From a virus (Duplodnaviria > Caudoviricetes): a stretch of 64,000 bases of DNA. Location of the stretch: positions 8,276 through 72,275 of the IMG/VR virus record IMGVR_UViG_3300037466_003369. One strand, given 5' to 3'. Shown here one piece after another: positions 1 to 64,000 of the stretch (positions are counted from its first letter, which is position 1; every line of letters starts with the position of its first letter). A program made the position numbers and the translations under genes. Under the pieces are notes generated by a model. It did not search any database, was not told where the DNA came from, and worked only from the letters and a program-made list of their open reading frames with translations.

Positions 1-1
1 T

Positions 2-724
2 CCGGACAAGTACGCGCACATCTGGCTCGGCGCCTACCTGAAGCGCTCCGAGGCCACGGTGTTCAAGAACTGGCGCATCGCCGTGTTCGAGACCCCGGAC
101 GTGGTCGAGCGCTTCCTGTTCGGCGCCGACTGGGGCTTCAGCGTGGACCCCTCGGTCTTAGTCCGGGGCTTCCTGGGGCGGCTGATCGAGCGCGGCAAGG
201 ACGCCCACGGCAACGACGTGGTCGTGGCGATCCCCGACCAGCGCGGCAACACTCTCTTCATCGACGCCGAGGCCTACCGGGTCGGCTGCGAGATTGATTA
301 CCTGCCGGCCCTGTTCGCCGGCAATGCGCCGCCCAAGCATGGGCGCGAGTGGGAGAACCCCTACGGCTGGCGCGGGATACCGGGAGCGCTGAGGTGGCCG
401 ATCACGGCCGACAGCGCCCGGCCCGAGACCATCAGCTACATGAAGCGCGCCGGCTTCAACATCCGACCGGCGGTCAAGGGGCCGGGCAGCATCGAGGACG
501 GCATCGAGTTCCTGCGGAATTACGATATCGTCGTGCTGCCGACCTGCGTCCACGTCATCGACGAGCTGAGCCTGTACTCCTACAAGGTCGACAAGATGAC
601 CGACGAGGTCCTCCCCGATCTGGAGGACAAGGACAACCACGTGATCGACGCCCTCCGTTACGCCGTGGAGGGCCAGCGACGCGGCGGCCTGCGGATCAGC
701 GACGCGGTCCTGGCGAAGGTCTGA
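2..724 (+). CDS. terL: Terminase large subunit, C-terminal part (PBSX-type); 5' end is outside the window
   Basis: Frame is open from base 2 (PDKYAHIWLGAYLKRSEATVFKNW). Has the nuclease motifs GADWGFSVDP, ADSARPETI and NHVIDALRYA. Confidence 0.93.
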   Translation, partial: PDKYAHIWLGAYLKRSEATVFKNWRIAVFETPDVVERFLFGADWGFSVDPSVLVRGFLGRLIERGKDAHGNDVVVAIPDQRGNTLFIDAEAYRVGCEIDYLPALFAGNAPPKHGREWENPYGWRGIPGALRWPITADSARPETISYMKRAGFNIRPAVKGPGSIEDGIEFLRNYDIVVLPTCVHVIDELSLYSYKVDKMTDEVLPDLEDKDNHVIDALRYAVEGQRRGGLRISDAVLAKV

Positions 725-737
725 GGGAGAGCCAACC

Positions 738-902
738 ATGCCGAGCAAGTCTCCCGAGCAGCGGCGTCTGATGGCCGCCGCCGCGCATGATCCGAAGTTC
801 GCGGCCAAGGTCGGCGTGCCGCAGAAGGTGGCCAAGGAGTTCAACCGCGCCGACCAGCACGAGGGCCAGGATCGGAGCTTCCAGAGGATCAAGGCCCTCT
901 GA
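738..902 (+). CDS. Small 54-aa phage protein (MPSKSPEQRRLMAAAAHDPKFAAKVGVPQKVAKEF...)
   Basis: GGGAGA RBS and ATG at 738. TGA overlaps the portal ATG (TGATG). Below the ORF-track cutoff. Confidence 0.8.
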   Translation: MPSKSPEQRRLMAAAAHDPKFAAKVGVPQKVAKEFNRADQHEGQDRSFQRIKAL

Positions 903-3598
903 TGTGGCCCTTCCGGCGGGGGCCGGCGAAGCCGGCCGAACCCGCGAAGGCCGCCGAGCCGGCGCGCCCGGCCAAGCGGCGCATCAGCGACACCGCCATC
1001 GCCCGCGTCATGGAGCGGCGGCCGGGCGGCTTCATGCTGACGCCGCTGAGCGAGACCCCGCGCGTCGAGCGTCCTTTCGAGCCCGCCAAGCCGCTGACCA
1101 AGGACGCCCCGGAGATGGCCTTCGACTCCGGCGTCGAGGACGTCTTCGCGCAGCTCAACTCGGCGACCTACAACTTTGGCGAAGGCATCGGCTTCATGGG
1201 CTACGGCTACTTGGCCGAGCTTGCCCAGCGCCCCGAGTACCGCCGCGGATGCGAGGTCTTGGCGCGGGAGATGACCCGCCGCTGGATCAAGCTGACCTAC
1301 AACGGCGAGGAGGACGACATCGAGCCGGAGGCCGAGGGCGACGAGGAGGACGCCACGCCCGGCGAGGCCGACAAGGACGCCGAGCAACCTGAGCCCGAAG
1401 CGCAGAAGTCCGATGTCGATCCCGAACGGGGTGATCCGCCGGGGATCGGGCACAACAAGCCGCCGCGTCCGGCCCGGAGGGTCAAGCCCAGCGACGAGAA
1501 GCTGAAGCGGATCGAGGCGGAGCTGAAGCGCCTGAAGGTGCGCGAGGCGTTCCGTCGCGTGGCCGAACTGGACGGCGTCTTCGGCCGTGGCCACATCTAC
1601 CTGGACACCGGCGACACCGAAAAGCCGGATGAGCTGAAGACCCCGCTGACGGTCAGCAAGGTCAAGATCGGCCGGCGTAAGAAGCTGAAGCGCCTCGTCG
1701 TCGTCGAGCCGACCTGGACCTATCCGCAGAACTACGACAGTCGCGATCCGCTGAAGCCGGAGTTCTTCGAGCCGCAGAACTGGCTCGTGATGCAGAAGTC
1801 GGTCCACGCGAGCCGACTGCTGACCTTCGTGGGCCGCGAGGTCCCGGACATGTTGAAGCCGGCCTACTCGTTCGGCGGCCTCAGCCTGATCCAGATGGCC
1901 AAGCCGTACGTCGACAACTGGCTGCGCACCCGCCAGTCGGTCAGCGACATCCTGCACGCCTTCACCGTCTGGGTGGTGAAGACAGACCTCAACGACATCC
2001 TGAACGGCAGCGACGACGGCGATCAGGTCGTCCGGCGGGCCGAGCTGTTCAACCGGGTCCGCGACAACCGTGGCCTGATGATGGTCGACAAGGAGAGCGA
2101 GGACTTCGCCAACGTCGCGGCGCCGCTCGCCGGGCTCGATCATCTGCAGGCCCAGGCCCAGGAGCAGATGGCCAGCGTCTTCGCCATCCCGCTGGTGGTC
2201 CTGCTCGGCATCACGCCCTCCGGCCTGAACGCCTCCAGCGACGGCGAGATCAGGGTCTTCTACGACTTCATCCACGCCTTCCAGGAGCACCTGTTCGGCC
2301 ACGCGCTGCACATCATCCTGAAGATCGTGCAGCTCTCGCTGTTCGGGGAGATCGACGAGGACATCGGCTTCGAGTTCCTGCCCCTTTGGCAGCCGACCGA
2401 GACCGATCAGGCGACGATCCGCAAGACCAACGCCGACATCGACAAGGCCTACATCGACGGGGGCGTGCTCGATCCCTCCGAGGTCCGCGAGAAGATCGCC
2501 AACGACAAGGACAGCCCCTACCAGAACATCGACCCCGACGCCGTGCCGGAGCCGCCGCAACCGCCGGGCGGCGATCCCTTCGGCGCCGATCCGGATGGCG
2601 AGGGCGGCTCAGAGGACGATCCGGACAGTGGCTTCCCGCCCTCGTCCGGCGGCGGCGAGCGCCGGCCCGCGGTCCCCAAGGCCGGCGGCAACCCCAAGCC
2701 GCCCGAGCGCCGTCCGGCCGGCGGCGATCCCAAGCCCCCGCGGGCCCAGGACGCCGCCTTCAGGGAACAGGACCATCCCCGTGGCCAGCCGGGCAACGCC
2801 GGCCAGTTCGGCCCCGGTGGTGGAAAGTCTAAGACCGAGGCTCCGAAGCCGAAGTCCAAGGAGAAGGAAGCGGCCAAGGCGGCGCAGGAGCCCGCCAGCC
2901 CCAGGGAGCGTCCGCCGTTCTCCGAGGAGGAGCTGTCCGGGCTGCCGCACGTCGATGAGATCGATCAGCCGACCACGTCCTGGGAGGAGCTGAAGACCAA
3001 GGGCGAGGAGGGCCGCGCCGCCTTCGTCGAGGCGCTCTCCGTCGTGGCTGACAAGCTGAGGCTGCGGACCGACGTGACGCTGCCCGAGCAGTTGACGCCC
3101 GAGGACCTGGAGAGCGGCGACAACTTCCTGTTCGTGGCGCCGAACAAGTCCGAGGCCCGAGCGCGGGCCAAGATCGAGAGCGACTATGGCGGCAACTGGT
3201 CAAAGCTGCGCGACATGGTCCGCGCCTCGATCACCGTGTCGTCGATGGATGAGCTGCGGGCGGCTGTGATCGCCGCCGAGGACGCGGGCCTAGCCCTGGC
3301 GGCCAAGCCCAAGGACCGCTTCACCAAGCCGACGCCCGAGGGCTACCGCGATCTCAACACCCTTGTGCGGCTGCCCAACGGCATGGTGGCCGAGCTGCAG
3401 TTCCACCTGACGCCGATCATCGCGGCCAAGAACGAGGGCCACGTCCACTACGAGGCGCAGCAGCGCCTGACCCGCAAGAACGGCATGGAGGAGCCGGACG
3501 ACACGTGGTCGCTTGAGGACATCGAGCGGTTCACCCAGGCGCGCGAGCGGCAGCGTGAGCTGTACGGCGCGGCCTGGGAGAAGGCGACGAAGGCCTAG
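902..3598 (+). CDS. Portal protein (DUF1073-type) fused through a low-complexity linker to a C-terminal RelA/SpoT-like nucleotidyltransferase domain
   Basis: Position after terL; portal motifs HASRLLTF, GITPSGLNASSDGEIRVFYD, FEFLPLWQ. The C-terminal ~160 aa has KSxxRAxxK-DY, RDMVR, KDRFxKPxxxGYRDL, ELQFH and GHVHYE. Confidence 0.9.
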   Translation: MWPFRRGPAKPAEPAKAAEPARPAKRRISDTAIARVMERRPGGFMLTPLSETPRVERPFEPAKPLTKDAPEMAFDSGVEDVFAQLNSATYNFGEGIGFMGYGYLAELAQRPEYRRGCEVLAREMTRRWIKLTYNGEEDDIEPEAEGDEEDATPGEADKDAEQPEPEAQKSDVDPERGDPPGIGHNKPPRPARRVKPSDEKLKRIEAELKRLKVREAFRRVAELDGVFGRGHIYLDTGDTEKPDELKTPLTVSKVKIGRRKKLKRLVVVEPTWTYPQNYDSRDPLKPEFFEPQNWLVMQKSVHASRLLTFVGREVPDMLKPAYSFGGLSLIQMAKPYVDNWLRTRQSVSDILHAFTVWVVKTDLNDILNGSDDGDQVVRRAELFNRVRDNRGLMMVDKESEDFANVAAPLAGLDHLQAQAQEQMASVFAIPLVVLLGITPSGLNASSDGEIRVFYDFIHAFQEHLFGHALHIILKIVQLSLFGEIDEDIGFEFLPLWQPTETDQATIRKTNADIDKAYIDGGVLDPSEVREKIANDKDSPYQNIDPDAVPEPPQPPGGDPFGADPDGEGGSEDDPDSGFPPSSGGGERRPAVPKAGGNPKPPERRPAGGDPKPPRAQDAAFREQDHPRGQPGNAGQFGPGGGKSKTEAPKPKSKEKEAAKAAQEPASPRERPPFSEEELSGLPHVDEIDQPTTSWEELKTKGEEGRAAFVEALSVVADKLRLRTDVTLPEQLTPEDLESGDNFLFVAPNKSEARARAKIESDYGGNWSKLRDMVRASITVSSMDELRAAVIAAEDAGLALAAKPKDRFTKPTPEGYRDLNTLVRLPNGMVAELQFHLTPIIAAKNEGHVHYEAQQRLTRKNGMEEPDDTWSLEDIERFTQARERQRELYGAAWEKATKA

Positions 3599-3783
3599 TC
3601 GCCGCCCATCATCCTCTGGGCCTCGGCCTCGTCGATGATGTCGCCCCACTCGACGCCCTTGGGGACGTCGCCGGTGTAGGCCACGAACTTCTTCTCCGTG
3701 GGGGACCAGACCTCGCTGGGCCACGCGCGGGACCTCCCGCGGAACAGCGCCCCCTCGTTCTCGATGTAGATGAATTTGGCCAT
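3595..3783 (-). CDS. 62-aa protein convergent with the portal; candidate immunity/antitoxin
   Basis: GGAG RBS before ATG 3783. Stop overlaps the portal stop in a CTAG palindrome. Own promoter at 3862-3890. Confidence 0.75.
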   Translation of the reverse strand: MAKFIYIENEGALFRGRSRAWPSEVWSPTEKKFVAYTGDVPKGVEWGDIIDEAEAQRMMGGD

Positions 3784-3861
3784 CGTCTTCTCCGGTTTGG
3801 GACCTCCCTTGTGATGTGCGGGTGAGCGCGGCGCAACGCGCATTCGCGGGCCCACGCTCCT

Positions 3862-3890
3862 CATATAGGCGACCTTGAAACAAAAAGGAA
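3862..3890 (-). promoter_or_regulatory. Phage early-type sigma70-like promoter, TTCCTT-N17-TATATG
   Basis: CACTTCCTTTTTGTTTCAAGGTCGCCTATATG closely matches the promoter at 50516-50544 (CACTTCCTTTTTCTTTCAGGAGCGCCTATCTT). Confidence 0.75.
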
Positions 3891-3896
3891 GTGGAA

Positions 3897-3983
3897 ATGT
3901 TCCACACCCTCTGGATCATGGTCGCCGGCTGCATCGTCGGCTTCCAGGCCTTCGGATACCTGACCCTGTTCCGGGCGGCCTGA
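3897..3983 (+). CDS. Possible 28-aa membrane peptide (MFHTLWIMVAGCIVGFQAFGYLTLFRAA)
   Basis: Hydrophobic ORF that fills the gap before MuF. Confidence 0.4.
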   Translation: MFHTLWIMVAGCIVGFQAFGYLTLFRAA

Positions 3984-3987
3984 CCGG

Positions 3988-4788
3988 GTGTCCATCCACC
4001 ATCGCCAGCGACAGGTGATCCTGCCGCGGGTGGTCCCGAACGCGGGACTGCAGGCCTACTACCGCAAGCGCCTCGACCGGCTGATCGAGGCCATGCACGA
4101 CTCGGTCGCCTACTGGGTGGCGCAGGCCTATCGCGCCAATCCGCCGGAGATCGCCCAGGACGAGAGCCCGGCCATGGCCATGCGGCGGCTGATGCGCAAG
4201 CTGGCCAGTCGCTGGAACCGCGAGTTCGACAAGCTGGCCAGGAAGCTCTCGCCCGAGTTCGTGCGCCGCAACGGCCGGATGAGCGACACCCAGTTCATGG
4301 AGCACCTCAAGGCGGCCGGCTTCACCGTGGAATTCTCCGTCAGCCGGCAGGTCAACGACGTGATGCAGGCGGCCATCGGCGAGAACGTGGCGCTCATCAA
4401 GTCGATCCCGCAGCAGTACCTGACCCAGGTGGAGGGCATGGTCCTGCGCTCGGTGCAGGCCGGACGCGACCTCTCCACCCTGTCGAAGGACCTGCAGCAC
4501 CAGTACGGCGTCACGCGCCGCCGCGCGGCCTTCATTGCCAGGGATCAGAACAACAAGACCACCTCCGCGATCTATCGCGCTCGACAGCTCGAACTCGATA
4601 TCGACGAGGCCATCTGGCACCACAGCCACGCAGGCAAGACGCCGAGGCCTAGCCACGTCGCCAACAACGGCAAGACCTACAAGGTCTCCGAGGGCTGGTA
4701 CGACCCGGACCTGAAGAAGCGTATCTGGCCCGGCACGGAACCGAACTGCAGATGTACAGCCAAGTCGATCATTCGAGGGTTCATGTGA
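3988..4788 (+). CDS. Head morphogenesis protein MuF (SPP1 gp7 family)
   Basis: RAAFIARDQNNK, WHHSHAGKTPRPSH and PGTEPNCRC motifs; follows the portal. Confidence 0.9.
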   Translation: MSIHHRQRQVILPRVVPNAGLQAYYRKRLDRLIEAMHDSVAYWVAQAYRANPPEIAQDESPAMAMRRLMRKLASRWNREFDKLARKLSPEFVRRNGRMSDTQFMEHLKAAGFTVEFSVSRQVNDVMQAAIGENVALIKSIPQQYLTQVEGMVLRSVQAGRDLSTLSKDLQHQYGVTRRRAAFIARDQNNKTTSAIYRARQLELDIDEAIWHHSHAGKTPRPSHVANNGKTYKVSEGWYDPDLKKRIWPGTEPNCRCTAKSIIRGFM

Positions 4789-4958
4789 TGCCGGACGAGA
4801 GAGACGCGCCGATGTTCCTTTATCGCGGCCCGAAGGCGGACGACGACTGGACGCCGCCGACCTTCGGCATGGGCGTGGTCATCGGGGTGCTCGGCGGCCT
4901 CGTCGTCGCCGCCCTGATCAGCGCCGTCGTCACGCTGCCCTGGACCTACCTTGGCTGA
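4788..4958 (+). CDS. Small membrane protein
   Basis: ATG overlaps the MuF stop; one long hydrophobic segment. Confidence 0.6.
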
Positions 4959-6801
4959 CGGCGCCGGCGTCATGCTGCAGGCGCCGGGCAACCGGCTCCT
5001 CGTCCTGCGGCGTAGTCAGGAGAGCGATCATCCGGGGACCTACTGCTTCCCCGGCGGCGGCGTGGAGGAGGGCGAGACCTACGAGGACGCCGCGCGTCGC
5101 GAGCTGCACGAGGAGACCGGCTTCGACTACCAGGGGCCACTCGCGCAGGTCGACGACCGCGATGGCTTCGTCACCTTCCGCGCCGAGCTGCCCGAGGAAT
5201 TTGATCCCGAGCTGAACGACGAGCACACCGAGGCCCGCTGGATCGAGCCTGGCGAGCACGACGCGGAGCCGCTGCATCCCGGCGTCAGGGCCACCCTCAG
5301 TGAGATGGGCTTCGCCATGGATCAATCCATCCGCAAGCGCGCGCTCGCCTTCGACCGCGCCACGGTTCGCTCCTTCACCGTGGACGGCCGGCTGCAGGTC
5401 GAGCTGAACCCGATCTCCAAGGCCAACGTCTGCCCCTACTACGGCGAGGAGATTCCGGACCACGAGAAGCTCGGTCTGGACCCTAAGCGCGTCTACATGC
5501 TGCTGCGCGATCCGGAGGAACTGGCCAAGGCGGCGGAGACCTTCAATGGCGTCCCGCTGCTGCTGATCCACAAGCCCTCCACCGCGGACGAGCACCCGCG
5601 CGAGCTGACCATCGGGACCACCGGCACGGACGCCGCCTGGGAGGACCCGTACCTCAAAAACACCCTCGTGGTCTGGGACGCCGAGGGTATCGAGGCCATC
5701 GAATCCGACGAGCAGAAAGAGCTGTCGTCCGGCTACCGCTACCGCGCCGACATGACCCCCGGCGTGTTCAACGGCGAGAACTACGACGGGGTCATGCGGG
5801 ACATCGTCGGAAACCACGTCGCCCTCGTCGAGGAGGGCCGCGCAGGACCCGACGTTGTCGTTGGCGATTCCAAACCAAGGAACCTCATGATGAAGATCAA
5901 GACTGCCGCGCTGCCGTCTCGGAAGGCCCTGCTTGTCCAGGGCGCCGTGGCGGCGGTCCTCGCGCCGATGATCGCCCAGGATGCCAAGCTCATCGACCTG
6001 GGCGGGGTGTTCAAGGGCGTCAACCGGAAGAACTACGCCGCCCAGCGGGACAACATCGTCTCGCGCCTGAAGCTGGCCACCGACAAGCGTCTGGCCAAGG
6101 ACGCCGACTTGGAGGACGTGGTCGCCGTGATCGACGCCCTGAAGGGCGTCAACGGCGGCGACGCCGACGAGGACGACGTCACCATCGATGCCGATCTCGT
6201 GCCCGGAGCCGCCGACCCGGCCGATCCGGAGAAGACCAATCCGGGCGTCTCCGGCGAGGACGAGGAGGAGGGCGGCCACGAGGCCTTCATGGCCAAGCTG
6301 AAGGCCAAGCTGGACGACGCCACCTACGCCAAGGTGGTCTCGGCCATGTCCCCGTCCGCCGCCCCCGCGCAGGGCGCGACCGACGAGGAGAAAGACAAGA
6401 ACGAGGAGCCCGGCGCCGAGGACGAGGAGGGACCCGAGAAGAAGCCCGAATTCGTCTCCAAGGGCGCGATGGACAAGGCCATCAACGCGGCCTCCGCCAA
6501 GGCGGTCAAGGACACCATCACGCGCCTCGCCGCCGTCCGCGAGGCGGAGAACATCTGTCGCCCGCACATCGGCGAGCTGGCCATCGCCATGGACTCCGCG
6601 GAGGCCGTCTACAAGCACACGCTGCAGACGGTCTGCCCCGACCGCGACCTCACCGGCATCCACCCCAGCGCCTTCCGGGCCATGGTGGAGATGCTCCCCA
6701 CGGGCTCCGAGCCCAAGACCCCGCGGCTCGCCCAGGACGCCAAGAAGGCCAAGGCCTTCGAAGAGCGCTACCCCGGCGCCGACCGCATCAAGAGCCTTTA
6801 A
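4951..6801 (+). CDS. NUDIX hydrolase fused to DUF2213 (putative prohead protease/scaffold)
   Basis: Complete Nudix box [25 protein letters not shown]2213 motifs [17 protein letters not shown] and [12 protein letters not shown], then an acidic scaffold-like tail. Confidence 0.88.
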
Positions 6802-6813
6802 GGAGAGCCCCCG

Positions 6814-7737
6814 ATGGCTGACTTCCAAACCCAGGTGAACGTCCAGCCGGCCCCGGCCGTGGCGGGCGACTTCGCCTCCGCCAATCCGCGCTGGTCGGTC
6901 GACGCCGGCCCCGGCGGCCTCGTGGCCGGCGTCGGCGGCGTGACCGTGGGTCGCTTCGCGTGGTGGGACAATGCGAACCACCGCACCGTGCTGAACAGCG
7001 GCGCGGGCGCGCCGACCGGCTTCGTCCACCGTGAGCAGCAGGCGCTCATCACCACCTACCTCGCGGCGGCCTCCAACGTGGTCCCGGTGGGCTTCGGGAT
7101 CACCCTGATGTCCGGCGGCGACTTCTGGGTGCTGAACGATGGCTCGACCGAGGCCCTGGTGGGCCAGAAGGCCTACGCCGACCTCGCCACCGGCAAGGTC
7201 TCGTTCGCCGCCACCGGCTCGGCCTCCACCGCCTCGGTGACCGGCTCCATCGCCGCCTCCACCGCCTCGGTGACCGGCTCCATCGCCGACAACGTGCTGA
7301 CGGTGACCGCGGTCGCCTCCGGCACGCTGGTGGTGGGCGGCACGCTGAGCGGTACCGGCGTGGCCACCGGCACGCAGATCGTGGCCCAGCTCTCCGGCAC
7401 GCCGGGCGGCATCGGAACCTACTCGGTCAACATCGGCGAGCAGACCGTCAGTTCCACCGCGATCTCCGAGACCTACGGCACGCTGACCGTGACCGCCGTG
7501 GGCTCGGGCGCGCTGGTGCTGGGCGCCGTGCTCTCGGGCACGGGCGTCACCGCGGGCACGATCATCACCGCCCTCCTGACCGGCGCCGGCGGCACGGGGA
7601 CCTACGTGGTTTCCCCGACGCAGACGGCCGGCTCGACCACCATCACCGCGACGACCAACGTCGAGACCAAGTGGGTCTGCATGTCCCAGGGTCTGCCCGG
7701 CGAACTCGTCAAGATCAGCTCCCACGTGCTGGGCTAA
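6814..7737 (+). CDS. Capsid decoration/cement protein with inserted beta-rich repeats
   Basis: Lies between the scaffold and capsid genes. N-terminal [11 protein letters not shown] and [11 protein letters not shown]; C-terminal GELVKIS. Confidence 0.75.
7222..7287 (+). repeat. Perfect 33-bp tandem duplication ([11 protein letters not shown] x2)
   Basis: gcctccaccgcctcggtgaccggctccatcgcc at 7222-7254 and 7255-7287. Confidence 0.95.
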
Positions 7738-7751
7738 GGAGTGTCCCTGAG

Positions 7752-8840
7752 ATGAACTACCACGACGCACAGACCCAGTGGACGGACGACGCTCCGCTGC
7801 TGGCCGCCAAGGGCGTGGTGCTCCCCGACGCCAAGGCGTACAAGCCCGACGAGTTCGGCGCCGACTACGGCTTCGCGATGGACGCCCAGCCGGCCCTGGT
7901 CACCCAGTCCAACGCCGGCATCCCGGCGTTCCTCACCACCATGGTCGATCCGGCGGTCATCCGGATTCTGCTGGCCCCGAACAAGGCCGCGACCATCTTC
8001 GGCGAGGTCAAGAAGGGTTCCTGGCTGGACGAGACGGCGATGTTCCCCATCGTCGAGCGCACCGGCGAGGTGAGCACCTACGGCGACTTCAACGAGAACG
8101 GCCACGCCGGGGTCAACACCAACTGGCCGCAGCGCCAGAGCTACCTGTTCCAGGTGGTGAAGGAGTGGGGCGAGCGCGAGCTTGAACGCGCCGGCCTCGC
8201 CCGCATCAACTGGGCCTCGGAGATCGACGAGGCGGCGGCGATCCAGCTCATGAAGTACTCCAACCTGACGTATTTCTTCGGCGTCGCCGGGTTGCAGAAC
8301 TACGGGCTGCTGAACGACCCGAACCTGTCGGCGTCGCTGACCCCCGCCACGAAGACCTACGGTGGCGTCAAGTGGATCAACAACGGCGTCGTCGTGGCCA
8401 CGGCCAACGAGGTCTACAACGACATCCAGTCGATCTTCCTGCAGCTCGTCAACCAGTCTGGCGGCCTGATCGACCAGGAGTCGCAGATGACCCTGGCCAT
8501 GTCGCCCAGCTCGGCCGTGGCCCTGACCGCGACCAACAGCTTCAACGTCAGCGTCGCCGACCTGCTGAAGAAGAACTTCCCCAACCTGAAGCTGGAGACC
8601 GCGGTCCAGTACGGGGCGCTCTCGGCCACCAACACGCAGGGCGTGGCCGCCGGCAACCTCGTGCAGCTCATCGCCTCCAACGTCGAGGGACAGGACACCG
8701 GCTACTGCGCCTTCAACGAGAAGATGCGCGCCCACCCGGTCATCCGCGCGATGTCCTCCTTCAAGCAGAAGGTCACGTCCGGCACCTGGGGCGCGATCAT
8801 CCGTCAACCGTTCGCCATCGCGTCGATGGTGGGAGTCTGA
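7752..8840 (+). CDS. Major capsid protein (DUF2184 family)
   Basis: AAGGAG RBS. Motifs AMDAQPALVTQSNAGIP, STYGDFNENG, FFGVAGLQNYGLLNDP. Confidence 0.92.
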   Translation: MNYHDAQTQWTDDAPLLAAKGVVLPDAKAYKPDEFGADYGFAMDAQPALVTQSNAGIPAFLTTMVDPAVIRILLAPNKAATIFGEVKKGSWLDETAMFPIVERTGEVSTYGDFNENGHAGVNTNWPQRQSYLFQVVKEWGERELERAGLARINWASEIDEAAAIQLMKYSNLTYFFGVAGLQNYGLLNDPNLSASLTPATKTYGGVKWINNGVVVATANEVYNDIQSIFLQLVNQSGGLIDQESQMTLAMSPSSAVALTATNSFNVSVADLLKKNFPNLKLETAVQYGALSATNTQGVAAGNLVQLIASNVEGQDTGYCAFNEKMRAHPVIRAMSSFKQKVTSGTWGAIIRQPFAIASMVGV

Positions 8841-8843
8841 TCC

Positions 8844-9308
8844 ATGGCCGATGCCTCCAACGACACTGCCAAGACGGTCACCGTCGCCTGCAAGATGCCC
8901 AACGGCGTCCTGCTGCGGCTGTTCAAGGCCGAGACCGTGCAGGAGCCCGTCCCCGGCGGCGGCTTCCGCGACGTCCAGGTGATGCGGCACACCGGCGACG
9001 TGGTGAAGATCAACGGCTACGCGGCCGAGGCCGGCAAGTCGCCGGCCTCGCCGATGACCGACGAGGGCTACGCGCTCACCTACGGCGTCTCCAAGGATTT
9101 CTGGGACCAGTGGCTGTCCCAGAACCGCGATCTCGCCATGGTCGAGAACAAGCTGATCTTCGCGCACGCCAGCTCGCAGTCGGCGAAGGCCGAATCGCGC
9201 GACCACGCCAAGACCCGCAACGGCCTGGAGCCGATGGCCATTAAGGGCGATCCGCGCAGCCCGAGGAGCCCGCGGGTCGGCGAGATCGAGAAGGCCGAGG
9301 CGGCCTGA
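8844..9308 (+). CDS. Conserved head-region hypothetical protein
   Basis: TVTVACKMPNGVLL and YALTYGVSKDFWDQW; coupled to the capsid gene. Confidence 0.75.
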   Translation: MADASNDTAKTVTVACKMPNGVLLRLFKAETVQEPVPGGGFRDVQVMRHTGDVVKINGYAAEAGKSPASPMTDEGYALTYGVSKDFWDQWLSQNRDLAMVENKLIFAHASSQSAKAESRDHAKTRNGLEPMAIKGDPRSPRSPRVGEIEKAEAA

Positions 9309-9312
9309 TCCG

Positions 9313-9735
9313 ATGGCGGTAGTCGCCTTCGACTACAACACCTGGATCACCCGGTTCCCGGAGTTCACCACGACTCCGAACATCGCGACGCTCGCGCCGC
9401 TGATGTTTGCCGAGGCCAGCCTGTACGTGAGCAACACCGATGCGAGCCCGGTCACCGACCTCGGTGTCCGGGCGCTCATCCTTAATCTGGTCACGGCCCA
9501 CCTCGTCTTCATCAACTACGGCGCCGGTCCCAACGGCCCCTCGTCCCTGGTCGGCCGCATCTCGTCGGCGACCGAGGGCTCCGTGAGCGTCAACACCGCC
9601 TACGCCGAGGCCAAGCCCGGCTCGCGGGCGTGGTTCGACCAGACCAAGTACGGAGCCCAGGCCTACGCGGCGCTCGGCCCCTACCGGCGCTTCCGCTATG
9701 TGCCGCAGCCCTGCGCCCCGTTCCGCCGGTGGTGA
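9313..9735 (+). CDS. Head-tail adaptor (DUF4054-like)
   Basis: FDYNTWITRFPEF, LVGRISSATEGSVSV, QTKYGAQAY. Confidence 0.85.
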   Translation: MAVVAFDYNTWITRFPEFTTTPNIATLAPLMFAEASLYVSNTDASPVTDLGVRALILNLVTAHLVFINYGAGPNGPSSLVGRISSATEGSVSVNTAYAEAKPGSRAWFDQTKYGAQAYAALGPYRRFRYVPQPCAPFRRW

Positions 9736-10289
9736 AGAGCGTCTCCTTCTCCGGCGGCGACAAGCTCACCAAGCGGCTGAAGGAGATCGCCAAGGGAGTC
9801 TCGCAGCCCGCGGCCCTGAAGGTCGGCTTCCTGGAGGGATCGACCTACCCCGACGACAAGGGCACGCCGACCGCGGCGGTCGCCGCGTGGCAGGAGTTCG
9901 GGACGCCGACCATCCCCAAGCGTCCGTTCTTCCGCAACATGATCCAGGAGAACAGCTACCGCTGGGGCCCGAACGTCGGAACGGCGCTGAAGTCCACCGA
10001 CTATGACGCCGTCACGGCGCTGAGCCTGATGGGCATCGAGCTGCGCGACGAATTGCAGGACTCCATCCGCGAGGGCGACTTCGCCCCGCTTAGCCCGATC
10101 ACCGTCATGCTCCGCGGCATGAAGTACAATGATCCCAGCCTCGTTGTGACCGGCGCGACCGTGGGCGAGGCCGCCCGCCGCGTCGGCCTGGGGTTGACCA
10201 ACTACGGGGCCCCCACCAAGCCCCTCATCGACACCTCGCACATGATCAATTCGGTCGACTTCAAGGTCGACCAGGGAGCCAACTCATGA
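9732..10289 (+). CDS. Neck/tail completion protein (HK97 gp10-like)
   Basis: GTG overlaps the previous stop. LKVGFLEG, EFGTPTIPKRPFFR, KPLIDTSHM. Confidence 0.8.
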   Translation: MKSVSFSGGDKLTKRLKEIAKGVSQPAALKVGFLEGSTYPDDKGTPTAAVAAWQEFGTPTIPKRPFFRNMIQENSYRWGPNVGTALKSTDYDAVTALSLMGIELRDELQDSIREGDFAPLSPITVMLRGMKYNDPSLVVTGATVGEAARRVGLGLTNYGAPTKPLIDTSHMINSVDFKVDQGANS

Positions 10290-10720
10290 CGACCCCCATC
10301 ATCAAGGCCTTCGACGTGATCAACGGTGCGCGCGGCGTGGACGCGCCTTACGTCGCCGGTGTCCTCGCCGACACGCCGCAGACTCTCACCCAGGCGAACA
10401 TCCAGCTCGACACCGGGACCAAGACCGCCACGGCCACGGCCGGCGCGGCGACCCTGAACAAGGCCTCCGGCGTGATCACCTCCGAGGCGTTGACGACCGC
10501 CGCCGGCGCCACCTACGCGCTGACGCTGACCAACAGCGACATCGTCCTGGGCGACATGGTCCTGGCCTCCGTGCAGAACGGCACGAGCACCACCGGCACG
10601 CCCTGCGTGACCACGGTCGCCGTGAGCGCCGGTCAGGTGATCGTCACCATCCAGAACATCCACGCCTCCGCGGCGCTGAACGGCACGATCAAGATCACCT
10701 TCGCGGTGCTCAAGGCCTAG
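10286..10720 (+). CDS. Thr/Ala-rich structural protein
   Basis: Coupled ORF with beta-strand-like composition, in the neck region. Confidence 0.7.
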   Translation: MTTPIIKAFDVINGARGVDAPYVAGVLADTPQTLTQANIQLDTGTKTATATAGAATLNKASGVITSEALTTAAGATYALTLTNSDIVLGDMVLASVQNGTSTTGTPCVTTVAVSAGQVIVTIQNIHASAALNGTIKITFAVLKA

Positions 10721-10725
10721 GGAGG

Positions 10726-11121
10726 ATGAACCTCCACAACATCGTTGCAGGGGCGATCTCGGCGGTCAATCCGCTGATCCATGCCAAAATCTACCCCAGC
10801 CAGGGCTATACCAAGGACTCCAGCTACCATCAGGTCCCCGCCTACGGCGACCCCCAGGACGTCATGATCCAGGTCCAGGCGCTGCAGTACAACGACCTCG
10901 TCAAGACCGACAATATGAACATCCAGGGCGAGCGCCGGGCGATCTACCTGAACGGCGACTGGAACGGCGTGGTGCGCGCCGACAAGGCCGGTGGCGACAA
11001 GCTGGTGTTCCCGGACCATCCGGGCGGCCCGGACCGCACGTGGCTGGTGGTGCTGATCTCCGAGAACTGGCCGGACTGGACCAAGGTGATCGTGACCCTG
11101 CAGATGGACGAACATGCCTGA
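10726..11121 (+). CDS. Head closure / head-tail joining protein
   Basis: MNLHNIVAGAISAVNP, WLVVLISENWPDWTKV; gene order. Confidence 0.75.
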   Translation: MNLHNIVAGAISAVNPLIHAKIYPSQGYTKDSSYHQVPAYGDPQDVMIQVQALQYNDLVKTDNMNIQGERRAIYLNGDWNGVVRADKAGGDKLVFPDHPGGPDRTWLVVLISENWPDWTKVIVTLQMDEHA

Positions 11122-11377
11122 CGACGGCGTCGACAAGTCCCTGGCGCTGCCGGCGGCGATCTTCGTGAACAACGCCACGGCGTTCATGACGCTGGACAGC
11201 AACACCGTGCGGCTGGTGTTCACCGAGAATCTCAACACGGGCGATGCGGCGATCTTCCGCTGCAGCGTGATCATGCCGCTGGAGACCTTCCGCCAGCTCG
11301 GCGAGATGGTGGACAGCGTGGTCGAGCGCTACGAGACCCTGACCCATGGCTCGACGCCGGGATCGGCGCTCAACTAG
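11114..11377 (+). CDS. Hypothetical protein
   Basis: Coupled 87-aa ORF with phage-like codon usage. Confidence 0.65.
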   Translation: MPDDGVDKSLALPAAIFVNNATAFMTLDSNTVRLVFTENLNTGDAAIFRCSVIMPLETFRQLGEMVDSVVERYETLTHGSTPGSALN

Positions 11378-11380
11378 GCC

Positions 11381-11926
11381 ATGCCGGTCACCCTCAGCCT
11401 GACCGAGGACCAGATTTTCACAGTCCTCGGGGACTTCCTGACGTCCATCCTGCCGAGCGACGTGGAGATCGTGCGTGGCCTCGTGAACCGCGTGCCGCCG
11501 CCGACCGGCCCCGACTACATCGTCATGACCTCCGAGTTCCGCACCCGGCTGGCCACCAACGTCACCACCTACGACACCAGCGACCCCGCGCCGACCACCC
11601 AGGCCGTCCTGGAGCCGGCGACCTTCGTTGCGCAGATCGACGTATTCGGGCCGGCCAGCGCCGACAATTCGCAGATCATCTGCACCCTCTTCCGCAGCGA
11701 GATGGCCACCACCTTCTTCGCCCAGAGCGGTTTCGACGTGCAGCCGCTCTACGTCGAGGACCCCAAGCAGATTCCCTTCTCGGACGGCGAGCAGCAGTAC
11801 GAGGAGCGATGGACCATCGACGCGGTGATGCAGATCAACCCCGTCGTCACGGTCTCCCAGGACTTCGCGAACCAAGCCGTCGTCGGCCTGATCGAGGTCG
11901 ACGCCTACTATCCCCCTGGAGGTTAA
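11381..11926 (+). CDS. Tail terminator / neck protein
   Basis: QIDVFG...SADN and QQYEERWTIDAVMQINP; directly precedes the sheath. Confidence 0.75.
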   Translation: MPVTLSLTEDQIFTVLGDFLTSILPSDVEIVRGLVNRVPPPTGPDYIVMTSEFRTRLATNVTTYDTSDPAPTTQAVLEPATFVAQIDVFGPASADNSQIICTLFRSEMATTFFAQSGFDVQPLYVEDPKQIPFSDGEQQYEERWTIDAVMQINPVVTVSQDFANQAVVGLIEVDAYYPPGG

Positions 11927-11929
11927 TCC

Positions 11930-13636
11930 ATGCCCGCCAGCATTCCGGCCTCCGCCATTGTCAACGTCAATCCTGGCGTCGTCACGGCGGGCGGCTCGGC
12001 CCTCAGTCTCAATGGCGTCGTGCTGACCGCCAGCACGCGCGTGCCCATCGGCTCCGTGCTCTCCTTCCCGAGTCAGACGGCTGTGGCGGCCTACTTCGGC
12101 GCCACCAGCCAGGAGGCGGGGATCGCCACCGTTTACTTCACCGGCTTCGAGAACAAGAATGTCACGCCGGGCGCGATCCTGTTCAGCCAGTACCCCACCT
12201 CCAACGTCTCCGCCTACCTGCGGGGCGGCGCGGTGTCCGGCCTGACGCTGACTCAGCTCCAGGCGCTCTCCGGCGTCCTGGCGGTGACCATCGACGGCAC
12301 GCTGAAGACGTCGAGCGCCATCAACCTGTCCGGCGCGACGAGCTTCACCAACGCCGCCCAGCTCATCAACCGCGCCCTGGGCGCGACGGGTCCGCAGACC
12401 GCCTCCGTGACCGGCGCCATCGCGGCCACCACGCTCACCGTCTCGGCCGTCAGCAGCGGCACACTGCACGTGGGTGACGTGCTCTCCGGCACGGGCATCA
12501 CGGCCGGGACCTACATCACCGCCTTCGTGTCCGGCACGGGTGGCACGGGGACCTACACGGTCAGCGACAGCCAGACGGCCGGCTCGACCATGGTTACGGC
12601 CACGGCTCCGGTGGTCACCTTCGACAGCATCTCCGGCGCCTTCGTGGTGACCTCGGCCACCACCGGCACGGCGTCCACCATCACCTACGGCTCCAACACT
12701 ATCGCCGATGGCCTGAAACTGACCCAGGCGCAGGGCGCGGTGCTGAGCCAGGGTGCGAATACCGCCACCCCGGCGGCGGCCATGAATGCGATCATCACCC
12801 AGACCCAGAACTGGGCGACGTTCATGACCACCTTCGAGCCGGTCACGGCCGACAAGATCGCCTTCGCGGCCTGGACCAATGGCCAGAACAAGCGTTTCGC
12901 CTACGTCATGGGGGACACCGACGTCACGGTGACCCAGCCCAATCCGACGTCCAGCGCCGGCTACCAGATCATCCAGCTCGCCTACGACGGGACCATCCCG
13001 ATCTACGAGCCCTCGGACCTCAACCACGCCGCCTTCGTCTGCGGCTGCGTCGCGTCGCTGGACTTCACCGAGACCAATGGGCGCGCCACCATGGCCTTCC
13101 GCACCCAGGGCGGCCTCGCGCCGGGCGTGACCGACCAGACCATCGCAGCCCAGCTCTTGCTGAACGGCTACAACTTCTACGGCGCCTACGCCACGGCGTC
13201 GCAGGGCTTCGACTTCTTCTACAACGGCTCGATCACCGGCGTGTTCGACTGGGCCGACAGCTACATCAACCAGATTCAGCTCAACGCCGCCCTTCAGCAG
13301 GCGCTGGTGAGCCTGCTGACCTCGGTCAAGTCCGTGCCCTACAACCAGCCCGGCTACGGGCTGCTGCAGCAGGCCTGCATGGACCCGATCAACGCCGCCC
13401 TGAACTTCGGTACGATCCGGGCCGGCGTGGCGCTCTCGGCGTCGCAGGCGGCGCAGGTCAACGCCGCCGCGGGCCAGAAGATCGACACCATCCTGAGCAC
13501 GCGGGGCTGGTATCTGCAGATCAAGGCCGCATCGGCCCAGACCCGTGCGGCGCGCCAGTCGCCGCCGATGACGCTCTGGTACACGGACGGCCAGAGCGTG
13601 CAGCAGATCAACCTCGCCTCCATCGAAGTCCAGTAG
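11930..13636 (+). CDS. Contractile tail sheath (DUF3383 family) with an inserted beta module
   Basis: [45 protein letters not shown]. Confidence 0.92.
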
Positions 13637-13649
13637 GGGACAGCCGCCA

Positions 13650-14084
13650 ATGGCAAAGACCATCACGTCCGCCAACGCGATCTTCATGTTGGCGGTCACG
13701 GGCGTCTTCGACACGCCCGTGCAGCTCCAGGGCTTCTCCGCGGACGACGTCTTCGACACCGAGGCCGTGGAACCGGCGGAGATCATGCAGGGGGTCGACG
13801 GTGTCATGTCCGCCGGCTTCATCTACGTGCCCATCAAGCAGGGCATCACCCTGCAAGCCGACAGCGACTCCAACGACCTCTTCGAGGAGTGGTATCGCCA
13901 GCAGCAGGCGGCGGTGGACATCTTCTTCGCCCAGGGTACGGTGCGCCAGCCGGCCATCGGCAAGGCCTACACCATGACCAAGGGTGTGCTCTCCACCTAT
14001 CCCTCCATGGCCGACGCCAAGAAGGTCCTGCAGCCGCGGAAGTTCGGGATCACCTGGGAGCGGATCGAGCCGGCGCCGATCTGA
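13650..14084 (+). CDS. Tail tube protein
   Basis: TITSANAI, LQGFSADD, GVDGVMSAG, ITLQADSDS; follows the sheath. Confidence 0.85.
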   Translation: MAKTITSANAIFMLAVTGVFDTPVQLQGFSADDVFDTEAVEPAEIMQGVDGVMSAGFIYVPIKQGITLQADSDSNDLFEEWYRQQQAAVDIFFAQGTVRQPAIGKAYTMTKGVLSTYPSMADAKKVLQPRKFGITWERIEPAPI

Positions 14085-14485
14085 TGTCCAGGAAGGTCAA
14101 GGAGATCACCATCACGGCCGAGGGCCGTGACCAGGGGAAGACGTACCTTATCACCGAGCTGCCCGCGTCCGAGGGCGAGAAGTGGGCCATGCGGGCGCTC
14201 GCGCTCCTGGCCAAGTCCGGCGTCGAGTTGCCGGACGGCTCCGCCAACCTCGGTATGGCCGGCGTTGCACGCCTGGGCTTCGAGGCGCTGATGGGGATCA
14301 ACTTCCTGGACCTGGAGCCGTTGCTGGACCAGATGATGACCTGCGTTCAGGCCGTCCCATCCTCCGGGATGGCGCGGAAGCTGGTGGAGGAGGACATTGA
14401 GGAGATCGCCACGCGGCTCGCCCTGCGGCGCGACATCTTCGAGCTGCACACCGGTTTTTTCGGGAGCGCCGGCCCCTCGACCTAG
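14084..14485 (+). CDS. Tail assembly chaperone (G-like)
   Basis: Between tube and tape measure. GRDQGKTYLITELPA, DIEEIATRLALR. Confidence 0.85.
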   Translation: MSRKVKEITITAEGRDQGKTYLITELPASEGEKWAMRALALLAKSGVELPDGSANLGMAGVARLGFEALMGINFLDLEPLLDQMMTCVQAVPSSGMARKLVEEDIEEIATRLALRRDIFELHTGFFGSAGPST

Positions 14486-14679
14486 ACCTGGGCGACGTGG
14501 CCGCCGGCAAGCTGCACGAGTACCTCAACGTGCCCCCCACCATCGGCGCCGTGATCTCCTCCCGGCTGGGGACCCTCCACGAGATGGACACGGTCTACGG
14601 CGTCGAGGACGTCTACGACCTCCTGGAGGTCATCTCCGTGGACGCCCACAACCGCCGCGCACTGCAGCCGGAGGAGTAG
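14454..14679 (+). CDS. Tail assembly chaperone -1 frameshift extension (T-like)
   Basis: Slippery T-TTT-TTC near 14455-14461. The -1 frame is open without stops through the 14497-14679 ORF. Confidence 0.75.
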
Positions 14680-14682
14680 CCG

Positions 14683-16725
14683 ATGGCCACGATCATCGAC
14701 GAGCTGGTGGTGCTCCTGCGGCTGGACGGCGGCAAGGAGTTCGAGAAGGGGCAGAAGGACATCGACGAGGGTCTGAAGAAGACCAAACAGGGGGCCACGG
14801 CCACCGGCAAGGAGCTGGAGTTCCGCGCCAAGCGCTCCGTCGAGTCCTTCTCCAAGTTCCGTGACGAGGTCATCGCCCTGTTCGCCGCCTTCACGGCCGG
14901 CGTGGGCCTGAAGAACTTCGTCGCCGATACCGTGCGCTCCGAGGCCAACCTGGGCCGCATGTCCCACGCCCTGGACGTCTCCACCGAGACCCTCTCCCAG
15001 TGGCAGGGCGTCCTGAAGCGCAACGGTGGAACGGCGGAGGACGCCACCTCCGCGTTCCGCACCCTGGCTGACATCATCGCCGAGGTGCAGACCACCGGGA
15101 CCACCGGCAAGGGCGGCGTGCTGATGCGGATGGGCATCAGCGGCGGGATCAATCAGCTCCAGGACAAGGTCGGTTCGCTGTTGGAGATGGCGGACAAGGC
15201 CAGCCGCATGGACCCGCAGACGGCGTCCTTCATGTTGCGCCAGATCGGCTTCTCCGAGGCCATGGTGAACGTCATGCTGAAGGGCCGCGGGGCCCTTCAA
15301 CAACTCCTGGAGCAGCAGAAGAAACTCGGCGTCACCACCGACGCGGACGTCCGCGCCGCCCAGCGACTGCAGGACAGCCTGGAGGGCCTGAAGACCGCCT
15401 CGTCGCGGGTCGGCGCCGCGATCCTGACGGCGCTGGAGCCGGCGATGGACCTTATCGCCAAGTTGTTCACCGCCCTTGCGGAGTTCGCCCAGAACAACCA
15501 GCCTATCGTCATCGGCGCCCTGGCCGCACTCTCGGCGGCCTTCGTTGCGGTGGGCATCGCCGCCGCGGGCGCGGCCATCGCAGCTAGCCCCATCCTCGGC
15601 CCCCTCATCGTCGTCTCTGGGATCGCGCTCGCAGCCGGCGCCGCAATCGGCGTGCTCTATGAGGCCCTGATCCGCGGCGCGCACACCTTCATGGAGTTCG
15701 TGCGTCACAACAAGGCCGCGCATGGCGCCTTGGAGGAGGTCATCGCGTCCGCCCGAGACCTCTGGGGGGCGATCACCGAACTGCTCGCGCCGATGAAGCC
15801 GGTGGCCGACGCCATCGGCAATGCCTTCAGGGCGGTCGGCGACGCCATCCGCGACGCTTTCGGCTCGGCCACCGTCGCCATCGGCCGCAACTTCCTGAAC
15901 TTCGTCGTCAACTCCTTCCATGCCATCGCCGACGTCATCCGGGCGATCACCGCCCTGGTGCATGGTGATCTGAAGGGAGCCATGGCCGCCTCCCGCGATT
16001 TCCTGCGCGATTCCGTGGCCGAGACGCCTCGCGCCAGTCGCGACGTGCCCACGTCGCAGGCCACGCCCGGTGCGGCTGCGGGTGGCGCTCCCGCCTCACA
16101 GTCTAAGACCGGTCGAGCGAACGCCACCGAGATCGAGGCGCGGCTTCGGGCGGGTGGTCTCACCGCCGAGCAGGCCCGCGGCGTCGTGGCGGGCATCCAC
16201 GCGGAGAGCGGCTTCAGGCTCAACGCCTTCAACGGCGCCGGCGGAGGCAAAGGGGCTTTTGGGATCGGCCAGTGGCGTGGTTCGCGGCTCGCGGAACTGC
16301 GTCGCCGATATGGCCCCAATCCCACCCTGGCTCAGCAGGTCGACTTCCTGCTCTGGGAGCTGATGGGCGGCGACCGCGGAGGCCGGAAGGTACTCGGACA
16401 GAGCACCGTCACGGGCGCGATGCAGTCGTACATCCGTGACTTCATGCGCCCGGACCTGCCGGGCAGTACGGCGGCATCGGAGGGGGACATCCGGCGCGGC
16501 AACGCCTTCCTGGCGGCCAACTCCAACCTACCCTCGCCCGGCGTGATGACCGGCGCGCGCGCCGCGCAGAGCGCCACGGCGGCGTCGGCCGCGTCACACA
16601 CTGAGGTCAGCGTCGGCGACGTCACCATCGTCACCCAGGCCCGCGACGCGGACGGCATCGCCCGCGACTTCGTGCCGGCCGTCAAGCGCCGCTTCGTGCA
16701 GCAGGTCAATCAGGGCCTCAGCTAG
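14683..16725 (+). CDS. Tape measure protein with C-terminal phage tail lysozyme-like domain
   Basis: Helical N-terminus and hydrophobic core. C-terminal AGIHAESGF...GAFGIGQWRGSR...QQVDF. Confidence 0.9.
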   Translation: MATIIDELVVLLRLDGGKEFEKGQKDIDEGLKKTKQGATATGKELEFRAKRSVESFSKFRDEVIALFAAFTAGVGLKNFVADTVRSEANLGRMSHALDVSTETLSQWQGVLKRNGGTAEDATSAFRTLADIIAEVQTTGTTGKGGVLMRMGISGGINQLQDKVGSLLEMADKASRMDPQTASFMLRQIGFSEAMVNVMLKGRGALQQLLEQQKKLGVTTDADVRAAQRLQDSLEGLKTASSRVGAAILTALEPAMDLIAKLFTALAEFAQNNQPIVIGALAALSAAFVAVGIAAAGAAIAASPILGPLIVVSGIALAAGAAIGVLYEALIRGAHTFMEFVRHNKAAHGALEEVIASARDLWGAITELLAPMKPVADAIGNAFRAVGDAIRDAFGSATVAIGRNFLNFVVNSFHAIADVIRAITALVHGDLKGAMAASRDFLRDSVAETPRASRDVPTSQATPGAAAGGAPASQSKTGRANATEIEARLRAGGLTAEQARGVVAGIHAESGFRLNAFNGAGGGKGAFGIGQWRGSRLAELRRRYGPNPTLAQQVDFLLWELMGGDRGGRKVLGQSTVTGAMQSYIRDFMRPDLPGSTAASEGDIRRGNAFLAANSNLPSPGVMTGARAAQSATAASAASHTEVSVGDVTIVTQARDADGIARDFVPAVKRRFVQQVNQGLS

Positions 16726-17552
16726 TGTCGCTGATCCCCTTCCCGAACGTGCCGCAGGTCCCCGGCGTCCCGCAGCTCACGCGTTACGCGGGCGGCCCGT
16801 CCGTGGCGCAGATGACGTCGCTGTTCCCCGGTGCATCCGGTCTCCTGCATGAGATCGATGGCGTCTCCGCCTACCTCACGACGTCGCCGCAGGCGACCGT
16901 CAAGGACCTTTTCGCTTCGGTCCCCGGCGTCAGCTCGATCATGACGAACAATCCGGCCTTTTCGCAGATCATGAGCCTGTCGAACTTCGACGCCCTGGGC
17001 AACGGCCTCAGCCTGCTGACCGGCGATGACCCCGGCGTGGGCTCGCTCACGGCCAGTCCGGAGTGGGGCGTCTTCGATGACGGCGGCCAGCCGGTGGCCA
17101 TTGCCGATTCCTTCGTCTCCATCGAGCACATGAAGGACTGGCGGGTGGCCAATTTCCCCGTCGCGCCGAACGGTTTCGCCGCCTACAACAAGGTCGAGAC
17201 CCCCTACGAGGAGCGGATCACCTTCGCCAAGGGCGGGACCCTGCAGCAGAAGGAGACTTTCCTGCAGGACATCGACGATGCGGTGGCGTCGCTCGATCTC
17301 TTCACCGTGGTCACCCCGGAGGTGACCTACGCCAACGCCAATCTCGTCCACTACGATTACCGCCGCCAGTCGCGGCAGGGCGTGACGCTGCTGCTGGTGG
17401 AGATCGGTGTCATGCAGGTCCGCGTCTCGGCGTCGCAGACCTTCTCCAACACCAAGAGCCCGGCGGCCAATGCCGCACAGAACGGCGGCACGGTGCAGCC
17501 GCAGTCCCCGACAACGGCCCAGACCAATGCGGCGGCAGCCGGCGCGACCTGA
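16725..17552 (+). CDS. Baseplate/tail initiator (Dit-like) protein
   Basis: PVAPNGFAAYNKVETP, VVTPEVTY; follows the tape measure. Confidence 0.75.
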   Translation: MSLIPFPNVPQVPGVPQLTRYAGGPSVAQMTSLFPGASGLLHEIDGVSAYLTTSPQATVKDLFASVPGVSSIMTNNPAFSQIMSLSNFDALGNGLSLLTGDDPGVGSLTASPEWGVFDDGGQPVAIADSFVSIEHMKDWRVANFPVAPNGFAAYNKVETPYEERITFAKGGTLQQKETFLQDIDDAVASLDLFTVVTPEVTYANANLVHYDYRRQSRQGVTLLLVEIGVMQVRVSASQTFSNTKSPAANAAQNGGTVQPQSPTTAQTNAAAAGAT

Positions 17553-17851
17553 TGCTGATCGTCCCCCTGCAGCCCGTGGCGGCCCAGACGGTGCTGGTGA
17601 CGCTGGCCAATCAGGCCTGCCGAATCAACGTCTACCAGAAGCGCACCGGCCTCTACGTCGATCTCTACGTCTCCAACGCCGAGATCGTGACCGGCGTGAT
17701 CGCCGAGAACGCCAACCGCATCGTGCGCTCGGCCTACCTGGGCTTCATCGGCGATCTCGCATTCTTCGACACCCTGGGGGCCTCGGACCCCTACTACACT
17801 GGTCTCGGCGCGCAGTACGCCCTGGCCTATCTTGAGGCGTCGGACCTGTGA
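17552..17851 (+). CDS. Small baseplate protein
   Basis: IVPLQPVAAQ, DPYYTGLGAQYALAY. Confidence 0.75.
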   Translation: MLIVPLQPVAAQTVLVTLANQACRINVYQKRTGLYVDLYVSNAEIVTGVIAENANRIVRSAYLGFIGDLAFFDTLGASDPYYTGLGAQYALAYLEASDL

Positions 17852-18726
17852 GCTTCACCAAGCGCCACATCGACGTCCAATTCCAACTCGGCCAGGGCTC
17901 CTTCGGGGGCACGTCGCAGAACACCGTGGACGTCACCGGTCTGCGCTGCTCGGCGAATGTCTCCAAGGCGGGGGGATGGACCAACTCCACGCTTGAGCTG
18001 CGCATCTGGGGACTCTCGCTCTCGGTGATGAACGACCTCTCCACACTGGGCAAGCCGCTGCCGGCGATCCGCAACAACGTGGTCACCCTGAAGCCCCGTT
18101 CCGACGATGTCGGACCGACCGTGGCCTTCATCGGCGTCATCCAACAGGCCTGGGCGGACATGCAGGCCATGCCCGAGAGCGTCTTCGTGGTGCAGGCCAC
18201 CTCCGGGATGCTGGCGCAGCTCCGGCCGCTGCCACCGACCAGCATCAACGGTGTCGCCGACGTGGCGCAGGTCGCCGCTGGCCTTGCCAATCAGATGTCG
18301 ATGAACTTCACCAACGGTGGCGTCGACATCAAAATCCCCAACCTCTACCTCTCCGGGACCGGCGTACAGCAGGTTCGCCAGCTCATGGACGTCGGCCCGA
18401 TCAACTGGATCATCGAGGACAACACCTTGGCCATCTGGCCGAAGGACGGCACGCGCGATCCAAAGGCCAATCCGGTGGTGGTCTCAGCGGACACCGGTCT
18501 CGTCGGTTATCCCAACTGGACGGCGCAGGGCCTCATGGTGAAGACCCTCTACAATCCCAACATCGCCTACGGCGCCGCGATCCAGATCACCAGCGACATC
18601 ACCCCGGCCAACGGGGTGTGGTCGCCGTTCAAGATCGACCACGTCCTGGAGAGCGAGGTCCCGGATGGACAGTGGTTCTCCATGATCGAGGCCGCCGCCT
18701 TCGGTCGTCCCGCCGTCGCCACCTGA
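17848..18726 (+). CDS. Baseplate hub protein
   Basis: LRIWGLSLSVMN, VSADTGLVGYP; gene order. Confidence 0.8.
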   Translation: MSFTKRHIDVQFQLGQGSFGGTSQNTVDVTGLRCSANVSKAGGWTNSTLELRIWGLSLSVMNDLSTLGKPLPAIRNNVVTLKPRSDDVGPTVAFIGVIQQAWADMQAMPESVFVVQATSGMLAQLRPLPPTSINGVADVAQVAAGLANQMSMNFTNGGVDIKIPNLYLSGTGVQQVRQLMDVGPINWIIEDNTLAIWPKDGTRDPKANPVVVSADTGLVGYPNWTAQGLMVKTLYNPNIAYGAAIQITSDITPANGVWSPFKIDHVLESEVPDGQWFSMIEAAAFGRPAVAT

Positions 18727-19397
18727 TGAGCGAAACCTATGTGGGTTTCGAGGCCCTCAACTCCGGGGCCTCCGACACCAACGCCCTGCGCTTCCTGTTC
18801 CAGCAACTCATGGCGGGGGTGTGGACCTCCGGGCTGGTGCTGGTGAGGGCGGTGACCAATGTCGACACCCTGGACCCGGTGGGCTTCGTGGACGTCCAGC
18901 CCATGGTCCATCAGATTGACGGGCAGGGACAGATCACCCCGCACGGGACGATCCACAACCTGCCCTACTTCCGGATGCAGGGCGGGACCAACGCGGTGAT
19001 CCTCGATCCCAAGGTCGGGGACATCGGCATCGCCATCTTCGCCAGCCGGGACATCTCCGCGGTCAAGACCTCCAAGCAGCCCGGCGCGCCCGGCTCCTGG
19101 CGGCGCAACGATCCCGCGGACGGCCTCTACATCGGCGGCTTCCTGAACGGCGTGCCGGCCCAGTACGTGCTGTTCAGCGACGCCGATGGGATCAAGGTGG
19201 TGAGCCCGACCAGGGTGACGATCCAGGCCCCCGACATCCAGTTCATCGGCCCGACGCATACCACCGGCGCGGTCACCGGCGACACCACCGCGACCTACGG
19301 CGGTGAGGTCACCGCCAACGGCGGCCACACGGTGAGCGCCCACACGCACGGCGGCGTGCAAACGGGCAGCGGAAGCACGGGGACGCCCACGGGATGA
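18726..19397 (+). CDS. Baseplate spike (gpV/gp45-like)
   Basis: VDVQPMV, LPYFRMQGG, PKVGDIG and C-terminal HTHGGV metal-tip motif. Confidence 0.88.
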   Translation: MSETYVGFEALNSGASDTNALRFLFQQLMAGVWTSGLVLVRAVTNVDTLDPVGFVDVQPMVHQIDGQGQITPHGTIHNLPYFRMQGGTNAVILDPKVGDIGIAIFASRDISAVKTSKQPGAPGSWRRNDPADGLYIGGFLNGVPAQYVLFSDADGIKVVSPTRVTIQAPDIQFIGPTHTTGAVTGDTTATYGGEVTANGGHTVSAHTHGGVQTGSGSTGTPTG

Positions 19398-19753
19398 AGA
19401 CGCTCCTTCTGGACACCGTCGCCTGGGACCTCGTCCTCGACGCCAGCGGCAACATCGCCCTGGCCGCCGAGCCTTATGCCCAGGCCCAGGACGCCGCCTC
19501 AGCCATCCGCACCTTCCAGGGCGAATGCTACTACGACACCACCCTGGGCATCCCCTACTTCTCCCGCGTGCTCGGCAAGCTGCCCTCGGCCCAGTACCTC
19601 AAGGGCCAGTTCACCGCGGCGGCACGCACGGTCCCCGGCGTGGTCACGGCGCAGTGCTTCCTCCGGGCGCTGCAGAAGCGCCAGCTCGGCGGGCAGGTCC
19701 AGATCACCAACGACCAGGGCCAGTCCGCCGTGGTCAATGTCCCGGTGGGGTAG
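19394..19753 (+). CDS. Baseplate wedge protein (gp25-like)
   Basis: WDLVLDASGNIA, GECYYDTTLGIPY. Confidence 0.82.
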   Translation: MKTLLLDTVAWDLVLDASGNIALAAEPYAQAQDAASAIRTFQGECYYDTTLGIPYFSRVLGKLPSAQYLKGQFTAAARTVPGVVTAQCFLRALQKRQLGGQVQITNDQGQSAVVNVPVG

Positions 19754-19756
19754 CGC

Positions 19757-20962
19757 ATGGCCCAGACCAACGTCCCCGCCCTCCAGTTCACCGCGGGCGG
19801 CATCATCGCGCCGACCGAGGCGGACATCCTCGCCGGTCGTCAGACCGACATCGATCAGGCCTTCGGCGGCGACGTCAATCCGGCGCTGGTGACGCCGCAG
19901 GGCCAGATCGCCCAGAGCGACACCGCAATCATCGGCGACAAGAACGACCAGTTCCTGTTCCTGGCCAACAACTTCGACCCCGCCTACGCCTCCGGCCGCT
20001 TCCAGGACGCCATCGGCCGCATCTACTTCCTGGAGCGCCTGCCTCCGACCGCGACCGTGGTCCCGTGCCTCTGTGTCGGCGCGCCCTCGACGGTGATCCC
20101 GGTCGGTGCGTTGGCCACGGACGGCGTCAACAAGTGGAGCTGCATCCAGGCCGGGACGATCCCTTCCGGCGGCTCGATCACCCTGCAGTTCGCCTGCACG
20201 ACCAATGGGCCGATCCCGTGTCCGGCGAATTCGGTCAACCAGATTTTCCAGACCATCCCCGGCTGGGACACGGTCAACAACCCCACGGCCGGGACCGAGG
20301 GGACCAACGTCGAGAGCCGTGCCGACTTCGAGCATCGTCGCCAGCTCTCCGTTGCCGGCAATTCCAAAAGCATGATCCAATCGGTGCAGGCGGCCGTCCT
20401 GGCGGTCCCCGGCGTGATCGATGCATACGGCTACTCCAACGAGACCGCCGCGCCGATCACCATCGGTTCAGTGACGATACCGGCAAACTCGATCTTCGTC
20501 TGCGTCTCCGGTGGCGATCCCCTCGCCGTGGCCACGGCCATCTGGACCAAGAAGATGCCCGGCTGCCCGATGAGCGGCGGGACGACCGAGACGGTCTACG
20601 ACACCGATGGCTACAGCCCGCCGTACCCGGCCTACACGATCACCTTCCAGACCGCCGTCAGCCTGCCGATCAAGTTCGCGGTCTCGATCACCAATTCGGC
20701 GCAGGTCCCGGCGAACGCCACGGCGCTGGTGCAGGCGGCCATCCAGGCGGCGTTCAGCGGTTCGGACGGTGGCTCGCGAGCCCGCATCGGGGCCACGCTC
20801 TACGCCTCCCGCTTCTATGCCGGCGTGGCGCTCCTGGGTTCCTGGGCGCAGCTCATCTCGATCAAGGTGGGCACGGTCACGGCCACGCTCGACGACGTGA
20901 CCGTGGCCATCGATCACGTGCCCACCCTGCAGAACTCCGACATCACGGTGACCCTGGTATGA
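19757..20962 (+). CDS. Baseplate J-like protein
   Basis: TPQGQIAQS, GRFQDAIGRIYF, ESRADFEHRR. Confidence 0.9.
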   Translation: MAQTNVPALQFTAGGIIAPTEADILAGRQTDIDQAFGGDVNPALVTPQGQIAQSDTAIIGDKNDQFLFLANNFDPAYASGRFQDAIGRIYFLERLPPTATVVPCLCVGAPSTVIPVGALATDGVNKWSCIQAGTIPSGGSITLQFACTTNGPIPCPANSVNQIFQTIPGWDTVNNPTAGTEGTNVESRADFEHRRQLSVAGNSKSMIQSVQAAVLAVPGVIDAYGYSNETAAPITIGSVTIPANSIFVCVSGGDPLAVATAIWTKKMPGCPMSGGTTETVYDTDGYSPPYPAYTITFQTAVSLPIKFAVSITNSAQVPANATALVQAAIQAAFSGSDGGSRARIGATLYASRFYAGVALLGSWAQLISIKVGTVTATLDDVTVAIDHVPTLQNSDITVTLV

Positions 20963-21471
20963 GACCCCACCTGATCTTCGCCACGGCGATCCTGTTCGGC
21001 GCGGTGTTCTGCGCCGCGGAGGGACGCGCCCAGTCGAGTCCGGGCTTCTACAATGGGCAGGTCCCGACCGCGGGGCAGTGGAACGCCGCTTTCGCTGGCA
21101 AACAGGACTACAATCCGAATTTCTTCGCGACGGCCTACACCTGGACGGCGCCGCAGACCTGGAGCGCCCAGGCGATCTTCAATGGCCACGTGTCATTCGG
21201 GGCGGCGAGTTCTCCGGTAGTGTCCGCCTGCGGGACGTCGCCGAGTATCGTCGGCTCCGACAATGCGGGCGAGGTGACCACCGGCACGGGCTCTCCGACG
21301 AGCTGCACGATCACCTTTACCGCCGCCTACGCCGTGCAGCCTATCTGCATCGTGCGCGACCGCACCGCGACGACCACCATCAACAGCTACACGATCAGCA
21401 CCACGGCGCTTGTGGTGACCACCAGCGCCGCCAGCAGCCAGAAGCTGGACTACATCTGCGTCGGGGCCTGA
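20959..21471 (+). CDS. 170-aa protein with Sec-type signal peptide, beta-rich
   Basis: ATG overlaps the J stop. MRPHLIFATAILFGAVFCAAEGRAQ; 4 Cys in the mature part. Confidence 0.75.
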   Translation: MRPHLIFATAILFGAVFCAAEGRAQSSPGFYNGQVPTAGQWNAAFAGKQDYNPNFFATAYTWTAPQTWSAQAIFNGHVSFGAASSPVVSACGTSPSIVGSDNAGEVTTGTGSPTSCTITFTAAYAVQPICIVRDRTATTTINSYTISTTALVVTTSAASSQKLDYICVGA

Positions 21472-21475
21472 ATCG

Positions 21476-22084
21476 ATGCCCGGCATCGGTTCCTTCGTCG
21501 TCGGCCAGAGCGCGCTGGGGTCCGACCCCTTCGACTGGCGACAGACGATCATCAGCCAGTACGCCAACAGCCCCACCATCCTGGCGTTGATCGAGACCTT
21601 CGACGAGTGCATCGATCCGACCACCGACATCGACAATTTCTTCGACACCGTCTTCAATGTCGACACCGCGGTGGGCTTCGGCCTCGACATCTGGGGCCGG
21701 ATCGTTGGCGTCGGCCGCGTATTCCCAATCTCCAACACCATCTACTTCGGCTTCGAGGGTACGGACAACGTCGGCTGGAACCAAGGCGTCTGGTGGGACG
21801 GCGTCGCCGGGACCACCAACTTCGCCCTGGCCGATACGCCCTACCGCCGGCTGATCCTGGCCAAGGCCATGAGCAACATCACGGACGGCTCGATCCCCTC
21901 GATCAACGCCATCCTGCGACAGCTCTTCTCCGGACGCGGCAACGCCTACGTCCAGGACAACGCCAACATGACCATGACCTACACGTTCGATTTCGCCCTT
22001 GATCCGGTGGACCGCACCATCGTGGTGAATTCTGGCGTCCTTCCGCACCCTACGGGTGTGACCGTCAATGTGGTGTCCGCCTGA
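21476..22084 (+). CDS. Baseplate wedge / gpI-like protein (DUF2612)
   Basis: TIISQYANSP, FNVDTAVGFGLDIWGRIVG, LPHPTGV. Confidence 0.9.
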   Translation: MPGIGSFVVGQSALGSDPFDWRQTIISQYANSPTILALIETFDECIDPTTDIDNFFDTVFNVDTAVGFGLDIWGRIVGVGRVFPISNTIYFGFEGTDNVGWNQGVWWDGVAGTTNFALADTPYRRLILAKAMSNITDGSIPSINAILRQLFSGRGNAYVQDNANMTMTYTFDFALDPVDRTIVVNSGVLPHPTGVTVNVVSA

Positions 22085-23640
22085 TGCAAGACACGGATGT
22101 CCCCGCCAAGTTCAACATCCCCTGGGGCTACGCGGCCGGACCCTCCTATATCCGGGTCGTCCCGCAGGCGTCGCAGATCAGCGTGCAGGCCGGCGCCGCC
22201 AGCCTCACGGACGGCTTCCCGCCGTTGACGTTCACGCCGGAGGCCTCCGGCGGCGTGCCACCCTTCGGCCAGGACACCAACGGCATCCTCAACCAGATCA
22301 CCGCGTGGCTGCGGTGGCTGGCCGGCGGCGGCGATCCGCCGGTCTACGATTCCACCTTCCAGTCGGCCATCGGCGGCTACCGCAAGGGGGCCGTGGTCAG
22401 CTCGGCCACCACCTTCGGCCATTACTGGATGTCGCTGATCGACAACAACACCTCCAATCCGGACACCGGCGGCGCCAACTGGGCCGCCTGGGGGCCCGGT
22501 GCGACGGAGTACGTGGTCGACACCGGCGCCGCCAACGCGCTCGTGGTGACGCCGCAGACGGCGCTGACGGCCTACGTCAACGGCGTGGAGTTCCTGGTCG
22601 ATCCCGCCCACGCCAACACTGGTGCTGCGACCATCAATGTCTCCGGTCTCGGAGCCGTTCCCATCGTCCATGTGGACGGCACGGCGCTGATCGCGGGTGA
22701 AATCCAGGTCAATCAGCTCATTCGGGTGGCCTACTTCGGCAGCTCCTTCCAGTACCTGAACGCGCCCTACGCATTGACGCAGTCGCCGCTGAACAATTCC
22801 ACGAAGCCGGCCTCGACGGCCTACGTGGACGCCGCGGTCACGTCGCAGGACAATTTCGCCGGCAACCTCGTCGGCCTGATCACCTCCAACACGCCGAGCT
22901 TCACGACGACGCGGATCACGGTCGCGACGGGCATGTGCCGCGACAGCACCAACGCGATCAACCTGTCGCTTGCCGCGCCGATCAGCAAGAGCATCACGGC
23001 GGCGTGGTCGGCCGGGACCGGAAATGGTGGCCGCGACAGCGCCTGGGCTTCGCTCTCGAATGGCCAGACGGGCTACACCTTCCTGATCTTCAATCCGACC
23101 ACGGTCGCCTACGACGTCCTCTTCAGCCAGTCGCCGACGTCGCCGAGTCTGCCCGCCGGGTACACCTACTTCCGGCGCGTGAACTCCTTCCTCCTGGAGT
23201 CAGCATCGACCAATCTCAAGCAGTTCATCCAGGTCGGGGACTGGTTCGAATTCGTGGTCCGCAGCACGGACTACGCCAACACCAGCAACGGCGGCCTCGT
23301 CAGTTACCTGCGCTCGATCAGCGTCCCCATCGGGGTGAAGTGCAAGGCCAAGATTTACTTCCAGTCGAACGGGACCATCGACAACAACCCCTACCTCTCG
23401 GGCGTCTACGATCCGGACCTCGGCACGCCACCGGCCTTCGGGGTGGGCACGCAGTGGGCGCAGGTTCGGCGCACCGCGGCCAGCACGCCGGGCGGCACGC
23501 AGTACGCCTATGGCACGGTTGTGCTGGAACAATGGACCGATAACAGCGGCCACATCTACACCGCCAGTAGCGACACCGCCGACGTCATCGCGCTCGGCGT
23601 CCTGGCCTACCAGGACATCACCCTTAACCGGTACTTCTGA
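22084..23640 (+). CDS. Tail fibre protein
   Basis: N-terminal baseplate anchor GAASLTDGFPPLTF...GGVPPFGQDTNGILN and AIGGYRKGAV. Confidence 0.88.
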   Translation: MQDTDVPAKFNIPWGYAAGPSYIRVVPQASQISVQAGAASLTDGFPPLTFTPEASGGVPPFGQDTNGILNQITAWLRWLAGGGDPPVYDSTFQSAIGGYRKGAVVSSATTFGHYWMSLIDNNTSNPDTGGANWAAWGPGATEYVVDTGAANALVVTPQTALTAYVNGVEFLVDPAHANTGAATINVSGLGAVPIVHVDGTALIAGEIQVNQLIRVAYFGSSFQYLNAPYALTQSPLNNSTKPASTAYVDAAVTSQDNFAGNLVGLITSNTPSFTTTRITVATGMCRDSTNAINLSLAAPISKSITAAWSAGTGNGGRDSAWASLSNGQTGYTFLIFNPTTVAYDVLFSQSPTSPSLPAGYTYFRRVNSFLLESASTNLKQFIQVGDWFEFVVRSTDYANTSNGGLVSYLRSISVPIGVKCKAKIYFQSNGTIDNNPYLSGVYDPDLGTPPAFGVGTQWAQVRRTAASTPGGTQYAYGTVVLEQWTDNSGHIYTASSDTADVIALGVLAYQDITLNRYF

Positions 23641-24824
23641 TGGCGCTCGTCCGGCCGCCCATGACGTGGGCCATGACCGGATCGTCACTGACGACCGGCA
23701 GGCTCTCCACGGACTGGGTCCCGACCCTCACCTATCAGGCGCAGACCTTCCCCGAGTGCAAGGGGCCGGTCTTCATCTACAACATGGGCCACGGGAGCTG
23801 GACCAGCCTGGACATCCTGGCCAACATTCCGGAGCTGACCGCGGCCAATCCCACCCACGTCTTTCTGGAGACCGGGAGCATCAACGACTGCGTGGACTTC
23901 GGAAGCGGCCCGGCCGTCAGCCTCTCGACGCACAACGTCAATGTCACGTCGATGGTCTCGCAGCTCCGTGCGCGGAATCCCGGCGTCGTGATCATCATCG
24001 TGACGATGAGCAGCGTGTCGAGCTACCAGACGGCGCGCACGACGCTGCCCAACTACTACTCCGCCGACGTCTCCCTGGCCGGCAGCCTGGGTTGCCTGCT
24101 GCTCGACAACTACACCGGCACGGTCACCGTGCCCGGCGGCTGGCCAAAGCCCCTGAACGGCATGTTGACCAACGGCAACCTGCCGCAGCAGTATCCCACC
24201 CCGAGTGGGTTCACGCTGTGGTCGCCGACGCCGCAGTTCGACCCGGCCGCCCTGGGTCCGGGTCTGGTGATGGGCAACGCCAATCAGGTCCTGACCAGTA
24301 CGGCGACGTTCGGAACGTTCTCCACCGCCCGGGGCGTGCTGGCGCAGAACAGTGGCAAGCTCTACCAGGAATTCATGACCACGGCCACGGTCAACAAGGG
24401 TTACCTGTTCGGAGCCTGTACGGCGTCGGCGACCTTGAGCAATTACCTGGGCAGCGACAACTTCGGCTACGGCTACTACGGCTTCGATGGCAGCGTGCAG
24501 CATGGCGGCTCCGGCGTCGCCTTCTACAACACGTACCTGCCCGGCGACCTGATCGGTGCGGCGTGGGACTTCGGTCTGGGCAAGCTCTGGTTCGCCAAGA
24601 ACGGGGTGTGGCAGGGCGGCGGCAACCCGGCCACGGGCAGCGGCGGCGTCACCCTCTCGCCGGGGACCTATTACCTCGCCGCGACTCTCCTGGCCGGTGA
24701 CGCCGTGGAGATGATACCGCTCCTTGGCGACGGGCTGCACCCGGTGGCCAGCGCCGTGAACACCTACTTCTATCCGAACATCGTCGTCCTGATGCGTCAG
24801 CTCATGGCCACGTTCTGGCCCTAA
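23640..24824 (+). CDS. SGNH/GDSL esterase with an inserted SPRY-like domain (tail-associated)
   Basis: Blocks TGSSLT, NMGHGS, ETGSIND and GDGLHP. The intervening segment has SGKLYQEF, GDLIGAAWD and KLWFAKNG. Confidence 0.78.
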   Translation: MALVRPPMTWAMTGSSLTTGRLSTDWVPTLTYQAQTFPECKGPVFIYNMGHGSWTSLDILANIPELTAANPTHVFLETGSINDCVDFGSGPAVSLSTHNVNVTSMVSQLRARNPGVVIIIVTMSSVSSYQTARTTLPNYYSADVSLAGSLGCLLLDNYTGTVTVPGGWPKPLNGMLTNGNLPQQYPTPSGFTLWSPTPQFDPAALGPGLVMGNANQVLTSTATFGTFSTARGVLAQNSGKLYQEFMTTATVNKGYLFGACTASATLSNYLGSDNFGYGYYGFDGSVQHGGSGVAFYNTYLPGDLIGAAWDFGLGKLWFAKNGVWQGGGNPATGSGGVTLSPGTYYLAATLLAGDAVEMIPLLGDGLHPVASAVNTYFYPNIVVLMRQLMATFWP

Positions 24825-24841
24825 GCCCCAGAGGAATTCCC

Positions 24842-25618
24842 ATGCTCCTGAAGTCCTGGGGCGCCGCTCTGGCGCTCTCCCTCGCGTTCATGTCCGGAGT
24901 CGTGCAGGCCCAGGTCGTGCTGCCCGGCGGCGTGACTACCCCCGGCGGCCAGCCGGTGGGCGTCGTGCCCATGGCCATCATCAATCCGAATGACGGCGCG
25001 ACCTGCATCGTCGGCAATACCGGATGTCCGAGCATCGGGGGCGGCACCGGCGGCACGGTGACCGTAACCAACGCCTTCAACCTTGAGACGACGCAGGTCA
25101 GCGTCAACCAGCATCTCGCTAACATCGAGACGGGCCTGTCGTCGCCGCCCTCGGTGCAGGGCGTCGCGGCGCAGGGCAGTTCCGACACCGACATCCCGCT
25201 CAATGACGGCTGCCGCGCCGCCAGCACCGCGCCCACGGCGGTGGCTGACGGTCAGAAGGTGGTGCGCCTGTGCTCGCTGGACGGGCGCGCCGTCACGCTG
25301 CCGTACAGCATCAAGGAACTCATGGTCCGCGGCAGCGTGACCGTGACCAACGCCGCGAGCACCATCCTGGCCGCGCCGGGCGCGTCGCTGAACCTCTACG
25401 TCACCGCCGCGCAATGCACCAACTCTTCGGCTACGGGCGTGACGCTGACCTTCAATGACAGCGCCAGCACCATCCTCTATGTGCCCCCCGGCGGCGGTTT
25501 CGGCTTCACCTTCCCTACGCCGCTGGTGTCGAATGCGACGAACACGGCCTTCACCGCGACGGGGGACACCACCCAGACGACGGTGAAGTGCGCGGCCCAG
25601 GGCTACAAGGGGAACTGA
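24842..25618 (+). CDS. 258-aa protein with Sec-type signal peptide
   Basis: GAGG RBS. MLLKSWGAALALSLAFMSGVVQAQ; 6 Cys. Confidence 0.8.
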   Translation: MLLKSWGAALALSLAFMSGVVQAQVVLPGGVTTPGGQPVGVVPMAIINPNDGATCIVGNTGCPSIGGGTGGTVTVTNAFNLETTQVSVNQHLANIETGLSSPPSVQGVAAQGSSDTDIPLNDGCRAASTAPTAVADGQKVVRLCSLDGRAVTLPYSIKELMVRGSVTVTNAASTILAAPGASLNLYVTAAQCTNSSATGVTLTFNDSASTILYVPPGGGFGFTFPTPLVSNATNTAFTATGDTTQTTVKCAAQGYKGN

Positions 25619-25621
25619 TCC

Positions 25622-26608
25622 GTGCGTCAAGTCCGCAGCCTGATCGCAGCGCTGTGCTGCACGGCGCTGACCGCCGCGCCCGCGCTGGCGGCGCCGGCCG
25701 TGGTCGGCAATGCCAACATCGGCTCCCACTTCCAGGCGTCCGGCGTCTCGACGTCGAACGTCATCACCACCACGACGGATGCTCCCGTTGGTTCGCTGAT
25801 CTTCATGGCCACCGGTTTCTCCGGGACCCAGACGATCAGCAGCGTCACGGACAGCGCGGGCAATCCGTACACCGCTGAGAACTCGATCCAACTCGGATCG
25901 AAGCGGGACGCCTTCTATTGGTCGGACAACACGGCCACGGACCTGCCGGCGCCTGCCACGGCCACGGGCAGCATCACCACCACCACGGTCACCTTCACCA
26001 CCAATCCGGGGACGCTCGGCGTCGGGCAGGCGATCACCGGCACGGGCGTCACGGCGAGCACCCAGATCACCGGCGGCATCAGCCAGTGGAACGGGACCAG
26101 CGCCTCGGCCACGGTGAACAACTCTCAGACGGTCGGCAGCGAGACGCTGACGATCTCCAGCACCATCACCACCACCTTCGGCGCCTCCAACGCCACCATG
26201 GGTGCGATGGCGTGGCTGATCTCCGGCGCACCCACGGCCAGTCCAATCGAGACCACCGGCCGCGCCCAGGCCAGCGGGACCTCGTCGGCCGGGACCAACG
26301 CCAACGCGCTGGTGACGGTGAACGCCGCCGCCGGCTCGTTGGTGCTGGCCTGCGTCCACATCTCGGGGGCCAATACCTCGGACAGCTACACCGAGGACGC
26401 CACGGTCACCAACATCGCTCCGCGACTGCTCAGCTCCGGGAACCTGGGATTCTACTGCGTCTCCTGGCTCGCCACCGGGGTATCCAAGACCTGGACGCCG
26501 ACCTGGACCAATTCCCGGACCTGGACCTCGTGGTCCACGGCGGTGAAGTCGACGGGCGGGACCGCGAGCGTGTGCCTGTTGATGATGACTGGAGTCGGAA
26601 AATGCTGA
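25622..26608 (+). CDS. 328-aa Thr/Ser-rich protein with signal peptide and the shared beta module
   Basis: MRQVRSLIAALCCTALTAAPALAA. Confidence 0.8.
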   Translation: MRQVRSLIAALCCTALTAAPALAAPAVVGNANIGSHFQASGVSTSNVITTTTDAPVGSLIFMATGFSGTQTISSVTDSAGNPYTAENSIQLGSKRDAFYWSDNTATDLPAPATATGSITTTTVTFTTNPGTLGVGQAITGTGVTASTQITGGISQWNGTSASATVNNSQTVGSETLTISSTITTTFGASNATMGAMAWLISGAPTASPIETTGRAQASGTSSAGTNANALVTVNAAAGSLVLACVHISGANTSDSYTEDATVTNIAPRLLSSGNLGFYCVSWLATGVSKTWTPTWTNSRTWTSWSTAVKSTGGTASVCLLMMTGVGKC

Positions 26609-29067
26609 GGAACCTGCTCGCTACGACCGCCGTGCTGGGCGCCATGGCCGTGGCGCTGCCGGCGTGCGCCGCCACCTCGCGTCCGCTCATCTACATCCGG
26701 CCGCAGTCCGCGCTGCCCGCGAACCAGACCCTCAACATAGGCGCGAAGACACTTGCGGGCTTCGGCGGCGGCAACAGCGGCAGCGCCGGGGGCTCGTTCC
26801 CCTTCATGAATATCACCTACAGCGGGACGCACGCCTCCTCCCTGGTGTTCCAGGACAGCCTGGGCAAGGTGAGCCAGGACAACCTGCTCAAGTTCGACAG
26901 CCACAATAGTGTCGTGCCAAACGGGACCTATGGCGGACCTGCGCCGGGCGTCGTCACCAAGACCTACCCCATCACGGACCAGAACGGGGCCACCGGCAAC
27001 CTGAATGTGGTGGCCGTCCCCCTCCGCTTCGACGTGACCAACATCGATCCCACGGCCTCCGCCACCGGCTCGATCACCACCACCACCGTCACGTTCACCA
27101 CCAACCCCGGCGTGCTGGTGGTCGGGCAGTACGTGAACGGCAGCGGGGTCACCGCGGCGACGCAGATCACCGGCAGCATCAGCCAGTGGAACGGCACGAA
27201 CGCGACGGCGACCGTCAATAAGTCGCAGACCGTTGGGACGCGCACGCTCTGGGTCTCGGACGGCGACAATCCGGACACTGCGAGCTGCACCGCCACTTGC
27301 GGGACCATGGTCACCCAACTGCGCACCGTGCTGGAGAAGACCGCGGCGGGCGGTGGCCCTGCGGTGGGCGACAGCGTCTACCTGCGCTGCGGCGCCGTGA
27401 TCAACCCGCCTGTCTGGGACCGTGTCAGCGGCACGACGGGCATCCTGACGCCCGGCGACCTGCGCATCGCCCGTCCGCAGGACACGGCGCTGGAGAACGC
27501 TTTCCTGAAGGGCAATGCCGGCGGACCCTGGACCGCCATCACGGCTCCGGACAACATCTGGATCAAGATCACGACGGACGCGTGCCCCAGCACGAAGGCG
27601 CCGACGCCCACGATCCGTCATGCCCAGATCAACGGTACGAACGAGGTGGTGCAGGGCTTCTCCTTCGAGGGCCTGAATTTCCAGCTCGACAACAATGGCA
27701 CCAACGGCTTTGCTGTCGGGAGCGCGAATTCGGCAGAACTGGTCCTTGGGACCGGCAGCACGCAGCAGGCCTTCGTCCGGGTCGCGAACAACACCTTCCA
27801 GGGCAACTCGCCCAACACGGGGCAGCGTGGGCAACAGGGCATCTGGTCCACGACCGTCGTGGGCAACGGCACGTCCAACTGCTCCTTCGCCAACATCACG
27901 TACCACGACAACACGGGCGGCCCGACGCTGGGTTCCGGCGCAGCTGCCACGGCTCAGATTTCCGGGGGTGTGATCACCGGCTGGAAGCAGGATTCCTTCG
28001 GCATTGGTTACGACTACAAGAACAGTGGGACGCCGGGCTTGCCGCCGGCTGGCGGCGCCGGGACCTGGGCCACGATCTCCTCCGACTGCTCGACGACGCC
28101 GACCGCGACTCCCAACATGAATGGCCTCGATCTGGCCATCGGCATCCTCGGGCAGGCCGGCACGGGACTGGGCAGCCGTGAACTCTACATCCACGACAAC
28201 ATGTTCACGAACCTGTTCAACGGCATGGTCCTGACCGGCAACCAGACCGGGGTGACCTACAGCGTCGCCACGAACTTCTGGTTGGTCGGTAACACCTGTG
28301 ACTCGATCTGGAACATCTGCCGGCAGATCACCAACGCGGCCCCGGTCTACTCCGAGTGGAACTTCACGAAGAACTTCAAGTACGCGATGGGCTCGTTCCA
28401 TAACGACGACGAGCTGCGCCAGTACCAGGGCATGGTTGCCGGGGCCACTTACCCGTTTGGCGTCCAGAACTACAACATCGCAGTCCGCGGCCAGGGTCTG
28501 ACCGGTTGGACGGACATGGCCGGCAACTTCAACTCCACTCCGCCCAGCGCTGGCCCGATAATCCTGACCGGCTGCACGGCCGAGGGCAACATCTACGTTG
28601 GGACCTTTGCCAACGCCCTGACCTTCCTCGACTGCGACAACTCCGCCCTCGCGGCCTTCAATACGCTGGTCTGGGACCCGGCGGCGAACATCACCAAGCC
28701 GAATGAGAATGGCACAGCGACCCAGTCCAACGCGCCGATCATCAACAAGTATCAGGCGAGCACCACGTTCAACGGCACGTCCACGTACAACGCGGTCGCC
28801 GGGGTCAATGCCGTGTGGACGGGCGGCTCTCCGACTGTCACGTGCAACGTGGCCAGCCTGGGCCTGGGGACCAGCTCACAGAGCGCCGCCGCCTACGCCG
28901 CGCCGCCCTCTGACTTCACGACGCTGCAGACGGTGGCCCAGGTGCAGGCGGCGTTCCAGCCCAAGACCGGGGGCACCCTCACCCCGGCGCAAACGGGGTG
29001 CGCCTACTACACCGGCACCGGCGGCTACTTCGACTACGTCCACCGGGTGGCCAGCCCGCCATTCTAA
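26602..29067 (+). CDS. 821-aa signal-peptide protein, probable right-handed beta-helix (tailspike/depolymerase-like)
   Basis: GGAG RBS before ATG 26602 (true start; the longer ORF call overlaps the upstream gene). Asn-rich parallel beta-helix-like repeats (VANNTFQGN, IHDNMFTN, LVGNTC, AEGNIY). Confidence 0.78.
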   Translation: MLRNLLATTAVLGAMAVALPACAATSRPLIYIRPQSALPANQTLNIGAKTLAGFGGGNSGSAGGSFPFMNITYSGTHASSLVFQDSLGKVSQDNLLKFDSHNSVVPNGTYGGPAPGVVTKTYPITDQNGATGNLNVVAVPLRFDVTNIDPTASATGSITTTTVTFTTNPGVLVVGQYVNGSGVTAATQITGSISQWNGTNATATVNKSQTVGTRTLWVSDGDNPDTASCTATCGTMVTQLRTVLEKTAAGGGPAVGDSVYLRCGAVINPPVWDRVSGTTGILTPGDLRIARPQDTALENAFLKGNAGGPWTAITAPDNIWIKITTDACPSTKAPTPTIRHAQINGTNEVVQGFSFEGLNFQLDNNGTNGFAVGSANSAELVLGTGSTQQAFVRVANNTFQGNSPNTGQRGQQGIWSTTVVGNGTSNCSFANITYHDNTGGPTLGSGAAATAQISGGVITGWKQDSFGIGYDYKNSGTPGLPPAGGAGTWATISSDCSTTPTATPNMNGLDLAIGILGQAGTGLGSRELYIHDNMFTNLFNGMVLTGNQTGVTYSVATNFWLVGNTCDSIWNICRQITNAAPVYSEWNFTKNFKYAMGSFHNDDELRQYQGMVAGATYPFGVQNYNIAVRGQGLTGWTDMAGNFNSTPPSAGPIILTGCTAEGNIYVGTFANALTFLDCDNSALAAFNTLVWDPAANITKPNENGTATQSNAPIINKYQASTTFNGTSTYNAVAGVNAVWTGGSPTVTCNVASLGLGTSSQSAAAYAAPPSDFTTLQTVAQVQAAFQPKTGGTLTPAQTGCAYYTGTGGYFDYVHRVASPPF

Positions 29068-29441
29068 CGGCGTCGGTCTATCACCACTGGCGCGCAACCT
29101 TCGGTCCGCACGCCAGCGATCCTGGCTCCTTTGACTTCAGGCCCTACGTAGACTCCAGCGCAGGGCGGCTTACGGATCGTCTCATGGCATGTCCAGTCCC
29201 CGATCAGGGTGTTACCCCACACGGTCTGGCGCTTCTGGCTCTGGGAATCAGGAACGGTTGCGACCCAAGGACCCGGAATTCTGTCGAGGTCCACTCCCCC
29301 GGAAAATTCCAGATTGTCGGCTGCCCCCTCGCGACCATCGGTTTGCAGGATCAGGGAATGGCCGCCCGGTGCGGTGCAGATCAACTTTGCGGGATACGGC
29401 GGTGTCGTGATCGAAGCTGCGACCAGAAGAGCGACGATCAA
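29064..29441 (-). CDS. Antisense 125-aa probably exported protein
   Basis: GGAG RBS and TTG overlapping the upstream TGA. Hydrophobic N-terminus MIVALLVAASITTPP. Confidence 0.6.
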   Translation of the reverse strand: MIVALLVAASITTPPYPAKLICTAPGGHSLILQTDGREGAADNLEFSGGVDLDRIPGPWVATVPDSQSQKRQTVWGNTLIGDWTCHETIRKPPCAGVYVGPEVKGARIAGVRTEGCAPVVIDRRR

Positions 29442-29593
29442 GGCCGTCGCTCCAGCGCCTGCCGCAGCTTGCGCTCTCCGTAGGTGTCGGGATCGTGGTG
29501 TTCGATGACAGGCTTCTGTCGCTGCCACAGGGCATGACACCCGAATGCGGCCAATCCGAGATACGTGAACAGCGGTATCAGGATGATCTTCAT
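29438..29593 (-). CDS. Antisense 51-aa membrane-anchored or lipoprotein-like peptide
   Basis: GGAGGAG RBS. MKIILIPLFTYLGLAAFGC...; not in the ORF track. Confidence 0.65.
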   Translation of the reverse strand: MKIILIPLFTYLGLAAFGCHALWQRQKPVIEHHDPDTYGERKLRQALERRP

Positions 29594-29623
29594 CGCGCGA
29601 TCTCCTCCATTGTGCGCGACCTC

Positions 29624-29652
29624 CCCATACCACAGCCTGAAGTAAAAAGAAA
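29624..29652 (-). promoter_or_regulatory. Early-type promoter TTTCTT-N17-TATGGG
   Basis: AT-rich; matches the spacing of the phage promoter family and points into the antisense genes. Confidence 0.6.
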
Positions 29653-29689
29653 CAAAGCAGTCATCGCGGGGGCGTCATTGAACACCAAC

Positions 29690-30061
29690 ATGCCGAGCTT
29701 GGAGACGGTTGGCGGCTGGGTGGCCGTCATCCTCGGGTCCAGTGGCCTGGGGGCGGTGGTCAACCACTGGTCCCAGCGGCACAAGACCAAGGCCATGGAG
29801 CCTGCCGAGCTGATCCGCGCCATCGGCGAGGCCAGCGAGACCATGACCGGCGCCGGTTCCACGCTGATGAAGGCCTTCGTGGAGGAGTTCAAGTTCCTCC
29901 GCAAGCGCATCGACGAACTGGAGGAGGACCTGCGGACCTCCAAGACCGGTCACCAGGAGTGCGAGGCGCAGCTACGCGTGGTGCGCCTTGAGATCGAGGA
30001 ACTGATGCGGGGCCGCGTCGCCGGCTACGGCGAGGTCGCCCCCAAGGGAGATGGAATATGA
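29690..30061 (+). CDS. Holin/antiholin-like protein (1 TM plus coiled coil)
   Basis: N-terminal TM GGWVAVILGSSGLGAVV; first gene of the lysis region. Confidence 0.6.
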   Translation: MPSLETVGGWVAVILGSSGLGAVVNHWSQRHKTKAMEPAELIRAIGEASETMTGAGSTLMKAFVEEFKFLRKRIDELEEDLRTSKTGHQECEAQLRVVRLEIEELMRGRVAGYGEVAPKGDGI

Positions 30062-30372
30062 GCGAGGCCCCCACGCCGCCGGTCACGGCGGCCGATCCCC
30101 CCAAGCCCGACACCTGGGGTCAACTGGTCACCGCCGTGGCCATCGTCCTGGCCCTCTGGACCATCGCCCTCGGACTCGTGATCGTGATCGGCATCCTTCT
30201 GGTCAACGCCGTCATGTCCAAGGACGCCGACGTCGCCAAGACCATGGCCGTGGCCGGAATTGTCATGGGGACCATCGGTACGGTGGTGGGTACGCTGGGG
30301 TCGGCTCTGCAGGCCCCCAGCGGCATCGGCAACGTTGTGCGCGCCGTGACCGGCGGCGCACCCAGGCCATAA
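30058..30372 (+). CDS. Putative holin (2 TM)
   Basis: Two long hydrophobic segments; precedes the endolysin. Confidence 0.7.
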   Translation: MSEAPTPPVTAADPPKPDTWGQLVTAVAIVLALWTIALGLVIVIGILLVNAVMSKDADVAKTMAVAGIVMGTIGTVVGTLGSALQAPSGIGNVVRAVTGGAPRP

Positions 30373-30467
30373 CCCGGCGGACGCGGCCAGGAGTGTCGCC
30401 GCGAAAACGGTTCCTGCGGGCCTCAGGCCGCCTCCGGGCCCGCAATCCCCTGTCCGTGCGAGGTCCC

Positions 30468-30962
30468 ATGACGGACGACGATTTGCTTGCGACCTGCATC
30501 GCCGACGAGGCTGGCGGCGAGCCCTACGAGGGCAAGGTGGCCGTGGCCATCGTGCTCCTCAACCGTATGGCGCTCCGCTATCAGAGCGATGGCACGGCTC
30601 CCGGCACGGTGTTGAGGAAGGACCAGTTCTCGGGCTTCTGGTTCGAAATGATCAACGGTGTCTACACCCGCGTCTGCTACACGTCCGAGGACGCCCAGGC
30701 GCGCGCCGAGGAGAAGTTCGCCCGGTACTCGTTCCAGTCGATCTGGCCCGACTGCAAGCGCGCCATCGTCGATGCCCGGATTTGGGGTGCGCAGCAGAAC
30801 GGCCAGCATGATTCCGTTCTCAGCTTCAATCCCGGCCCTGCCTTCGCGGGCCTGACCCCATCGACCGTCCTCTATTTGAATCCCAGGATCAGTCGCGCCC
30901 CATGGGCCACGCCTGACAAGCAGGACGCGGTGATCTTTAACCACACCTTCTTCCATGCCTGA
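30468..30962 (+). CDS. Endolysin, cell wall hydrolase of the SleB/Hydrolase_2 family
   Basis: ADEAGGEPYEGKVAVAIVLLNR, QFSGF, YLNP, VIFNHTFF. Confidence 0.85.
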   Translation: MTDDDLLATCIADEAGGEPYEGKVAVAIVLLNRMALRYQSDGTAPGTVLRKDQFSGFWFEMINGVYTRVCYTSEDAQARAEEKFARYSFQSIWPDCKRAIVDARIWGAQQNGQHDSVLSFNPGPAFAGLTPSTVLYLNPRISRAPWATPDKQDAVIFNHTFFHA

Positions 30963-30976
30963 GACAATTTGCTTTA

Positions 30977-31005
30977 TTTCTTTCATTTGAACCCTGACCG
31001 ATCTT
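30977..31005 (+). promoter_or_regulatory. Possible promoter TTTCTT-N17-GATCTT
   Basis: AT-rich island after the endolysin stop, similar to the promoter family. Confidence 0.45.
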
Positions 31006-31060
31006 GGGGCACAGTGGCGGTTCCAGCCCGGCCATCGGGGACGGGCCAGGGAGACAATCC

Positions 31061-31504
31061 ATGAGCATCGTATCGAAGGCCATCCGGGACGTGCTGTCCG
31101 GCGTGCCGCTCGCCAAAGTCTGGGACGACGCCTCCACGTCGTTCGAGAACTTCGTCACACAGATCGGCAACAAGAGCCAGATCGCCGCCACCGCCATCGC
31201 GCAGACCGAGGCTGTGGTCAAACAGGGCCTCAGCGACGCCATCTCGGTGGCCGATTCGGCGCTGGGCCAGCACGCCGCCGATGTGGCCAAGATCGTCGAG
31301 GACGGCCTTGACGCGGCCCTGGCCGGGGCGACTGGCGGCGCATCGATCCCATACAACGCGATCATCGACGCCGGCATCGAGGACCTCGCCGGCATCGTCG
31401 TCACCGCGGCCCATGCCTGGGCGGCGAAGGTCAAGGCCAGTCTGATCAATGCGCCGGTCATCGCCGCCCCTCAGCAGCAGGCACAGCAACAGCAGCAGAA
31501 CTGA
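31061..31504 (+). CDS. Ala-rich hypothetical protein
   Basis: GGGAGA RBS before ATG 31061. Confidence 0.7.
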   Translation: MSIVSKAIRDVLSGVPLAKVWDDASTSFENFVTQIGNKSQIAATAIAQTEAVVKQGLSDAISVADSALGQHAADVAKIVEDGLDAALAGATGGASIPYNAIIDAGIEDLAGIVVTAAHAWAAKVKASLINAPVIAAPQQQAQQQQQN

Positions 31505-31514
31505 CGCCTGCGAC

Positions 31515-32051
31515 ATGCACGAGCTGCACGTCCATCACCACTTCCACCGTGAGGGGCAACCGCCGCCCTCCTTCGATGTGGACATCCTGGCGGCGATCAA
31601 AGGACTGAGAGAAGACATGGGTAAGCTGCAAGACTCGATCGCGGCCTTCAATGCCGCTGATGGCGAGCTGACGAACGTCGTCAATGACCTGATGACCCGA
31701 TTCCTGGCCGAGCTGGCCGCCGAGCCGCAGAAGATCGCCGACGCGGTCTCCAAGGCCCTGGCCGATGCGGGCGCGAGCGACGAACAGTCTGCCGCTGCGG
31801 TGGACGCCGCCACGGCCCAGACCCAGGCCCTTCTGGCCAAGGTCAAGGCCGCGTTGGACCCGAGCCACAACGTCGGGGCCGGGACTGACACCACCACGGC
31901 CACGGTCGCCGAGACGACCCAGGACGCCGGCGCCGCCGAGGCCTCGACGGTGAGCGGCGGCGCGGGGGACGACAGCATCGAAGCCGGCGCCGGCGAACCC
32001 GCCGCTCCGGCCACCGCGGCCGAGGACGGGTCCCAGACCCAGGTCTCGTGA
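31515..32051 (+). CDS. Acidic Ala-rich hypothetical protein with a His-rich N-terminus
   Basis: MHELHVHHHFH start; typical codon usage. Confidence 0.7.
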   Translation: MHELHVHHHFHREGQPPPSFDVDILAAIKGLREDMGKLQDSIAAFNAADGELTNVVNDLMTRFLAELAAEPQKIADAVSKALADAGASDEQSAAAVDAATAQTQALLAKVKAALDPSHNVGAGTDTTTATVAETTQDAGAAEASTVSGGAGDDSIEAGAGEPAAPATAAEDGSQTQVS

Positions 32052-32080
32052 TCATTCCCGTTCGAGGGATGGAAGGGCCA

Positions 32081-32110
32081 GGGGTCGCGCGCGAGCGCGG
32101 CCCCTTCTTC
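32081..32110 (+). terminator. GC hairpin with GCGA loop and short T tract
   Basis: GGGGTCGCGC-GCGA-GCGCGGCCCC-TTCTTC. Confidence 0.5.
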
Positions 32111-32180
32111 ATGGAGGAGCCCATGAGTTTCATCGCCCGCAAGGCGGCGTTCGTCGCCGGCTTCGTCTGGGGCCTGATCC

Positions 32181-32594
32181 ATGGATAGGATCATCACCCT
32201 GCTGTGCGCCCTGGTCCTGGCGGCCGGGGCCATGGCCGCCTGGGACCGGCATCCGCCGCTCTCGCTGCCCGTGCTGCCGTTCTGGCATGTTGCCCTGCCG
32301 CCCAGCCTCGCGCAGCAGCGCGACGACGCCCTGGCCGCCATGGGACGGGCCCGCAATGAACAGGTGACCTGTCTGGCCTCCCTGGGCCAGCAAAATATGG
32401 AGATCGAGTCGCTCAGCCGTTACGGCGACGAGATCACCGCCAAGAGCACCGCCGCCCTCGCCAGAGCCGCGGATGAGAACGAGCGCCTGCGCGCCGCCAG
32501 CGCTCACGTCGCCCAGTGGCGTCCCCAGGACGGCCAGGATCAGTGCGGCGCCTGGGGCAGTGCGGACGCCGCCGTCACGGAGGCCCTGAAGTGA
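32181..32594 (+). CDS. i-spanin (Rz-like)
   Basis: N-terminal TM, coiled coil, coupled to a lipoprotein gene. Confidence 0.78.
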   Translation: MDRIITLLCALVLAAGAMAAWDRHPPLSLPVLPFWHVALPPSLAQQRDDALAAMGRARNEQVTCLASLGQQNMEIESLSRYGDEITAKSTAALARAADENERLRAASAHVAQWRPQDGQDQCGAWGSADAAVTEALK

Positions 32595-32878
32595 AGCTCA
32601 TCGTCCTGTTCCTCGCCGCCGGCCTCCTGACGGCCTGCGCGGGGCCCCAGAAGCCCGAGACCCACGTGGTCTACCAGACGGTAGACAGACCCGTACCGGT
32701 GTCCTGCGTGCCATCCGGTCTTAAACCGAAGCCGGAAGGCCTGCTCACCAGGGAGCAGGCCGAGGAGATGGATGGACCCCACCGATACGTGGCCATCGTG
32801 GCCGACTGGGCGCTCCGCGTCGCCCGCATGAATGACACCGAGCCGGTCATCGAGGCCTGCCGCTCTGTCCCGAGATAG
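32591..32878 (+). CDS. o-spanin (Rz1-like lipoprotein)
   Basis: GTG overlaps the Rz stop. Lipobox LTAC; VDRPVPVSC; Pro-rich. Confidence 0.82.
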   Translation: MKLIVLFLAAGLLTACAGPQKPETHVVYQTVDRPVPVSCVPSGLKPKPEGLLTREQAEEMDGPHRYVAIVADWALRVARMNDTEPVIEACRSVPR

Positions 32879-32905
32879 CGCGTCCCAGTCCTTCGCGCTC
32901 CACCT

Positions 32906-32934
32906 GGGCCCCGGTTCACGCCGGGGCCCTTTTT
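32906..32934 (+). terminator. Rho-independent terminator ending the late operon
   Basis: GGGCCCCGG-TTCACG-CCGGGGCCC-TTTTT at the strand-switch point. Confidence 0.9.
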
Positions 32935-32938
32935 CGTT

Positions 32939-33157
32939 TCAGGGGCGCTTGGCCCTGATCTCCTCCGGCGTCAGCACACGCGGGTCATCGTGGTCCAGGC
33001 TCTCGATGATGGGGTGATCCATGCGGTGTCGAGCCCTGGCGGCCGAGTAGCGGACGTTCAACGTCGCGGCGCGCTCGGCGCCGCAGAAGGGTACGTCCGA
33101 CAGCGGCTTCAGCCTCAGGCGCTTCTCCTCCTCGGGAAAGTAGATGCGCGCTCCCAT
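32939..33157 (-). CDS. 72-aa hypothetical protein
   Basis: MGARIYFPEEEKRL...; ATG coupled to the upstream mini-ORF stop. Confidence 0.65.
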   Translation of the reverse strand: MGARIYFPEEEKRLRLKPLSDVPFCGAERAATLNVRYSAARARHRMDHPIIESLDHDDPRVLTPEEIRAKRP

Positions 33158-33221
33158 CAGGCGTACTCCGACGGAAGTGGGGCCATCCCCATCAGGCGTA
33201 CTCCGACGGAAGTGGGGCCAT
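33153..33221. repeat. 34-bp exact direct repeat (period 35) duplicating the thyX 3' end
   Basis: cccatcaggcgtactccgacggaagtggggccat at 33153-33186 and 33188-33221. Confidence 0.95.
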
Positions 33222-34115
33222 GGCCTCGCCCGGCAGCATCTTGCGGTACTGCCGCCAGCCGGTGAGGTTGCCGTGCTCCTCGGGACGGTTCCACAGTTCG
33301 CTTCCGCACTCCGGGCATTCGATGTGATCCGCGATAGGCATATGCGTGTCGGGCGTCGCCTGATGCTCGGCCGGGCTGGCATGGACCGGGCTGGCCGCCA
33401 GGAGCTTGTCGTACAACTCCAGGTCCTCCTCGACGGTGGATACCTTCCCGGTCTTGAACGACAGCCGCGAGACGCGGGCGCAGCGGGCGACCGAGACCTT
33501 GATGGCGGCATGTTCAATGCTGACGGCGTTGGCCAACGGGATGTCCAGCGCCCAGAGGTCCTCGTGGTTGATGTATGGCAGATGCCATTCGCCCGGATAG
33601 CGAAGTCCCGGCGTGCTGGATAGGTAGGCGCGCCACATGACATCGGCCAGGGCTCTGATCTCCGGCTGGGCCTCCTTGTCGAGGCGCAGGCCGAAGAAGT
33701 TCATGAACTCGGTCGCGGTCACCACCACGTTGATGTGCTGGTAGGGCATCAGCACCCGGTTCACGAACTGCTTGTGGGCGTCGACCGCGGCCATGGCCCT
33801 GGCGGCGCCGAGGGCCGACTGCATCCCGTTGTTCCAGGCCCGCTTGGCCACGGCCAGGGCGCTTCCGGTCAGCTCCTCCCTGGCGCTCATGCCGGGGACG
33901 TTGCGGCCCCAGTGGATCGGGTAGACCGGATCGCGATCCACGTCCTCGATCATGGCCTTCACCGGGATGGCCCGCGCCGAGGAGGCGTTGCGACTGAACA
34001 CCCGGTGGGTCAGTAGCTCGTCGTGGATGAAGCGTGGGTAGCGGAGCTGGAAGGTGGTCAGGCGGTCGCACCGCGGACTGATGCTGTCCAGGACGACGCT
34101 GGCGGTGATGGTCAT
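33192..34115 (-). CDS. thyX: Flavin-dependent thymidylate synthase
   Basis: THRVFSRNASSARAIP motif, FFGLR...AQPEI, SVARCARVS, HASPAEHQA. Confidence 0.93.
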   Translation of the reverse strand: MTITASVVLDSISPRCDRLTTFQLRYPRFIHDELLTHRVFSRNASSARAIPVKAMIEDVDRDPVYPIHWGRNVPGMSAREELTGSALAVAKRAWNNGMQSALGAARAMAAVDAHKQFVNRVLMPYQHINVVVTATEFMNFFGLRLDKEAQPEIRALADVMWRAYLSSTPGLRYPGEWHLPYINHEDLWALDIPLANAVSIEHAAIKVSVARCARVSRLSFKTGKVSTVEEDLELYDKLLAASPVHASPAEHQATPDTHMPIADHIECPECGSELWNRPEEHGNLTGWRQYRKMLPGEAMAPLPSEYA

Positions 34116-34385
34116 TCAGTCATGCTCCGCGGTCAGGAGATCGATGTCGTTGGCGAGCGCCACCAGCTTCGGGAAGAGTCTCTCGTAGAGCCTGAGGCGC
34201 TCGCGGTCGGAGGCCTTCTCAAGCCGCCCGGAGACCTCCTCGTAGGTGGTGAACCTGTGGCTGCACTGCGAGCACTCCCGGCGGCGCCGGACGCTGCCGT
34301 CCACGTCCTGCCGGGAATCCTTGACGTTGGTCCGGGCGTCGCACTTCGGACAGGCGAAGCCGTTGGCCGAGGAGGGGCCGGCCAC
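34116..34385 (-). CDS. NrdR-like zinc ribbon without the ATP cone
   Basis: CPKC...VKDSR...[18 protein letters not shown]. Confidence 0.82.
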
Positions 34386-34672
34386 TAGGACGACCGGGCC
34401 AGGATGGCCTCCAGAGTCTGCACCCTGGACTCCAGGTCCTCGGCCCACCGCCGGCAGAGGTCGCGCACGCCGGCCGGATAAGCGTCGCCGCCCTCGGCGA
34501 TCTCGGCGCAGACGTCCATCAGCGCCGCCGCGGCGTCGGATACGTCAGTCCGGATGTGATCCCTGGCCAGGGCCCTGGCCTCGGCCTGCAGGCGGCGGAT
34601 GCGTTCGCCCACCGTCTCCGGCTTCGTGGGCGGCAGCCCGATGATGGTCTGGTGCTGAGGTTCGACGCTCAT
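34385..34672 (-). CDS. Homolog of a small Caulobacteraceae-type conserved protein
   Basis: [16 protein letters not shown]...[16 protein letters not shown], recalled from Caulobacter-type proteins. Confidence 0.7.
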
Positions 34673-35082
34673 GCCGCGGCCACGTACTTGTTGGCCTCGG
34701 GCGTGGCGTCCAGGAAGGCCTGGGCGGTGATCGCGCTTCCGTCGAAGAGGTCGTAGATCGCCCACACCGAGGGCCCCAGCACTCGGCCCGAGGTGGCGGG
34801 ACGGTGCTCCAGCCAGTAGACGGTTTTGTCGTGCATCCGGGCCCATTCGATCTCACGGGTGGTGCTCTCGCCGTAGTAGCCGTCCACGTTGAGAACGACG
34901 ATGGCGTCGGAGTGATTGATCTTGTCCTGGTGGACGAGGTCGAAGCGGCGCTTCTCCTCCTCGGAGGCATCGCCCTCCATGCGGCAGATCGTGTAGACGG
35001 TGTGCCCGGCCTTGGTCAGGATGACGTCCCAGTCCCGGAACGCCTGCCCGAACCGCGTCGAGCCGCAGAGCGTGATCTTCAT
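34669..35082 (-). CDS. Nucleoside 2-deoxyribosyltransferase-like (DUF4406-like) protein
   Basis: ITLCGSTRF, KINHSDAIVVLNVDGYYGESTTREIEWA. Confidence 0.75.
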   Translation of the reverse strand: MKITLCGSTRFGQAFRDWDVILTKAGHTVYTICRMEGDASEEEKRRFDLVHQDKINHSDAIVVLNVDGYYGESTTREIEWARMHDKTVYWLEHRPATSGRVLGPSVWAIYDLFDGSAITAQAFLDATPEANKYVAAA

Positions 35083-35282
35083 GATGCCTTCCTGATGTCT
35101 GAGTCCGTTGACGCCGTCACGATCCATCTCTCGGTCTGATAGTAGATCGTGTCGCCAACCCTGATTCCTGTGGGCACGTAGATTGTGCGGATCGTGGGAG
35201 AGGCCAGCGAAGAAATCGCCGGCAACAGCGGCGCAGCCACGGCGCCGGCCAGGAGACCGAACAGTCCTCTTTGAGTGGTCAT
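35079..35282 (-). CDS. Small protein with a Tat-like or hydrophobic N-terminus
   Basis: MTTQRGLFGLLAGAVAAPLLPA. Confidence 0.55.
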   Translation of the reverse strand: MTTQRGLFGLLAGAVAAPLLPAISSLASPTIRTIYVPTGIRVGDTIYYQTERWIVTASTDSDIRKAS

Positions 35283-35283
35283 G

Positions 35284-36048
35284 TCACGGTCCCTGCAACG
35301 CGTCCCAGAAGCGCCGGCCCAGGGCCACGTGGCCCGCGGCGGTGTAGTGCAGGCTGTCGGGCTGCAGCGGCAGGTCCTTGGTTGTGAAGCCCGGCGAATT
35401 GGCCGGGTCATCGGTGGAGACGTCCCATTGCGCCAGCCGCACGGTCTGCACGTAGGTGGTCAGCGGCGCATTGATGCGGCCGACGCCCACCCTGTTCACC
35501 GACCAGCCCACGGTGGGGTCCCGGACGTGGGCCAGGAAGTCCCGCAGGTTGGTGTTGTAGTTGTCGGCCGCGGTCTGGTCGGTTGCGTCCTGCTCGCCCT
35601 GCATCCACATGCAGAAGTCGTAGGCCGTGAAGGCGTACTGGCCGCCGGCCAGCGCCGCCATGGCCGCCTGGGTGGTGTCGTGGGCGGTCTTGAACAATTC
35701 CGCCGTGCTCTCCGGCGACCAGTCCAGGACGCCCACGCCGTCATTCCTGGCGAGGCCCGTGGAGCCCTTCACACAGCCGGCCTTGACGATCCAGAGCGAG
35801 TCGCTCGACGACACGTTCTTGGACTTCCATTGGTTGGCGAACTCCACCTCCGGACCCCAGACGCCGGGGTTGGCCAGCGTGCCGGTGTTGGAGCCGGGCA
35901 GCATGTAGTTCCAGGCGTCCGGGACGCCGTCGCCGTTGGTGTCGCACCAAATCTGGACGCGGGCGTCGGGCGTGTAGGGCGCCGGGCCGGTGTTCAGGAA
36001 GCCGAGGGCGTTGGACTGTCCCGCGACGATCACGCGCATCATGGCCAT
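35284..36048 (-). CDS. Sialate O-acetylesterase-like SGNH hydrolase (SASA family)
   Basis: AGQSNALG, WMQGEQDA, DSLHYTAAG. Confidence 0.85.
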   Translation of the reverse strand: MAMMRVIVAGQSNALGFLNTGPAPYTPDARVQIWCDTNGDGVPDAWNYMLPGSNTGTLANPGVWGPEVEFANQWKSKNVSSSDSLWIVKAGCVKGSTGLARNDGVGVLDWSPESTAELFKTAHDTTQAAMAALAGGQYAFTAYDFCMWMQGEQDATDQTAADNYNTNLRDFLAHVRDPTVGWSVNRVGVGRINAPLTTYVQTVRLAQWDVSTDDPANSPGFTTKDLPLQPDSLHYTAAGHVALGRRFWDALQGP

Positions 36049-36353
36049 CAGGCGATCTCCCTGGCGTCCTGGTCGATCTCATCCTCGACCAGCGAGGTGT
36101 CGCCGTCGTCCAGGGGCGCGAACAGCGAGATACAGTAGCCGACGCGGTGACCGCTGGACATGACGGCGGGACGCTCGCGCAGCGCCACGGCCCGGTCACA
36201 GGCGTCGATGGGGCAGACGCCATGGCTCCAGACGTCGACCCTCTCCACGAAGTAGATCGCGCCCTGGGTGACGTCATGGCGCGTCACATGACCCATGGAC
36301 TTCCAGGTCCGGACGCAGCGCACGCACATGCCGGGACCGATGGGCTTGGCCAT
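36048..36353 (-). CDS. Hypothetical protein
   Basis: Coupled ORF. Confidence 0.6.
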   Translation of the reverse strand: MAKPIGPGMCVRCVRTWKSMGHVTRHDVTQGAIYFVERVDVWSHGVCPIDACDRAVALRERPAVMSSGHRVGYCISLFAPLDDGDTSLVEDEIDQDAREIA

Positions 36354-36433
36354 CAGTGACCTCCGCCGAGGATCAGCGCGGCGCCCAGGGTGAACAGGGC
36401 CACGGCCCAGGTGAAGTCCATCAATGCCCGCAT
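36353..36433 (-). CDS. 26-aa hydrophobic peptide
   Basis: GGAGGAGG RBS; MRALMDFTWAVALFTLGAALILGGGH. Confidence 0.55.
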   Translation of the reverse strand: MRALMDFTWAVALFTLGAALILGGGH

Positions 36434-36469
36434 GTCAGCCTCCTCCGATTGCGCAGCCATGCTGCACCA

Positions 36470-36490
36470 TAGCGAGACAAAAAGAAAGTG
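36470..36490 (-). promoter_or_regulatory. Partial copy of the promoter motif (CACTTTCTTTTTGTC)
   Basis: The -35-side motif is conserved but the -10 spacing is irregular. Confidence 0.45.
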
Positions 36491-36495
36491 ATTTC

Positions 36496-36723
36496 CTACG
36501 TGACCGGTCGCCGCGCCTCGTCGGAAACCGGAATCCACTGACCGCTTCTGAAGTCGATGTGACCATTCATGATAGCCAGCCGCTCGATGTGATGTAGCCG
36601 CCGCTTTGGACAGTGCGTCGTCAGGCTGGCCTCCAGGCCGTTACAGACGAGACAGAATCGTTCGCCCCGAACCATCGCCCGCGGGAAGGAGTGGAACGGC
36701 CAGTCGATCACTTCAGCAGTCAT
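36496..36723 (-). CDS. Hypothetical protein, Cys/His-rich
   Basis: FCLVCNGLEASLTTHCP. Confidence 0.6.
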   Translation of the reverse strand: MTAEVIDWPFHSFPRAMVRGERFCLVCNGLEASLTTHCPKRRLHHIERLAIMNGHIDFRSGQWIPVSDEARRPVT

Positions 36724-37024
36724 TGACCTGCAGCTCCGCGCCATGACGCGCCACCTCGGCGGCGAACCGGTCCTCGTAGTGCTCGGCGATGGGGCCGGCG
36801 CCGTGTCCGACTACGATCTCGTGGCCGCAGTCCGGGCACGCCCAGAGGTCCGAGTTCCAGAGCTTGTAGGGCGTCCAGGCGTCCGGGCAGCGCAGGCCGC
36901 GCACGTTCTCGTCGCGCTCGACGCGGACGGCGCCGCCGTGGGGCTTGCCCTCGATCCAGGCGAAGCCGTTCTGCTTGGGTCGGTAGAAGCACCGGCACTT
37001 CACGCACACGGGTTTCGGCATCAT
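36713..37024 (-). CDS. Zinc-ribbon hypothetical protein
   Basis: CVKC...CPDCGHEIVVG. Confidence 0.65.
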   Translation of the reverse strand: MMPKPVCVKCRCFYRPKQNGFAWIEGKPHGGAVRVERDENVRGLRCPDAWTPYKLWNSDLWACPDCGHEIVVGHGAGPIAEHYEDRFAAEVARHGAELQVNDC

Positions 37025-37230
37025 TTCCCTCCCTTCAGTTCCACGGCCCTTCCGCCGCCGTTGTGGATCAGCCAGCGCCGGCCACCCTTCCTGGCCTTCA
37101 GGATGACATCCTTGCCGTCAAAAATGTTAGGCGTCGGCGCTTTGGTCTTTGCGACGTCCACATGGACGATTTCGTCATGGATCACAGAGCCGCGCGACAC
37201 GCGGCGGGGTTCAGGCTTGGACTTCGGCAC
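37021..37230 (-). CDS. Basic hypothetical protein
   Basis: Coupled ORF. Confidence 0.55.
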   Translation of the reverse strand: MPKSKPEPRRVSRGSVIHDEIVHVDVAKTKAPTPNIFDGKDVILKARKGGRRWLIHNGGGRAVELKGGK

Positions 37231-37435
37231 GTTGCGCCTCCCGCTTGGCGAGGTAGTCGCAGCGGGCCTTGGCCAGGGACAGGCCGTCCGGGGTCCTGGG
37301 GTAGGCGCTGTCGCCGGTCGAGTGCGTGCCGCCGGGAGCCGGACGGTAGACCGCGTAGCAGGGCTCGCCGGTCAGGGTCTTGTCGCGGGCGACCCAGTAG
37401 GCGCCGTTCTCGTGCATGATGTCGGTTTCCCTCAT
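37211..37435 (-). CDS. Hypothetical protein
   Basis: MRETDIMHENGAYWV...; overlaps its neighbours. Confidence 0.65.
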   Translation of the reverse strand: MRETDIMHENGAYWVARDKTLTGEPCYAVYRPAPGGTHSTGDSAYPRTPDGLSLAKARCDYLAKREAQRAEVQA

Positions 37436-37617
37436 GCAAGTTCCTCTCGAAGCTTGATCATCTGGACCCGGCCGGCATTGTGGCCTTGCGACCAAGCCAG
37501 CTTCTCCTGTGGGCGGTCGGCGCTGAAGGGATTGGAGCCGTAGGGCTTGCCCTCCACTCCTGCCGCGTGACCCATATCATTGGCGCGCTCGATTTGGCGC
37601 TGGGTGGGCTGGTTCAT
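37432..37617 (-). CDS. Rmf/CrpP-like small protein
   Basis: GHAAGVEGKPYGSNPF...AWSQGHNAG pattern. Confidence 0.6.
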   Translation of the reverse strand: MNQPTQRQIERANDMGHAAGVEGKPYGSNPFSADRPQEKLAWSQGHNAGRVQMIKLREELA

Positions 37618-38006
37618 GCCGCCTCCTTCCGTTCCTCGATCTTCGCGGCCTCTGCCGCCTTCGTCTTGGCCGCCTTCGCCTTGGGCTCGACCCTGAGCAG
37701 CGCGCCCAGGCCCTGCCGCCGCATCCGCTTCTTCAGCAGTTCCGCGGGATCGGGCCGCCCGGCCGCCCGGTCCTCGGCGATGATCCTGTCCAGCTCCAAG
37801 CATAGCTCCGTCAGCGCGATCTTGCCGATGGGGTCGCCCTTCAGGTGGCGGCCCCGCCGCCACGCGAGGAGCTGGAGCATCAGGGGCGCGCCCCGCTTCA
37901 GCATCCGGTTGTTCCAGGCCCGCTTGTGTTCGGCGCAACAGAACACCGCGAGGGGGTGGGCGGGTTCGTGCTGGACGCCGCACTCGGGACAGATTTCCTT
38001 GGCCAT
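37614..38006 (-). CDS. Zinc-finger hypothetical protein
   Basis: CPECG...FCCAEHKRAWNNR. Confidence 0.7.
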   Translation of the reverse strand: MAKEICPECGVQHEPAHPLAVFCCAEHKRAWNNRMLKRGAPLMLQLLAWRRGRHLKGDPIGKIALTELCLELDRIIAEDRAAGRPDPAELLKKRMRRQGLGALLRVEPKAKAAKTKAAEAAKIEERKEAA

Positions 38007-38179
38007 CAGTGATACCCCCACCCAAGAACCTCGCCCTGGTGGCCGTAGCTCACCCAGACGCCCCGAGCTTCCAATTCGACCTTCGCGGCCTCACCGTGCC
38101 AGTGGTAGAGGCCGGACTGGATGACTTTCAGAAGCTCTTCGACCTTGAGCCCCTTCATCCGTTCTTCGAGCTTTTCCAT
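38006..38179 (-). CDS. 57-aa hypothetical protein (MEKLEERMKG...)
   Basis: GGAAGGAG RBS; directly after the promoter at 38201-38229; stop overlaps the next ATG. Confidence 0.7.
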   Translation of the reverse strand: MEKLEERMKGLKVEELLKVIQSGLYHWHGEAAKVELEARGVWVSYGHQGEVLGWGYH

Positions 38180-38200
38180 CGGTCTCTCCTTCCACCATCA

Positions 38201-38229
38201 GTCTTAGACCGATGCGCGGAAGGCGTCAA
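38201..38229 (-). promoter_or_regulatory. Canonical sigma70 promoter TTGACG-N17-TAAGAC with upstream A-rich element
   Basis: Read directly. AAAAGAAAGAAAGTGA immediately upstream is the promoter-family motif in inverted orientation. Confidence 0.8.
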
Positions 38230-38474
38230 TCACTTTCTTTCTTTTGCTCGGCGAGGTGCAGGTCCACCAGGGCCTCCAGCTCGGCCAGCATGATCCTGAG
38301 GTCCTGGACGCTCTCGCGGGCCCGGTAGGCCGCCAGCGCCTCTTCCCTTCCGAGGGAGAGCGCCTGGGCGACCAAGTCCAGGCGCACCTTGACCACCTCG
38401 CACTGGTGCATGGCGCGCGAGATCGTGGTGCGCGCCCGGCCCAGGTTTGACGACAGGTAGTCCTCTCGGGTCAT
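38226..38474 (-). CDS. Helical hypothetical protein
   Basis: MTREDYLSSNLGRAR... Confidence 0.6.
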   Translation of the reverse strand: MTREDYLSSNLGRARTTISRAMHQCEVVKVRLDLVAQALSLGREEALAAYRARESVQDLRIMLAELEALVDLHLAEQKKESD

Positions 38475-38475
38475 C

Positions 38476-39312
38476 TCACCACCCGAACCGCTCGGCGCAG
38501 ATCGGGCCGATGCCGCGCTCGATGCTCTCGGGGTTCGACAGCTCCCGGCCGCAGCAGGCGCACTGCCCGAACCGCTTGCCGTAGGCCACAGCGGCGGCCT
38601 CGGGATCGGCCGCCGCCGCGACGATCTCCGCGGCCCTGGCGTCGTCGCAGGTCCCGAAGGCCCGCATGAACTTGCCGTCCGCAACCTTGCCCAGGTAGTC
38701 ACCGCCGACCGATTTGACGTAGATGGCGCCGGCGTTGCGCCCCGTGACCGGGGCCGGCGAGAACTTGAACTCGGCGAGCCGCAGCACCGGCCGCTTGATC
38801 CCGCTGGCCAGCGCCGCGCCGATGGCCTGGACGATCCGACTCACGTCGATGGCCGGCGCCGCGGCGGCCCGCGCCTCGCGCTCCTGGGCCCACTTGGCTT
38901 CCCGCTCGGCGTCGGCGCCCCGCAGCCGCTCGACCGTGGCAAGCTGGTTGTCGGTCAGGTGGCCGTACTTCCGCACCGCCTCCTGCATCGCGGCGGCGAA
39001 GCCGAACTTCGGGGCCTTGGCCACGATCCAGGCCCAGGCGGCCGGGTTGGTCTCCTGCCACGCCTGGGCGGCCTCGCCCTTCTTCCTGGCCACCCGGTCG
39101 CGGGCCTTGGCCCGGTCCTCGGACGAGGTCCGGTAGGTCACGAGGCCCTTGCCGCCGCAGGCGAAGCACGCCCGCGAGCGGTAGTAGCCCCACCGGCCCG
39201 TGCCATTGCACTTGCCGCAGCGCTCCTCAAAGGTGCGCGGCGCGGGCGTTCCGAAGTCGGCGATCTCGCGTTCCGCCGCGAAGTCGCCCTCAAGGTCCGA
39301 CCACATGTCCAT
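38476..39312 (-). CDS. Zinc-finger protein with C-terminal DUF6011-like domain
   Basis: CGKCNGTG...CFACGGKG at the N-terminus; GQCACCGRELSNPESIERGIGPICA at the C-terminus. Confidence 0.78.
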   Translation of the reverse strand: MDMWSDLEGDFAAEREIADFGTPAPRTFEERCGKCNGTGRWGYYRSRACFACGGKGLVTYRTSSEDRAKARDRVARKKGEAAQAWQETNPAAWAWIVAKAPKFGFAAAMQEAVRKYGHLTDNQLATVERLRGADAEREAKWAQEREARAAAAPAIDVSRIVQAIGAALASGIKRPVLRLAEFKFSPAPVTGRNAGAIYVKSVGGDYLGKVADGKFMRAFGTCDDARAAEIVAAAADPEAAAVAYGKRFGQCACCGRELSNPESIERGIGPICAERFGW

Positions 39313-39337
39313 GACGTCTCCTTTCCTTCCGACGCCC

Positions 39338-39365
39338 ATCATAGTGGGTCCAAAAGAAAAAGAAA
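39338..39365 (-). promoter_or_regulatory. Early promoter TTTCTT-N16-TATGAT
   Basis: CACTTTCTTTTTCTTTTGGACCCACTATGAT followed by TCGGAAGG and an RBS. Confidence 0.72.
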
Positions 39366-39374
39366 GTGTTTTCT

Positions 39375-39566
39375 TCAGCGCAGAGGGAACTTCGCGCGGA
39401 TCACGATCTCCTGGCCGTTGTCGAGCCTGACCCGCAGCCGCTCGTTCGGCATCCGCAGCGCCCGGATGGCGCGTCGCAGCTTGCCGGCGGTGACCCAGTG
39501 CCAGGGCCCCGGCCGCTTGCGGTCGCCGTAGACGTCCCAGCGGTAGAGGATTGGGGTTGGGATCAT
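39375..39566 (-). CDS. Hypothetical protein
   Basis: Coupled ORF. Confidence 0.55.
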   Translation of the reverse strand: MIPTPILYRWDVYGDRKRPGPWHWVTAGKLRRAIRALRMPNERLRVRLDNGQEIVIRAKFPLR

Positions 39567-39790
39567 CAGTCGATCCTCAGCGCCGGGATCGCACCCTTGG
39601 CGTCATAGACGTAGCTCTGGCCGAAGCCGCCCTTGCCGATCCTGACCTGGACGTGCTCCGCCGAAGTCACGGGGTAGCAGCCGTACTCAGTGTCGCCGGA
39701 CCAGACGATGATGGTGTCGTCGGGCATGTTGGCCCACGCCCGGCGCAGATCACCGAGGGTGAGGCCTTGGGTCTTGGTGATGTTACTCAT
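39566..39790 (-). CDS. Hypothetical protein
   Basis: Coupled ORF. Confidence 0.6.
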   Translation of the reverse strand: MSNITKTQGLTLGDLRRAWANMPDDTIIVWSGDTEYGCYPVTSAEHVQVRIGKGGFGQSYVYDAKGAIPALRID

Positions 39791-40805
39791 CGAAGGTCCA
39801 TTCCTTCATCAGCTTGGCGATCTCGGTCCGCACGGCCTCCTGACCGGGCCCGTTGGCCCTGTCCACGGCCTGCGGGTGGCCGGCGGGGATGAAGCGGTTG
39901 ATCGCGTCCTCCAGCATCGCCCGCGCCCGCGCCGGGTGACCCACGAGGGCGTTGGCCTCGCACTTCCAGACGCCGAACCGCCGGATGTAGTCCTGGACGT
40001 AGGGCTTCCAATGGTCCGGGTGGCCCGGATCGGAAAGGTCCCGGCCGCCGCCGGTCTCCAGGTTGTCTATCCGCATCAGGCCCATGGCGTCGATCTGGGC
40101 CTCGGTGAGGCCCACGGGGACGACGTCGAAATCGGGATCGTACCAGTCGAGACCCTTGAGATTCAGGCACGAGCGGATGGTCCGCTCCAGGCCCGAGACG
40201 ATGTGCAGGCCCTTGGGATCGTGGTCGCCGATGGCCAGGAGCACGCAGCGGCGCCCGGCCTCGGTGTGATCGCGGAAGCGCTTCAGCATCGCCAGCCGGG
40301 TGTGGATGTCGGTATCGCCCTTGCCGTTGGTGATGCGGACGTTGTAGCGGTCGGCCGTGGAGCTGAAGATTTGGACGAGGTCCTTCTTCTCCACGATCAT
40401 TTCGACGTAGTAGTCCAGGGCGTCCCAGTAGCCCTGCTCGTTGAACGACCGCGCCCAGCTCCGGAGGTTGTCGCCGATGTCGTTGACGGCGTACTGGGCC
40501 CACTCCTCGGGCGTGGCGGTCGCCGCGTCGAAGTCATAGACCGTGGTCGCCATCCGTGAGGCGTCCGGCTCGATCACGTCGGGGTCCAGCTCGCCGTCCT
40601 TGCGCATGTCGGTCAGCAGCTTCTCGAAGCGGTCGAACTCGCCCTTTGTGATCAGCCCCAGGCCCTCGGCGTAGTAGGCCCAGCCCCGCGGACCGAAGCG
40701 GTAGCCGGTGTCCTGGGACATCTGCTCGATGGCCTCGGCCATGGCCATCCTGGCGGCCCGGCGTACCTCAATCGGCCCCGTGGTCGGCGGCATCTGGAAG
40801 GACAT
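39783..40805 (-). CDS. Toprim-domain protein (Topo VI subunit A / DUF2399-like)
   Basis: RGWAYYA, MIVEKKDL, TNGKG, IGDHDPKGLHI, CEANAL. Confidence 0.78.
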   Translation of the reverse strand: MSFQMPPTTGPIEVRRAARMAMAEAIEQMSQDTGYRFGPRGWAYYAEGLGLITKGEFDRFEKLLTDMRKDGELDPDVIEPDASRMATTVYDFDAATATPEEWAQYAVNDIGDNLRSWARSFNEQGYWDALDYYVEMIVEKKDLVQIFSSTADRYNVRITNGKGDTDIHTRLAMLKRFRDHTEAGRRCVLLAIGDHDPKGLHIVSGLERTIRSCLNLKGLDWYDPDFDVVPVGLTEAQIDAMGLMRIDNLETGGGRDLSDPGHPDHWKPYVQDYIRRFGVWKCEANALVGHPARARAMLEDAINRFIPAGHPQAVDRANGPGQEAVRTEIAKLMKEWTFDE

Positions 40806-40821
40806 TCTCTAAACCCCCTTT

Positions 40822-40975
40822 GGTTCTTGGGAGACCCACTGCCGCCCGCCCTGTGTGTCGTTTGGGCCGGACAGAGCACACACTTTTCGCTTCGCCGGGC
40901 GTCCCCGGCTCGGGCAGTGGGTCACCCAAGAACCCCGGCCCGCGAGGGGCCGGGACTTGGCGTTTTTTCACGCCG
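40822..40975. ncRNA. Candidate structured RNA / long inverted repeat
   Basis: 22-nt arms at 40822-40843 and 40913-40934 with one mismatch, internal stems, and two further hairpins. Confidence 0.4.
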
Positions 40976-41099
40976 GATTCATCGCTCCCACCTCCCCTCG
41001 TCTGATTGATCCGGCACAACATGCCTTCTGGCGCCGCCTCGGCCCGGCCACCGTTTTCGGCTCCGGGCTCTGGGCGGGTCGTCCGCTAGGGTGGAAGGA

Positions 41100-42203
41100 T
41101 CAGGCCGCCAGCTTCATGATGTCGCCGGCCTTGCGCTCGATCTCCACCCGCTCGTCCTGGTACTCGATGGAACGAGCGTAGGCCGTGGCGCCGACCGTCA
41201 CGTCCCAGAGGGTCTCGATGGGGCGGCCCTCCTCGACCTCGTGGGCGAGGCTGATGGCCTTGGCCTGGGAGCGGGTGAAGCGGTTGGCCAGGAACTCGCC
41301 GACCTTGTCCTCCAGCTTCTTGGCCTGGGCCTCCTTGATCACCTGCTGCAGGCCGATGGCCGAGGCCTCGGAGTAGCGCTCCAGGGCCGGGACGATCTGC
41401 TGCAGCCAACGGTCGGGGGCGCCGGAGGTGTGCCTGATCTTGACCTCCTTGAAGGCGTCGACCCCGTAGATCATGCGGTTGCGACAGACGTAGTCGAAAG
41501 TGAAGGCCGCGATCCCGAGGGTGGCGGACCCCACCTCGGAATTCCACACGAAGAAGCCGCGGGCCAGGGAGCCGGGCTCACCGTTGCGCCGGTTGGGGAC
41601 CTCGATTCGGTTCTTCTCGTCGGCCAGGAAGACGAACATGTCGCGGTCGCCCGCGTAGAGGGTGGTGTTGGCCTTGGTCACCGGGACGTCGTGGCCGAAT
41701 TCGCCGGGGACCTTGAACTTGCCCGTCAAGCCATCGCCGAACTGCTTGACGAGGGTGTCCACGATCTCCGCGTTCCAGACCCGGCCGTAGTTGGGGCCGG
41801 TGACCGCGGCGACGTCCGGGATGGCCAGCACTTGGGTGCGCCCCAGGAGCCCCAGCTCCTCGACGTCGCGCACCGCGATCCCGTAGTTCACCCAGTCGGC
41901 GGCGAGGTCCGCCGGCAGGGTGCGCAGGTAGCGGGCCGGGATGCCCAGGCGGCTGGCGAGCTGGCCGAAGGCGAAATGGGTGGGATTGGACGGCGCGTCG
42001 GACTTGCGGTCGAGCAGGACCAGGGCCTTGCGGCTCTCGTCCTCCTGGATCGGCGCCGCCATCAGGCGCGTGTTGGGCAGCACCGTCTGGACGCTCGCCG
42101 CGCGCTGGGCGCGGACGTGGGCCTGGAGATCGAGGAGCGAGACGAAGCGCTCGTCGGCCGGGCGCGTGGACCACTGCGCGGAGGCCTGGGTGAGGACGGT
42201 CAT
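41100..42203 (-). CDS. DUF932-family protein
   Basis: QWSTRPADERFVSL, LYAGDRDMFVFLAD, RGFFVWNSEVGS, YVCRNRMI. Confidence 0.85.
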   Translation of the reverse strand: MTVLTQASAQWSTRPADERFVSLLDLQAHVRAQRAASVQTVLPNTRLMAAPIQEDESRKALVLLDRKSDAPSNPTHFAFGQLASRLGIPARYLRTLPADLAADWVNYGIAVRDVEELGLLGRTQVLAIPDVAAVTGPNYGRVWNAEIVDTLVKQFGDGLTGKFKVPGEFGHDVPVTKANTTLYAGDRDMFVFLADEKNRIEVPNRRNGEPGSLARGFFVWNSEVGSATLGIAAFTFDYVCRNRMIYGVDAFKEVKIRHTSGAPDRWLQQIVPALERYSEASAIGLQQVIKEAQAKKLEDKVGEFLANRFTRSQAKAISLAHEVEEGRPIETLWDVTVGATAYARSIEYQDERVEIERKAGDIMKLAA

Positions 42204-42296
42204 TGGCTGTTCTCCTTCCGAGAGGACTGACGGTCTCGTCAGCAGGGGCATCACCCCCGGACCATCGGGGCGCGGGGCGCGCCCCTAGGTTTCGAC

Positions 42297-42524
42297 CTAG
42301 TAGAAATCGTAGCGTTCGTGGGTCATGTGAATGCCACCGCGGGGACCGATCCAGCCGATGGCGGTTCCATGGAAGATGCCGACTTCGGCGTGGAGATGGA
42401 AGAGAACGCCACTCGCGGCGTGCTCGAACTCGGCCTTTGTCAGGTCGGCCTCTCGACCTCTGCAGGTCTTCTCGATGACCCGCCGCTTCAGGCTCTCGGC
42501 CGTGGCTCTCTGGCGCTGGTTCAT
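42297..42524 (-). CDS. Hypothetical protein
   Basis: GGAAGGAG RBS; follows a promoter. Confidence 0.7.
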   Translation of the reverse strand: MNQRQRATAESLKRRVIEKTCRGREADLTKAEFEHAASGVLFHLHAEVGIFHGTAIGWIGPRGGIHMTHERYDFY

Positions 42525-42544
42525 TGGTTTCTCCTTCCACGCTC

Positions 42545-42573
42545 AAGATAGGGGAAGAAAGAAAGGAAGGCAA
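42545..42573 (-). promoter_or_regulatory. Promoter TTGCCT-N17-TATCTT with AT-rich UP element
   Basis: Read directly; the most AT-rich tract locally. Confidence 0.8.
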
Positions 42574-42590
42574 TATAATTTTTTGAAAAA

Positions 42591-42830
42591 TTATCTGACC
42601 TTGGCGCGGACCTGGATCACGGCCTCATGGAGCGTATCGCCGCGACCAGTTCGACTTTGCAACAGGCCGACTGCGTCACCCGGATAGTCCGGCAAGCAAA
42701 CGACCCAGGGCTGCTGCATATCGGGACCGAGCCAGCGGACCATGAACCCATCTGGATTGCCGTTGATCAGATCGGCGAAGGCGACTTCGGCCCTGCGAAG
42801 GGGTGCAATGCGGCGTTTACCTTGTGGCAT
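42591..42830 (-). CDS. Hypothetical protein
   Basis: Coupled ORF. Confidence 0.55.
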   Translation of the reverse strand: MPQGKRRIAPLRRAEVAFADLINGNPDGFMVRWLGPDMQQPWVVCLPDYPGDAVGLLQSRTGRGDTLHEAVIQVRAKVR

Positions 42831-43030
42831 TATCTGCGTCCCTTCCCGGTCACCTCCTGGTAGGGGATGATCAGGTAGCTGACCTCAGGTCCGCGCCAGC
42901 CCATCCGAACGATCTCGATCTCGACGCCCTGGACCATGATCCGGCCGTTGGCCTGATGACCTGCGGTGCGGATCGCGTCGATCTTGACGTTGGCGCGCTC
43001 GATCATGTGGTTATGGGCTGCGATGCTCAT
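42830..43030 (-). CDS. Hypothetical protein
   Basis: GGAGGAG RBS. Confidence 0.6.
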   Translation of the reverse strand: MSIAAHNHMIERANVKIDAIRTAGHQANGRIMVQGVEIEIVRMGWRGPEVSYLIIPYQEVTGKGRR

Positions 43031-43093
43031 GCACTTCTCCTCCGATCAATCCGCCGGTTCCCCCGGCCGGAGCCGGGGGTGGCAGAGGGTTGA

Positions 43094-43420
43094 TCAGGCG
43101 GCCTTCACCTCCTCGATCAGCCTCTCCAGCTTGGCGATCTCGGCCTTGGCCGCCTCGCCCAGGACCACGACTTTGGCCGCCTCGCCAAAGCCATTGCTTA
43201 TCCGGGGGATCGCCAGCGCCTCGGCCTTCTCGGCGAACTGGCTGGCGTGGACCAGACCACAAACATGGCAACTAGAGCCGCAGTTGATGATCTTGCAGCC
43301 CAGGCCGTTCTCGAAGGCGATCACATAGGCCTTGCTCTCGGTCACGCCCTTCAGGGCCTCCAGGCTCTCACCGAGCCCCTTGAGGACCTCGGCCTTGGCT
43401 TCCTGCTTCTCGATCTGCAT
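43094..43420 (-). CDS. Hypothetical protein
   Basis: TCGGAAGGAG RBS; first gene after a promoter. Confidence 0.72.
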   Translation of the reverse strand: MQIEKQEAKAEVLKGLGESLEALKGVTESKAYVIAFENGLGCKIINCGSSCHVCGLVHASQFAEKAEALAIPRISNGFGEAAKVVVLGEAAKAEIAKLERLIEEVKAA

Positions 43421-43443
43421 GACAGGTTCTCCTTCCGAGTCAC

Positions 43444-43471
43444 AAGATAGCGCTTCCAGAAGAAAAAGAAA
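43444..43471 (-). promoter_or_regulatory. Early promoter TTTCTT-N16-TATCTT
   Basis: CACTTTCTTTTTCTTCTGGAAGCGCTATCTT followed by GACTCGGAAGGAG. Confidence 0.75.
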
Positions 43472-43495
43472 GTGATTTCTGCACGCCGAGACGGA

Positions 43496-43681
43496 TTATT
43501 TCTCGTCGAGTACGGCGTCCACGAGATCGTCCATCAGGACGCGGGTGACGATGGCCGCCAGGAGCTGTTCGCGGCGCACGCCGTGGGCGTCGGCATGGCG
43601 CTGGAGGACCGCGGACATGTGGCCCTCGATCTGCTCGTTGATGTCCACGTGGCCGCAGCCGATCAGGCGGTGGCGGCTCAC
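43496..43681 (-). CDS. Small possible DNA-binding protein
   Basis: Coupled ORF. Confidence 0.55.
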   Translation of the reverse strand: MSRHRLIGCGHVDINEQIEGHMSAVLQRHADAHGVRREQLLAAIVTRVLMDDLVDAVLDEK

Positions 43682-44076
43682 GCGGCCTCGCGCGGGGGCT
43701 GGATGGCGACCGGCTCGATGGCCGCCAGGACTTTGGCCGCGCCCTGCGGCGTGATCCCGTAGCCCTCGTTGCTGAAGGTCTGGATCGCGTCCTTGCCCAG
43801 GATCGAGCGTAGCCTGGAGACGTGGGTCCGCATGGACACCTCCGTCTCGATGCGGGCGAACTCCATGATGTTCTCGGTCCGGACCATCCGGCCCCGGCCC
43901 TCGTGGATCGCGATCAGCGCCAGGGCCTCCTTGGGGTAGAGGTCCAGCCGGTTCATCAGCGATCCGATGACGCCGTCGCGGATGCGCAGGCCCAGCTCCG
44001 ACTTCAGCTCCCGGTTCTGTTCCTCCAGGGCGTCCACGCGCGCGGCCATGCGCTTGCAGTCAGGACACCCGCGCAT
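43678..44076 (-). CDS. Winged-helix (OmpR C-terminal-like) regulator with N-terminal coiled coil
   Basis: VSMRTHVSRLRSILGKDAIQTFSNEGYGI. Confidence 0.78.
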   Translation of the reverse strand: MRGCPDCKRMAARVDALEEQNRELKSELGLRIRDGVIGSLMNRLDLYPKEALALIAIHEGRGRMVRTENIMEFARIETEVSMRTHVSRLRSILGKDAIQTFSNEGYGITPQGAAKVLAAIEPVAIQPPREAA

Positions 44077-44452
44077 CGTGGACCTCCGTCACCGGCACGC
44101 CCGCGGCGTCCAGGTTGTCGCGCATGTTGGCCGTGCCCCGGCCGCCGGGGAACTGCAGGCCATGGTCGGGGTGCATGTCCAGCATCCGCGCATTGCGCGC
44201 CGGCCCGGCCCTAAGGCCCAGCCTGTGCCACGGCGCCGGGAAGGTCGCCACCGGCACGCGGCGCGCCCTGGCCCACTCGTAGGCGAGCTGGTCCACGCCC
44301 TGGTGGTGCGGCTCCCAGGGGTCGTGGCCGCAGATGATGATCAGGTTGGCAATGGAGGAGACCAGGGAATCGTTGAGCACGAACTGGTCCAGTTCGTCCC
44401 AGACCAGCTCGCGATCCCTGCAGTCCCGACCTCCAAACACGACCAGTCGCAT
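44060..44452 (-). CDS. SLOG/YspA-like protein (DUF2493)
   Basis: LVVFGGRD, GVDQLAYEWA, AGPARNARML, FPGGRGTANM. Confidence 0.85.
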   Translation of the reverse strand: MRLVVFGGRDCRDRELVWDELDQFVLNDSLVSSIANLIIICGHDPWEPHHQGVDQLAYEWARARRVPVATFPAPWHRLGLRAGPARNARMLDMHPDHGLQFPGGRGTANMRDNLDAAGVPVTEVHDARVS

Positions 44453-44515
44453 CGGCCCCTCCCTCCACCATGAAAACCCCGCTGCGCCAACGGCGCAGCT
44501 AGACGTGTTGTCGCA

Positions 44516-44719
44516 CTACGGCTCGCCGTACCGCGGCTGGCGCTCCTCGCGGCATTCGCGCCGACCGAGCCTGTAGGCCTCGCGCTGATCCACGGTCCAC
44601 TCGAACCGGTCCATGTCGGCGATGCTGATGTGGACCTTCCCGCCCAGTTCGTCGTCCCAGCCCTTCCGGTACTGGGGGAGCGCCTGCAGGTCCATCCACC
44701 ACGCCTTGACCGCGCCCAT
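44516..44719 (-). CDS. Hypothetical protein
   Basis: MGAVKAWWMD...; ATG overlaps the helicase stop. Confidence 0.6.
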   Translation of the reverse strand: MGAVKAWWMDLQALPQYRKGWDDELGGKVHISIADMDRFEWTVDQREAYRLGRRECREERQPRYGEP

Positions 44720-46212
44720 CAGAGCACCCACTCGCGCCATTTGTCGCCAGTCACGGCGTCGCTCAGCGACATGTCCTCCCGCAAGGACTTGAGGATTTTG
44801 CCGTCCACCGTGTCGCTGCCGTCGTCGTGGTAGGCGACGAGGTCGATGTAGCCCACGCTGCGGGTCTTGCCCACGGCCTGGGCGCGATCCTCGGATTGTT
44901 GGCGGTCGTCGTTGCTCCTGCTGTTCGAGCAATACACGACAAGGTCGGCGCAGGACCATTCGCGTCCCCGGCCGCCCGCAGCTTCCGTGGCCAGCATCCA
45001 GCGACAATTCGGATCGGTCTTGAACCTGGCCTCCTCGGCGTCCCGCGTGGACCGGTTGCCACCCCACCAGCGGGCTACACTGCCGACGCCGTATTCGGCC
45101 TCCAGCGCCGCCTGTACGGCCCTGATCTCGTGGTCATAGGCGCACCAGATGATGGCCTTGCCGTCGTACTCCTCCAGTACGTCGAGCAGGACCTTGGTCC
45201 GGTTCGTCGGTATGTGGTGGACGACGCCTGCGTCATCGACCACATGCCCGCACAGGAGCTGGTGCAGCCGCATGACCTGGACGATGACGATGGTGGCCGT
45301 GACGTGCTCCTCCGCCGAGAGGGACATGGTCGCGAACGCCTTCATCTCGGCGTAGAGCTTCTTCTGCTCGTCGGTGAGGCTGACCTTGCGCACCGAATAG
45401 GTCTTCGGAGGCATGTCGTAGACGTCCTCCAGGAGGACGCGGTCCATGTAGGGGGCGATGCGCTCCTGCAGCTCCTCCAGGTTCCGGAAGCCGACGACGA
45501 CGGGCACGCGCCGACCGCCGAACCACTCGTCGCGGATCACCGCGTAGCGGGCGCGGAAGGCGTAGAAGGAGCGCTGACCGATGATCCGCCAGTCCAGGAA
45601 CCACATCTGGCCGAACAGTTGCAGCGGGTCGCGGGGCGTGGGCAACCCGCAGAGGATGCGGCGGTAGTCGCAGAGGGGGGCGACCTTGTCGTTGATGAAC
45701 TTGGTCCGCGCCGAGGAGGGGTTGCCGATGATCAGGCTCTCGTCGATGACGCCGTAGCGCCTGCCGGGACGCTGAGAGAGGTACTCCAGGACCGTGGCCC
45801 TGGCCCTCTGCACCGACGACAGCGCCTCGACGTTGATCATCAACGCGCGCGGGCGCTCGGTCTCTTCCAGGAAGCGTCTCAGCGCCTTCTCGTGGGTCCT
45901 GCCGCCGTCCGACTTCCAGACGTGGACCAGTATGCGCTTGGCGAGGTCGGCCGAGAGGTGGCCGGGCGTGTTGTTCGCCGGATTGCCGAACATGGCGTCG
46001 CGCCAGTCGGCGTAGACGCTACCCTTGCTGATCTCCAGGAAATCACTGGCCTGACCGGTTAATTCAAGTCTGCCGAAATCTCCAAGAGTGGTCGCCGTTT
46101 TGCCAGTTCTCTGTGCGTGAAAGAGGGCGAAGGCCTCCTTGCCCTCCATCCTGGCCAGCGCCCGCGCCTGATGCGCCCGCGGCTGGTAGGGCGGCGTGTA
46201 GACTTTGGTCAC
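44719..46212 (-). CDS. SNF2/DEAD-like superfamily 2 helicase
   Basis: AQRTGKT (Walker A variant), VIDES, LCGLPTP, QSEDRAQ. Confidence 0.88.
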   Translation of the reverse strand: MTKVYTPPYQPRAHQARALARMEGKEAFALFHAQRTGKTATTLGDFGRLELTGQASDFLEISKGSVYADWRDAMFGNPANNTPGHLSADLAKRILVHVWKSDGGRTHEKALRRFLEETERPRALMINVEALSSVQRARATVLEYLSQRPGRRYGVIDESLIIGNPSSARTKFINDKVAPLCDYRRILCGLPTPRDPLQLFGQMWFLDWRIIGQRSFYAFRARYAVIRDEWFGGRRVPVVVGFRNLEELQERIAPYMDRVLLEDVYDMPPKTYSVRKVSLTDEQKKLYAEMKAFATMSLSAEEHVTATIVIVQVMRLHQLLCGHVVDDAGVVHHIPTNRTKVLLDVLEEYDGKAIIWCAYDHEIRAVQAALEAEYGVGSVARWWGGNRSTRDAEEARFKTDPNCRWMLATEAAGGRGREWSCADLVVYCSNSRSNDDRQQSEDRAQAVGKTRSVGYIDLVAYHDDGSDTVDGKILKSLREDMSLSDAVTGDKWREWVL

Positions 46213-46403
46213 CGCAGGACCTTGCACCACAGTGGAACGCTATCCGTTCCCGGCTCGAAGACGGGGTAGTGGTGCGTGTTGACGCAGACCCACTCCTCAC
46301 CCTTGTAGCTGACCAGCTCACCGGCCCGATAGCCACGCTGACGCTGGGCACGCGGCTTCCACGGCTTAGCATGACCACGGTCAGGCCAGACGATGATTTT
46401 CAT
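46209..46403 (-). CDS. Hypothetical protein
   Basis: Coupled ORF. Confidence 0.55.
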   Translation of the reverse strand: MKIIVWPDRGHAKPWKPRAQRQRGYRAGELVSYKGEEWVCVNTHHYPVFEPGTDSVPLWCKVLR

Positions 46404-46648
46404 GCCAGCTCCGCCGGCCTAACGACCTCGGGGCCCCAGACGAAGTCCTGTGGCCACTGCAGCGGACTGACGCCGGTCACGGAGACGCCCCACTTCTCGT
46501 CGCTGTCGTCGTCCAGGCTGTTCTCGATCACCTGGACAATCTCCCAATCCACGGAGGCCCAGTCCTCGCCGGGCGGCATACGGGTGGGATGGACCAGCTT
46601 GGCCCAGAACCATCCCTCGCGCTTGGGTGTTGGATAGGTGATCGTCAT
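46400..46648 (-). CDS. Hypothetical protein
   Basis: MTITYPTPKREGWFWAK... Confidence 0.65.
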   Translation of the reverse strand: MTITYPTPKREGWFWAKLVHPTRMPPGEDWASVDWEIVQVIENSLDDDSDEKWGVSVTGVSPLQWPQDFVWGPEVVRPAELA

Positions 46649-46917
46649 GCCGCCTTCTCGATCCAGAACTCGACGGGATGGGGGCCGGCGCGGTTGGACT
46701 TGTGGATCACGCGCCGGTCGCCGTTGTGGCGCAGCTTCCTGGCGATCATGTCCAGCCGGCCGCGGACGATGGTGTTGGCGTTGATCGGCGGCTCCGGCTC
46801 GCCCCTGAAATAGAGCCTCACGAGATCGGCCGTGGAGACGCGCCGGCCGTCCTCGGGCAGCAGCGCCAGGAGACGCTCCTCCAGGTCGGTCAGGTGAACG
46901 ATCTTGCCGGCCTTCAT
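46645..46917 (-). CDS. Winged-helix-like DNA-binding protein
   Basis: LTDLEERLLALL...VSTADLV; GGAGAG RBS. Confidence 0.65.
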   Translation of the reverse strand: MKAGKIVHLTDLEERLLALLPEDGRRVSTADLVRLYFRGEPEPPINANTIVRGRLDMIARKLRHNGDRRVIHKSNRAGPHPVEFWIEKAA

Positions 46918-46944
46918 TCGGTCTCTCCAGTCGTGGTTCCGGGC

Positions 46945-46973
46945 AGCTTAGCCTGATCGGAAGAAGAAAGGAA
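46945..46973 (-). promoter_or_regulatory. Early promoter TTCCTT-N17-TAAGCT
   Basis: GACTTCCTTTCTTCTTCCGATCAGGCTAAGCT. Confidence 0.68.
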
Positions 46974-47116
46974 GTCATGTGAAGAGCGCAGGATGTCGCC
47001 CCCGCGGAACTCCCAGGTCTGGTGGCACAGCGAACACGAGGTCTCGCCGTCCCTCCGGCCGCGCCAGCCGCCCGTGAACCTGTGCCGGCCGTCCTGGGTC
47101 ATGGGGCAAGGGCCGA

Positions 47117-47344
47117 TCATCGGTGGATCGTCTCCCCGCGATCCTCCAGGTCCTCGGTCATGCCGTTGACGTGGGAGTCGAAGGCGTCGGCGTTGGCGCG
47201 CCACCAGTCCGCGATCCAGCGGACGTGAGCGACCGTCGTCTGTTCATGGGGATTGGCCTTCGGGCAGTCCCAGCCCTGGGAGAAGGCGACGTCGCCCTCC
47301 AGCGGGACGCCGTTGTCACGGTTGCGTTGCCACCTGGGTTTCAT
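47117..47344 (-). CDS. Hypothetical protein
   Basis: Coupled ORF. Confidence 0.55.
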   Translation of the reverse strand: MKPRWQRNRDNGVPLEGDVAFSQGWDCPKANPHEQTTVAHVRWIADWWRANADAFDSHVNGMTEDLEDRGETIHR

Positions 47345-47544
47345 TCCAGTTTCCCCATGATCTGGTCATTGGCCGTGGCCAATTTGTCATAGAGCTGAAG
47401 CGCCCAGGCCGGCTGTGGCTTCCCCGGATAACCGCAGTCCATCAGCATCCGCATGAAGGCATGGCAGAGCGTGCCGCTCTCCTGCAGGTTCAGTTCCAGG
47501 GTCACAGTCTCGGACTGCGGCGGCGATATGAATTTGAGGGTCAC
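47341..47544 (-). CDS. Hypothetical protein
   Basis: GGAGGGAG RBS. Confidence 0.55.
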   Translation of the reverse strand: MTLKFISPPQSETVTLELNLQESGTLCHAFMRMLMDCGYPGKPQPAWALQLYDKLATANDQIMGKLE

Positions 47545-47708
47545 GGCTCCCTCCCCTCAAAGACGACGCGCACGGGCGGGCACAGCGCGCCCGGAAGGAG
47601 GTGACGCTTGGCGTCCTCCTCCGTCTTCCAGCTCGTGGTTCGCCAGGGATGCGGATCGCGTTGCGGATCGCACGGGGGATAGAAGTTCACCCAGCGGAGA
47701 TGCCTCAT
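47541..47708 (-). CDS. 55-aa hypothetical protein (MRHLRWVNFYPP...)
   Basis: Fills the gap exactly with 4-bp overlaps at both ends. Confidence 0.55.
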   Translation of the reverse strand: MRHLRWVNFYPPCDPQRDPHPWRTTSWKTEEDAKRHLLPGALCPPVRVVFEGREP

Positions 47709-48271
47709 GACGACACCCGATGATGCGGCTGGTCGAAGGGGTGCTGCTTGCTGGCGCCGACGTCCGCGTGTTCGGAGACGACGCTCTCCCCGAAGTCGAA
47801 GCCGAGCGGGAAGCGCACGACGGGGTCCTTGACCACGTAGAGGTGGTACTGGTTGGCCGTGTCGTACTCGCGGCTCCTGGCCGGGTACAGCTCCACGGCC
47901 TCGTGATCGGGGCCGATCAGGCGGTCCTTGATGGCCATGAAGTCGCGGTACTTCTCGGGCCCAACGCGCTCCTTGTCGCGACGCTTGATGGAGAGGTGGA
48001 TCATGTCCGGCCAGCCGGGCGCAATGGCGGGGGCGTCGCGCATGTTCACCTGATAGCGGCTGTTGATGAACACCCGGTCGTTCTGGAGGTCGGCGAACTG
48101 GCGCACGATGTCCTCCCGCGAGACGCCGGGGAACTCGGCCACGGTTCTGTCGATCAGCTCGTCGTCGACCGGCGTGATGACGCCGGGCTGGAAGAGATCG
48201 AAGGGGGCGTCGGGCTTGCTCGTCGCGACGCCCCTGCGGGCGTTGCGGCGTGTGGGGCTGGCCTTGGTCAT
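47705..48271 (-). CDS. Conserved phage protein (HLSIKRRD...EAVELYP...ANQYHL family)
   Basis: Recognisable recurring phage motif set; function unknown. Confidence 0.75.
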   Translation of the reverse strand: MTKASPTRRNARRGVATSKPDAPFDLFQPGVITPVDDELIDRTVAEFPGVSREDIVRQFADLQNDRVFINSRYQVNMRDAPAIAPGWPDMIHLSIKRRDKERVGPEKYRDFMAIKDRLIGPDHEAVELYPARSREYDTANQYHLYVVKDPVVRFPLGFDFGESVVSEHADVGASKQHPFDQPHHRVSS

Positions 48272-48435
48272 GCGAAGCTCACCATCAGGTAGACGCCGAC
48301 CGCGCCGATGGCGCAGACGAACACGTTGGAGAGACCCAGGGTAATGCTCTTGCCACGTAGGAAGGCGGCGACGAACTGGACAAGGATCATCAGGGCGAAC
48401 GCCAGGAGGGCGACGCCCAGGGCGTAGAGGCTCAT
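48268..48435 (-). CDS. Small 2-TM membrane protein
   Basis: Hydrophobic coupled ORF. Confidence 0.6.
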   Translation of the reverse strand: MSLYALGVALLAFALMILVQFVAAFLRGKSITLGLSNVFVCAIGAVGVYLMVSFA

Positions 48436-48674
48436 GGGACCTGGGTCTCCGGATTGAGGGTGACGCCATCCAGGACGACGGAGGGCGTGGTGTCGAGGGC
48501 GGCGCAAATCTGCAGCAGTCGCGGCACGGTCAGCGTGTTGGCCGCGCTCTCGTACTTCTGGACCTGCTGAAAGCGCACGCCCATGACGCTGGCGACCTGG
48601 GCCTGGGTCATGCCCAGGAGGCGCCGGCGATGGCGCAGGCGGCGACCAACGATGAGGTTGGGGTCCTGGATCAT
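48432..48674 (-). CDS. XRE-family helix-turn-helix regulator
   Basis: GRRLRHRRRLLGMTQAQVASVMGVRFQQVQKYE. Confidence 0.9.
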   Translation of the reverse strand: MIQDPNLIVGRRLRHRRRLLGMTQAQVASVMGVRFQQVQKYESAANTLTVPRLLQICAALDTTPSVVLDGVTLNPETQVP

Positions 48675-48865
48675 CAGTCCTCCAACTTGTGGCAGCGCCG
48701 GGCGTAACCGATCAGGGCGCCGATGACGCTGGGCTCCAGGGCGATGAGCTGCTGGCCGGCGTCGAGGCCCAGCCAGGCGTGGTAGCCGTCGAAGCTGGCG
48801 TAGACGCCGTCGCCGAGGTACTCGGGCCCTGGGAGGGGAGCCGCGGGTTTAGGTTCGAGGGTCAA
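48674..48865 (-). CDS. Hypothetical protein (YLGDGVYASFDG family)
   Basis: TTG overlapping the upstream stop. Confidence 0.65.
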   Translation of the reverse strand: MTLEPKPAAPLPGPEYLGDGVYASFDGYHAWLGLDAGQQLIALEPSVIGALIGYARRCHKLED

Positions 48866-49128
48866 TCGTCGTCCTCCTTGAACAGCCGGTCCCAGGTCTC
48901 GGCGTCGATGCCGGTCATCAGCCACTCGCGGTCGGCGGCGGTGAGATTGGCGAGCGCGTCCTGGACGTACTCGCCGCCCTGCCAGCGGTTGTACTGGTCC
49001 GGCATCACCGGCAGCTCGCGCGTGGTCGGCGGCCCTCCGGTGACCGGCCAGACGGTGAAGACCATGCCGCCGTTCGGACCCAGGGCCCGGGCGACGGTGT
49101 GCTTGGCCTGGAATGGGCGGTTGAGCAT
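48862..49128 (-). CDS. Hypothetical protein (VQDALANLTAADREWLMTG family)
   Basis: Recurring phage motif. Confidence 0.7.
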   Translation of the reverse strand: MLNRPFQAKHTVARALGPNGGMVFTVWPVTGGPPTTRELPVMPDQYNRWQGGEYVQDALANLTAADREWLMTGIDAETWDRLFKEDDD

Positions 49129-49493
49129 CAGGCTTTCTCCATCCGCTTGATGATCTTCAGTCCCGCGCGCCGCGCCGCCTCCATGGTGTCGTAAGGCGCG
49201 AGGTCAGAGCGGATCGGTTCCTTGCCCAGCATTGGTTGAACCCTATGGAAGACGACGCCCTTGATCTTCAGCGCATAGCGGCGGTCCTTCAGGGGCAGCA
49301 TGATCCCCAGGGTGCGGATGTGGCCCAGCACCGTCTTGCCGTCCGCCGCCATCAACACCGCCGTTCCGTGGATGGGCTTGCGCCACTCGCCCGCGCCGCC
49401 TACGGCGCGGACGCGCTCGGCGGTGCGCCCGTGGATTTCCAGCTTGCTGTAGCCGCAGCGCTGCGTAGAGCCCTTGGCGCTGAGCATTTCCAT
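49128..49493 (-). CDS. Hypothetical protein
   Basis: Coupled ORF. Confidence 0.6.
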   Translation of the reverse strand: MEMLSAKGSTQRCGYSKLEIHGRTAERVRAVGGAGEWRKPIHGTAVLMAADGKTVLGHIRTLGIMLPLKDRRYALKIKGVVFHRVQPMLGKEPIRSDLAPYDTMEAARRAGLKIIKRMEKA

Positions 49494-50326
49494 CAGGCAT
49501 TCGCCTTCTCGACGATCCGCTGTGCGGCGTATCGGGCGGCGTTGTTGAGCTGGCGCTGCCACACACCGACCGAGGGAGCCCATTTGAAGCCATGGCTCTT
49601 CAGTTCCCGGATCATCTCCGGGGCTGGTTTGCCCCGGAACATGATCTGCAGCCGATTGGCCTCGACGTTCTCGTAGACCTCCTCGATCCCTGGCGCCGGG
49701 CTCTCGATGATCTTGGGCTGCGCCTGGGCCTGCTTCTGCAGCAGTTCGATCCGTTGCTTGATGCGCCGGATGTTGGCGCCGTTGTTCGTGATCGCGTAGT
49801 CGGGGAAGCCGATCCGACCGGCGAAATCCGGCTCCAGGAGCTTCTTGACGGCGCCGGCGCTGATGGCCGGTTCATGAGCTTTCAGGGCACAGAGGTAGCG
49901 ATCCCAGGCCTCTCCGGACTGGATGTCCCGGACGCCGTGCTTGTAGAAGGCCTTGACCACCTTGTTCATGGCGACCATGGCCGTCTGCCGGGCCTCCAGC
50001 CTGATCAGCTCCGTCTTGAGCTTGGCGACCGCCTCCGGGTCATCCGAGCTGATCCCGCCCGACCCGACCGCGGCAGCCTTGGCCTCGATCTCCTTGGCAG
50101 CCTTCAGGTCGGCGAAGCCGCTCCGGAAGCCGCCCTCGATCCTGCCCCGATAGTTCCGGTCGCGTTTCTCCGAGTGGTGGCCGATCAGGATCGGCTGGCC
50201 GAAGGGAATGGCCTCGGCCATCTTGTGCGCCCGGTCGACCTTGGCCTGCCCGACCTGCCGGAGCTGCTCGGCCCGCGCCTCCAGGCGCTGGCGCCGGGCT
50301 TCCTGCTTTTGCTCGTAGTGGTTCAC
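49493..50326 (-). CDS. DUF3560-family protein
   Basis: IPFGQPILIGHHSEKRDRNYR, ISSDDPEA, NNGANIRRIKQRI, LKSHGFKWAPS. Confidence 0.88.
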   Translation of the reverse strand: MNHYEQKQEARRQRLEARAEQLRQVGQAKVDRAHKMAEAIPFGQPILIGHHSEKRDRNYRGRIEGGFRSGFADLKAAKEIEAKAAAVGSGGISSDDPEAVAKLKTELIRLEARQTAMVAMNKVVKAFYKHGVRDIQSGEAWDRYLCALKAHEPAISAGAVKKLLEPDFAGRIGFPDYAITNNGANIRRIKQRIELLQKQAQAQPKIIESPAPGIEEVYENVEANRLQIMFRGKPAPEMIRELKSHGFKWAPSVGVWQRQLNNAARYAAQRIVEKANA

Positions 50327-50493
50327 GCCCTCACCTCCTTGATCACGCCATGCTGGTAGTGGAAGGCGACCGAGGCGCTGGCGCTGGCGAGCCAGTAGAC
50401 GGCGAAGCTGTCGCCGGCTTCCGCGGCCTTCCGCATCGCTTCGAGCTGGGCCGTCTTGGCGGCTTGGGCCTTGGCTTTCAGGGTCTTGGCCAT
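50323..50493 (-). CDS. 56-aa hypothetical protein
   Basis: TCGGAAGGAG RBS; first gene after a promoter. Confidence 0.65.
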   Translation of the reverse strand: MAKTLKAKAQAAKTAQLEAMRKAAEAGDSFAVYWLASASASVAFHYQHGVIKEVRA

Positions 50494-50515
50494 CTCGTGT
50501 CTCCTTCCGAGTCGT

Positions 50516-50544
50516 AAGATAGGCGCTCCTGAAAGAAAAAGGAA
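50516..50544 (-). promoter_or_regulatory. Early promoter TTCCTT-N17-TATCTT
   Basis: CACTTCCTTTTTCTTTCAGGAGCGCCTATCTT followed by GACTCGGAAGGAG. Confidence 0.78.
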
Positions 50545-50725
50545 GTGGCTTTTCACGCTTGAACGCATTTTCTTTTTCAGGCATCGTCTCGGCCATCGGA
50601 AGTGGTCCCTGACCATCACGCTATGCCGCGCTCGACGGTGTGATCGCCCCGCGAGGGGCCTCGAAGAGGCTGGAATCATCGAACCGAGGACCCGCAGTCG
50701 AGGCTCGGCTGCGGGTCTTGCGCAT

Positions 50726-50800
50726 TCGGGGATCGTCCAACGGTAGGACTGCCGGTTTTGGTCCGGTCAATGGCGGGTTCGAATCCTCCTCCCCGAGCCA
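50726..50800 (+). tRNA. tRNA-Gln (anticodon TTG) with encoded CCA
   Basis: Acceptor TCGGGGA/TCCCCGA, D stem GTCC/GGAC, anticodon loop TTTTGGT, T loop TTCGAAT, 75 nt. One C-C mismatch in the T stem. Confidence 0.9.
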
Positions 50801-50808
50801 CAACGGAA

Positions 50809-50838
50809 GAGCCCCTCGGGTTGTGGTCCGAGGGGCTC
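50809..50838. terminator. 11-bp perfect hairpin between the convergent tRNA and ORF
   Basis: GAGCCCCTCGG-N8-CCGAGGGGCTC; no clear U tract. Confidence 0.6.
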
Positions 50839-50930
50839 CCAGGGGGCGCATCACAGGAAGGAGAGTTGCTGATGTTCGATGTCAGCGATCCCAGCCTCTC
50901 ACGCTTCGCCTAGCTTGGCAATGGGGAGGG

Positions 50931-51176
50931 TCAGGATGACGCACCCAGGCCCAAGAGCTTCTTCAGTGTCTCGTCGGCCCTGGCCGCCTGGGCCTGGGCG
51001 GTGCGGATCGAATTGATGTTGCGGCGCGTCAGCTTCAGCCGCGCCAGCTCCTCCTCGATGGCGGCGCCCTCCGCCTCGTGGGCGTCGATGCGCTCCATCA
51101 GACGCTGCACGGGAGTGCGGAGGTCCGCGGGCTCATGATCGTCGGGTTGATCGTCGGATTGATCGTCGGGTTTCAT
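50931..51176 (-). CDS. Coiled-coil hypothetical protein
   Basis: AAGGGA RBS; MKPDDQSDDQPDD... Confidence 0.6.
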   Translation of the reverse strand: MKPDDQSDDQPDDHEPADLRTPVQRLMERIDAHEAEGAAIEEELARLKLTRRNINSIRTAQAQAARADETLKKLLGLGASS

Positions 51177-51178
51177 GG

Positions 51179-51622
51179 TCAGTCCCTTCTCTCGGCGAAC
51201 AGGGTCTTGATGGCGACCCAGTCCCATCTGGAGGGGCCGCCGCCGAACGGCCCCAGGGAGGGTGGAATGTCCTTAATGCTGTTGGTCGCCGCCAGGGCGC
51301 GGGCGCAGTCGGGCCGGAAGATGTAGAGTTCGTCGACCGCGGGCCCGCGCCGGATGCCGGCGGCGCACTGGCGGCGCACCGCGATGAACACGCGCCCCCC
51401 GGCGCGGGCCCGGCGCTCGATCCAGCCCACCTGTTCTGGAGTCAGGGGATGGGCCAAGGCCCATGCACTGGTCTGCTTGTTCTCGATCCAGACCTCGGAG
51501 CCCTCCAGACAGAGGTTCATGTCCGGCACGCCCTGGCCCGTCGACCAGCTCTCGATGGCCTGCATATGAGCCTCGGGAATGTGCTTTCGGAAGAGCTGGC
51601 GCAGACCGCCGTCAGTCGCCAC
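51179..51622 (-). CDS. VRR-NUC / Holliday junction resolvase-like nuclease
   Basis: GVPDMNLC...VWIENK...LTPEQVGWIERR (PD-(D/E)xK). Confidence 0.82.
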   Translation of the reverse strand: MATDGGLRQLFRKHIPEAHMQAIESWSTGQGVPDMNLCLEGSEVWIENKQTSAWALAHPLTPEQVGWIERRARAGGRVFIAVRRQCAAGIRRGPAVDELYIFRPDCARALAATNSIKDIPPSLGPFGGGPSRWDWVAIKTLFAERRD

Positions 51623-51794
51623 GCCACGCCTCCGCGACATCGGCGATTCGTTTCAGGCTGACGGCGATGGAGAGCAGGAGGATTTCCCGTTCCTTGAAAA
51701 GCATCCCGTAACCGGATTCTTTGATGCCGTCCTGTGCATATTCAATGGCCATCGGTTCCACACCGGATTCGGCGAACTTGGCTTCTTTGATCAT
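51612..51794 (-). CDS. 60-aa hypothetical protein
   Basis: ATG overlaps the dnaE stop. Confidence 0.55.
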   Translation of the reverse strand: MIKEAKFAESGVEPMAIEYAQDGIKESGYGMLFKEREILLLSIAVSLKRIADVAEAWRGD

Positions 51795-54568
51795 GTCATC
51801 TCCCCGAGGTAGCGGATGCGCTTCACGCTCAACATGCGGAAACCGGGCGGGATCGTGCCCTTGATCGCGTAGAGGCTCTTGCCGGGCTTGGCCTGGGCCA
51901 GTGCGACATCGGCGCCGAGCCGCTCCCAGTCGCGCCGGTCGATCTTCGCGAGGCACTCGTCCGTGTCGTCCTGGATGAAGAGGTTCAGCGACTTGGTGAA
52001 AGGGGGCTTGATCTCGTAGCCGCGCTTGGCGACGTTCTCCGGCGCGTTCTCGTCCTTGACCGTGACTCGGTTCACGACGCCCAGCACCAGCACCTCGCCG
52101 CGCACGCCGCACTGGCAGTCGGCGATCTCCCACGGCTCGCTGACGATGTTGGCGCTGGCGGTCAGATCGGGGTGCAGCCTGCGGATGGCGTCGCGGATCG
52201 GGAAGAGGGTGTCGATGCTCGTGGACGCGCCTTCGAGCTGCTTCTGCAGGGTCGGCCGCAGGGGCTGCCGGGTGCGGCGGGAGTCCAGTATCTCCTGCAA
52301 CTTGGCTGGGCCAATTCCCTTGACCGTGGTCAGGGGTCCGATCAGCAGCTTGCCATCCTCGGACAGCGTCCAGCGGTCCACGGAACGGTTCACGTCCAGG
52401 GGGACGTAGCCCATGTCCTCGGCCGCCAGCTCGCGCAGGATGGCGATCTGCTTGGCTGGGTCGGCCTCGGCGTCCAGGGTGGCGGCGGCGAAGGCCGCGG
52501 GGTGGTGGGCCTTCAGGTAGGCGCACCAGTAGGAGACGACGCCGTAGGCGACGGCGTGCGAGAGATTGAATCCGTAGCTACCAAAGGTTGTAATTTGGTT
52601 CCATATGGCCTCTGCGTCGTACTGCGACATACCACGCACCTGGGCCCCGGCGATAAACGGCGGGGCCATTTCGTCCATGGCGTCCTTGTATTGGATCAGG
52701 CGACGGACCCTGGAGGTGTCCTCCCAAGAAAAGCCGCCGATTTCACGGACGGCTCTCATGGTTTGTTCCTGGAAAATAAGAACTCCTAATGTGCCCTCCA
52801 CGATGGGCAGTAGCAACGGATGGACGTGGTCGCGCCAGTTCGGATCATGACCGTTGCGCCGCGCCACCCAGATGCGCGCGGCGCCGCTATCCAGTGGGCC
52901 CGGCCGCGCCAGGGCCGAGAGGGTGGCGATGTCGTCGAGACTCTCGACCTTCACCGAGGCGGCCAGTCCGCGCAGGGCGTTGCCGTTGAACTGGAAGACG
53001 CCGCTGTACTGCTTCCTGTTGAACACCTCGAAGGCGGAGGCGTCGTCGTAGGGCAGGCTCTCCAGCCACGCGCTGGTCACCGGTTTGCTGATCAGTTCCA
53101 TACACCGACCGAAAACGCCCATCTGGGTCAGTCCCAGGGCATCGATCTTCAGCAGGTTCATCTGCTCGGCGTCTTTCTTGTCGCACCATGCCGCGCCGGT
53201 TCGTGAATCGATAGCCACATAGGCGGTCGTAGGTTCATCGGTGAGTAAGAGGCCGGCCGCGTGCTGGCTGGAGTGGGACGGATGGCCCTCCAGGCGCTCG
53301 ACGATGGCCGCCTCGGGGTAGTCCTTGAGCACCCGGTCCAGGGGGTCGTCCGCCTTCCACTTCGGAATCTTCAGCGAGGCGCAGACCTGATTCATCGCCG
53401 ACTTCTCCTTGAAGAAGCCCACGGTTCCCAGGCGCGCGACGCGGTCGGCGCCGTACTTCTCGGCGGCGTAGCGGAACACCAGATCGCGGCGGGTGTCGTC
53501 GAAATCGATGTCGATGTCAGGACTGTCATTTCGACTGACATCGATGAACCGTTCGAACAGCAGCCCGTGCTCCAGGGGGTCTATCGCCGTGATTCCCAAC
53601 AGGTAGCAGACGAGCGACCCGGCCGACGATCCGCGGCCGGGGCCCACCATCATCACCTGCTTGGCCCAGGCGATCAGGTCGGCGACGATGAAGAAGTAGT
53701 CCTCGAAGTCCTTCTCCTCGATCAGCTTCAGCTCGCGCTCAAGGCGCTCGGCGTAGGGGCCGTCTTCAAGAGAAACCCCCAACCGTGCGGCGCCGTCCGC
53801 GCACATCTCGAAAAGGGTCTTGGGTCGCTCGGGCTTCAGCAGCTTGCCCTTGCGCAGGGTGGCGCGACACTGATCAATGGCCCAATCTTTATTCGCCACA
53901 GCCGACACGATCATCTCGTCTGTGACATAGTCTTTGGTCGCCATGTCAGCGAGCCATTCGTCCTGAGACAGGAGATATCTGGGGTAAGTTTGGGTTCCAC
54001 CCCTACGACCCATGGCCACTCTGTAGAACTCAAGATCATCAGAGGTGAAAAAATAGTTGTCAGACGAGGCCAGCCACCTGATCCCATTGTCATTCACCAG
54101 TCGAGCAAGGCCCTTGGAAACGGACGGAGAGAGTGCGACGTAAAAGTCCGGGTACGTCTCGTCGTTGAAGTCCTTTGGTAACTCATCCACGCGAAGTTTC
54201 TCATCGGCGATCTTGATCAAACCCGGAAGCGTTAACGCCTGCTCGTAGGTGAGCATGGGCTCCTTGGTGACATTCCAAGTGGCCTTTGCGATGGCGGCAT
54301 GCACGGCGGCGATGTCGTCCTTGGCGTACATGGTCACATAGCTTGGGCTAGGCTTCTTCTCGCCAAGCCTTGGGACCATTGCGAGGTCAACTCCCAGTAC
54401 CGGTCTAAGACCGACATTTTCAGCTAGCCTGCACCAGCGAGTCCAGCCGAAGGTGCTACACCGATCAGCAATCGGCGCCTCGGTGGCTCCTAGCGCCTTC
54501 AGGCGCGCGATCCCCTCTTCAAGGGAACCGACAGCGGTCTTGAAGCTGTATCCAGTTTTCAGGCGCAT
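51791..54568 (-). CDS. dnaE: DNA polymerase III alpha subunit (family C), phage-encoded and compact
   Basis: GPGRGSSAGSLVCYLLGIT, LLFERF, SPDIDIDF, KIDALGL, FNLSHAVAY...AYLKAHHP. Confidence 0.95.
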   Translation of the reverse strand: MRLKTGYSFKTAVGSLEEGIARLKALGATEAPIADRCSTFGWTRWCRLAENVGLRPVLGVDLAMVPRLGEKKPSPSYVTMYAKDDIAAVHAAIAKATWNVTKEPMLTYEQALTLPGLIKIADEKLRVDELPKDFNDETYPDFYVALSPSVSKGLARLVNDNGIRWLASSDNYFFTSDDLEFYRVAMGRRGGTQTYPRYLLSQDEWLADMATKDYVTDEMIVSAVANKDWAIDQCRATLRKGKLLKPERPKTLFEMCADGAARLGVSLEDGPYAERLERELKLIEEKDFEDYFFIVADLIAWAKQVMMVGPGRGSSAGSLVCYLLGITAIDPLEHGLLFERFIDVSRNDSPDIDIDFDDTRRDLVFRYAAEKYGADRVARLGTVGFFKEKSAMNQVCASLKIPKWKADDPLDRVLKDYPEAAIVERLEGHPSHSSQHAAGLLLTDEPTTAYVAIDSRTGAAWCDKKDAEQMNLLKIDALGLTQMGVFGRCMELISKPVTSAWLESLPYDDASAFEVFNRKQYSGVFQFNGNALRGLAASVKVESLDDIATLSALARPGPLDSGAARIWVARRNGHDPNWRDHVHPLLLPIVEGTLGVLIFQEQTMRAVREIGGFSWEDTSRVRRLIQYKDAMDEMAPPFIAGAQVRGMSQYDAEAIWNQITTFGSYGFNLSHAVAYGVVSYWCAYLKAHHPAAFAAATLDAEADPAKQIAILRELAAEDMGYVPLDVNRSVDRWTLSEDGKLLIGPLTTVKGIGPAKLQEILDSRRTRQPLRPTLQKQLEGASTSIDTLFPIRDAIRRLHPDLTASANIVSEPWEIADCQCGVRGEVLVLGVVNRVTVKDENAPENVAKRGYEIKPPFTKSLNLFIQDDTDECLAKIDRRDWERLGADVALAQAKPGKSLYAIKGTIPPGFRMLSVKRIRYLGEMT

Positions 54569-55272
54569 CCCGTCGCGCCCCGAATTTTCGCCTTGGTCTC
54601 AAGGGTCTTTGCAATCGATTCGGGTGTCTGAAGAGAGTATACACCGGTTGCCCTCATCCTGGCCCAGCGCGCCTTGGCCTTTGCGGACATGATCGCTCTG
54701 GCTTCAGGAGTGCATTTATGACCCGCAGCACGCCGATTCCCCAACGCCTTCCGGGACATCTTCTCCAGCTCCTCAGGCGTGTGTCTTCGTCCAAAGATGA
54801 TGACCCTCGGTCTCAGAATTTTTTCCGCCTTCGGTTTTGGCGGATACCGCAACCTCTTGGTGTCGGAGATTTTCTTGATGGTCTCCGCAGAATGACACCG
54901 CCCCTTTAGCGCTTTGGAAATGGCTCTTCGCGTCCTGGGCGACATCGTCTTTCCGCGATGAACCGCACTGATCTTGGCCCTGACCTCTGTGGTCATCTCG
55001 ACTTTCCCGGCGATTTTCGAGTTATTGTATCGAGGACATAGAGCATCGATGCATGCCTGCTCGTACATAATCCTGTCCTCTGGAAGACAGATCAGAACAA
55101 TGAAAAGTTCAAGGTTTCCGTATTTCTTAAACGCTCGGCTAAGGGCTTCATTCTTATGAAGACCAAGTCTTAGCTCACGCATGTGAGTGTTGTATCTTTT
55201 CCTGATATTCTTGCTCGATCCGATGTAAAAGTTATCGGACGGTGCGACTAGCTTGTAGACGCCGCAGGTCAT
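54559..55272 (-). mobile_element. Free-standing GIY-YIG homing endonuclease with NUMOD3-like repeats
   Basis: GVYKL...FYIGSS.NIRKRYNTH, basic HSAETIKKIS-type repeats, lower GC than flanks. Confidence 0.88.
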
Positions 55273-55559
55273 ATCTTGATCCCCGCCGCCTGGAGCTTCA
55301 TGTCGCAGTCCATCTCGATCCGGGCGATGGCCTGATCGCGGAAGGCGTTGGCCTGATCGTCCAGGATGGCGGCGAACTCCTTGGAGAGGTCGTCGTAGCC
55401 CGGCACAAGGCTCCCGGTGTTCCAGCGCACGACGATCTTGGCGCTGCTGAGGTCCACCGTCTTCCAGGCCTGGATGCGGTCGCGGCGATCCAGGGCGTCC
55501 GCGGCGGCGCGCAGGTCCAGTGCGGTGGGGGTCCTGGGTTCAGGCGCTGGCGAGGGCAT
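55269..55559 (-). CDS. Hypothetical protein
   Basis: Coupled ORF. Confidence 0.6.
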   Translation of the reverse strand: MPSPAPEPRTPTALDLRAAADALDRRDRIQAWKTVDLSSAKIVVRWNTGSLVPGYDDLSKEFAAILDDQANAFRDQAIARIEMDCDMKLQAAGIKI

Positions 55560-56295
55560 CGGCGTGCTCCATGAGCTTGAGGTGGGACATGAGCTGGAGG
55601 CCCAGGAACTTGGTGTAGACCGGCGGGATGGCCTCGGAGAGTTCGTCCAGGGTCATCGCGCCGACTTCGATGCCAAGCGCCTCGGCGGCGGCCTGCCGGT
55701 GGCCGCCCTCCCAGACGTCCTTCGTCCCGCGTCCGCCGTGACGGGAGGACCGCTTGCGGGCGTGGCCGCCGTAGACGCCGATGACGGGGATGTCCGGATC
55801 GTGCGGATGGTGGGCCGGAGCCTGGATGGGGAAATTGGCGATGAAGAGCCTATGACGCTCCAGGCGACAGCCCTGCGTCCCGAGCCCGAACATCGAGCCG
55901 CAGAGGGTGATGGGGCCATGGAGCCGCCGATCCAGCGCCACGCAGCGGCGCATCTCCTCGCGCGCCTCCTCGACGTTCTCCAGAATCCATGGACGGCCGG
56001 TGGCCTGCAGCCACTCGACGAAGGCGGGGATTTCGCGGGCGTGGGTCTTGGCGTTATGGGCGTGGCGCATCGCCGTGTAGCCCTTGCAGGAGGGACTGGC
56101 GTGGAAGGCGTCGAAGTCCTTTGCCATTTCGATGGGATTGAGGGTCAGGACGTCGCCGATCCTGGCCATGTCATAGGGATACCTGGGCTGTAGTTCCAGG
56201 TCGAAGCCGGTCACATCAAAGCCCGCGGCGGCGTAGCCGCGGGCGGCGCCGCCGGCCTTGCAGGCGAGGTCAGCGAGTCGGGGTCGGTCGGCCAC
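55540..56295 (-). CDS. C5-cytosine DNA methyltransferase-like protein
   Basis: DLACKAGG (motif I variant), HASPSC (IV), ILENV (VI), ERHRLF (VIII). Confidence 0.82.
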   Translation of the reverse strand: MADRPRLADLACKAGGAARGYAAAGFDVTGFDLELQPRYPYDMARIGDVLTLNPIEMAKDFDAFHASPSCKGYTAMRHAHNAKTHAREIPAFVEWLQATGRPWILENVEEAREEMRRCVALDRRLHGPITLCGSMFGLGTQGCRLERHRLFIANFPIQAPAHHPHDPDIPVIGVYGGHARKRSSRHGGRGTKDVWEGGHRQAAAEALGIEVGAMTLDELSEAIPPVYTKFLGLQLMSHLKLMEHADALASA

Positions 56296-56518
56296 GGCGC
56301 GGGTCCTTGCGGTCGGCGTAGGGGTAGTGGCGGCCGGGCTTCAGCCGCGGGAAGGCGATGCCGCAGCGGCGCGCGACGCTGGCCACGGAGTTGCGGCTGC
56401 GCTTCAGCAGCTTGGCGGCCTCATCGTAGGTGTAGCCGTAGCGCGCGAGCACGAGGACCAGGGCGACGTCCAGGTCGCCCCATTCCCGGCCGGTGCGCCA
56501 GCCGCCGACCGGCATCAC
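56270..56518 (-). CDS. GcrA-like N-terminal HTH protein
   Basis: EWGDLDVALVLVLARYGYTYDEAAKLLKRSRNSVASVARRCGI. Confidence 0.6.
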   Translation of the reverse strand: MMPVGGWRTGREWGDLDVALVLVLARYGYTYDEAAKLLKRSRNSVASVARRCGIAFPRLKPGRHYPYADRKDPRRGRPTPTR

Positions 56519-56790
56519 TTCTTCTCCGGGGCCTGCGGGAGCGCGACCGGCGCCGCGGGCGTCGCGAAGGGCGGCACGACGAGCTGGCCGGCGAGCGGCG
56601 GCGCCGCGGTCAGCTCCCGGCCGCGGGCGCAGAAGGCGAAGGCCACGCCGGGCGCGCCGATCCTCGTCCCGGACTGCAGCTTGGCGTCGCAAGCCGCCGC
56701 CGTGTGGAATTCCAGCGGGCGCATCGTAGCGCCGTCGTAGGCGACCCCGGCTTGGCCGGTGGTCAGCAGGATGACGATGTACCAGATCAC
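56515..56790 (-). CDS. Probably exported hypothetical protein
   Basis: MIWYIVILLTTGQAG; two Cys. Confidence 0.6.
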   Translation of the reverse strand: MIWYIVILLTTGQAGVAYDGATMRPLEFHTAAACDAKLQSGTRIGAPGVAFAFCARGRELTAAPPLAGQLVVPPFATPAAPVALPQAPEKK

Positions 56791-57326
56791 AGGCAACCTC
56801 GCTTTCGGAGTTCGACACAGCAGCGGATGAGGGCGCTGACGTCGTTGCGCGCCCGGTGGGCCTCCTTGAAGCGCTCCTCGAAGAGCAGCTCGTGGAGGGC
56901 CTGGAGGTTGAGGCGATGGCCCCTCAGGTGGACGGTCTGCTCGACGGTGCAGATCACCGGCGGCCACAGCACGTGGAGTCCCTGACGCTCGTACTCGACG
57001 TCCACCATCTCCACGTCGAAGGAGGCGTTGTGGGCGATGACGACCATGGGCGATTGCGCCCACGCGCAGGAGAGCAGGGGCTCAAAGGCGTCGAAGGTCG
57101 GGGCGTCCCTGACCATCTCGTCGTCGATGCCGGTGATCCTGGTGATCTCCTCGGAGATCGGGACGCCGGGGTTCAGGAGGGTGTCCAGCTCCCAGAGGGG
57201 CTCGGGTCCGACGTCGAGGTCGACCATGGCGCCGTAGAACTCGATGATCGACGGTTGCCGCGCCAGCGGGATCAGGCGCGTGTCCAGGAGGCCCGTTGTT
57301 TCCACGTCAAATACAAGGGCTAACAT
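56787..57326 (-). CDS. dnaQ: DEDDh 3'-5' exonuclease (DNA polymerase III epsilon-like)
   Basis: VFDVETTG, IAHNASFD, HRARNDV. Confidence 0.9.
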   Translation of the reverse strand: MLALVFDVETTGLLDTRLIPLARQPSIIEFYGAMVDLDVGPEPLWELDTLLNPGVPISEEITRITGIDDEMVRDAPTFDAFEPLLSCAWAQSPMVVIAHNASFDVEMVDVEYERQGLHVLWPPVICTVEQTVHLRGHRLNLQALHELLFEERFKEAHRARNDVSALIRCCVELRKRGCL

Positions 57327-57805
57327 CGCGCTTTCCTCTTGGCGTCCTGGATGGCACGTCGCCGCTTGATAAAGGCCTGCCGTTCATCAGGAGACATGGA
57401 AGTCCAGAACCGCCTAACTCCTTCGGCGCCGGCCTTGGCCGCGGTCAGGCAAAGCTCCATCGCGTGCGGATGGCGCTCCATGAAGTCCCGACGATTCTCC
57501 TTCTTGGTTCCTGGAATCAGATGCTCGGGATCGATACACTTTTGGTTGTCACAGGTGTGCCGGATGATCTTCCCCGGAGGAATTGGCCCCTTGAAAGCCT
57601 CGTAAGACATCAGGTGCGCCTGCCTAGCCTTGCCGTTGTAATTGGCCTCCGGATAGCGCCCTGGTTTCCCCGTTTTCCATTCCAAGCATCCATCTTCCAG
57701 GCGTACCACCTTCGAGAGCAGGTAGTCCTGGACGGTGGGAAAGCGTTCTCGGTATTTCGCCCATCGTGGGCCAAGTCGGGCGTTAGTGCGTTCTTCGGGT
57801 GCCAT
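57320..57805 (-). mobile_element. Free-standing HNH homing endonuclease
   Basis: DGCLEW, AHLMSYEAFKGPIP...RHTCDNQKCIDPEHL..GTKKEN; lower GC. Confidence 0.85.
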
Positions 57806-57849
57806 TAGATATATATGACAGGGATAATAAAGGAATGAAATAGTGAAGC

Positions 57850-58104
57850 TCACTTCCCTTCACCCTCCTGGGAGAGGGCTTTTCGGCCGGCGGGGGTGAG
57901 GCGGATGATTCCGACGTTGCTCTTTTCTAGCCAGCCTCGCCGGATAAGGCCGGCGCACATATGGTTGGTCGCCGTCGAGCCGTGGCCACTGAATGGTACC
58001 TTCAGGGTCGTGCGGCAAAACCCGTGCTCGCCACACTCCAGCAACCAAATCTGGCCATCTGAGAGTCCTTCCGTCAGCTTCACGCCCTTCGCTTCATCAG
58101 TCAT
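57850..58104 (-). CDS. Winged-helix-like hypothetical protein
   Basis: LIRRGWLE...RLTPAGRKAL. Confidence 0.6.
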   Translation of the reverse strand: MTDEAKGVKLTEGLSDGQIWLLECGEHGFCRTTLKVPFSGHGSTATNHMCAGLIRRGWLEKSNVGIIRLTPAGRKALSQEGEGK

Positions 58105-58573
58105 TTGGGGTTCCTTCCTTCTCCTGTTTGGAGAGGAGGGAATGGGCGCGGCGGAAGTCGGACGGCTTCAAATGCTTAGTCCCGACGTGAACGCTCGTGC
58201 TCATCATGTCCTCGTAGAGGATACGAACGCTCACCATGGGGCCGCCGTACTCGCCCTCAAGCGGCACCTCCGCAAACGGCCTCAGCCCCTCCCTCAACTC
58301 CTCCACCTGCGCCTGAAGGCGTTCGGCGCGAGCCTTCATTGCCGAGAAGCGCTCAACCTGTGTGAAGTTTGCTGCGATCTCTCGCGCCTCGTCCCGCTCC
58401 CCCTCAAGCGCCCTGATCCTGTCGGCGGCGGCGAGGAGGAGTTCGGCTTCTTTCTTGATTCCGTCAGCATGGATCGATACGGAAGGGCCTGCCTGATCGT
58501 AAACCCGCGCGTCCGCGTCAAGTTCGGCACCCCACACCTCCAACTGCTCCACCAACTTCTGATCTTCAGTCAC
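58097..58573 (-). CDS. Coiled-coil hypothetical protein (LREGLRPFA family)
   Basis: Coupled ORF. Confidence 0.65.
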   Translation of the reverse strand: MTEDQKLVEQLEVWGAELDADARVYDQAGPSVSIHADGIKKEAELLLAAADRIRALEGERDEAREIAANFTQVERFSAMKARAERLQAQVEELREGLRPFAEVPLEGEYGGPMVSVRILYEDMMSTSVHVGTKHLKPSDFRRAHSLLSKQEKEGTPND

Positions 58574-58943
58574 GCTCGGCCTCCTGTTGGGAGATGAGGG
58601 TTGGAGGGGCGGGAAGGGGTCGCCAGTGGGTGGGATCGCGCAGTTCGCATACGCAAAAACCGGCGTCAGGATGCCACTGGCAGATTGAGATTAGATCAGA
58701 GAGCGCGGGCGACCATCGCGGGTCTTCTCCCGGCGCAAACACCATGATCGGCTGATCCCTCGGCGCGCTCTCCATCGTCCGCCACTCGTCCTTGGGGAGG
58801 AGGGCGATGATCTGGTCGGCTTTGGCGAGGGCACCCTGGCGGCGTTCAGCCATGCGGGGTCGCACGTGTGCAGGTAGCGCGACGCAGAAAGCATTCGGAT
58901 CAATGATCCTCGCGATCTGCTCGCGGAGTTCCTGTTCAGCCAT
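58566..58943 (-). CDS. DUF551-like protein
   Basis: EWRTMESAPRD...PTHWRPLPAPP. Confidence 0.75.
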   Translation of the reverse strand: MAEQELREQIARIIDPNAFCVALPAHVRPRMAERRQGALAKADQIIALLPKDEWRTMESAPRDQPIMVFAPGEDPRWSPALSDLISICQWHPDAGFCVCELRDPTHWRPLPAPPTLISQQEAERD

Positions 58944-59394
58944 GGGATTGCTCCTGGGAGATGAGGGCCTTTAGGAGGGCGGCGACGGTGGTGAGTGATG
59001 AAGTTGATCGCAAGCATCCATTGCCGTAGGACTGATAATCGTCCGACTGGATGTTCGCGATGTAGTAGAGACCATCTTCGTCGCGGCCGAGACTGAGTTC
59101 CCAGGTGCATCCCGGCAGCACCCGCTCACACAGCGCCAGCGCGGCGTCGGTAAAACCTCTCGCCTCGCACAAGCGAATGAACCGAAGATGGAAAGCTTCA
59201 GCCTCATTATTCAGTGGAACGAGAAGACGCCGAGCGTCGTGCAGGATTTCAAATTCGTTGTCCGTAGACCAGCACGCCCCCGTCGCCCCTTCGACCCTGG
59301 CGAGTAGGGATTTGAGAGTGGGGAGGTCAATGTCCGGCACGGCGAAGGTCTTTCCTGCTCCAGGGCCAACGTCTGTCGGCCTCGCGGTTGTCAT
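58936..59394 (-). CDS. Hypothetical phage protein
   Basis: LLARVEGATG, FTDAALALCERVLPG, ALLKAL. Confidence 0.65.
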   Translation of the reverse strand: MTTARPTDVGPGAGKTFAVPDIDLPTLKSLLARVEGATGACWSTDNEFEILHDARRLLVPLNNEAEAFHLRFIRLCEARGFTDAALALCERVLPGCTWELSLGRDEDGLYYIANIQSDDYQSYGNGCLRSTSSLTTVAALLKALISQEQSHG

Positions 59395-59659
59395 CCATAG
59401 TCAGGCCGGGGTGCATGGTGGTGCGCGTGCTCCAGAAGCGGTCCCACTCCTCGGAGAGCACGGTCGGCGGCCGGTGGATCACGGCGCCGAAGACGATGGC
59501 CCGGTGGTGGTCGAAGTCGAGCGGCCGGCGCTGGAAGGCCGGGCCACGGCCCTCCCAGAAGTCCGTCCATTCGTTGCCGGTGATCGACGGCGGACGCACG
59601 ATCCACAGCGCGCAGACGCGCGCGGAATTGCGGGTCAGCTTCCAGACGATATCAATCAC
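59327..59659 (-). CDS. Trp-rich hypothetical protein
   Basis: GTG overlapping the upstream stop; 3' end overlaps the next gene by about 68 nt. Confidence 0.55.
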   Translation of the reverse strand: MIDIVWKLTRNSARVCALWIVRPPSITGNEWTDFWEGRGPAFQRRPLDFDHHRAIVFGAVIHRPPTVLSEEWDRFWSTRTTMHPGLTMDDNREADRRWPWSRKDLRRAGH

Positions 59660-60087
59660 CGGGTGACCTCTAGTGTCATCAGGCCGGGGATCACGGCGCG
59701 GGCGGCGTCGAGGAAGCGGATGTCCTCGGAGAGGATGAAGGCCGGCTCCCCCATGAGCATCTCCTGGGGCCCGACCTGGATCATCTCGGCCTTGACCTCG
59801 TGGGACGGTCGGAAGTCGGCCGGCTTGCGCATCATCAGCACGTCGCCGGGGACGTCGTGGCGCGCCAGCCACTCCTGGCAGCGGATCATCCAGCCCGAGG
59901 GCTGGTCGGTCACCAGAACGATCTCGACGGCGCTGCGGCGCAGGCCCTGCACCAGGAGGCAGAGGCGCAGGTCCGGCGGGTCGTTGATGGCGGCGGCGTG
60001 GTAGACGTGCCAGTCGCCCTGGGCGCGCAGGTCCTCGCGCCAGCCGGAGAGGCGCAGGGCGTCGAGGTCAACGACTGCGACGGTCAT
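59656..60087 (-). CDS. HAD-fold, polynucleotide 3'-phosphatase-like protein (degenerate motif I)
   Basis: VVDLDAL, WLARHDVP..VLMMRKPADFRPSHEVK. Confidence 0.65.
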   Translation of the reverse strand: MTVAVVDLDALRLSGWREDLRAQGDWHVYHAAAINDPPDLRLCLLVQGLRRSAVEIVLVTDQPSGWMIRCQEWLARHDVPGDVLMMRKPADFRPSHEVKAEMIQVGPQEMLMGEPAFILSEDIRFLDAARAVIPGLMTLEVTR

Positions 60088-60419
60088 CCGGTCTTAGTCC
60101 GGGACGCTGCGCGGTCCAGGCGCTCGATCTCGGCGATGATCAGGGCTCCGGCCCGCACGAGGTCGCGACGGCGGTCCTTGGGCTTCCACCACGAGGTGGG
60201 CCACGGCCATGAGAAGGGGATGACCATGGCCCTGACCTCGTCTCTCCACGTCGAGACCTCGGCATACGACACCGCCGCCTTGGCGAGCTGCCCATTGTCC
60301 TGGTCGTCGTCATGGGCCGGCGCGCGCCCCTCCTCCATGATCTGCCGCACGCGCTCGCTGATCAGCTCGTGGGCTACAGCATCAATCTTGTACAGGTTGG
60401 CGAGGGTGGGTTCGGTCAT
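60084..60419 (-). CDS. Conserved phage protein (ERVRQ...HDD...WPW...RRRDLVRAGALIIAEIERLDR family)
   Basis: Recurring phage motif set. Confidence 0.8.
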   Translation of the reverse strand: MTEPTLANLYKIDAVAHELISERVRQIMEEGRAPAHDDDQDNGQLAKAAVSYAEVSTWRDEVRAMVIPFSWPWPTSWWKPKDRRRDLVRAGALIIAEIERLDRAASRTKTG

Positions 60420-60556
60420 CAGCCTCCGCGCTCCTCGGCTTCTAGGGCATTCCTGCGGCGGTCGATGATCGCCTGGATGGCGTCCTTGTAGCGGTGCGTC
60501 AGGAGACGCCGCACGAGGATTTCGCGCATGTCGTTGGTGAGGCGCACGGAACTCAT
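60419..60556 (-). CDS. 45-aa ORF, possibly a truncated Nmad5-like N-terminus
   Basis: MSSVRLTNDMREILVRRLLTHRY. Confidence 0.45.
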   Translation of the reverse strand: MSSVRLTNDMREILVRRLLTHRYKDAIQAIIDRRRNALEAEERGG

Positions 60557-60756
60557 TTGCAGACGTCCTCCAGCTTGGCGCCGGGCGCGACGCGGGTGAT
60601 CGGATGTCGGTCGTCGTCCGCCGTCCACCACTGGCCGGCGGCGTCGGCGTAGATGTTGGAGGAGAAGCGGCAGGCGGCCATGAGGCGCATCGGCGCGTGG
60701 CGCGGGGCGCAGGCTCCGAGAGCGATCAGGACCGCGGCAAAAAGCGCTTGGTTCAT
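60553..60756 (-). CDS. Small lipoprotein
   Basis: MNQALFAAVLIALGAC lipobox. Confidence 0.72.
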   Translation of the reverse strand: MNQALFAAVLIALGACAPRHAPMRLMAACRFSSNIYADAAGQWWTADDDRHPITRVAPGAKLEDVCK

Positions 60757-61133
60757 GGTTCGAGGCCCTTGGTGTTGGGATTGGAGGGGACATTCTCCAG
60801 GCGCACGGGCACGAAGAGCTGCCAGCCCACCACCACGATGGGGACCACCACGGTCTCGATCAGGACCACGGCCAGGACGGCGTTCCAGACGGACACGCGG
60901 TAGTGGATGTTGGGGTTCTTGTTGTCGTCGGCGTTGACGATCCCGTAGGCCGAGTAGCGATGGCCCTCGACCACGCCGCTGCCGGTGCAGCCGGAGAGGA
61001 TCAGGGATGCAGCGACGAGAGCCACGGCGGCGATCCTGGCGGAGCCGGGCAGCGGACCGCAGCGGCGGCACAGGCGCTGGCCGGAGCGGTCCTTCTTGAT
61101 TCTGGCGTGGCCGCAGCTCGGGCAACTGGCCAT
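60753..61133 (-). CDS. Phage lipoprotein/membrane protein with an N-terminal Cys-knuckle extension
   Basis: LSGC lipobox-like site, YGI...KNPNIHYRVSVWNAVLAVVLIETVVVP. Confidence 0.72.
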   Translation of the reverse strand: MASCPSCGHARIKKDRSGQRLCRRCGPLPGSARIAAVALVAASLILSGCTGSGVVEGHRYSAYGIVNADDNKNPNIHYRVSVWNAVLAVVLIETVVVPIVVVGWQLFVPVRLENVPSNPNTKGLEP

Positions 61134-61224
61134 GACGTCGGTGTTCCTTTCAAGGACGATCTTGGCAGGAGGGACTTCGCCCTTGCGGGTGGAAGTTCGC
61201 CGCGTGTCCCACGCCCCTCCTGCG

Positions 61225-61268
61225 TCCGACCACTCGGACATACTATGTCCGTCGCGCATATGCGCGAC
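61225..61268. promoter_or_regulatory. Three overlapping palindromes (operator-like)
   Basis: TCCGA-N4-TCGGA, CGGACATA-C-TATGTCCG, and perfect 18-bp GTCGCGCATATGCGCGAC. Confidence 0.55.
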
Positions 61269-61328
61269 CCTCGACCACTCCTCTGGGACTCAGGGGCAAG
61301 AGGTCATCGTCGAGGCCATTCTTGTGCG

Positions 61329-61847
61329 TCAGCCGCTGGTCGTATTCGAATCGTCCGGGGTCGGCGGCGCCGGGGGCTGGGGCTGCGCGTCGCCGAAGGT
61401 CTGACCGGCGGCGCCGGGGGCGGCGGCCGGTAGCGCGCGGGCGCCGTGGACGATGTCCAGGTCGGTCAGGCCGATCTGGTCCAGGCCCAGGGACTTGGAC
61501 AGCTCCGCGCGCTTGCGGTTCTCCTCGGCGTCGCCGATGCGGTCGATGACGATCTTCTCCTGGCGCACCATCTCGTCGAATTGCGCGGTGTCCACCCGGC
61601 CCACGATCCAGTCGTAGTCCTGGGGTGAGTCGAAATTCACCCGGAAGTCGATCTCGGTGACCTTGCAGACCGTGAAGCCGTGGCGGGTGCTGGTCCGCAC
61701 CACCACGAAGTCGTCCTTCTTGAGGGTGGGGTCGAGGGTCTTGAACAGCCGGTTGGGGTCATTGTGCTTGGGCACGTCGGGGTCATAGGAGACCCGCACC
61801 GGGCGGACCTCCTTGTTGACCAGCATGATGGCGGAGGTGAGGTTCAT
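61329..61847 (-). CDS. Conserved phage hypothetical protein
   Basis: AAGGGA RBS; FKTLDPTLKKDDFVVV...WIVGRVD. Confidence 0.75.
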   Translation of the reverse strand: MNLTSAIMLVNKEVRPVRVSYDPDVPKHNDPNRLFKTLDPTLKKDDFVVVRTSTRHGFTVCKVTEIDFRVNFDSPQDYDWIVGRVDTAQFDEMVRQEKIVIDRIGDAEENRKRAELSKSLGLDQIGLTDLDIVHGARALPAAAPGAAGQTFGDAQPQPPAPPTPDDSNTTSG

Positions 61848-61873
61848 GGTTCTGTCCCTTCCGATGGGGTTGA

Positions 61874-62713
61874 TCACATGGCGCCGTCGTTGCCGGCGGG
61901 GGCCGGATCGGCCGGGGCGGCGTCGTCGGTGTCGATGGCCTTCTCGCCCGCGGCCATCTGGGCGTTGAGCTTCTGGCCACGGTCGTACTCGGCCTGGGTC
62001 TGCACCCAACCGGCGTCCTGCACCTCGATCACGTTCCACGTGCCGGCGGCGTTGGTGCGCTGCTTGGTGGTCAGCCGGTAGAGGCAGGCCCAGGAAGGCG
62101 CCGAGCCGCCGGGGACCTGCTTGGAGTTCATCAGCACCATCCACTGCTTGGAGACGGTGTGGCCGGTGGACTTGAAGGGGATCACGTAGGGCATGGCCGA
62201 GCCGTCCGGCAGGATGACGTAGCCCACGTGGTAGCGGGTCTCGATCATCTCGTTGCCGTTCGGGCGGACCATCTTCTTCTGCATGGTCCCCGGCTTGTCG
62301 TCGCTCTCGACCTCGGTCTCCACCGCGTCGTCCGGGCAGGTCGGGTAACGACCGACGAGTCCCCCGCCCTTGATGCGCGGGACCCACTCCACCCAGTCCT
62401 TGTCGAAGTAGCAGGGCTGGAACAGGAAGCCCTCGTCGCCGTCGAAGACCGTCTTGGTCCCCTTCAGCCAGAAGTCGCCGTCCTTGGCGCCGTCGATGTA
62501 GTCCGGGCCGCGCCGATTGATCTGCGGGCTGAGGCCCTGCAGGACATAGACCAATGGGATCAGGTTGTCTTCGGCGGCCTGGGACGTGCCCCTGCCGGCG
62601 TCGGCGACGATCTGCGCCTGCAGGAAGGCGGGCGGCGCGGCGCCGGCGGCGCCGGCGGTGACGGTCGGGAGCTGGGGGTCGTGGGCCTGGGTGGAGGTGG
62701 GCGCTTTGGCCAT
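61874..62713 (-). CDS. Putative ssDNA-binding / recombination protein
   Basis: NLIPLVYVLQGLSPQ, DYIDGAKDGDF, WVEWVP..GGGL, acidic C-terminal tail. Confidence 0.7.
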   Translation of the reverse strand: MAKAPTSTQAHDPQLPTVTAGAAGAAPPAFLQAQIVADAGRGTSQAAEDNLIPLVYVLQGLSPQINRRGPDYIDGAKDGDFWLKGTKTVFDGDEGFLFQPCYFDKDWVEWVPRIKGGGLVGRYPTCPDDAVETEVESDDKPGTMQKKMVRPNGNEMIETRYHVGYVILPDGSAMPYVIPFKSTGHTVSKQWMVLMNSKQVPGGSAPSWACLYRLTTKQRTNAAGTWNVIEVQDAGWVQTQAEYDRGQKLNAQMAAGEKAIDTDDAAPADPAPAGNDGAM

Positions 62714-62715
62714 CG

Positions 62716-63369
62716 TCAGTCGTCCTTCGCTTGGTTCTTGGGTGAGCGCTTGGCGCGGGTGTTGTCGGTGGCGGCGAGCGGCTTGATGCGGACCACGCGG
62801 CCCACCGTTCCGCCGATCAGGTCCAGCTTGGGCATCTTCGAGAACTTCTCGACCTGTTCCTTCACCCAGGCCGTCAGGGTGGTGTGGGGCACGTCCAGCT
62901 TCACCTCCGGGGAGAAGCCGGCCTTGCGCAGGCCGCCGATGACGCGGTCGGCCTGCTCGCGGTCGCTGCGACCGAAGGCCAAGGTGACGGTGACCTTGAC
63001 GAGGTCGCCCGCGCCCTCGCCGTCCAGGTAGTCGAAGGCCCTCTGGCGCTTCTCCGGGTCCCAGGAGGCGGCGATGGAGGCGCGGTAGAAGGGGCCGCAT
63101 TGGAAGGTCATCCCAGGAGCGTTGCCGTCCGGCTCCAGGTCCAGGCGGCTCAGCCCGATCTGGTCCATCATGTCGGGGAGAGTCTTGGACTCGGCCTCGA
63201 CGATGCGCTTGTTGACGACCGCGAGCCGATCTTCGAGGTCGGCGGCCTCCTGCTTGTCGGCGCGAACCTCGGCGGCCTTGGCCTTGAGCGCCTCCAGGGC
63301 GCCGGTCGGCGGCGCGGCGGGGGCGTCCTTGATGGCCTGGGCGAGGAAGGCGGGGGGCTCAGTGGACAT
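62716..63369 (-). CDS. Conserved phage replication-cluster protein
   Basis: LPDMMDQIGL, RAFDYL...GAGDLVK, VPHTTLTAWVKE. Confidence 0.72.
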   Translation of the reverse strand: MSTEPPAFLAQAIKDAPAAPPTGALEALKAKAAEVRADKQEAADLEDRLAVVNKRIVEAESKTLPDMMDQIGLSRLDLEPDGNAPGMTFQCGPFYRASIAASWDPEKRQRAFDYLDGEGAGDLVKVTVTLAFGRSDREQADRVIGGLRKAGFSPEVKLDVPHTTLTAWVKEQVEKFSKMPKLDLIGGTVGRVVRIKPLAATDNTRAKRSPKNQAKDD

Positions 63370-63613
63370 CGTGGAACTTCGACGGCATCGCGCGTGTGTC
63401 GTCGTAAGCGCTGCGGCATAGGTCCGAGAGCTTCTGGTAGCAGAGTTGGTGGTCGGCCTCCCGCGTCGCCGGATTATTTTTGGCCAACAGCCCCAGGGCG
63501 ATGCCGGCGCAACTGAAAAGGTCCGCCACGGTGCAAGCGATATCGCCGCCATTCAACGCCAGCGCCATCGCGAAGATGTCGGTCTGGCGGTCGCCGTCCA
63601 TTTGGGTGGTCAT
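63359..63613 (-). CDS. Hypothetical protein
   Basis: ATG overlaps the upstream stop. Confidence 0.55.
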   Translation of the reverse strand: MTTQMDGDRQTDIFAMALALNGGDIACTVADLFSCAGIALGLLAKNNPATREADHQLCYQKLSDLCRSAYDDTRAMPSKFHDVH

Positions 63614-63864
63614 TTCGGATTGCCCAGGTAGTCGAGGCGGAGCGCCTCCGACAGTGGGGGATAGGCGCGGACCACGTCGCGGATCGTCACTGTGAACTCC
63701 TTGACGATCTCGCCGCCGCCCCAGGGCTTGCCGCCAGCGATCCGATAATCGTTCAGGTAGACGCACTCGATCCTGTCCTGCCACTTCACGACGGCGAGCC
63801 GCAGGGGCGCGTCGAGGTCGCCTCGGGACATGCGAGCGGTCTTGGGTTCTTGGGTCTTGGTCAC
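63610..63864 (-). CDS. Hypothetical protein (YLNDYRIAGGKPWGGG family)
   Basis: First gene after the promoter at 63889-63916. Confidence 0.7.
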   Translation of the reverse strand: MTKTQEPKTARMSRGDLDAPLRLAVVKWQDRIECVYLNDYRIAGGKPWGGGEIVKEFTVTIRDVVRAYPPLSEALRLDYLGNPK

Positions 63865-63888
63865 GTTGGCCCCTTCCGATGGAGCGCG

Positions 63889-63916
63889 AGTATGGGGCCC
63901 GGTGAAAAGAAAGCAA
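63889..63916 (-). promoter_or_regulatory. Early promoter TTGCTT-N16-CATACT
   Basis: CACTTGCTTTCTTTTCACCGGGCCCCATACT followed by TCGGAAGG. Confidence 0.72.
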
Positions 63917-64000
63917 GTGGGAAATTTTGCGGCCTGGGGTCGCGCCGCGCGGCTGTCCTATGGACAATTGCCGAGCTTGGATTTTTAGTCGCATCTTCCG

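Follow-up and report, generated by a model that had tools for sequence, protein, structure and literature searches.

The gene considered here raises the question of whether a phage portal protein can bear a RelA/SpoT-type synthetase and, if so, what that enzyme makes, where it acts and what holds it in check. The gene (902..3598, plus strand, of the window, by which we mean the whole 64,000-nt stretch analysed) is an uninterrupted ORF of 898 amino acids, in which a complete PF06381 portal is followed by a Pro/Gly-rich linker and then by a 219-residue C-terminal domain. The complete 72-kb genome to which it belongs is that of an uncultured, probably virulent myovirus, and we found no tyrosine integrase in it. 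Species-representative bacterial genomes gave matches on just three MAG contigs (Oxalobacteraceae, Azospirillum and Acetobacteraceae), and the host probably lies within the Proteobacteria.

The portal gene and its C-terminal extension

The portal body (aa 66-569; 1097..2608, plus strand) matches phrog_146 at E 5e-110; PF06381 matches aa 197-515 at E 4e-87, and as a member of Phage_portal_3 (the PF06381 / HI1409 family) the body scores 292.5 bits against a curated cut-off of 33.8. TerL, MuF, the protease and the major capsid protein surround the fusion gene in an order that fits this portal class, and a PF06381 search of the 72-kb genome gave no second such portal gene besides ORF 902-3598. When the fusion ORF was compared by tblastn with 905 phage records, alignment was confined to aa ~55-543.

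The original prediction had been that this portal is fused to a RelA/SpoT-family domain, and that the effector rides on the portal rather than on MuF. Both points are borne out: one ORF joins the PF06381 portal to an RSH fold, and the MuF head-morphogenesis gene stands apart (3988..4788, plus strand; PF04233 E 5e-14, phrog_324 E 1e-82) and has no toxin extension. It is the presence of this ordinary, unfused MuF gene that leads us to regard the portal as the carrier in its place, and a RelA/SpoT-type synthetase almost certainly does sit on the portal.

A false fusion created during assembly was considered and is excluded, since independent data sets yielded no fewer than 17 distinct protein clusters in which portal and synthetase domain share one reading frame, and such fusions occur on several independent contigs (L003, an NCBI MAG contig, and the IMG/VR contigs L004, L005, L022 and L025).

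Portal and synthetase are joined by a Pro/Gly/Ala-rich linker (aa ~570-679; 2609..2938, plus strand; P21, G16 and A13 in 111 residues), for which no family match was obtained. Within it lies the HPRGQPGNAGQF motif (2774..2809, plus strand; pattern HPR-x(1-9)-G-x-F), which marks the 5′ edge of the cassette described below; the longer string RAQDAAFREQDHPRGQPGNAGQF is located at aa 614-636 (nt 2741-2809), and the region of the HPR motif weakly matched phrog_113 ‘portal protein’ (E 5e-4).

The fold on which the prediction stood or fell, the Pol-beta-like nucleotidyltransferase fold of RSH synthetases, is present in the AlphaFold model (pLDDT 97.3, pTM 0.91) of the C-terminal domain (aa 680-898; 2939..3595, plus strand). 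Foldseek returned 68 PDB matches for it at E<=1e-3; among the top matches listed all are RSH-family synthetases, led by Tas1 (6ox6_A, E 2.7e-9) and followed by RelP, RelQ and Rel. A family profile run against the PDB gave Tas1 at E 5.8e-17 (65.6 bits) and RelA at E 4e-4 (23.6 bits), and the single domain sequence also found Tas1 (E 4e-5); SaEAS (8vx3) was matched by both the profile search and Foldseek. CapRel (7ztb_B) comes at Foldseek rank 45 (E 3.8e-5), and CapRel, FaRel2 and other tRNA-modifying toxSAS are absent from the PDB profile search at E<=1. The domain is closer to Tas1/Apk than to the (p)ppGpp synthetases and is specifically Tas1/Apk-like, which refines the earlier description of it as ‘toxSAS-like’. 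In the comparison with PF04607 that had been proposed, the domain scored 13.5-15.1 bits (E 0.03-0.09) against a gathering cut-off of 27, which we attribute to under-representation of this divergent branch in the Pfam model; a 54% identical relative, gp034 of Bordetella phage PHB04, reaches 30.6 bits against the same cut-off. Relatives of the domain fall into 1942 clusters at E<=1e-3, and 725 at E<=1e-10.

All five RelA/SpoT motifs quoted in the original prediction are found in the domain, on the plus strand: Syn1-like KSEARARAKIESDY (aa 749-762, 3146..3187; K749, R753, K757), which aligns with KSRERAMQKINNDY of Tas1; Syn2-like LRDMVRAS (aa 769-776, 3206..3229; D771, R774); Syn3-like KDRFTKPTPEGYRDLN (aa 804-819, 3311..3358; K804, G814, Y815, N819); Syn4-like AELQFH (aa 830-835, 3389..3406; E831, Q833); and Syn5-like GHVHYE (aa 846-851, 3437..3454; H847, Y850). 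K749, K757, D771, R774, E831, Q833 and Y850 are invariant in an alignment of 33 sequences, and R753, H847 and the four Syn3 residues are nearly so; the Mg-binding Asp of Syn2 and the catalytic Glu of Syn4 are hallmarks of RSH synthetases.

A signature for Apk enzymes was reportedly defined by Bartoli et al. in 2023 (J Mol Biol). The residues that we used are those given in PMC12226406: R-x-T (‘RYT’) in Syn2, GxN in Syn3 and ‘YH’ in Syn4, where RSH-type enzymes have ‘AVR’, SxH and ‘IR’ (PMC12226406). At these positions our domain reads R-A-S, D-L-N and F-H; Syn2 and Syn4 fit, while Syn3 has the N in common with the G-x-N of Apk2 but D in place of G, and this N819 occupies the position held by H in (p)ppGpp synthetases. 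Swapping the signature did not switch specificity (PMC12226406), and it therefore predicts the product weakly.

The 62-residue partner and the cassette

Facing the fusion gene is a convergent gene for a protein of 62 amino acids (3595..3783, minus strand; called from its sequence and ribosome-binding site), whose stop codon overlaps that of the portal and whose product is a predicted active-site-blocking inhibitor. The protein is 54% identical to PHB04 gp033 and belongs to a family of at least 409 clusters, all without names. Of 23 close viral loci, 21 have its gene beside the synthetase. The two converge in six portal-fused loci (the window and the five contigs listed above) and in L038, where the synthetase is fused to a NUDIX domain, and run in the same direction in stand-alone forms; in some proteins, such as P0125, the partner is fused C-terminally behind the synthetase.

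The predicted complex of the synthetase and the 62-residue protein scored 0.93 against 0.17 for the best control, a mark that 58 of 80 solved complexes attained, as did 2 of 110 mismatched pairs; because the Tas1-Tis1 complex (6OX6) has been solved, part of this pass may reflect likeness and not binding of this copy. Three runs agreed in at least 95% of contacts, with a partner pLDDT of at least 89, and the predicted interface takes in D771, K804, Y815, D817, K843 and Y850, among them residues of Syn2, Syn3 and Syn5. The 62-residue protein had no match in Pfam, PHROGs or NCBIfam, a chance match alone (E 1.5) by sequence profile against the PDB, with no detectable similarity to Tis1, and no Foldseek match at E<=1e-3. 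A wider structural search of 48,161 chains gave weak rows, with Tis1 (6ox6_B) at rank 3 (Z 3.6 and rmsd 4.2 across 55 residues), level with Sm-like folds. The protein is likely to be a direct inhibitor of the synthetase, and it is probably of the Tis1/IapK type.

Upstream of the inhibitor gene is an AT-rich 29-nt motif (3865..3893, minus strand), a candidate promoter or regulatory site. A second copy (50519-50547, minus strand) lies inside the replication gene block, making two in the window where chance would give none. A scan of 3400-4100 found no sigma-70 promoter, nor is the motif recognisable as one; the same interval holds a single terminator-like hairpin on the minus strand, which overlaps the motif.

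The related loci were gathered with an 11-sequence alignment as query; a single protein recovered near-identical contigs alone. In the match set, 17 portal fusions have the HPR motif between portal and synthetase, and 11 portal-less proteins also have it upstream of the synthetase. In one NUDIX-synthetase protein (P0029) homology to our fusion ORF starts at aa 615, just ahead of the motif, and this fusion is better explained as a cassette insertion. In L038, motif, linker, synthetase and inhibitor together lie between the NUDIX domain and the head protease, instead of following the portal as they do here. HPR motif, linker, synthetase and partner thus form a cassette whose position differs in a related contig, and the HPR motif is a short sequence that flags its boundary. 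In the present genome the corresponding gene (4951..6801, plus strand) encodes NUDIX hydrolase (aa 1-125) and head maturation protease (DUF2213/Pa193_gp24) as one fused product (PF00293 E 6e-21, PF09979 E 2e-50, phrog_2229 E 5e-134). A role for this NUDIX domain as a dedicated (p)ppApp hydrolase is unsupported, its closest solved relatives being generic NudI/MutT-type enzymes; an HD_4 alarmone hydrolase was not found in the 72-kb genome at E<=1.

Other arrangements occur among the relatives. Three proteins (P0014, P0016 and P0019) combine portal, InPase and synthetase, and in 14 stand-alone loci the synthetase is grouped with the small protein and an HD_4 hydrolase, as three genes in that order. 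The hydrolase of the stand-alone relatives is Mesh1-like (E 5e-36, as against E 6e-4 for Aph1) and therefore compatible with either (p)ppGpp or (p)ppApp. The sole cultured phage matching the domain in a collection of 50,697 records is Bordetella phage vB_BbrM_PHB04 (NC_047861; 54% identity), in which the portal is followed by the synthetase (gp034), the 62-aa homologue (gp033) and an HD_4 Mesh1-like hydrolase (gp032), annotated as hypothetical proteins (gp034 and gp033) and a phosphohydrolase (gp032).

We put forward, tentatively and as a somewhat doubtful extension, that HPR-x(1-9)-G-x-F, linker, synthetase and inverted inhibitor may constitute a mobile toxin-immunity cassette that enters the C-termini of head-interior proteins, the HPR motif serving both as recombination point, by analogy with the pre-toxin junction of polymorphic toxins, and as protease release site; 12 cut copies would be injected, a short burst of (p)ppApp would stall the host, and early synthesis of the inhibitor would end the burst. 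The carriers would be the portal here, the NUDIX domain in L038 and MuF elsewhere.

Proposed product and fate of the enzyme

Portal proteins are present in 12 copies with their C-termini pointing into the capsid. It is from this established position inside the capsid that we infer packaging: twelve copies of the enzyme would be built into every head. During virion production the small protein, placed at the active site on the side of the acceptor nucleotide, would keep the enzyme silent, a proposal modelled on the action of Tis1 on Tas1 and of IapK on Apk2. A cut within or close to the HPR-motif linker, possibly made by the head protease, would probably free the enzyme from the portal, and the enzyme would then exit with the DNA into a new cell that holds no inhibitor. 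There it could transfer pyrophosphate from ATP to ATP or ADP, making (p)ppApp, draining ATP and stalling host metabolism, until the inhibitor gene, with an upstream motif common to the replication module, switched it off. This account of a portal-borne Tas1/Apk-type pyrophosphokinase, silenced by its inhibitor, released, delivered and making (p)ppApp, is our best explanation, and as a whole we consider it fairly probable. For the product itself, (p)ppApp seems just on the probable side of an even balance, and delivery into the next host is a real possibility that falls somewhat below one. Against the account weighs that a folded domain of 25 kDa would need both release and unfolding before it could pass the channel.

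A domain making (p)ppGpp, which would bring about a stringent-response-like state of the host and not an ATP drain via (p)ppApp, seems to us rather unlikely. It would agree with the hydrolases linked to the stand-alone relatives, which are nearest to Mesh1 and to Rel hydrolase domains acting on (p)ppGpp; with the matches to SaEAS, an exported synthetase that makes both products (PMC12691689); and with Syn3, which retains G-Y and departs from the G-x-N of Apk2. Against this stands the distance, in the profile search, between Tas1 and the best (p)ppGpp synthetase; Tas1 is first by fold as well, and Syn2, the N of Syn3 and the H of Syn4 agree with the Apk pattern. That the domain might instead pyrophosphorylate the 3′-CCA end of tRNA, as do the toxSAS FaRel2, PhRel2 and CapRel, and so stop translation, would suit the common fold and the appearance of CapRel among the Foldseek matches, and Mesh1-type hydrolases can reportedly reverse tRNA pyrophosphorylation (Kurata et al. 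2021). Since Tas1 and the small alarmone synthetases rank well ahead of CapRel, and the closest characterised relative of the family makes a free nucleotide, we regard a tRNA target as improbable.

The fate of the enzyme can also be read in other ways. Portal genes are late structural genes and the portal stays in the virion; these two points, together with the putative nature of the cleavage site in the portal, would favour an enzyme that is never ejected and either acts late in the producing cell or stays tethered in the head. Delivery has, besides, not been demonstrated even for the MuF toxins (PMC10083569). Roles for such an enzyme could be late host shutdown, the poisoning of co-infecting phages without the inhibitor, or none after assembly. 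We nonetheless think non-ejection unlikely, since an inhibitor accompanies the enzyme in nearly all of the close loci, and such a dedicated, co-travelling inhibitor points to harm from activity in the producing cell; moreover, the same cassette has other carriers inside the capsid, namely NUDIX in L038 and, in the Apk2 systems already published, MuF. Finally, the sub-threshold PF04607 score could be taken to mean that the domain has decayed into an inactive passenger whose one role is structural, in the portal crown; with catalytic positions invariant across 33 diverse relatives, hundreds of clusters at the stricter threshold, a very confident model and a cognate inhibitor gene that has been kept, we find this most improbable.

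The portal as a probable carrier of head toxins

Toxin cargo of this kind, the MuF-Apk2 toxin-immunity type, is already known from phage heads; what is new is that the portal carries it. The (p)ppApp synthetase effector Tas1 (Apk1) of the type VI system of Pseudomonas aeruginosa, with its immunity protein Tis1 (PDB 6OX6), is the best match of our domain by sequence and fold, and its toxin domain, too, forms the C-terminal end of a protein with a delivery module and has a small partner, here predicted to cover the active site. The two differ in that the carrier of Tas1 is a PAAR domain; Tas1 and our domain are about 21% identical in structural alignment, and the 62-residue partner has no detectable sequence similarity to Tis1. 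The Apk2-IapK(BcTis1)-Aph1 modules borne by MuF polymorphic toxins of Bacteroides caccae, S. pneumoniae SPNA45 and M. haemolytica (PMC10083569, PMC12226406) resemble our system in having a C-terminal Apk-type synthetase on a phage head protein, with a small binding immunity gene always and a hydrolase gene sometimes; their layout is mirrored in the synthetase-small protein-HD_4 order of the stand-alone relatives (PMC10083569, PMC12226406). In contrast, the carrier here is the essential portal, at 12 copies where MuF is put at 1-3 per head; the carriers of Apk2 are temperate, whereas this phage lacks a tyrosine integrase; the inhibitor gene has the opposite orientation and an upstream motif of its own; and the hydrolase of the relatives, which has no counterpart in the present genome, is Mesh1-like and not Aph1-like. 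As Apk1 is carried by PAAR and Apk2 by MuF, a PF06381 portal with MuF separate falls outside both named Apk subfamilies and would extend the carrier classes to three.

Iyer et al. 2017 reported RelA/SpoT domains both in polyvalent proteins of phages and in MuF proteins, as well as portals fused to InPase, 2H and PBECR domains, and proposed packaging and injection for all of them (PMC5512222); their main text does not describe a portal-RelA/SpoT fusion, a small partner or an HPR-motif cassette. PHB04 likewise has a synthetase adjacent to the portal gene and a 62-aa homologue, but there a gene of its own encodes the synthetase, a protein of 493 aa that differs in its N-terminal region, the genes all run in one direction and a hydrolase is present. 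Host alarmone metabolism is also disturbed by Gp8, the portal protein of T7, which suppresses (p)ppGpp synthesis through binding to RelA and SpoT (PMC13483052). The mechanisms are unrelated and the logic is reversed: Gp8 inhibits host synthetases by binding them, whereas here the portal itself bears a synthetase.

The papers that characterised head toxins of the MuF-Apk2 kind leave it as an open question whether these are packaged and injected and how the phage benefits (PMC10083569). A synthetase welded to the portal is fixed at twelve per virion and has a defined location, and its packaging, cleavage and delivery should therefore be easier to test than those of a low-copy MuF toxin, while PHB04 offers a cultured relative with an unfused version of the three-gene module. 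Two nameless families now have a predicted function: that of the 62-residue inhibitor, and the synthetase branch of about 1,900 clusters.

A RelA/SpoT-type synthetase at the portal C-terminus

The 72,275-base IMG/VR record, of which the window represents bases 8276-72275, is rated complete by CheckV. Its plus-strand half encodes TerL, portal, MuF, head protease, cement protein, major capsid protein, neck and tail sheath; the phage is thus a myovirus. The minus-strand half encodes thymidylate synthase, topoisomerase, helicase, DNA polymerase and methyltransferase, and a search of this phage for a tyrosine integrase found none.

The portal ORF (902-3598, plus strand) encodes 898 residues with no interruption and is the single PF06381 portal gene found by a PF06381 search of the genome. 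Its portal part matches PF06381 at aa 197-515 (292 bits) and phrog_146 at aa 66-569, and of 905 phage records whose portal is related, none aligns past approximately residue 543 of the fusion protein. N-terminal to the PF06381 core lies an acidic, E/D/P/A-rich low-complexity insertion (window 1300-1500, portal aa 136-200), around which alignments of Pfam and related portals break.

The original prediction of a RelA/SpoT synthetase domain on the portal is borne out: the sequence strings that it quoted are all found at their positions in this one ORF, and its proposed structural comparison, made with an AlphaFold model and Foldseek, returned RelA/SpoT-type synthetases. The Pfam RelA_SpoT model matches the C-terminal domain at E 0.03-0.09, which falls under the Pfam cut-off, and relatives of the domain form 1942 clusters at E<=1e-3 (725 at E<=1e-10) among 1.8 billion representative proteins. 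When 33 diverse members are aligned, K749, K757, D771, R774, E831, Q833 and Y850 are invariant and G814, Y815, R816, D817 and H847 almost so; the conserved positions are those of Syn1 to Syn5 of RelA/SpoT synthetases. The model built from this alignment (pLDDT 97.3, pTM 0.91) finds Tas1 (6ox6_A) first in Foldseek, at E 2.7e-9, followed by RelP, RelQ, Rel and RelA, with CapRel at rank 45; similarly, the family profile, searched against all PDB sequences, reaches Tas1 at E 5.8e-17 (65.6 bits) and its best (p)ppGpp synthetase at E 4e-4 (23.6 bits). Together, these profile, alignment and modelling results place the domain, as a predicted RelA/SpoT-fold pyrophosphokinase, in the Tas1/Apk branch. 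The same synthetase branch ends four giant proteins of 2,100-3,100 residues (P0032, P0099, P0116 and P0139), which are presumably polyvalent proteins.

A small partner gene and its predicted binding

Directly 3′ of the portal stop, on the opposite strand and with its own stop overlapping that of the portal, lies a partner gene of 62 codons (3595-3783, minus strand) with a GGAG-type ribosome-binding site. In a six-frame scan of 34 IMG/VR loci with the synthetase, this gene adjoins the synthetase in 21 of the 23 where the synthetase is close and downstream sequence is present. In each of the six portal-fused loci (the window, L003, L004, L005, L022 and L025) the partner gene runs convergently, and independent gene calls also find it in the MAG contig L003; at stand-alone synthetase loci it is co-directional and mostly followed by an HD_4 hydrolase gene. 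At least 409 clusters make up the partner family, and not one is named or has a Pfam domain. In one protein (P0125) the partner is fused C-terminally to the synthetase, and the C-terminal extensions of P0069, P0084 and P0110 resemble it in a by-eye reading of the alignment. At two related loci whose synthetase is 38% identical and which have the HD_4 hydrolase, a gap of about 290 nt occupies the partner-gene place (L023:7726-8018 and L024:4608-4888); single-sequence search found no partner homologue in these gaps, which may contain a divergent one.

Co-folding of synthetase and partner scored 0.93 (best control 0.17), a level that 58 of the 80 solved complexes attain, as do 2 of the 110 mismatched pairs; because the Tas1-Tis1 complex is solved, this pass may partly mirror likeness to it rather than binding of this copy. 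Three runs agreed in at least 95% of contacts, with partner pLDDT of at least 89. The predicted interface, with D771, K804, Y815, D817, K843 and Y850 among its residues, would cover the catalytic and acceptor side of the synthetase. Modelled alone (pLDDT 92), the partner is a small beta-sheet with a C-terminal helix, for which Foldseek gave no match at E<=1e-3; an exhaustive structural search ranked Tis1 (6ox6_B) third of 48,161 chains, tied with Sm-like folds (Z 3.6, rmsd 4.2 over 55 residues). This likeness of fold is suggestive, not proof.

Upstream of the partner gene is a 29-nt AT-rich motif, CACTTCCTTTTTnTTTCAnnnnCGCCTAT (3865-3893, minus strand); a second copy (50519-50547, minus strand) lies ahead of another small gene, within the replication block. 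These are exactly the two copies in the window, where none is expected by chance in a genome of 67% G+C, and each is followed, some 30-80 nt on, by a small gene beginning ATGGCCAA. The motif is compatible with expression of the partner gene outside the late operon; a scan recognised no sigma-70 promoter in it, and a terminator-like hairpin partly overlaps it. Between the partner gene and MuF, a 30-codon ORF (3891-3983, plus strand), preceded by AGGAAG, encodes a very hydrophobic peptide, MEMFHTLWIMVAGCIVGFQAFGYLTLFRAA, which may be a small membrane protein.

Related phages and a block at two positions

The cultured Bordetella phage PHB04 has the order portal gp035, gp034 (493 aa), gp033 and HD_4 hydrolase gp032. 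The gp034 C-terminus is 54% identical to the window synthetase domain, and gp033 is 54% identical to the 62-aa partner; together, gp034-gp033-gp032 form a Tas1-like synthetase with its small partner and an alarmone hydrolase of the Mesh1 type. These genes (L007:6179-8516) are annotated as two ‘hypothetical proteins’ and a ‘metal-dependent phosphohydrolase’; a NinI-like phosphatase gene follows gp032. No fused form occurs among cultured phages in a 50,697-record collection.

In the hit set, 17 portal fusions have HPR-x(1-9)-G-x-F between their portal and synthetase parts, and 11 portal-less proteins have it upstream of the synthetase. In a Logan contig (L038), a NUDIX-synthetase fusion, P0029, is followed by a convergent small gene and then a head protease lacking NUDIX. 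The P0029 synthetase is among the closest relatives of the window's, nesting with them in a FastTree phylogeny of 85 domains, where one well-supported group of 23 takes in 15 of the 16 portal fusions, with a few unfused forms mixed in. Homology of P0029 to the window portal protein begins at residue 615, just N-terminal of the HPR motif, and its NUDIX part matches the window NUDIX, which is joined straight to the protease. One block (motif, linker, synthetase and the inverted gene of the predicted inhibitor) thus occupies two positions: it follows the portal in the window phage, whereas in the L038 phage it separates NUDIX from protease. The HPR motif is the probable cassette junction.

The window NUDIX (aa 1-125) is fused N-terminally to the head maturation protease (DUF2213/Pa193_gp24; 4951-6801, plus strand) and, owing to this fusion, is probably a second enzyme loaded into the procapsid. 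NUDIX of the same type is found at the portal C-terminus in other phages (phrog_15528). Three-part head proteins, with an InPase (PF18823) between portal and synthetase, also occur (P0014, P0016 and P0019).

Candidate products and a proposed role

Apk and RSH enzymes differ in signature residues (Syn2 RYT versus AVR, Syn3 GxN versus SxH, Syn4 YH versus IR; PMC12226406). The portal-borne synthetase has R-A-S, D-L-N and F-H, and is thus Apk-like in Syn2, Syn4 and the N of Syn3 and unlike Apk in the first Syn3 residue. Since exchanging these residues left specificity unaltered (PMC12226406), the signature is a weak predictor of product. The HD_4 hydrolase of stand-alone relatives is nearest to Mesh1 (E 5e-36) and distant from the (p)ppApp-specific Aph1 (7smg; E 6e-4), and this does not discriminate between the candidates. 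On balance we lean, by a little, towards (p)ppApp as the product; (p)ppGpp, alone or with (p)ppApp, is rather unlikely, action on tRNA is improbable, and another product or none takes up the remaining small share.

The portal C-terminus faces the capsid interior. Starting from what is observed (the fusion, fold, conserved catalytic residues, linked partner and differing cassette position), we propose that each head would, given portal architecture, be built with twelve synthetase copies, which the partner would keep silent in the producing cell, as the Tas1-Tis1 and Apk2-IapK precedents suggest. The synthetase domain might then be freed near the linker, exit with the DNA and be briefly active in the next cell, until partner is made. 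Release and passage of the domain would be the weakest step of this mechanism; for MuF toxins, delivery is still undemonstrated (PMC10083569).

MuF-RelA toxins have been described (Zhang et al. 2012; Jamet et al. 2017), with (p)ppApp activity and two immunities (PMC10083569, PMC12226406). The MuF-Apk2 system of Ahmad et al., in which the toxin always comes with a binding immunity and sometimes with a hydrolase, has the same layout as this synthetase family. According to Iyer et al. 2017 (PMC5512222), RelA/SpoT domains occur on MuF and in polyvalent proteins of phages, and portals carry InPase, 2H and PBECR domains. The main text of the papers covered yielded no description of a portal-RelA/SpoT fusion. 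We regard the portal-synthetase feature as real and well-supported. Toxin-immunity cargo of phage heads is known, and what is new is the portal as carrier, the gene arrangement and the probable cassette junction motif.

Follow-up and report, generated by a model that had tools for sequence, protein, structure and literature searches.

The 62-amino-acid protein encoded on the minus strand immediately behind the portal gene of this phage is probably the cognate inhibitor, that is the immunity protein or antitoxin, of a Tas1/Apk-like pyrophosphokinase domain at the C-terminus of the portal. From sequence comparison and structural modelling the probability of this reading is put at about 0.75. According to the proposed mechanism the Rel domain would sit inside the capsid, on the C-terminus of the portal, and the small beta-rich protein would span its catalytic cleft, covering both the G-loop tyrosine and the site of the acceptor nucleotide. 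In this way the enzyme, which is probably a (pp)pApp synthetase and would drain ATP, would be blocked while the portal is being made in the infected cell, and toxin domain and small gene would together constitute one two-part module grafted onto unrelated head carriers. Inhibition of the toxin, the nature of its product and the transfer of its domain to a next host are what we infer here. An earlier note on this DNA had proposed such an antidote to the portal synthetase; the linkage of the two genes and a predicted interface over the active site speak for it, and a minority of Rel-independent homologues speaks against it. Protection from the same effector delivered by superinfecting relatives, which the note had considered instead, seems to be of less relevance, given that this complete genome yielded no tyrosine integrase. 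The phage appears virulent, and its 72-kb genome encodes its own DnaE and ThyX. The sequencing runs listed for this DNA are soil and rhizosphere metagenome DNA runs, with no RNA run among them.

The Rel-like domain of the portal and its convergent neighbour

The portal gene (902-3598, plus strand) encodes 898 amino acids, made up of a Phage_portal_3 body (PF06381, 4e-87; phrog_146), a proline/glycine-rich linker and, at residues 673-898 (2918-3598), the domain proposed as the target. Judged by its conserved motifs and the toxSYNTH fold of its model, this C-terminal domain is a Tas1-like RelA-SpoT homologue synthetase. Its best match among PDB sequences is Tas1 (6ox6_A; E 3e-5 with the single sequence and 5.6e-9 with a profile), Tas1 is also its best fold match (E 4.9e-8, for a model with a pLDDT of 94.7), and the motifs K77/K85, D99-R102, E-G-Y-R-D 141-145, E-L-Q 159-161 and H175-Y178 are invariant in 15 sequences, while Pfam RelA_SpoT gives a sub-threshold match to the copy in the window (E 0.087), as the whole stretch of 64,000 nucleotides is called here. 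The carrier is Phage_portal_3 without an N-terminal MuF domain (PF04233), MuF being encoded by a separate gene at 3988-4788. Beyond it a NUDIX domain (4951-5340, plus strand; Pfam NUDIX 5.7e-21) is fused to a DUF2213 head protein, a fusion which occurs also in the relative L028 and is absent from L029-L032. Its PDB matches are generic NudI/MutT proteins; it may be a product-degrading second antidote replacing the HD hydrolase of the relatives, a role which is not established.

The small gene (3595-3783, minus strand), recognised from its reading frame, third-position composition and homologues, specifies a protein starting with MAKFIYIENEG and has G or C at the third position of almost all codons. 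Direct reading verified what had been said of its layout. The stop codons of the two convergent genes interlock in a CTAG at 3595-3598, the portal TAG being 3596-3598 and the small-gene stop the complement of 3595-3597, and a GGAG ribosome-binding site (3790-3793, minus strand) lies 6 nt upstream of the ATG. The start was set at the ATG of the 62-residue form by alignment of homologues, which excluded an 89-residue form beginning with an ATG at 3864. A spurious shadow reading frame was excluded by conservation, 48 close homologues and 233 clusters at 50% identity (E<=1e-3) being found among 1.84 billion representatives. The family shares the N-terminal motif Y-I-E-N-E-G-A-L-F-R-G and, further on, P-K-x-[IV]-x-W-G, and by these sequence criteria the protein is a member of a new, unannotated, immunity-like family. 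The gene had also been counted as one of only two antisense units; no second convincing antisense gene was found in the plus-strand block from 1 to 32.6 kb, where the remaining candidates resemble shadow reading frames.

Starting from the small protein, the Rel domain was found directly adjacent in 17 of 18 viral or metagenomic loci. The reverse search, starting from the Rel domain, gave 25 viral loci, in all of which a small-protein homologue adjoins it wherever the DNA continues downstream, including a divergent subfamily with 37-40% identity in the Rel domain and 25-28% in the small protein. Adjacency was 100% over about 33 loci with two unrelated carrier types and two orientations, and the co-occurrence with RelA-like domains proposed as a check was borne out, a Rel domain adjoining the homologues in every locus with flanking DNA. 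All nine portal-Rel fusions considered (the window, L028-L032 and L056-L058) have a convergent small-gene homologue 0-3 nt from the portal stop. The CTAG junction recurs in L029-L032 and L056, and in L028, L057 and L058 the two stops are separate and lie 1-3 nt from each other. In about 24 stand-alone 'carrier-Rel' genes, in contrast, the small gene runs in the same direction as the toxin gene, overlaps it by ATGA and usually precedes a gene for an HD alarmone hydrolase, an arrangement (toxin, overlapping small gene, HD_4/MESH1-like hydrolase) which is the known gene order of Apk2-IapK/Tis1-Aph1 (PMC10083569, PMC12226406). The opposite-strand placement had rightly been described as atypical. 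Among the relatives the small gene is constant and the hydrolase variable. The pair is common to non-homologous portals (PF06381, PF04860) at about 50% and 55-70% identity and therefore moves as a module. Identities of Rel domain and small protein correlate with a Spearman coefficient of 0.47, a value which linkage alone would give.

Homologues independent of RelA-like domains, named beforehand as evidence against an antidote, do exist in a minority, with adjacency elsewhere. Five bacterial genomes in which this type of Rel domain is lacking have orphan copies, for example in a housekeeping context next to tuf/nusG (L022), and in L005 the small gene is kept where a Zeta toxin replaces the Rel domain. 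Orphan or displaced immunity genes are a recognised trait of polymorphic toxin systems (compare PMC3482391). By analogy the minority of Rel-independent copies also fits the pattern of such orphan or displaced genes.

Probable antisense expression of the small gene

As the small gene of the portal fusions is convergent it is not translationally coupled to the toxin and therefore requires an antisense transcription unit of its own. In the window this unit would be monocistronic and stand behind a 30-nt element common to a DUF3560 unit of early type. The first copy of the element (3865-3894), which may serve the small gene as promoter or operator, reads on the minus strand CCACTTCC-TTTTT-...-CGCCTAT and is continued by a CTATAT resembling a -10 block; directly adjoining this copy is the start of a plus-strand reading frame of 28 codons. 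The second copy (50519-50548) lies 25 nt upstream of a minus-strand ATG at 50493, with which a gene for 56 amino acids (50323-50493) begins, followed by the DUF3560 gene (49496-50326, minus strand; Pfam 1e-28), and it lies 178 nt upstream of a plus-strand tRNA-Gln. The 72-kb genome contains no third copy, shuffled sequences giving an expectation of 0, and the two are identical at 26 of 30 positions. A recognisable version is found at the same place in one relative, L028.

The earlier note had called this element an early promoter. Its close match to a second site was confirmed. A sigma-70 consensus scan gave no promoter at either copy on either strand. The only terminator-like hairpin (minus strand, 3905-3891) is not conserved at copy 2, the fold of the 5' leader is not unusual (z -0.72), and an Rfam scan gave only the tRNA. 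In relatives an antisense cassette of early-type genes has the small gene as its final member. In L029, L031 and L032 this cassette is headed by DUF3560 homologues (tblastn, 48-57% identity), and upstream of it a different, canonical signal of the type TTGnnn-N16/17-TAGATT is read from the sequence. Because the small gene ends such a cassette in the relatives, there is partial support for its expression being uncoupled from the late operon; its expression before that operon is what we infer. The 30-nt element is its putative early minus-strand promoter, a function which is unproven.

It is distinctly possible that the element has another role and that a different signal, or a different time, governs expression of the small gene, an objection which concerns expression only. 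The element might be a plus-strand restart promoter, a translation-initiation region or an operator for the rightward genes, these being the 28-codon reading frame and MuF at copy 1 and tRNA-Gln at 50.7 kb at copy 2. Both copies are in the same orientation in divergent intergenic regions with a plus-strand gene or tRNA to the right, AAGGAAGTGG directly precedes the ATG at 3897, and the failure of either strand to match sigma-70 as well as the different signal of the cassettes in L029, L031 and L032 fit this proposal. On the other hand the Shine-Dalgarno-like part of copy 2 has no start codon after it, both copies are suitably spaced upstream of a minus-strand start with a -10-like block (CTATAT or CTATCT), and copy 2 heads the DUF3560 unit, a gene which in relatives shares an operon with the small gene.

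A more far-reaching proposal is that the convergent placement evolved as a timing device and is not accidental. A host-polymerase promoter would make the antidote alongside the early-type genes and thus have it pre-loaded before the portal is translated, and antiterminated late transcription, running antisense through the antidote gene, would then shut it off. The shared CTAG would leave recombination no DNA at which to split toxin from antidote, and the orphan copies of Alpha- and Betaproteobacteria would be bacterial counter-measures against an injected toxin delivered by portal or head. Taken whole, with pre-loading, late shut-off, CTAG lock and counter-measures all holding, this is unlikely.

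The predicted complex and the fold of the small protein

When the small protein and the Rel domain were submitted to complex prediction an ipSAE of 0.85 was obtained, compared with 0.00 for the best control, with a partner pLDDT of at least 86 and an agreement between runs of at least 86%; solved complexes reached the mark applied in 58 of 80 cases, mismatched pairs in 2 of 110. Binding, which the earlier note had wished to see probed by such a prediction, is favoured by this result, with the 62-residue protein placed over the active site. The predicted interface covers the catalytic cleft including the G-loop tyrosine and the catalytic glutamate, with contacts which include the invariant residues Y90, D99, K132, E141, Y143, D145, E159, K171 and Y178 of the Rel domain and the invariant residues E8, N9, G11, A12, Y36 and P41 of the small protein. 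Occlusion of the acceptor site is the published mode of neutralisation for toxSAS enzymes making (pp)pApp (PMC11782079). Passing the mark may in part come from the model's memory of the solved 6OX6, and may then mean likeness rather than binding.

The same linkage and interface would fit a protein which binds the Rel domain chiefly as a chaperone or packaging adaptor, keeping it folded and soluble or escorting it into the prohead. Assembly factors are often needed by head-borne cargo, and much of the protection can come from the hydrolase in Apk2 systems already published (PMC10083569). The predicted contacts, however, are on catalytic and acceptor-site residues and not on a distal surface, and the gene order and start/stop coupling in the relatives are those of toxin-immunity pairs, so that we regard a chaperone as improbable and an inhibitor as the better description.

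Searches with the small protein itself were mostly empty. Pfam, PHROGs and PADLOC scans of the 62-residue protein, as well as hmmscan with 33 members of its family, found nothing, and PDB sequences searched with a profile yielded no more than a chance-level match to a complex I subunit. The AF2 model (pLDDT 88.8) has five strands followed by a C-terminal helix, and Foldseek of this model against the PDB gave no match at E<=0.001. Among 48,161 PDB chains Tis1 (6ox6_B) is fold match number 3 with 56 of 62 residues aligned, a weak match (Z 3.8, rmsd 3.9 A) which is tied with Sm/SH3-like barrels. No match to Pfam PF24154 Tis1_ImmP was found at E<=10 in the window genome and the genomes of five relatives, and hhalign against a genuine Tis1 (L055) gave a probability of 1%. 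A neighbouring Atlas cluster contains 11% Tis1_ImmP members, a lead only. Two hits of the representative search, the kelch-like P0190 and the AP2-like P0200, were rejected as low-information repeat matches in long repeat proteins. A function of its own for the small protein, for example as a nucleic-acid-binding or regulatory early protein linked to Rel merely by a shared mobile cassette, could draw on the orphans in housekeeping contexts (tuf/nusG, L022) of genomes without a Rel domain, the copy beside the Zeta variant (L005), the equally good fit of Sm/SH3-like barrels and the weak profile matches to AP2-like and kelch-like repeats, but is very improbable in view of the complete adjacency over about 33 loci with two carrier types and two orientations, the divergent Rel subfamily being paired with a correspondingly divergent small protein, the complex prediction with controls at 0.00, and the familiarity of orphan and displaced immunity genes in polymorphic toxin systems (compare PMC3482391).

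Relation to known toxin and antidote systems

With this portal the theme of head-borne alarmone toxins, hitherto one of temperate phages and their MuF proteins, is extended to the portal of soil phages which appear to be virulent, and an unannotated immunity-like family of 233 clusters without a Pfam or PHROG match is added, the conserved motif of which is predicted to lie on the acceptor site of the enzyme. The convergent, stop-sharing layout is strictly retained in one clade and the co-oriented, translationally coupled one in another, a natural contrast in which to ask what governs the time and amount of antidote production where the toxin forms part of the virion structure. Packaging and injection of such domains may be addressed in a tractable relative, the cultured Bordetella phage PHB04 (gp034, gp033, gp032).

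Three known systems bear comparison. In Tas1 (Apk1)-Tis1 of Pseudomonas aeruginosa (6OX6; PMC10083569, PMC11782079) the toxSYNTH domain is likewise C-terminal on a delivery protein, an adjacent gene encodes a protein of about 60-77 amino acids with beta strands and a C-terminal helix, and neutralisation is predicted here, in like manner, through a covered acceptor site. The carrier of Tas1, however, is a PAAR/T6SS protein and not a phage portal, Tis1 is without detectable sequence homology to the 62-residue protein, and its gene is downstream and co-oriented, whereas the gene found here is convergent. The toxSAS type II toxin-antitoxin pairs (PhRel-ATphRel of phage Phrann, FaRel-ATfaRel/AT2faRel; bioRxiv 10.1101/575399, PMC11782079) also join a toxin of the RelA-SpoT fold to a small adjacent neutraliser, and their start/stop-overlapped bicistron is seen here in the co-oriented relatives only. 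They are cytoplasmic toxin-antitoxin or defence modules in contrast to a virion-protein fusion, their antitoxins are of the pZFD or PanA type or multidomain, and the co-orientation of their operons is not encountered in the window or in any of the nine convergent portal fusions.

In Apk2-IapK(BcTis1)-Aph1, the MuF polymorphic toxins of temperate phages (PMC10083569, PMC12226406, PMC5576092), a head protein is the carrier as it is here, and a (p)ppApp-synthetase-like domain has behind it a small gene for a binding immunity protein, an alarmone hydrolase being variably present, as in the relatives described above. Both types of carrier accept other toxins, such as Zeta in L005. Differences are that here either the portal itself (PF06381) or an N-domain of about 225 amino acids not described before acts as carrier, with MuF separate, that the phage is apparently virulent with its own DnaE and ThyX, that no Pfam or PHROG entry matches the immunity family, and that in the portal fusions the small gene is convergent and contained in an antisense cassette of early type. 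The portal-borne pair is a new version of the known phage pairing of toxin and antidote of the Apk-Tis1/IapK-Aph1 kind.

The putative portal synthetase domain and its convergent gene

The virus record has a length of 72,275 bp, is rated complete by CheckV, and is covered by the window over 64 kb with a G+C content of 66%. Rightward genes from position 1 to about 32.6 kb encode terminase, portal, MuF, a NUDIX-DUF2213 protein, capsid and tail, and the leftward genes from about 33 kb onward encode ThyX, an SNF2 helicase, DUF932, DUF3560 and a DnaE-type polymerase. The portal protein (902-3598, plus strand, 898 amino acids) consists of a Phage_portal_3 body (E 4e-87), a proline- and glycine-rich linker and a C-terminal domain, here called the Rel domain (residues 673-898, window 2918-3598). 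Pfam RelA_SpoT scores only weakly on it (E 0.087). The best match of the last approximately 226 residues was Tas1 (PDB 6OX6 chain A), with E 3e-5 when the single sequence was used and 5.6e-9 with a profile of 15 sequences; RelA/Rel enzymes scored about 1e-3. Tas1 was also the closest structure to an AlphaFold2 model of the domain (pLDDT 94.7; E 4.9e-8). Since Tas1 is best by sequence and by structure, and the relatives keep the lysine helix, D..R strand, E-G-Y-R-D G-loop, E-L-Q and H..Y without variation, an active Tas1/Apk-like pyrophosphokinase is plausible.

The small gene facing the portal (3595-3783, minus strand) encodes 62 amino acids, with nearly all codons ending in G or C, and is the sole minus-strand reading frame between the portal and the next plus-strand genes. 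The interlocked stops and the ribosome binding site described in the earlier note are both present in the sequence: a CTAG tetranucleotide is common to the stops of portal and small gene, and GGAG lies six nucleotides ahead of the ATG, which was set as the start by homologue alignment. The second of the two antisense units that the earlier note had counted in the late block was not found as a convincing gene.

Forty-eight close homologues of the small protein (60-78 amino acids) were found, and a broader profile collected 233 clusters (50% identity, E<=1e-3) among 1.84 billion representatives; Pfam, PHROG and PADLOC yielded no match. Invariant residues are I7, E8, N9, G11, A12, R15, P22, Y36, P41, W46, G47 and A55, and an AF2 model (pLDDT 88.8) consists of five strands and a C-terminal helix. 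Judged by these sequence comparisons, the small protein belongs to a real, conserved family.

Linkage of the small gene to the Rel domain

The earlier note had proposed the small protein as an antidote to the portal synthetase, and the co-occurrence of its homologues with Rel domains, suggested there as a check, was borne out in both directions. Searching from the small protein, the Rel domain was directly adjacent in 17 of 18 viral or metagenomic loci; searching from the Rel domain, a small-protein homologue adjoined in all 25 viral loci wherever downstream DNA exists. These 25 include a divergent subfamily (Rel domain 37-40% and small protein 25-28% identical) with the motif [YF]-[FY]-E-V-E-G-A-V-F-R, which the first profile barely detected.

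The pair occurs in two architectures. The co-oriented form is found in phages of about 90 kb, including the cultured Bordetella phage PHB04, where a portal of PF04860 type (gp035) is followed by a protein of about 480 amino acids in which the Rel domain comes after an undescribed N-domain (gp034). The small gene (gp033) then overlaps this gene by an ATGA stop/start, and an HD_4/MESH1-like hydrolase (gp032) usually comes next. The convergent form belongs to phages whose portal is of PF06381 type and carries the Rel domain as a fusion (12 clusters). In all nine fusions inspected (the window, L028-L032 and L056-L058, L numbers denoting relative loci) the small gene is convergent, its end lying 0-3 nucleotides from the portal stop, with a shared CTAG in six. 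Because the two portal types are unrelated while Rel domains stay about 50% and small proteins 55-70% identical across them, the sequences argue that Rel domain and small gene move as a module.

Several further domains were observed around the pair. In the window the DUF2213/Pa193_gp24 head protein (4951-6801, plus strand) has a NUDIX domain (Pfam 5.7e-21, PADLOC PDC-S07 4.9e-13) fused at its N-terminus; the fusion is also present in L028 and not in L029-L032, and this domain could take the place that an HD alarmone hydrolase has in the co-oriented relatives. An additional PF18823 InPase domain separates portal body and Rel domain in some portal fusions (proteins P0060, P0061 and P0064; L031 5001-8093, L058 4001-6664), and InPase also occurs in separate genes close to the cassette in L001 and L002. 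The 314 amino acid protein P0207 of the representative library joins the C-terminal half of a Rel domain to a small-protein domain in a single reading frame. It may be a natural fusion, or else a gene that is frameshifted or mis-called; a real fusion would be a Rosetta-stone link between the two.

Two kinds of exceptions weaken a strict dependence of the small protein on the Rel domain. In L005 (6191-8159) a Zeta toxin (Pfam 7e-24) replaces the Rel domain on the same N-domain carrier and is followed by a new 62 amino acid reading frame with the motif PEERPDLYDDYD, seen also in L023, and then by a copy of the small gene that has been retained. This arrangement corresponds to the displaced immunity seen in polymorphic toxin loci, and because the same carrier bears either domain, the N-terminal domain of about 225 residues behaves as a polymorphic-toxin scaffold. 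Orphan copies were found in five bacterial genomes or MAGs, including Caldimonas tepidiphila and a Sphingomonadales MAG, in which a Rel domain of this type was found nowhere. Those of L019, L021 and L022 (8001-8177) and of L020 (7998-8396, a tandem two-domain fusion) lie on bacterial chromosomes, one of them beside tuf/nusG in an alphaproteobacterial MAG. Both kinds of exceptions fit orphan immunity genes.

Expression of the small gene

The earlier note had also claimed an early promoter for the small gene, matching one at 50516-50544. What stands of this is a 30-nucleotide element at 3865-3894 recurring once, at 50519-50548, in the same orientation with 26 of 30 positions identical; shuffled sequence gave zero matches, and a recognisable version lies at the same place in L028, the Rel domain of which is 69-70% identical. 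A promoter consensus scan at the copies yielded nothing on either strand. In minus-strand orientation both copies end in a -10-like block, CTATAT or CTATCT, sensibly spaced ahead of a minus-strand start, the distance being 82 nucleotides to the ATG of the small gene and 25 to the ATG at 50493; neither has an acceptable -35. The element could also have a rightward or operator role, since each copy has a plus-strand feature on its right, a 28-codon reading frame and then MuF at the first and a tRNA-Gln at the second.

This reading frame (3897-3983, plus strand) starts 2 nucleotides past the element, just ahead of MuF, with a Shine-Dalgarno-like AAGGAAG, third positions nearly all G or C and a very hydrophobic product (MFHTLWIMVAGCIVGF...). 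It may encode a small membrane peptide, and is absent from the corresponding spot in L028. The tRNA-Gln (UUG; 50726-50800, plus strand), the only tRNA of the window, lies in the divergent gap adjoining the second copy.

The strongest comparative case for regulation in common with early-type genes comes from the relatives. In L029-L032, L057 and L058 the small gene closes an antisense cassette of 4-13 genes between portal and MuF (the right border being the next plus-strand gene where the fetched DNA contained no MuF, e.g., L057). In L029, L031 and L032 DUF3560 either heads this cassette or lies a short way ahead of it, and canonical TTGnnn-N16/17-TAGATT/TATGTT signals precede the cassette. The DUF3560 homologue of the window (48-57% identical) is directly behind the second element copy, and further cassette genes match the leftward block of the window. 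Because of the antisense cassette, the DUF3560 link and the canonical signals in these relatives, expression of the small gene is likely uncoupled from the late operon, and its timing may be early. A search for sequencing runs that contain this DNA found none of RNA. An inverted repeat, ATTGAC-N7-GTCAAT, which looks like an operator, was observed between DUF3560 and MuF (L029 9747-9816, L032 10403-10473), just downstream of a sigma-70-like -10 in a short divergent region.

Predicted complex and comparison with known systems

Complex prediction with Rel domain (alignment A3) and small protein (A2) yielded an ipSAE of 0.85, while the best of three controls scored 0.00, with a pLDDT of at least 86 for the partners and a contact agreement between runs of at least 86%; of 80 solved complexes 58 come up to the mark applied, and so do 2 of 110 mismatched pairs. 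The predicted interface contains the invariant Rel residues Y90, D99, K132, E141, Y143 (the G-loop tyrosine), D145, E159 (the E-x-Q glutamate), K171 and Y178. On the small protein it contains the E-N-x-G-A motif together with Y36 and P41, all invariant. For Tis1-type domains, acceptor-site occlusion has been published as the way in which they neutralise (pp)pApp-making toxSAS (PMC11782079). Because the Tas1-Tis1 complex (6OX6) has already been solved, the pass may partly be memory of it, and the model shows likeness to that complex rather than proof of binding.

In a fold ranking, Tis1 (6ox6_B) was third of 48,161 representative chains with 56 of 62 residues covered, a weak match (Z 3.8, rmsd 3.9 Å) tied with Sm/SH3-like barrels. 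Pfam Tis1_ImmP had no match in the genome of the window or in five relatives, and hhalign of the family profile with a genuine Tis1 (beside the PAAR-Tas1 gene in L055) gave 1% probability. Because the fold match is weak and a sequence match absent, the small protein is filed as a candidate working like Tis1/IapK, in their slot, with family membership short of demonstrated.

Neither portal-fused Rel domains nor the small-protein family turned up in a literature search. The system shares its logic with Apk-Tis1/IapK-Aph1, including the rule of an invariably present small gene and a variable hydrolase (PMC10083569, PMC12226406). It differs in the carrier, a role taken here by the portal or by a new N-domain, in lifestyle, as the genome yielded no integrase, in the immunity family, and in its conserved convergent, stop-sharing arrangement.
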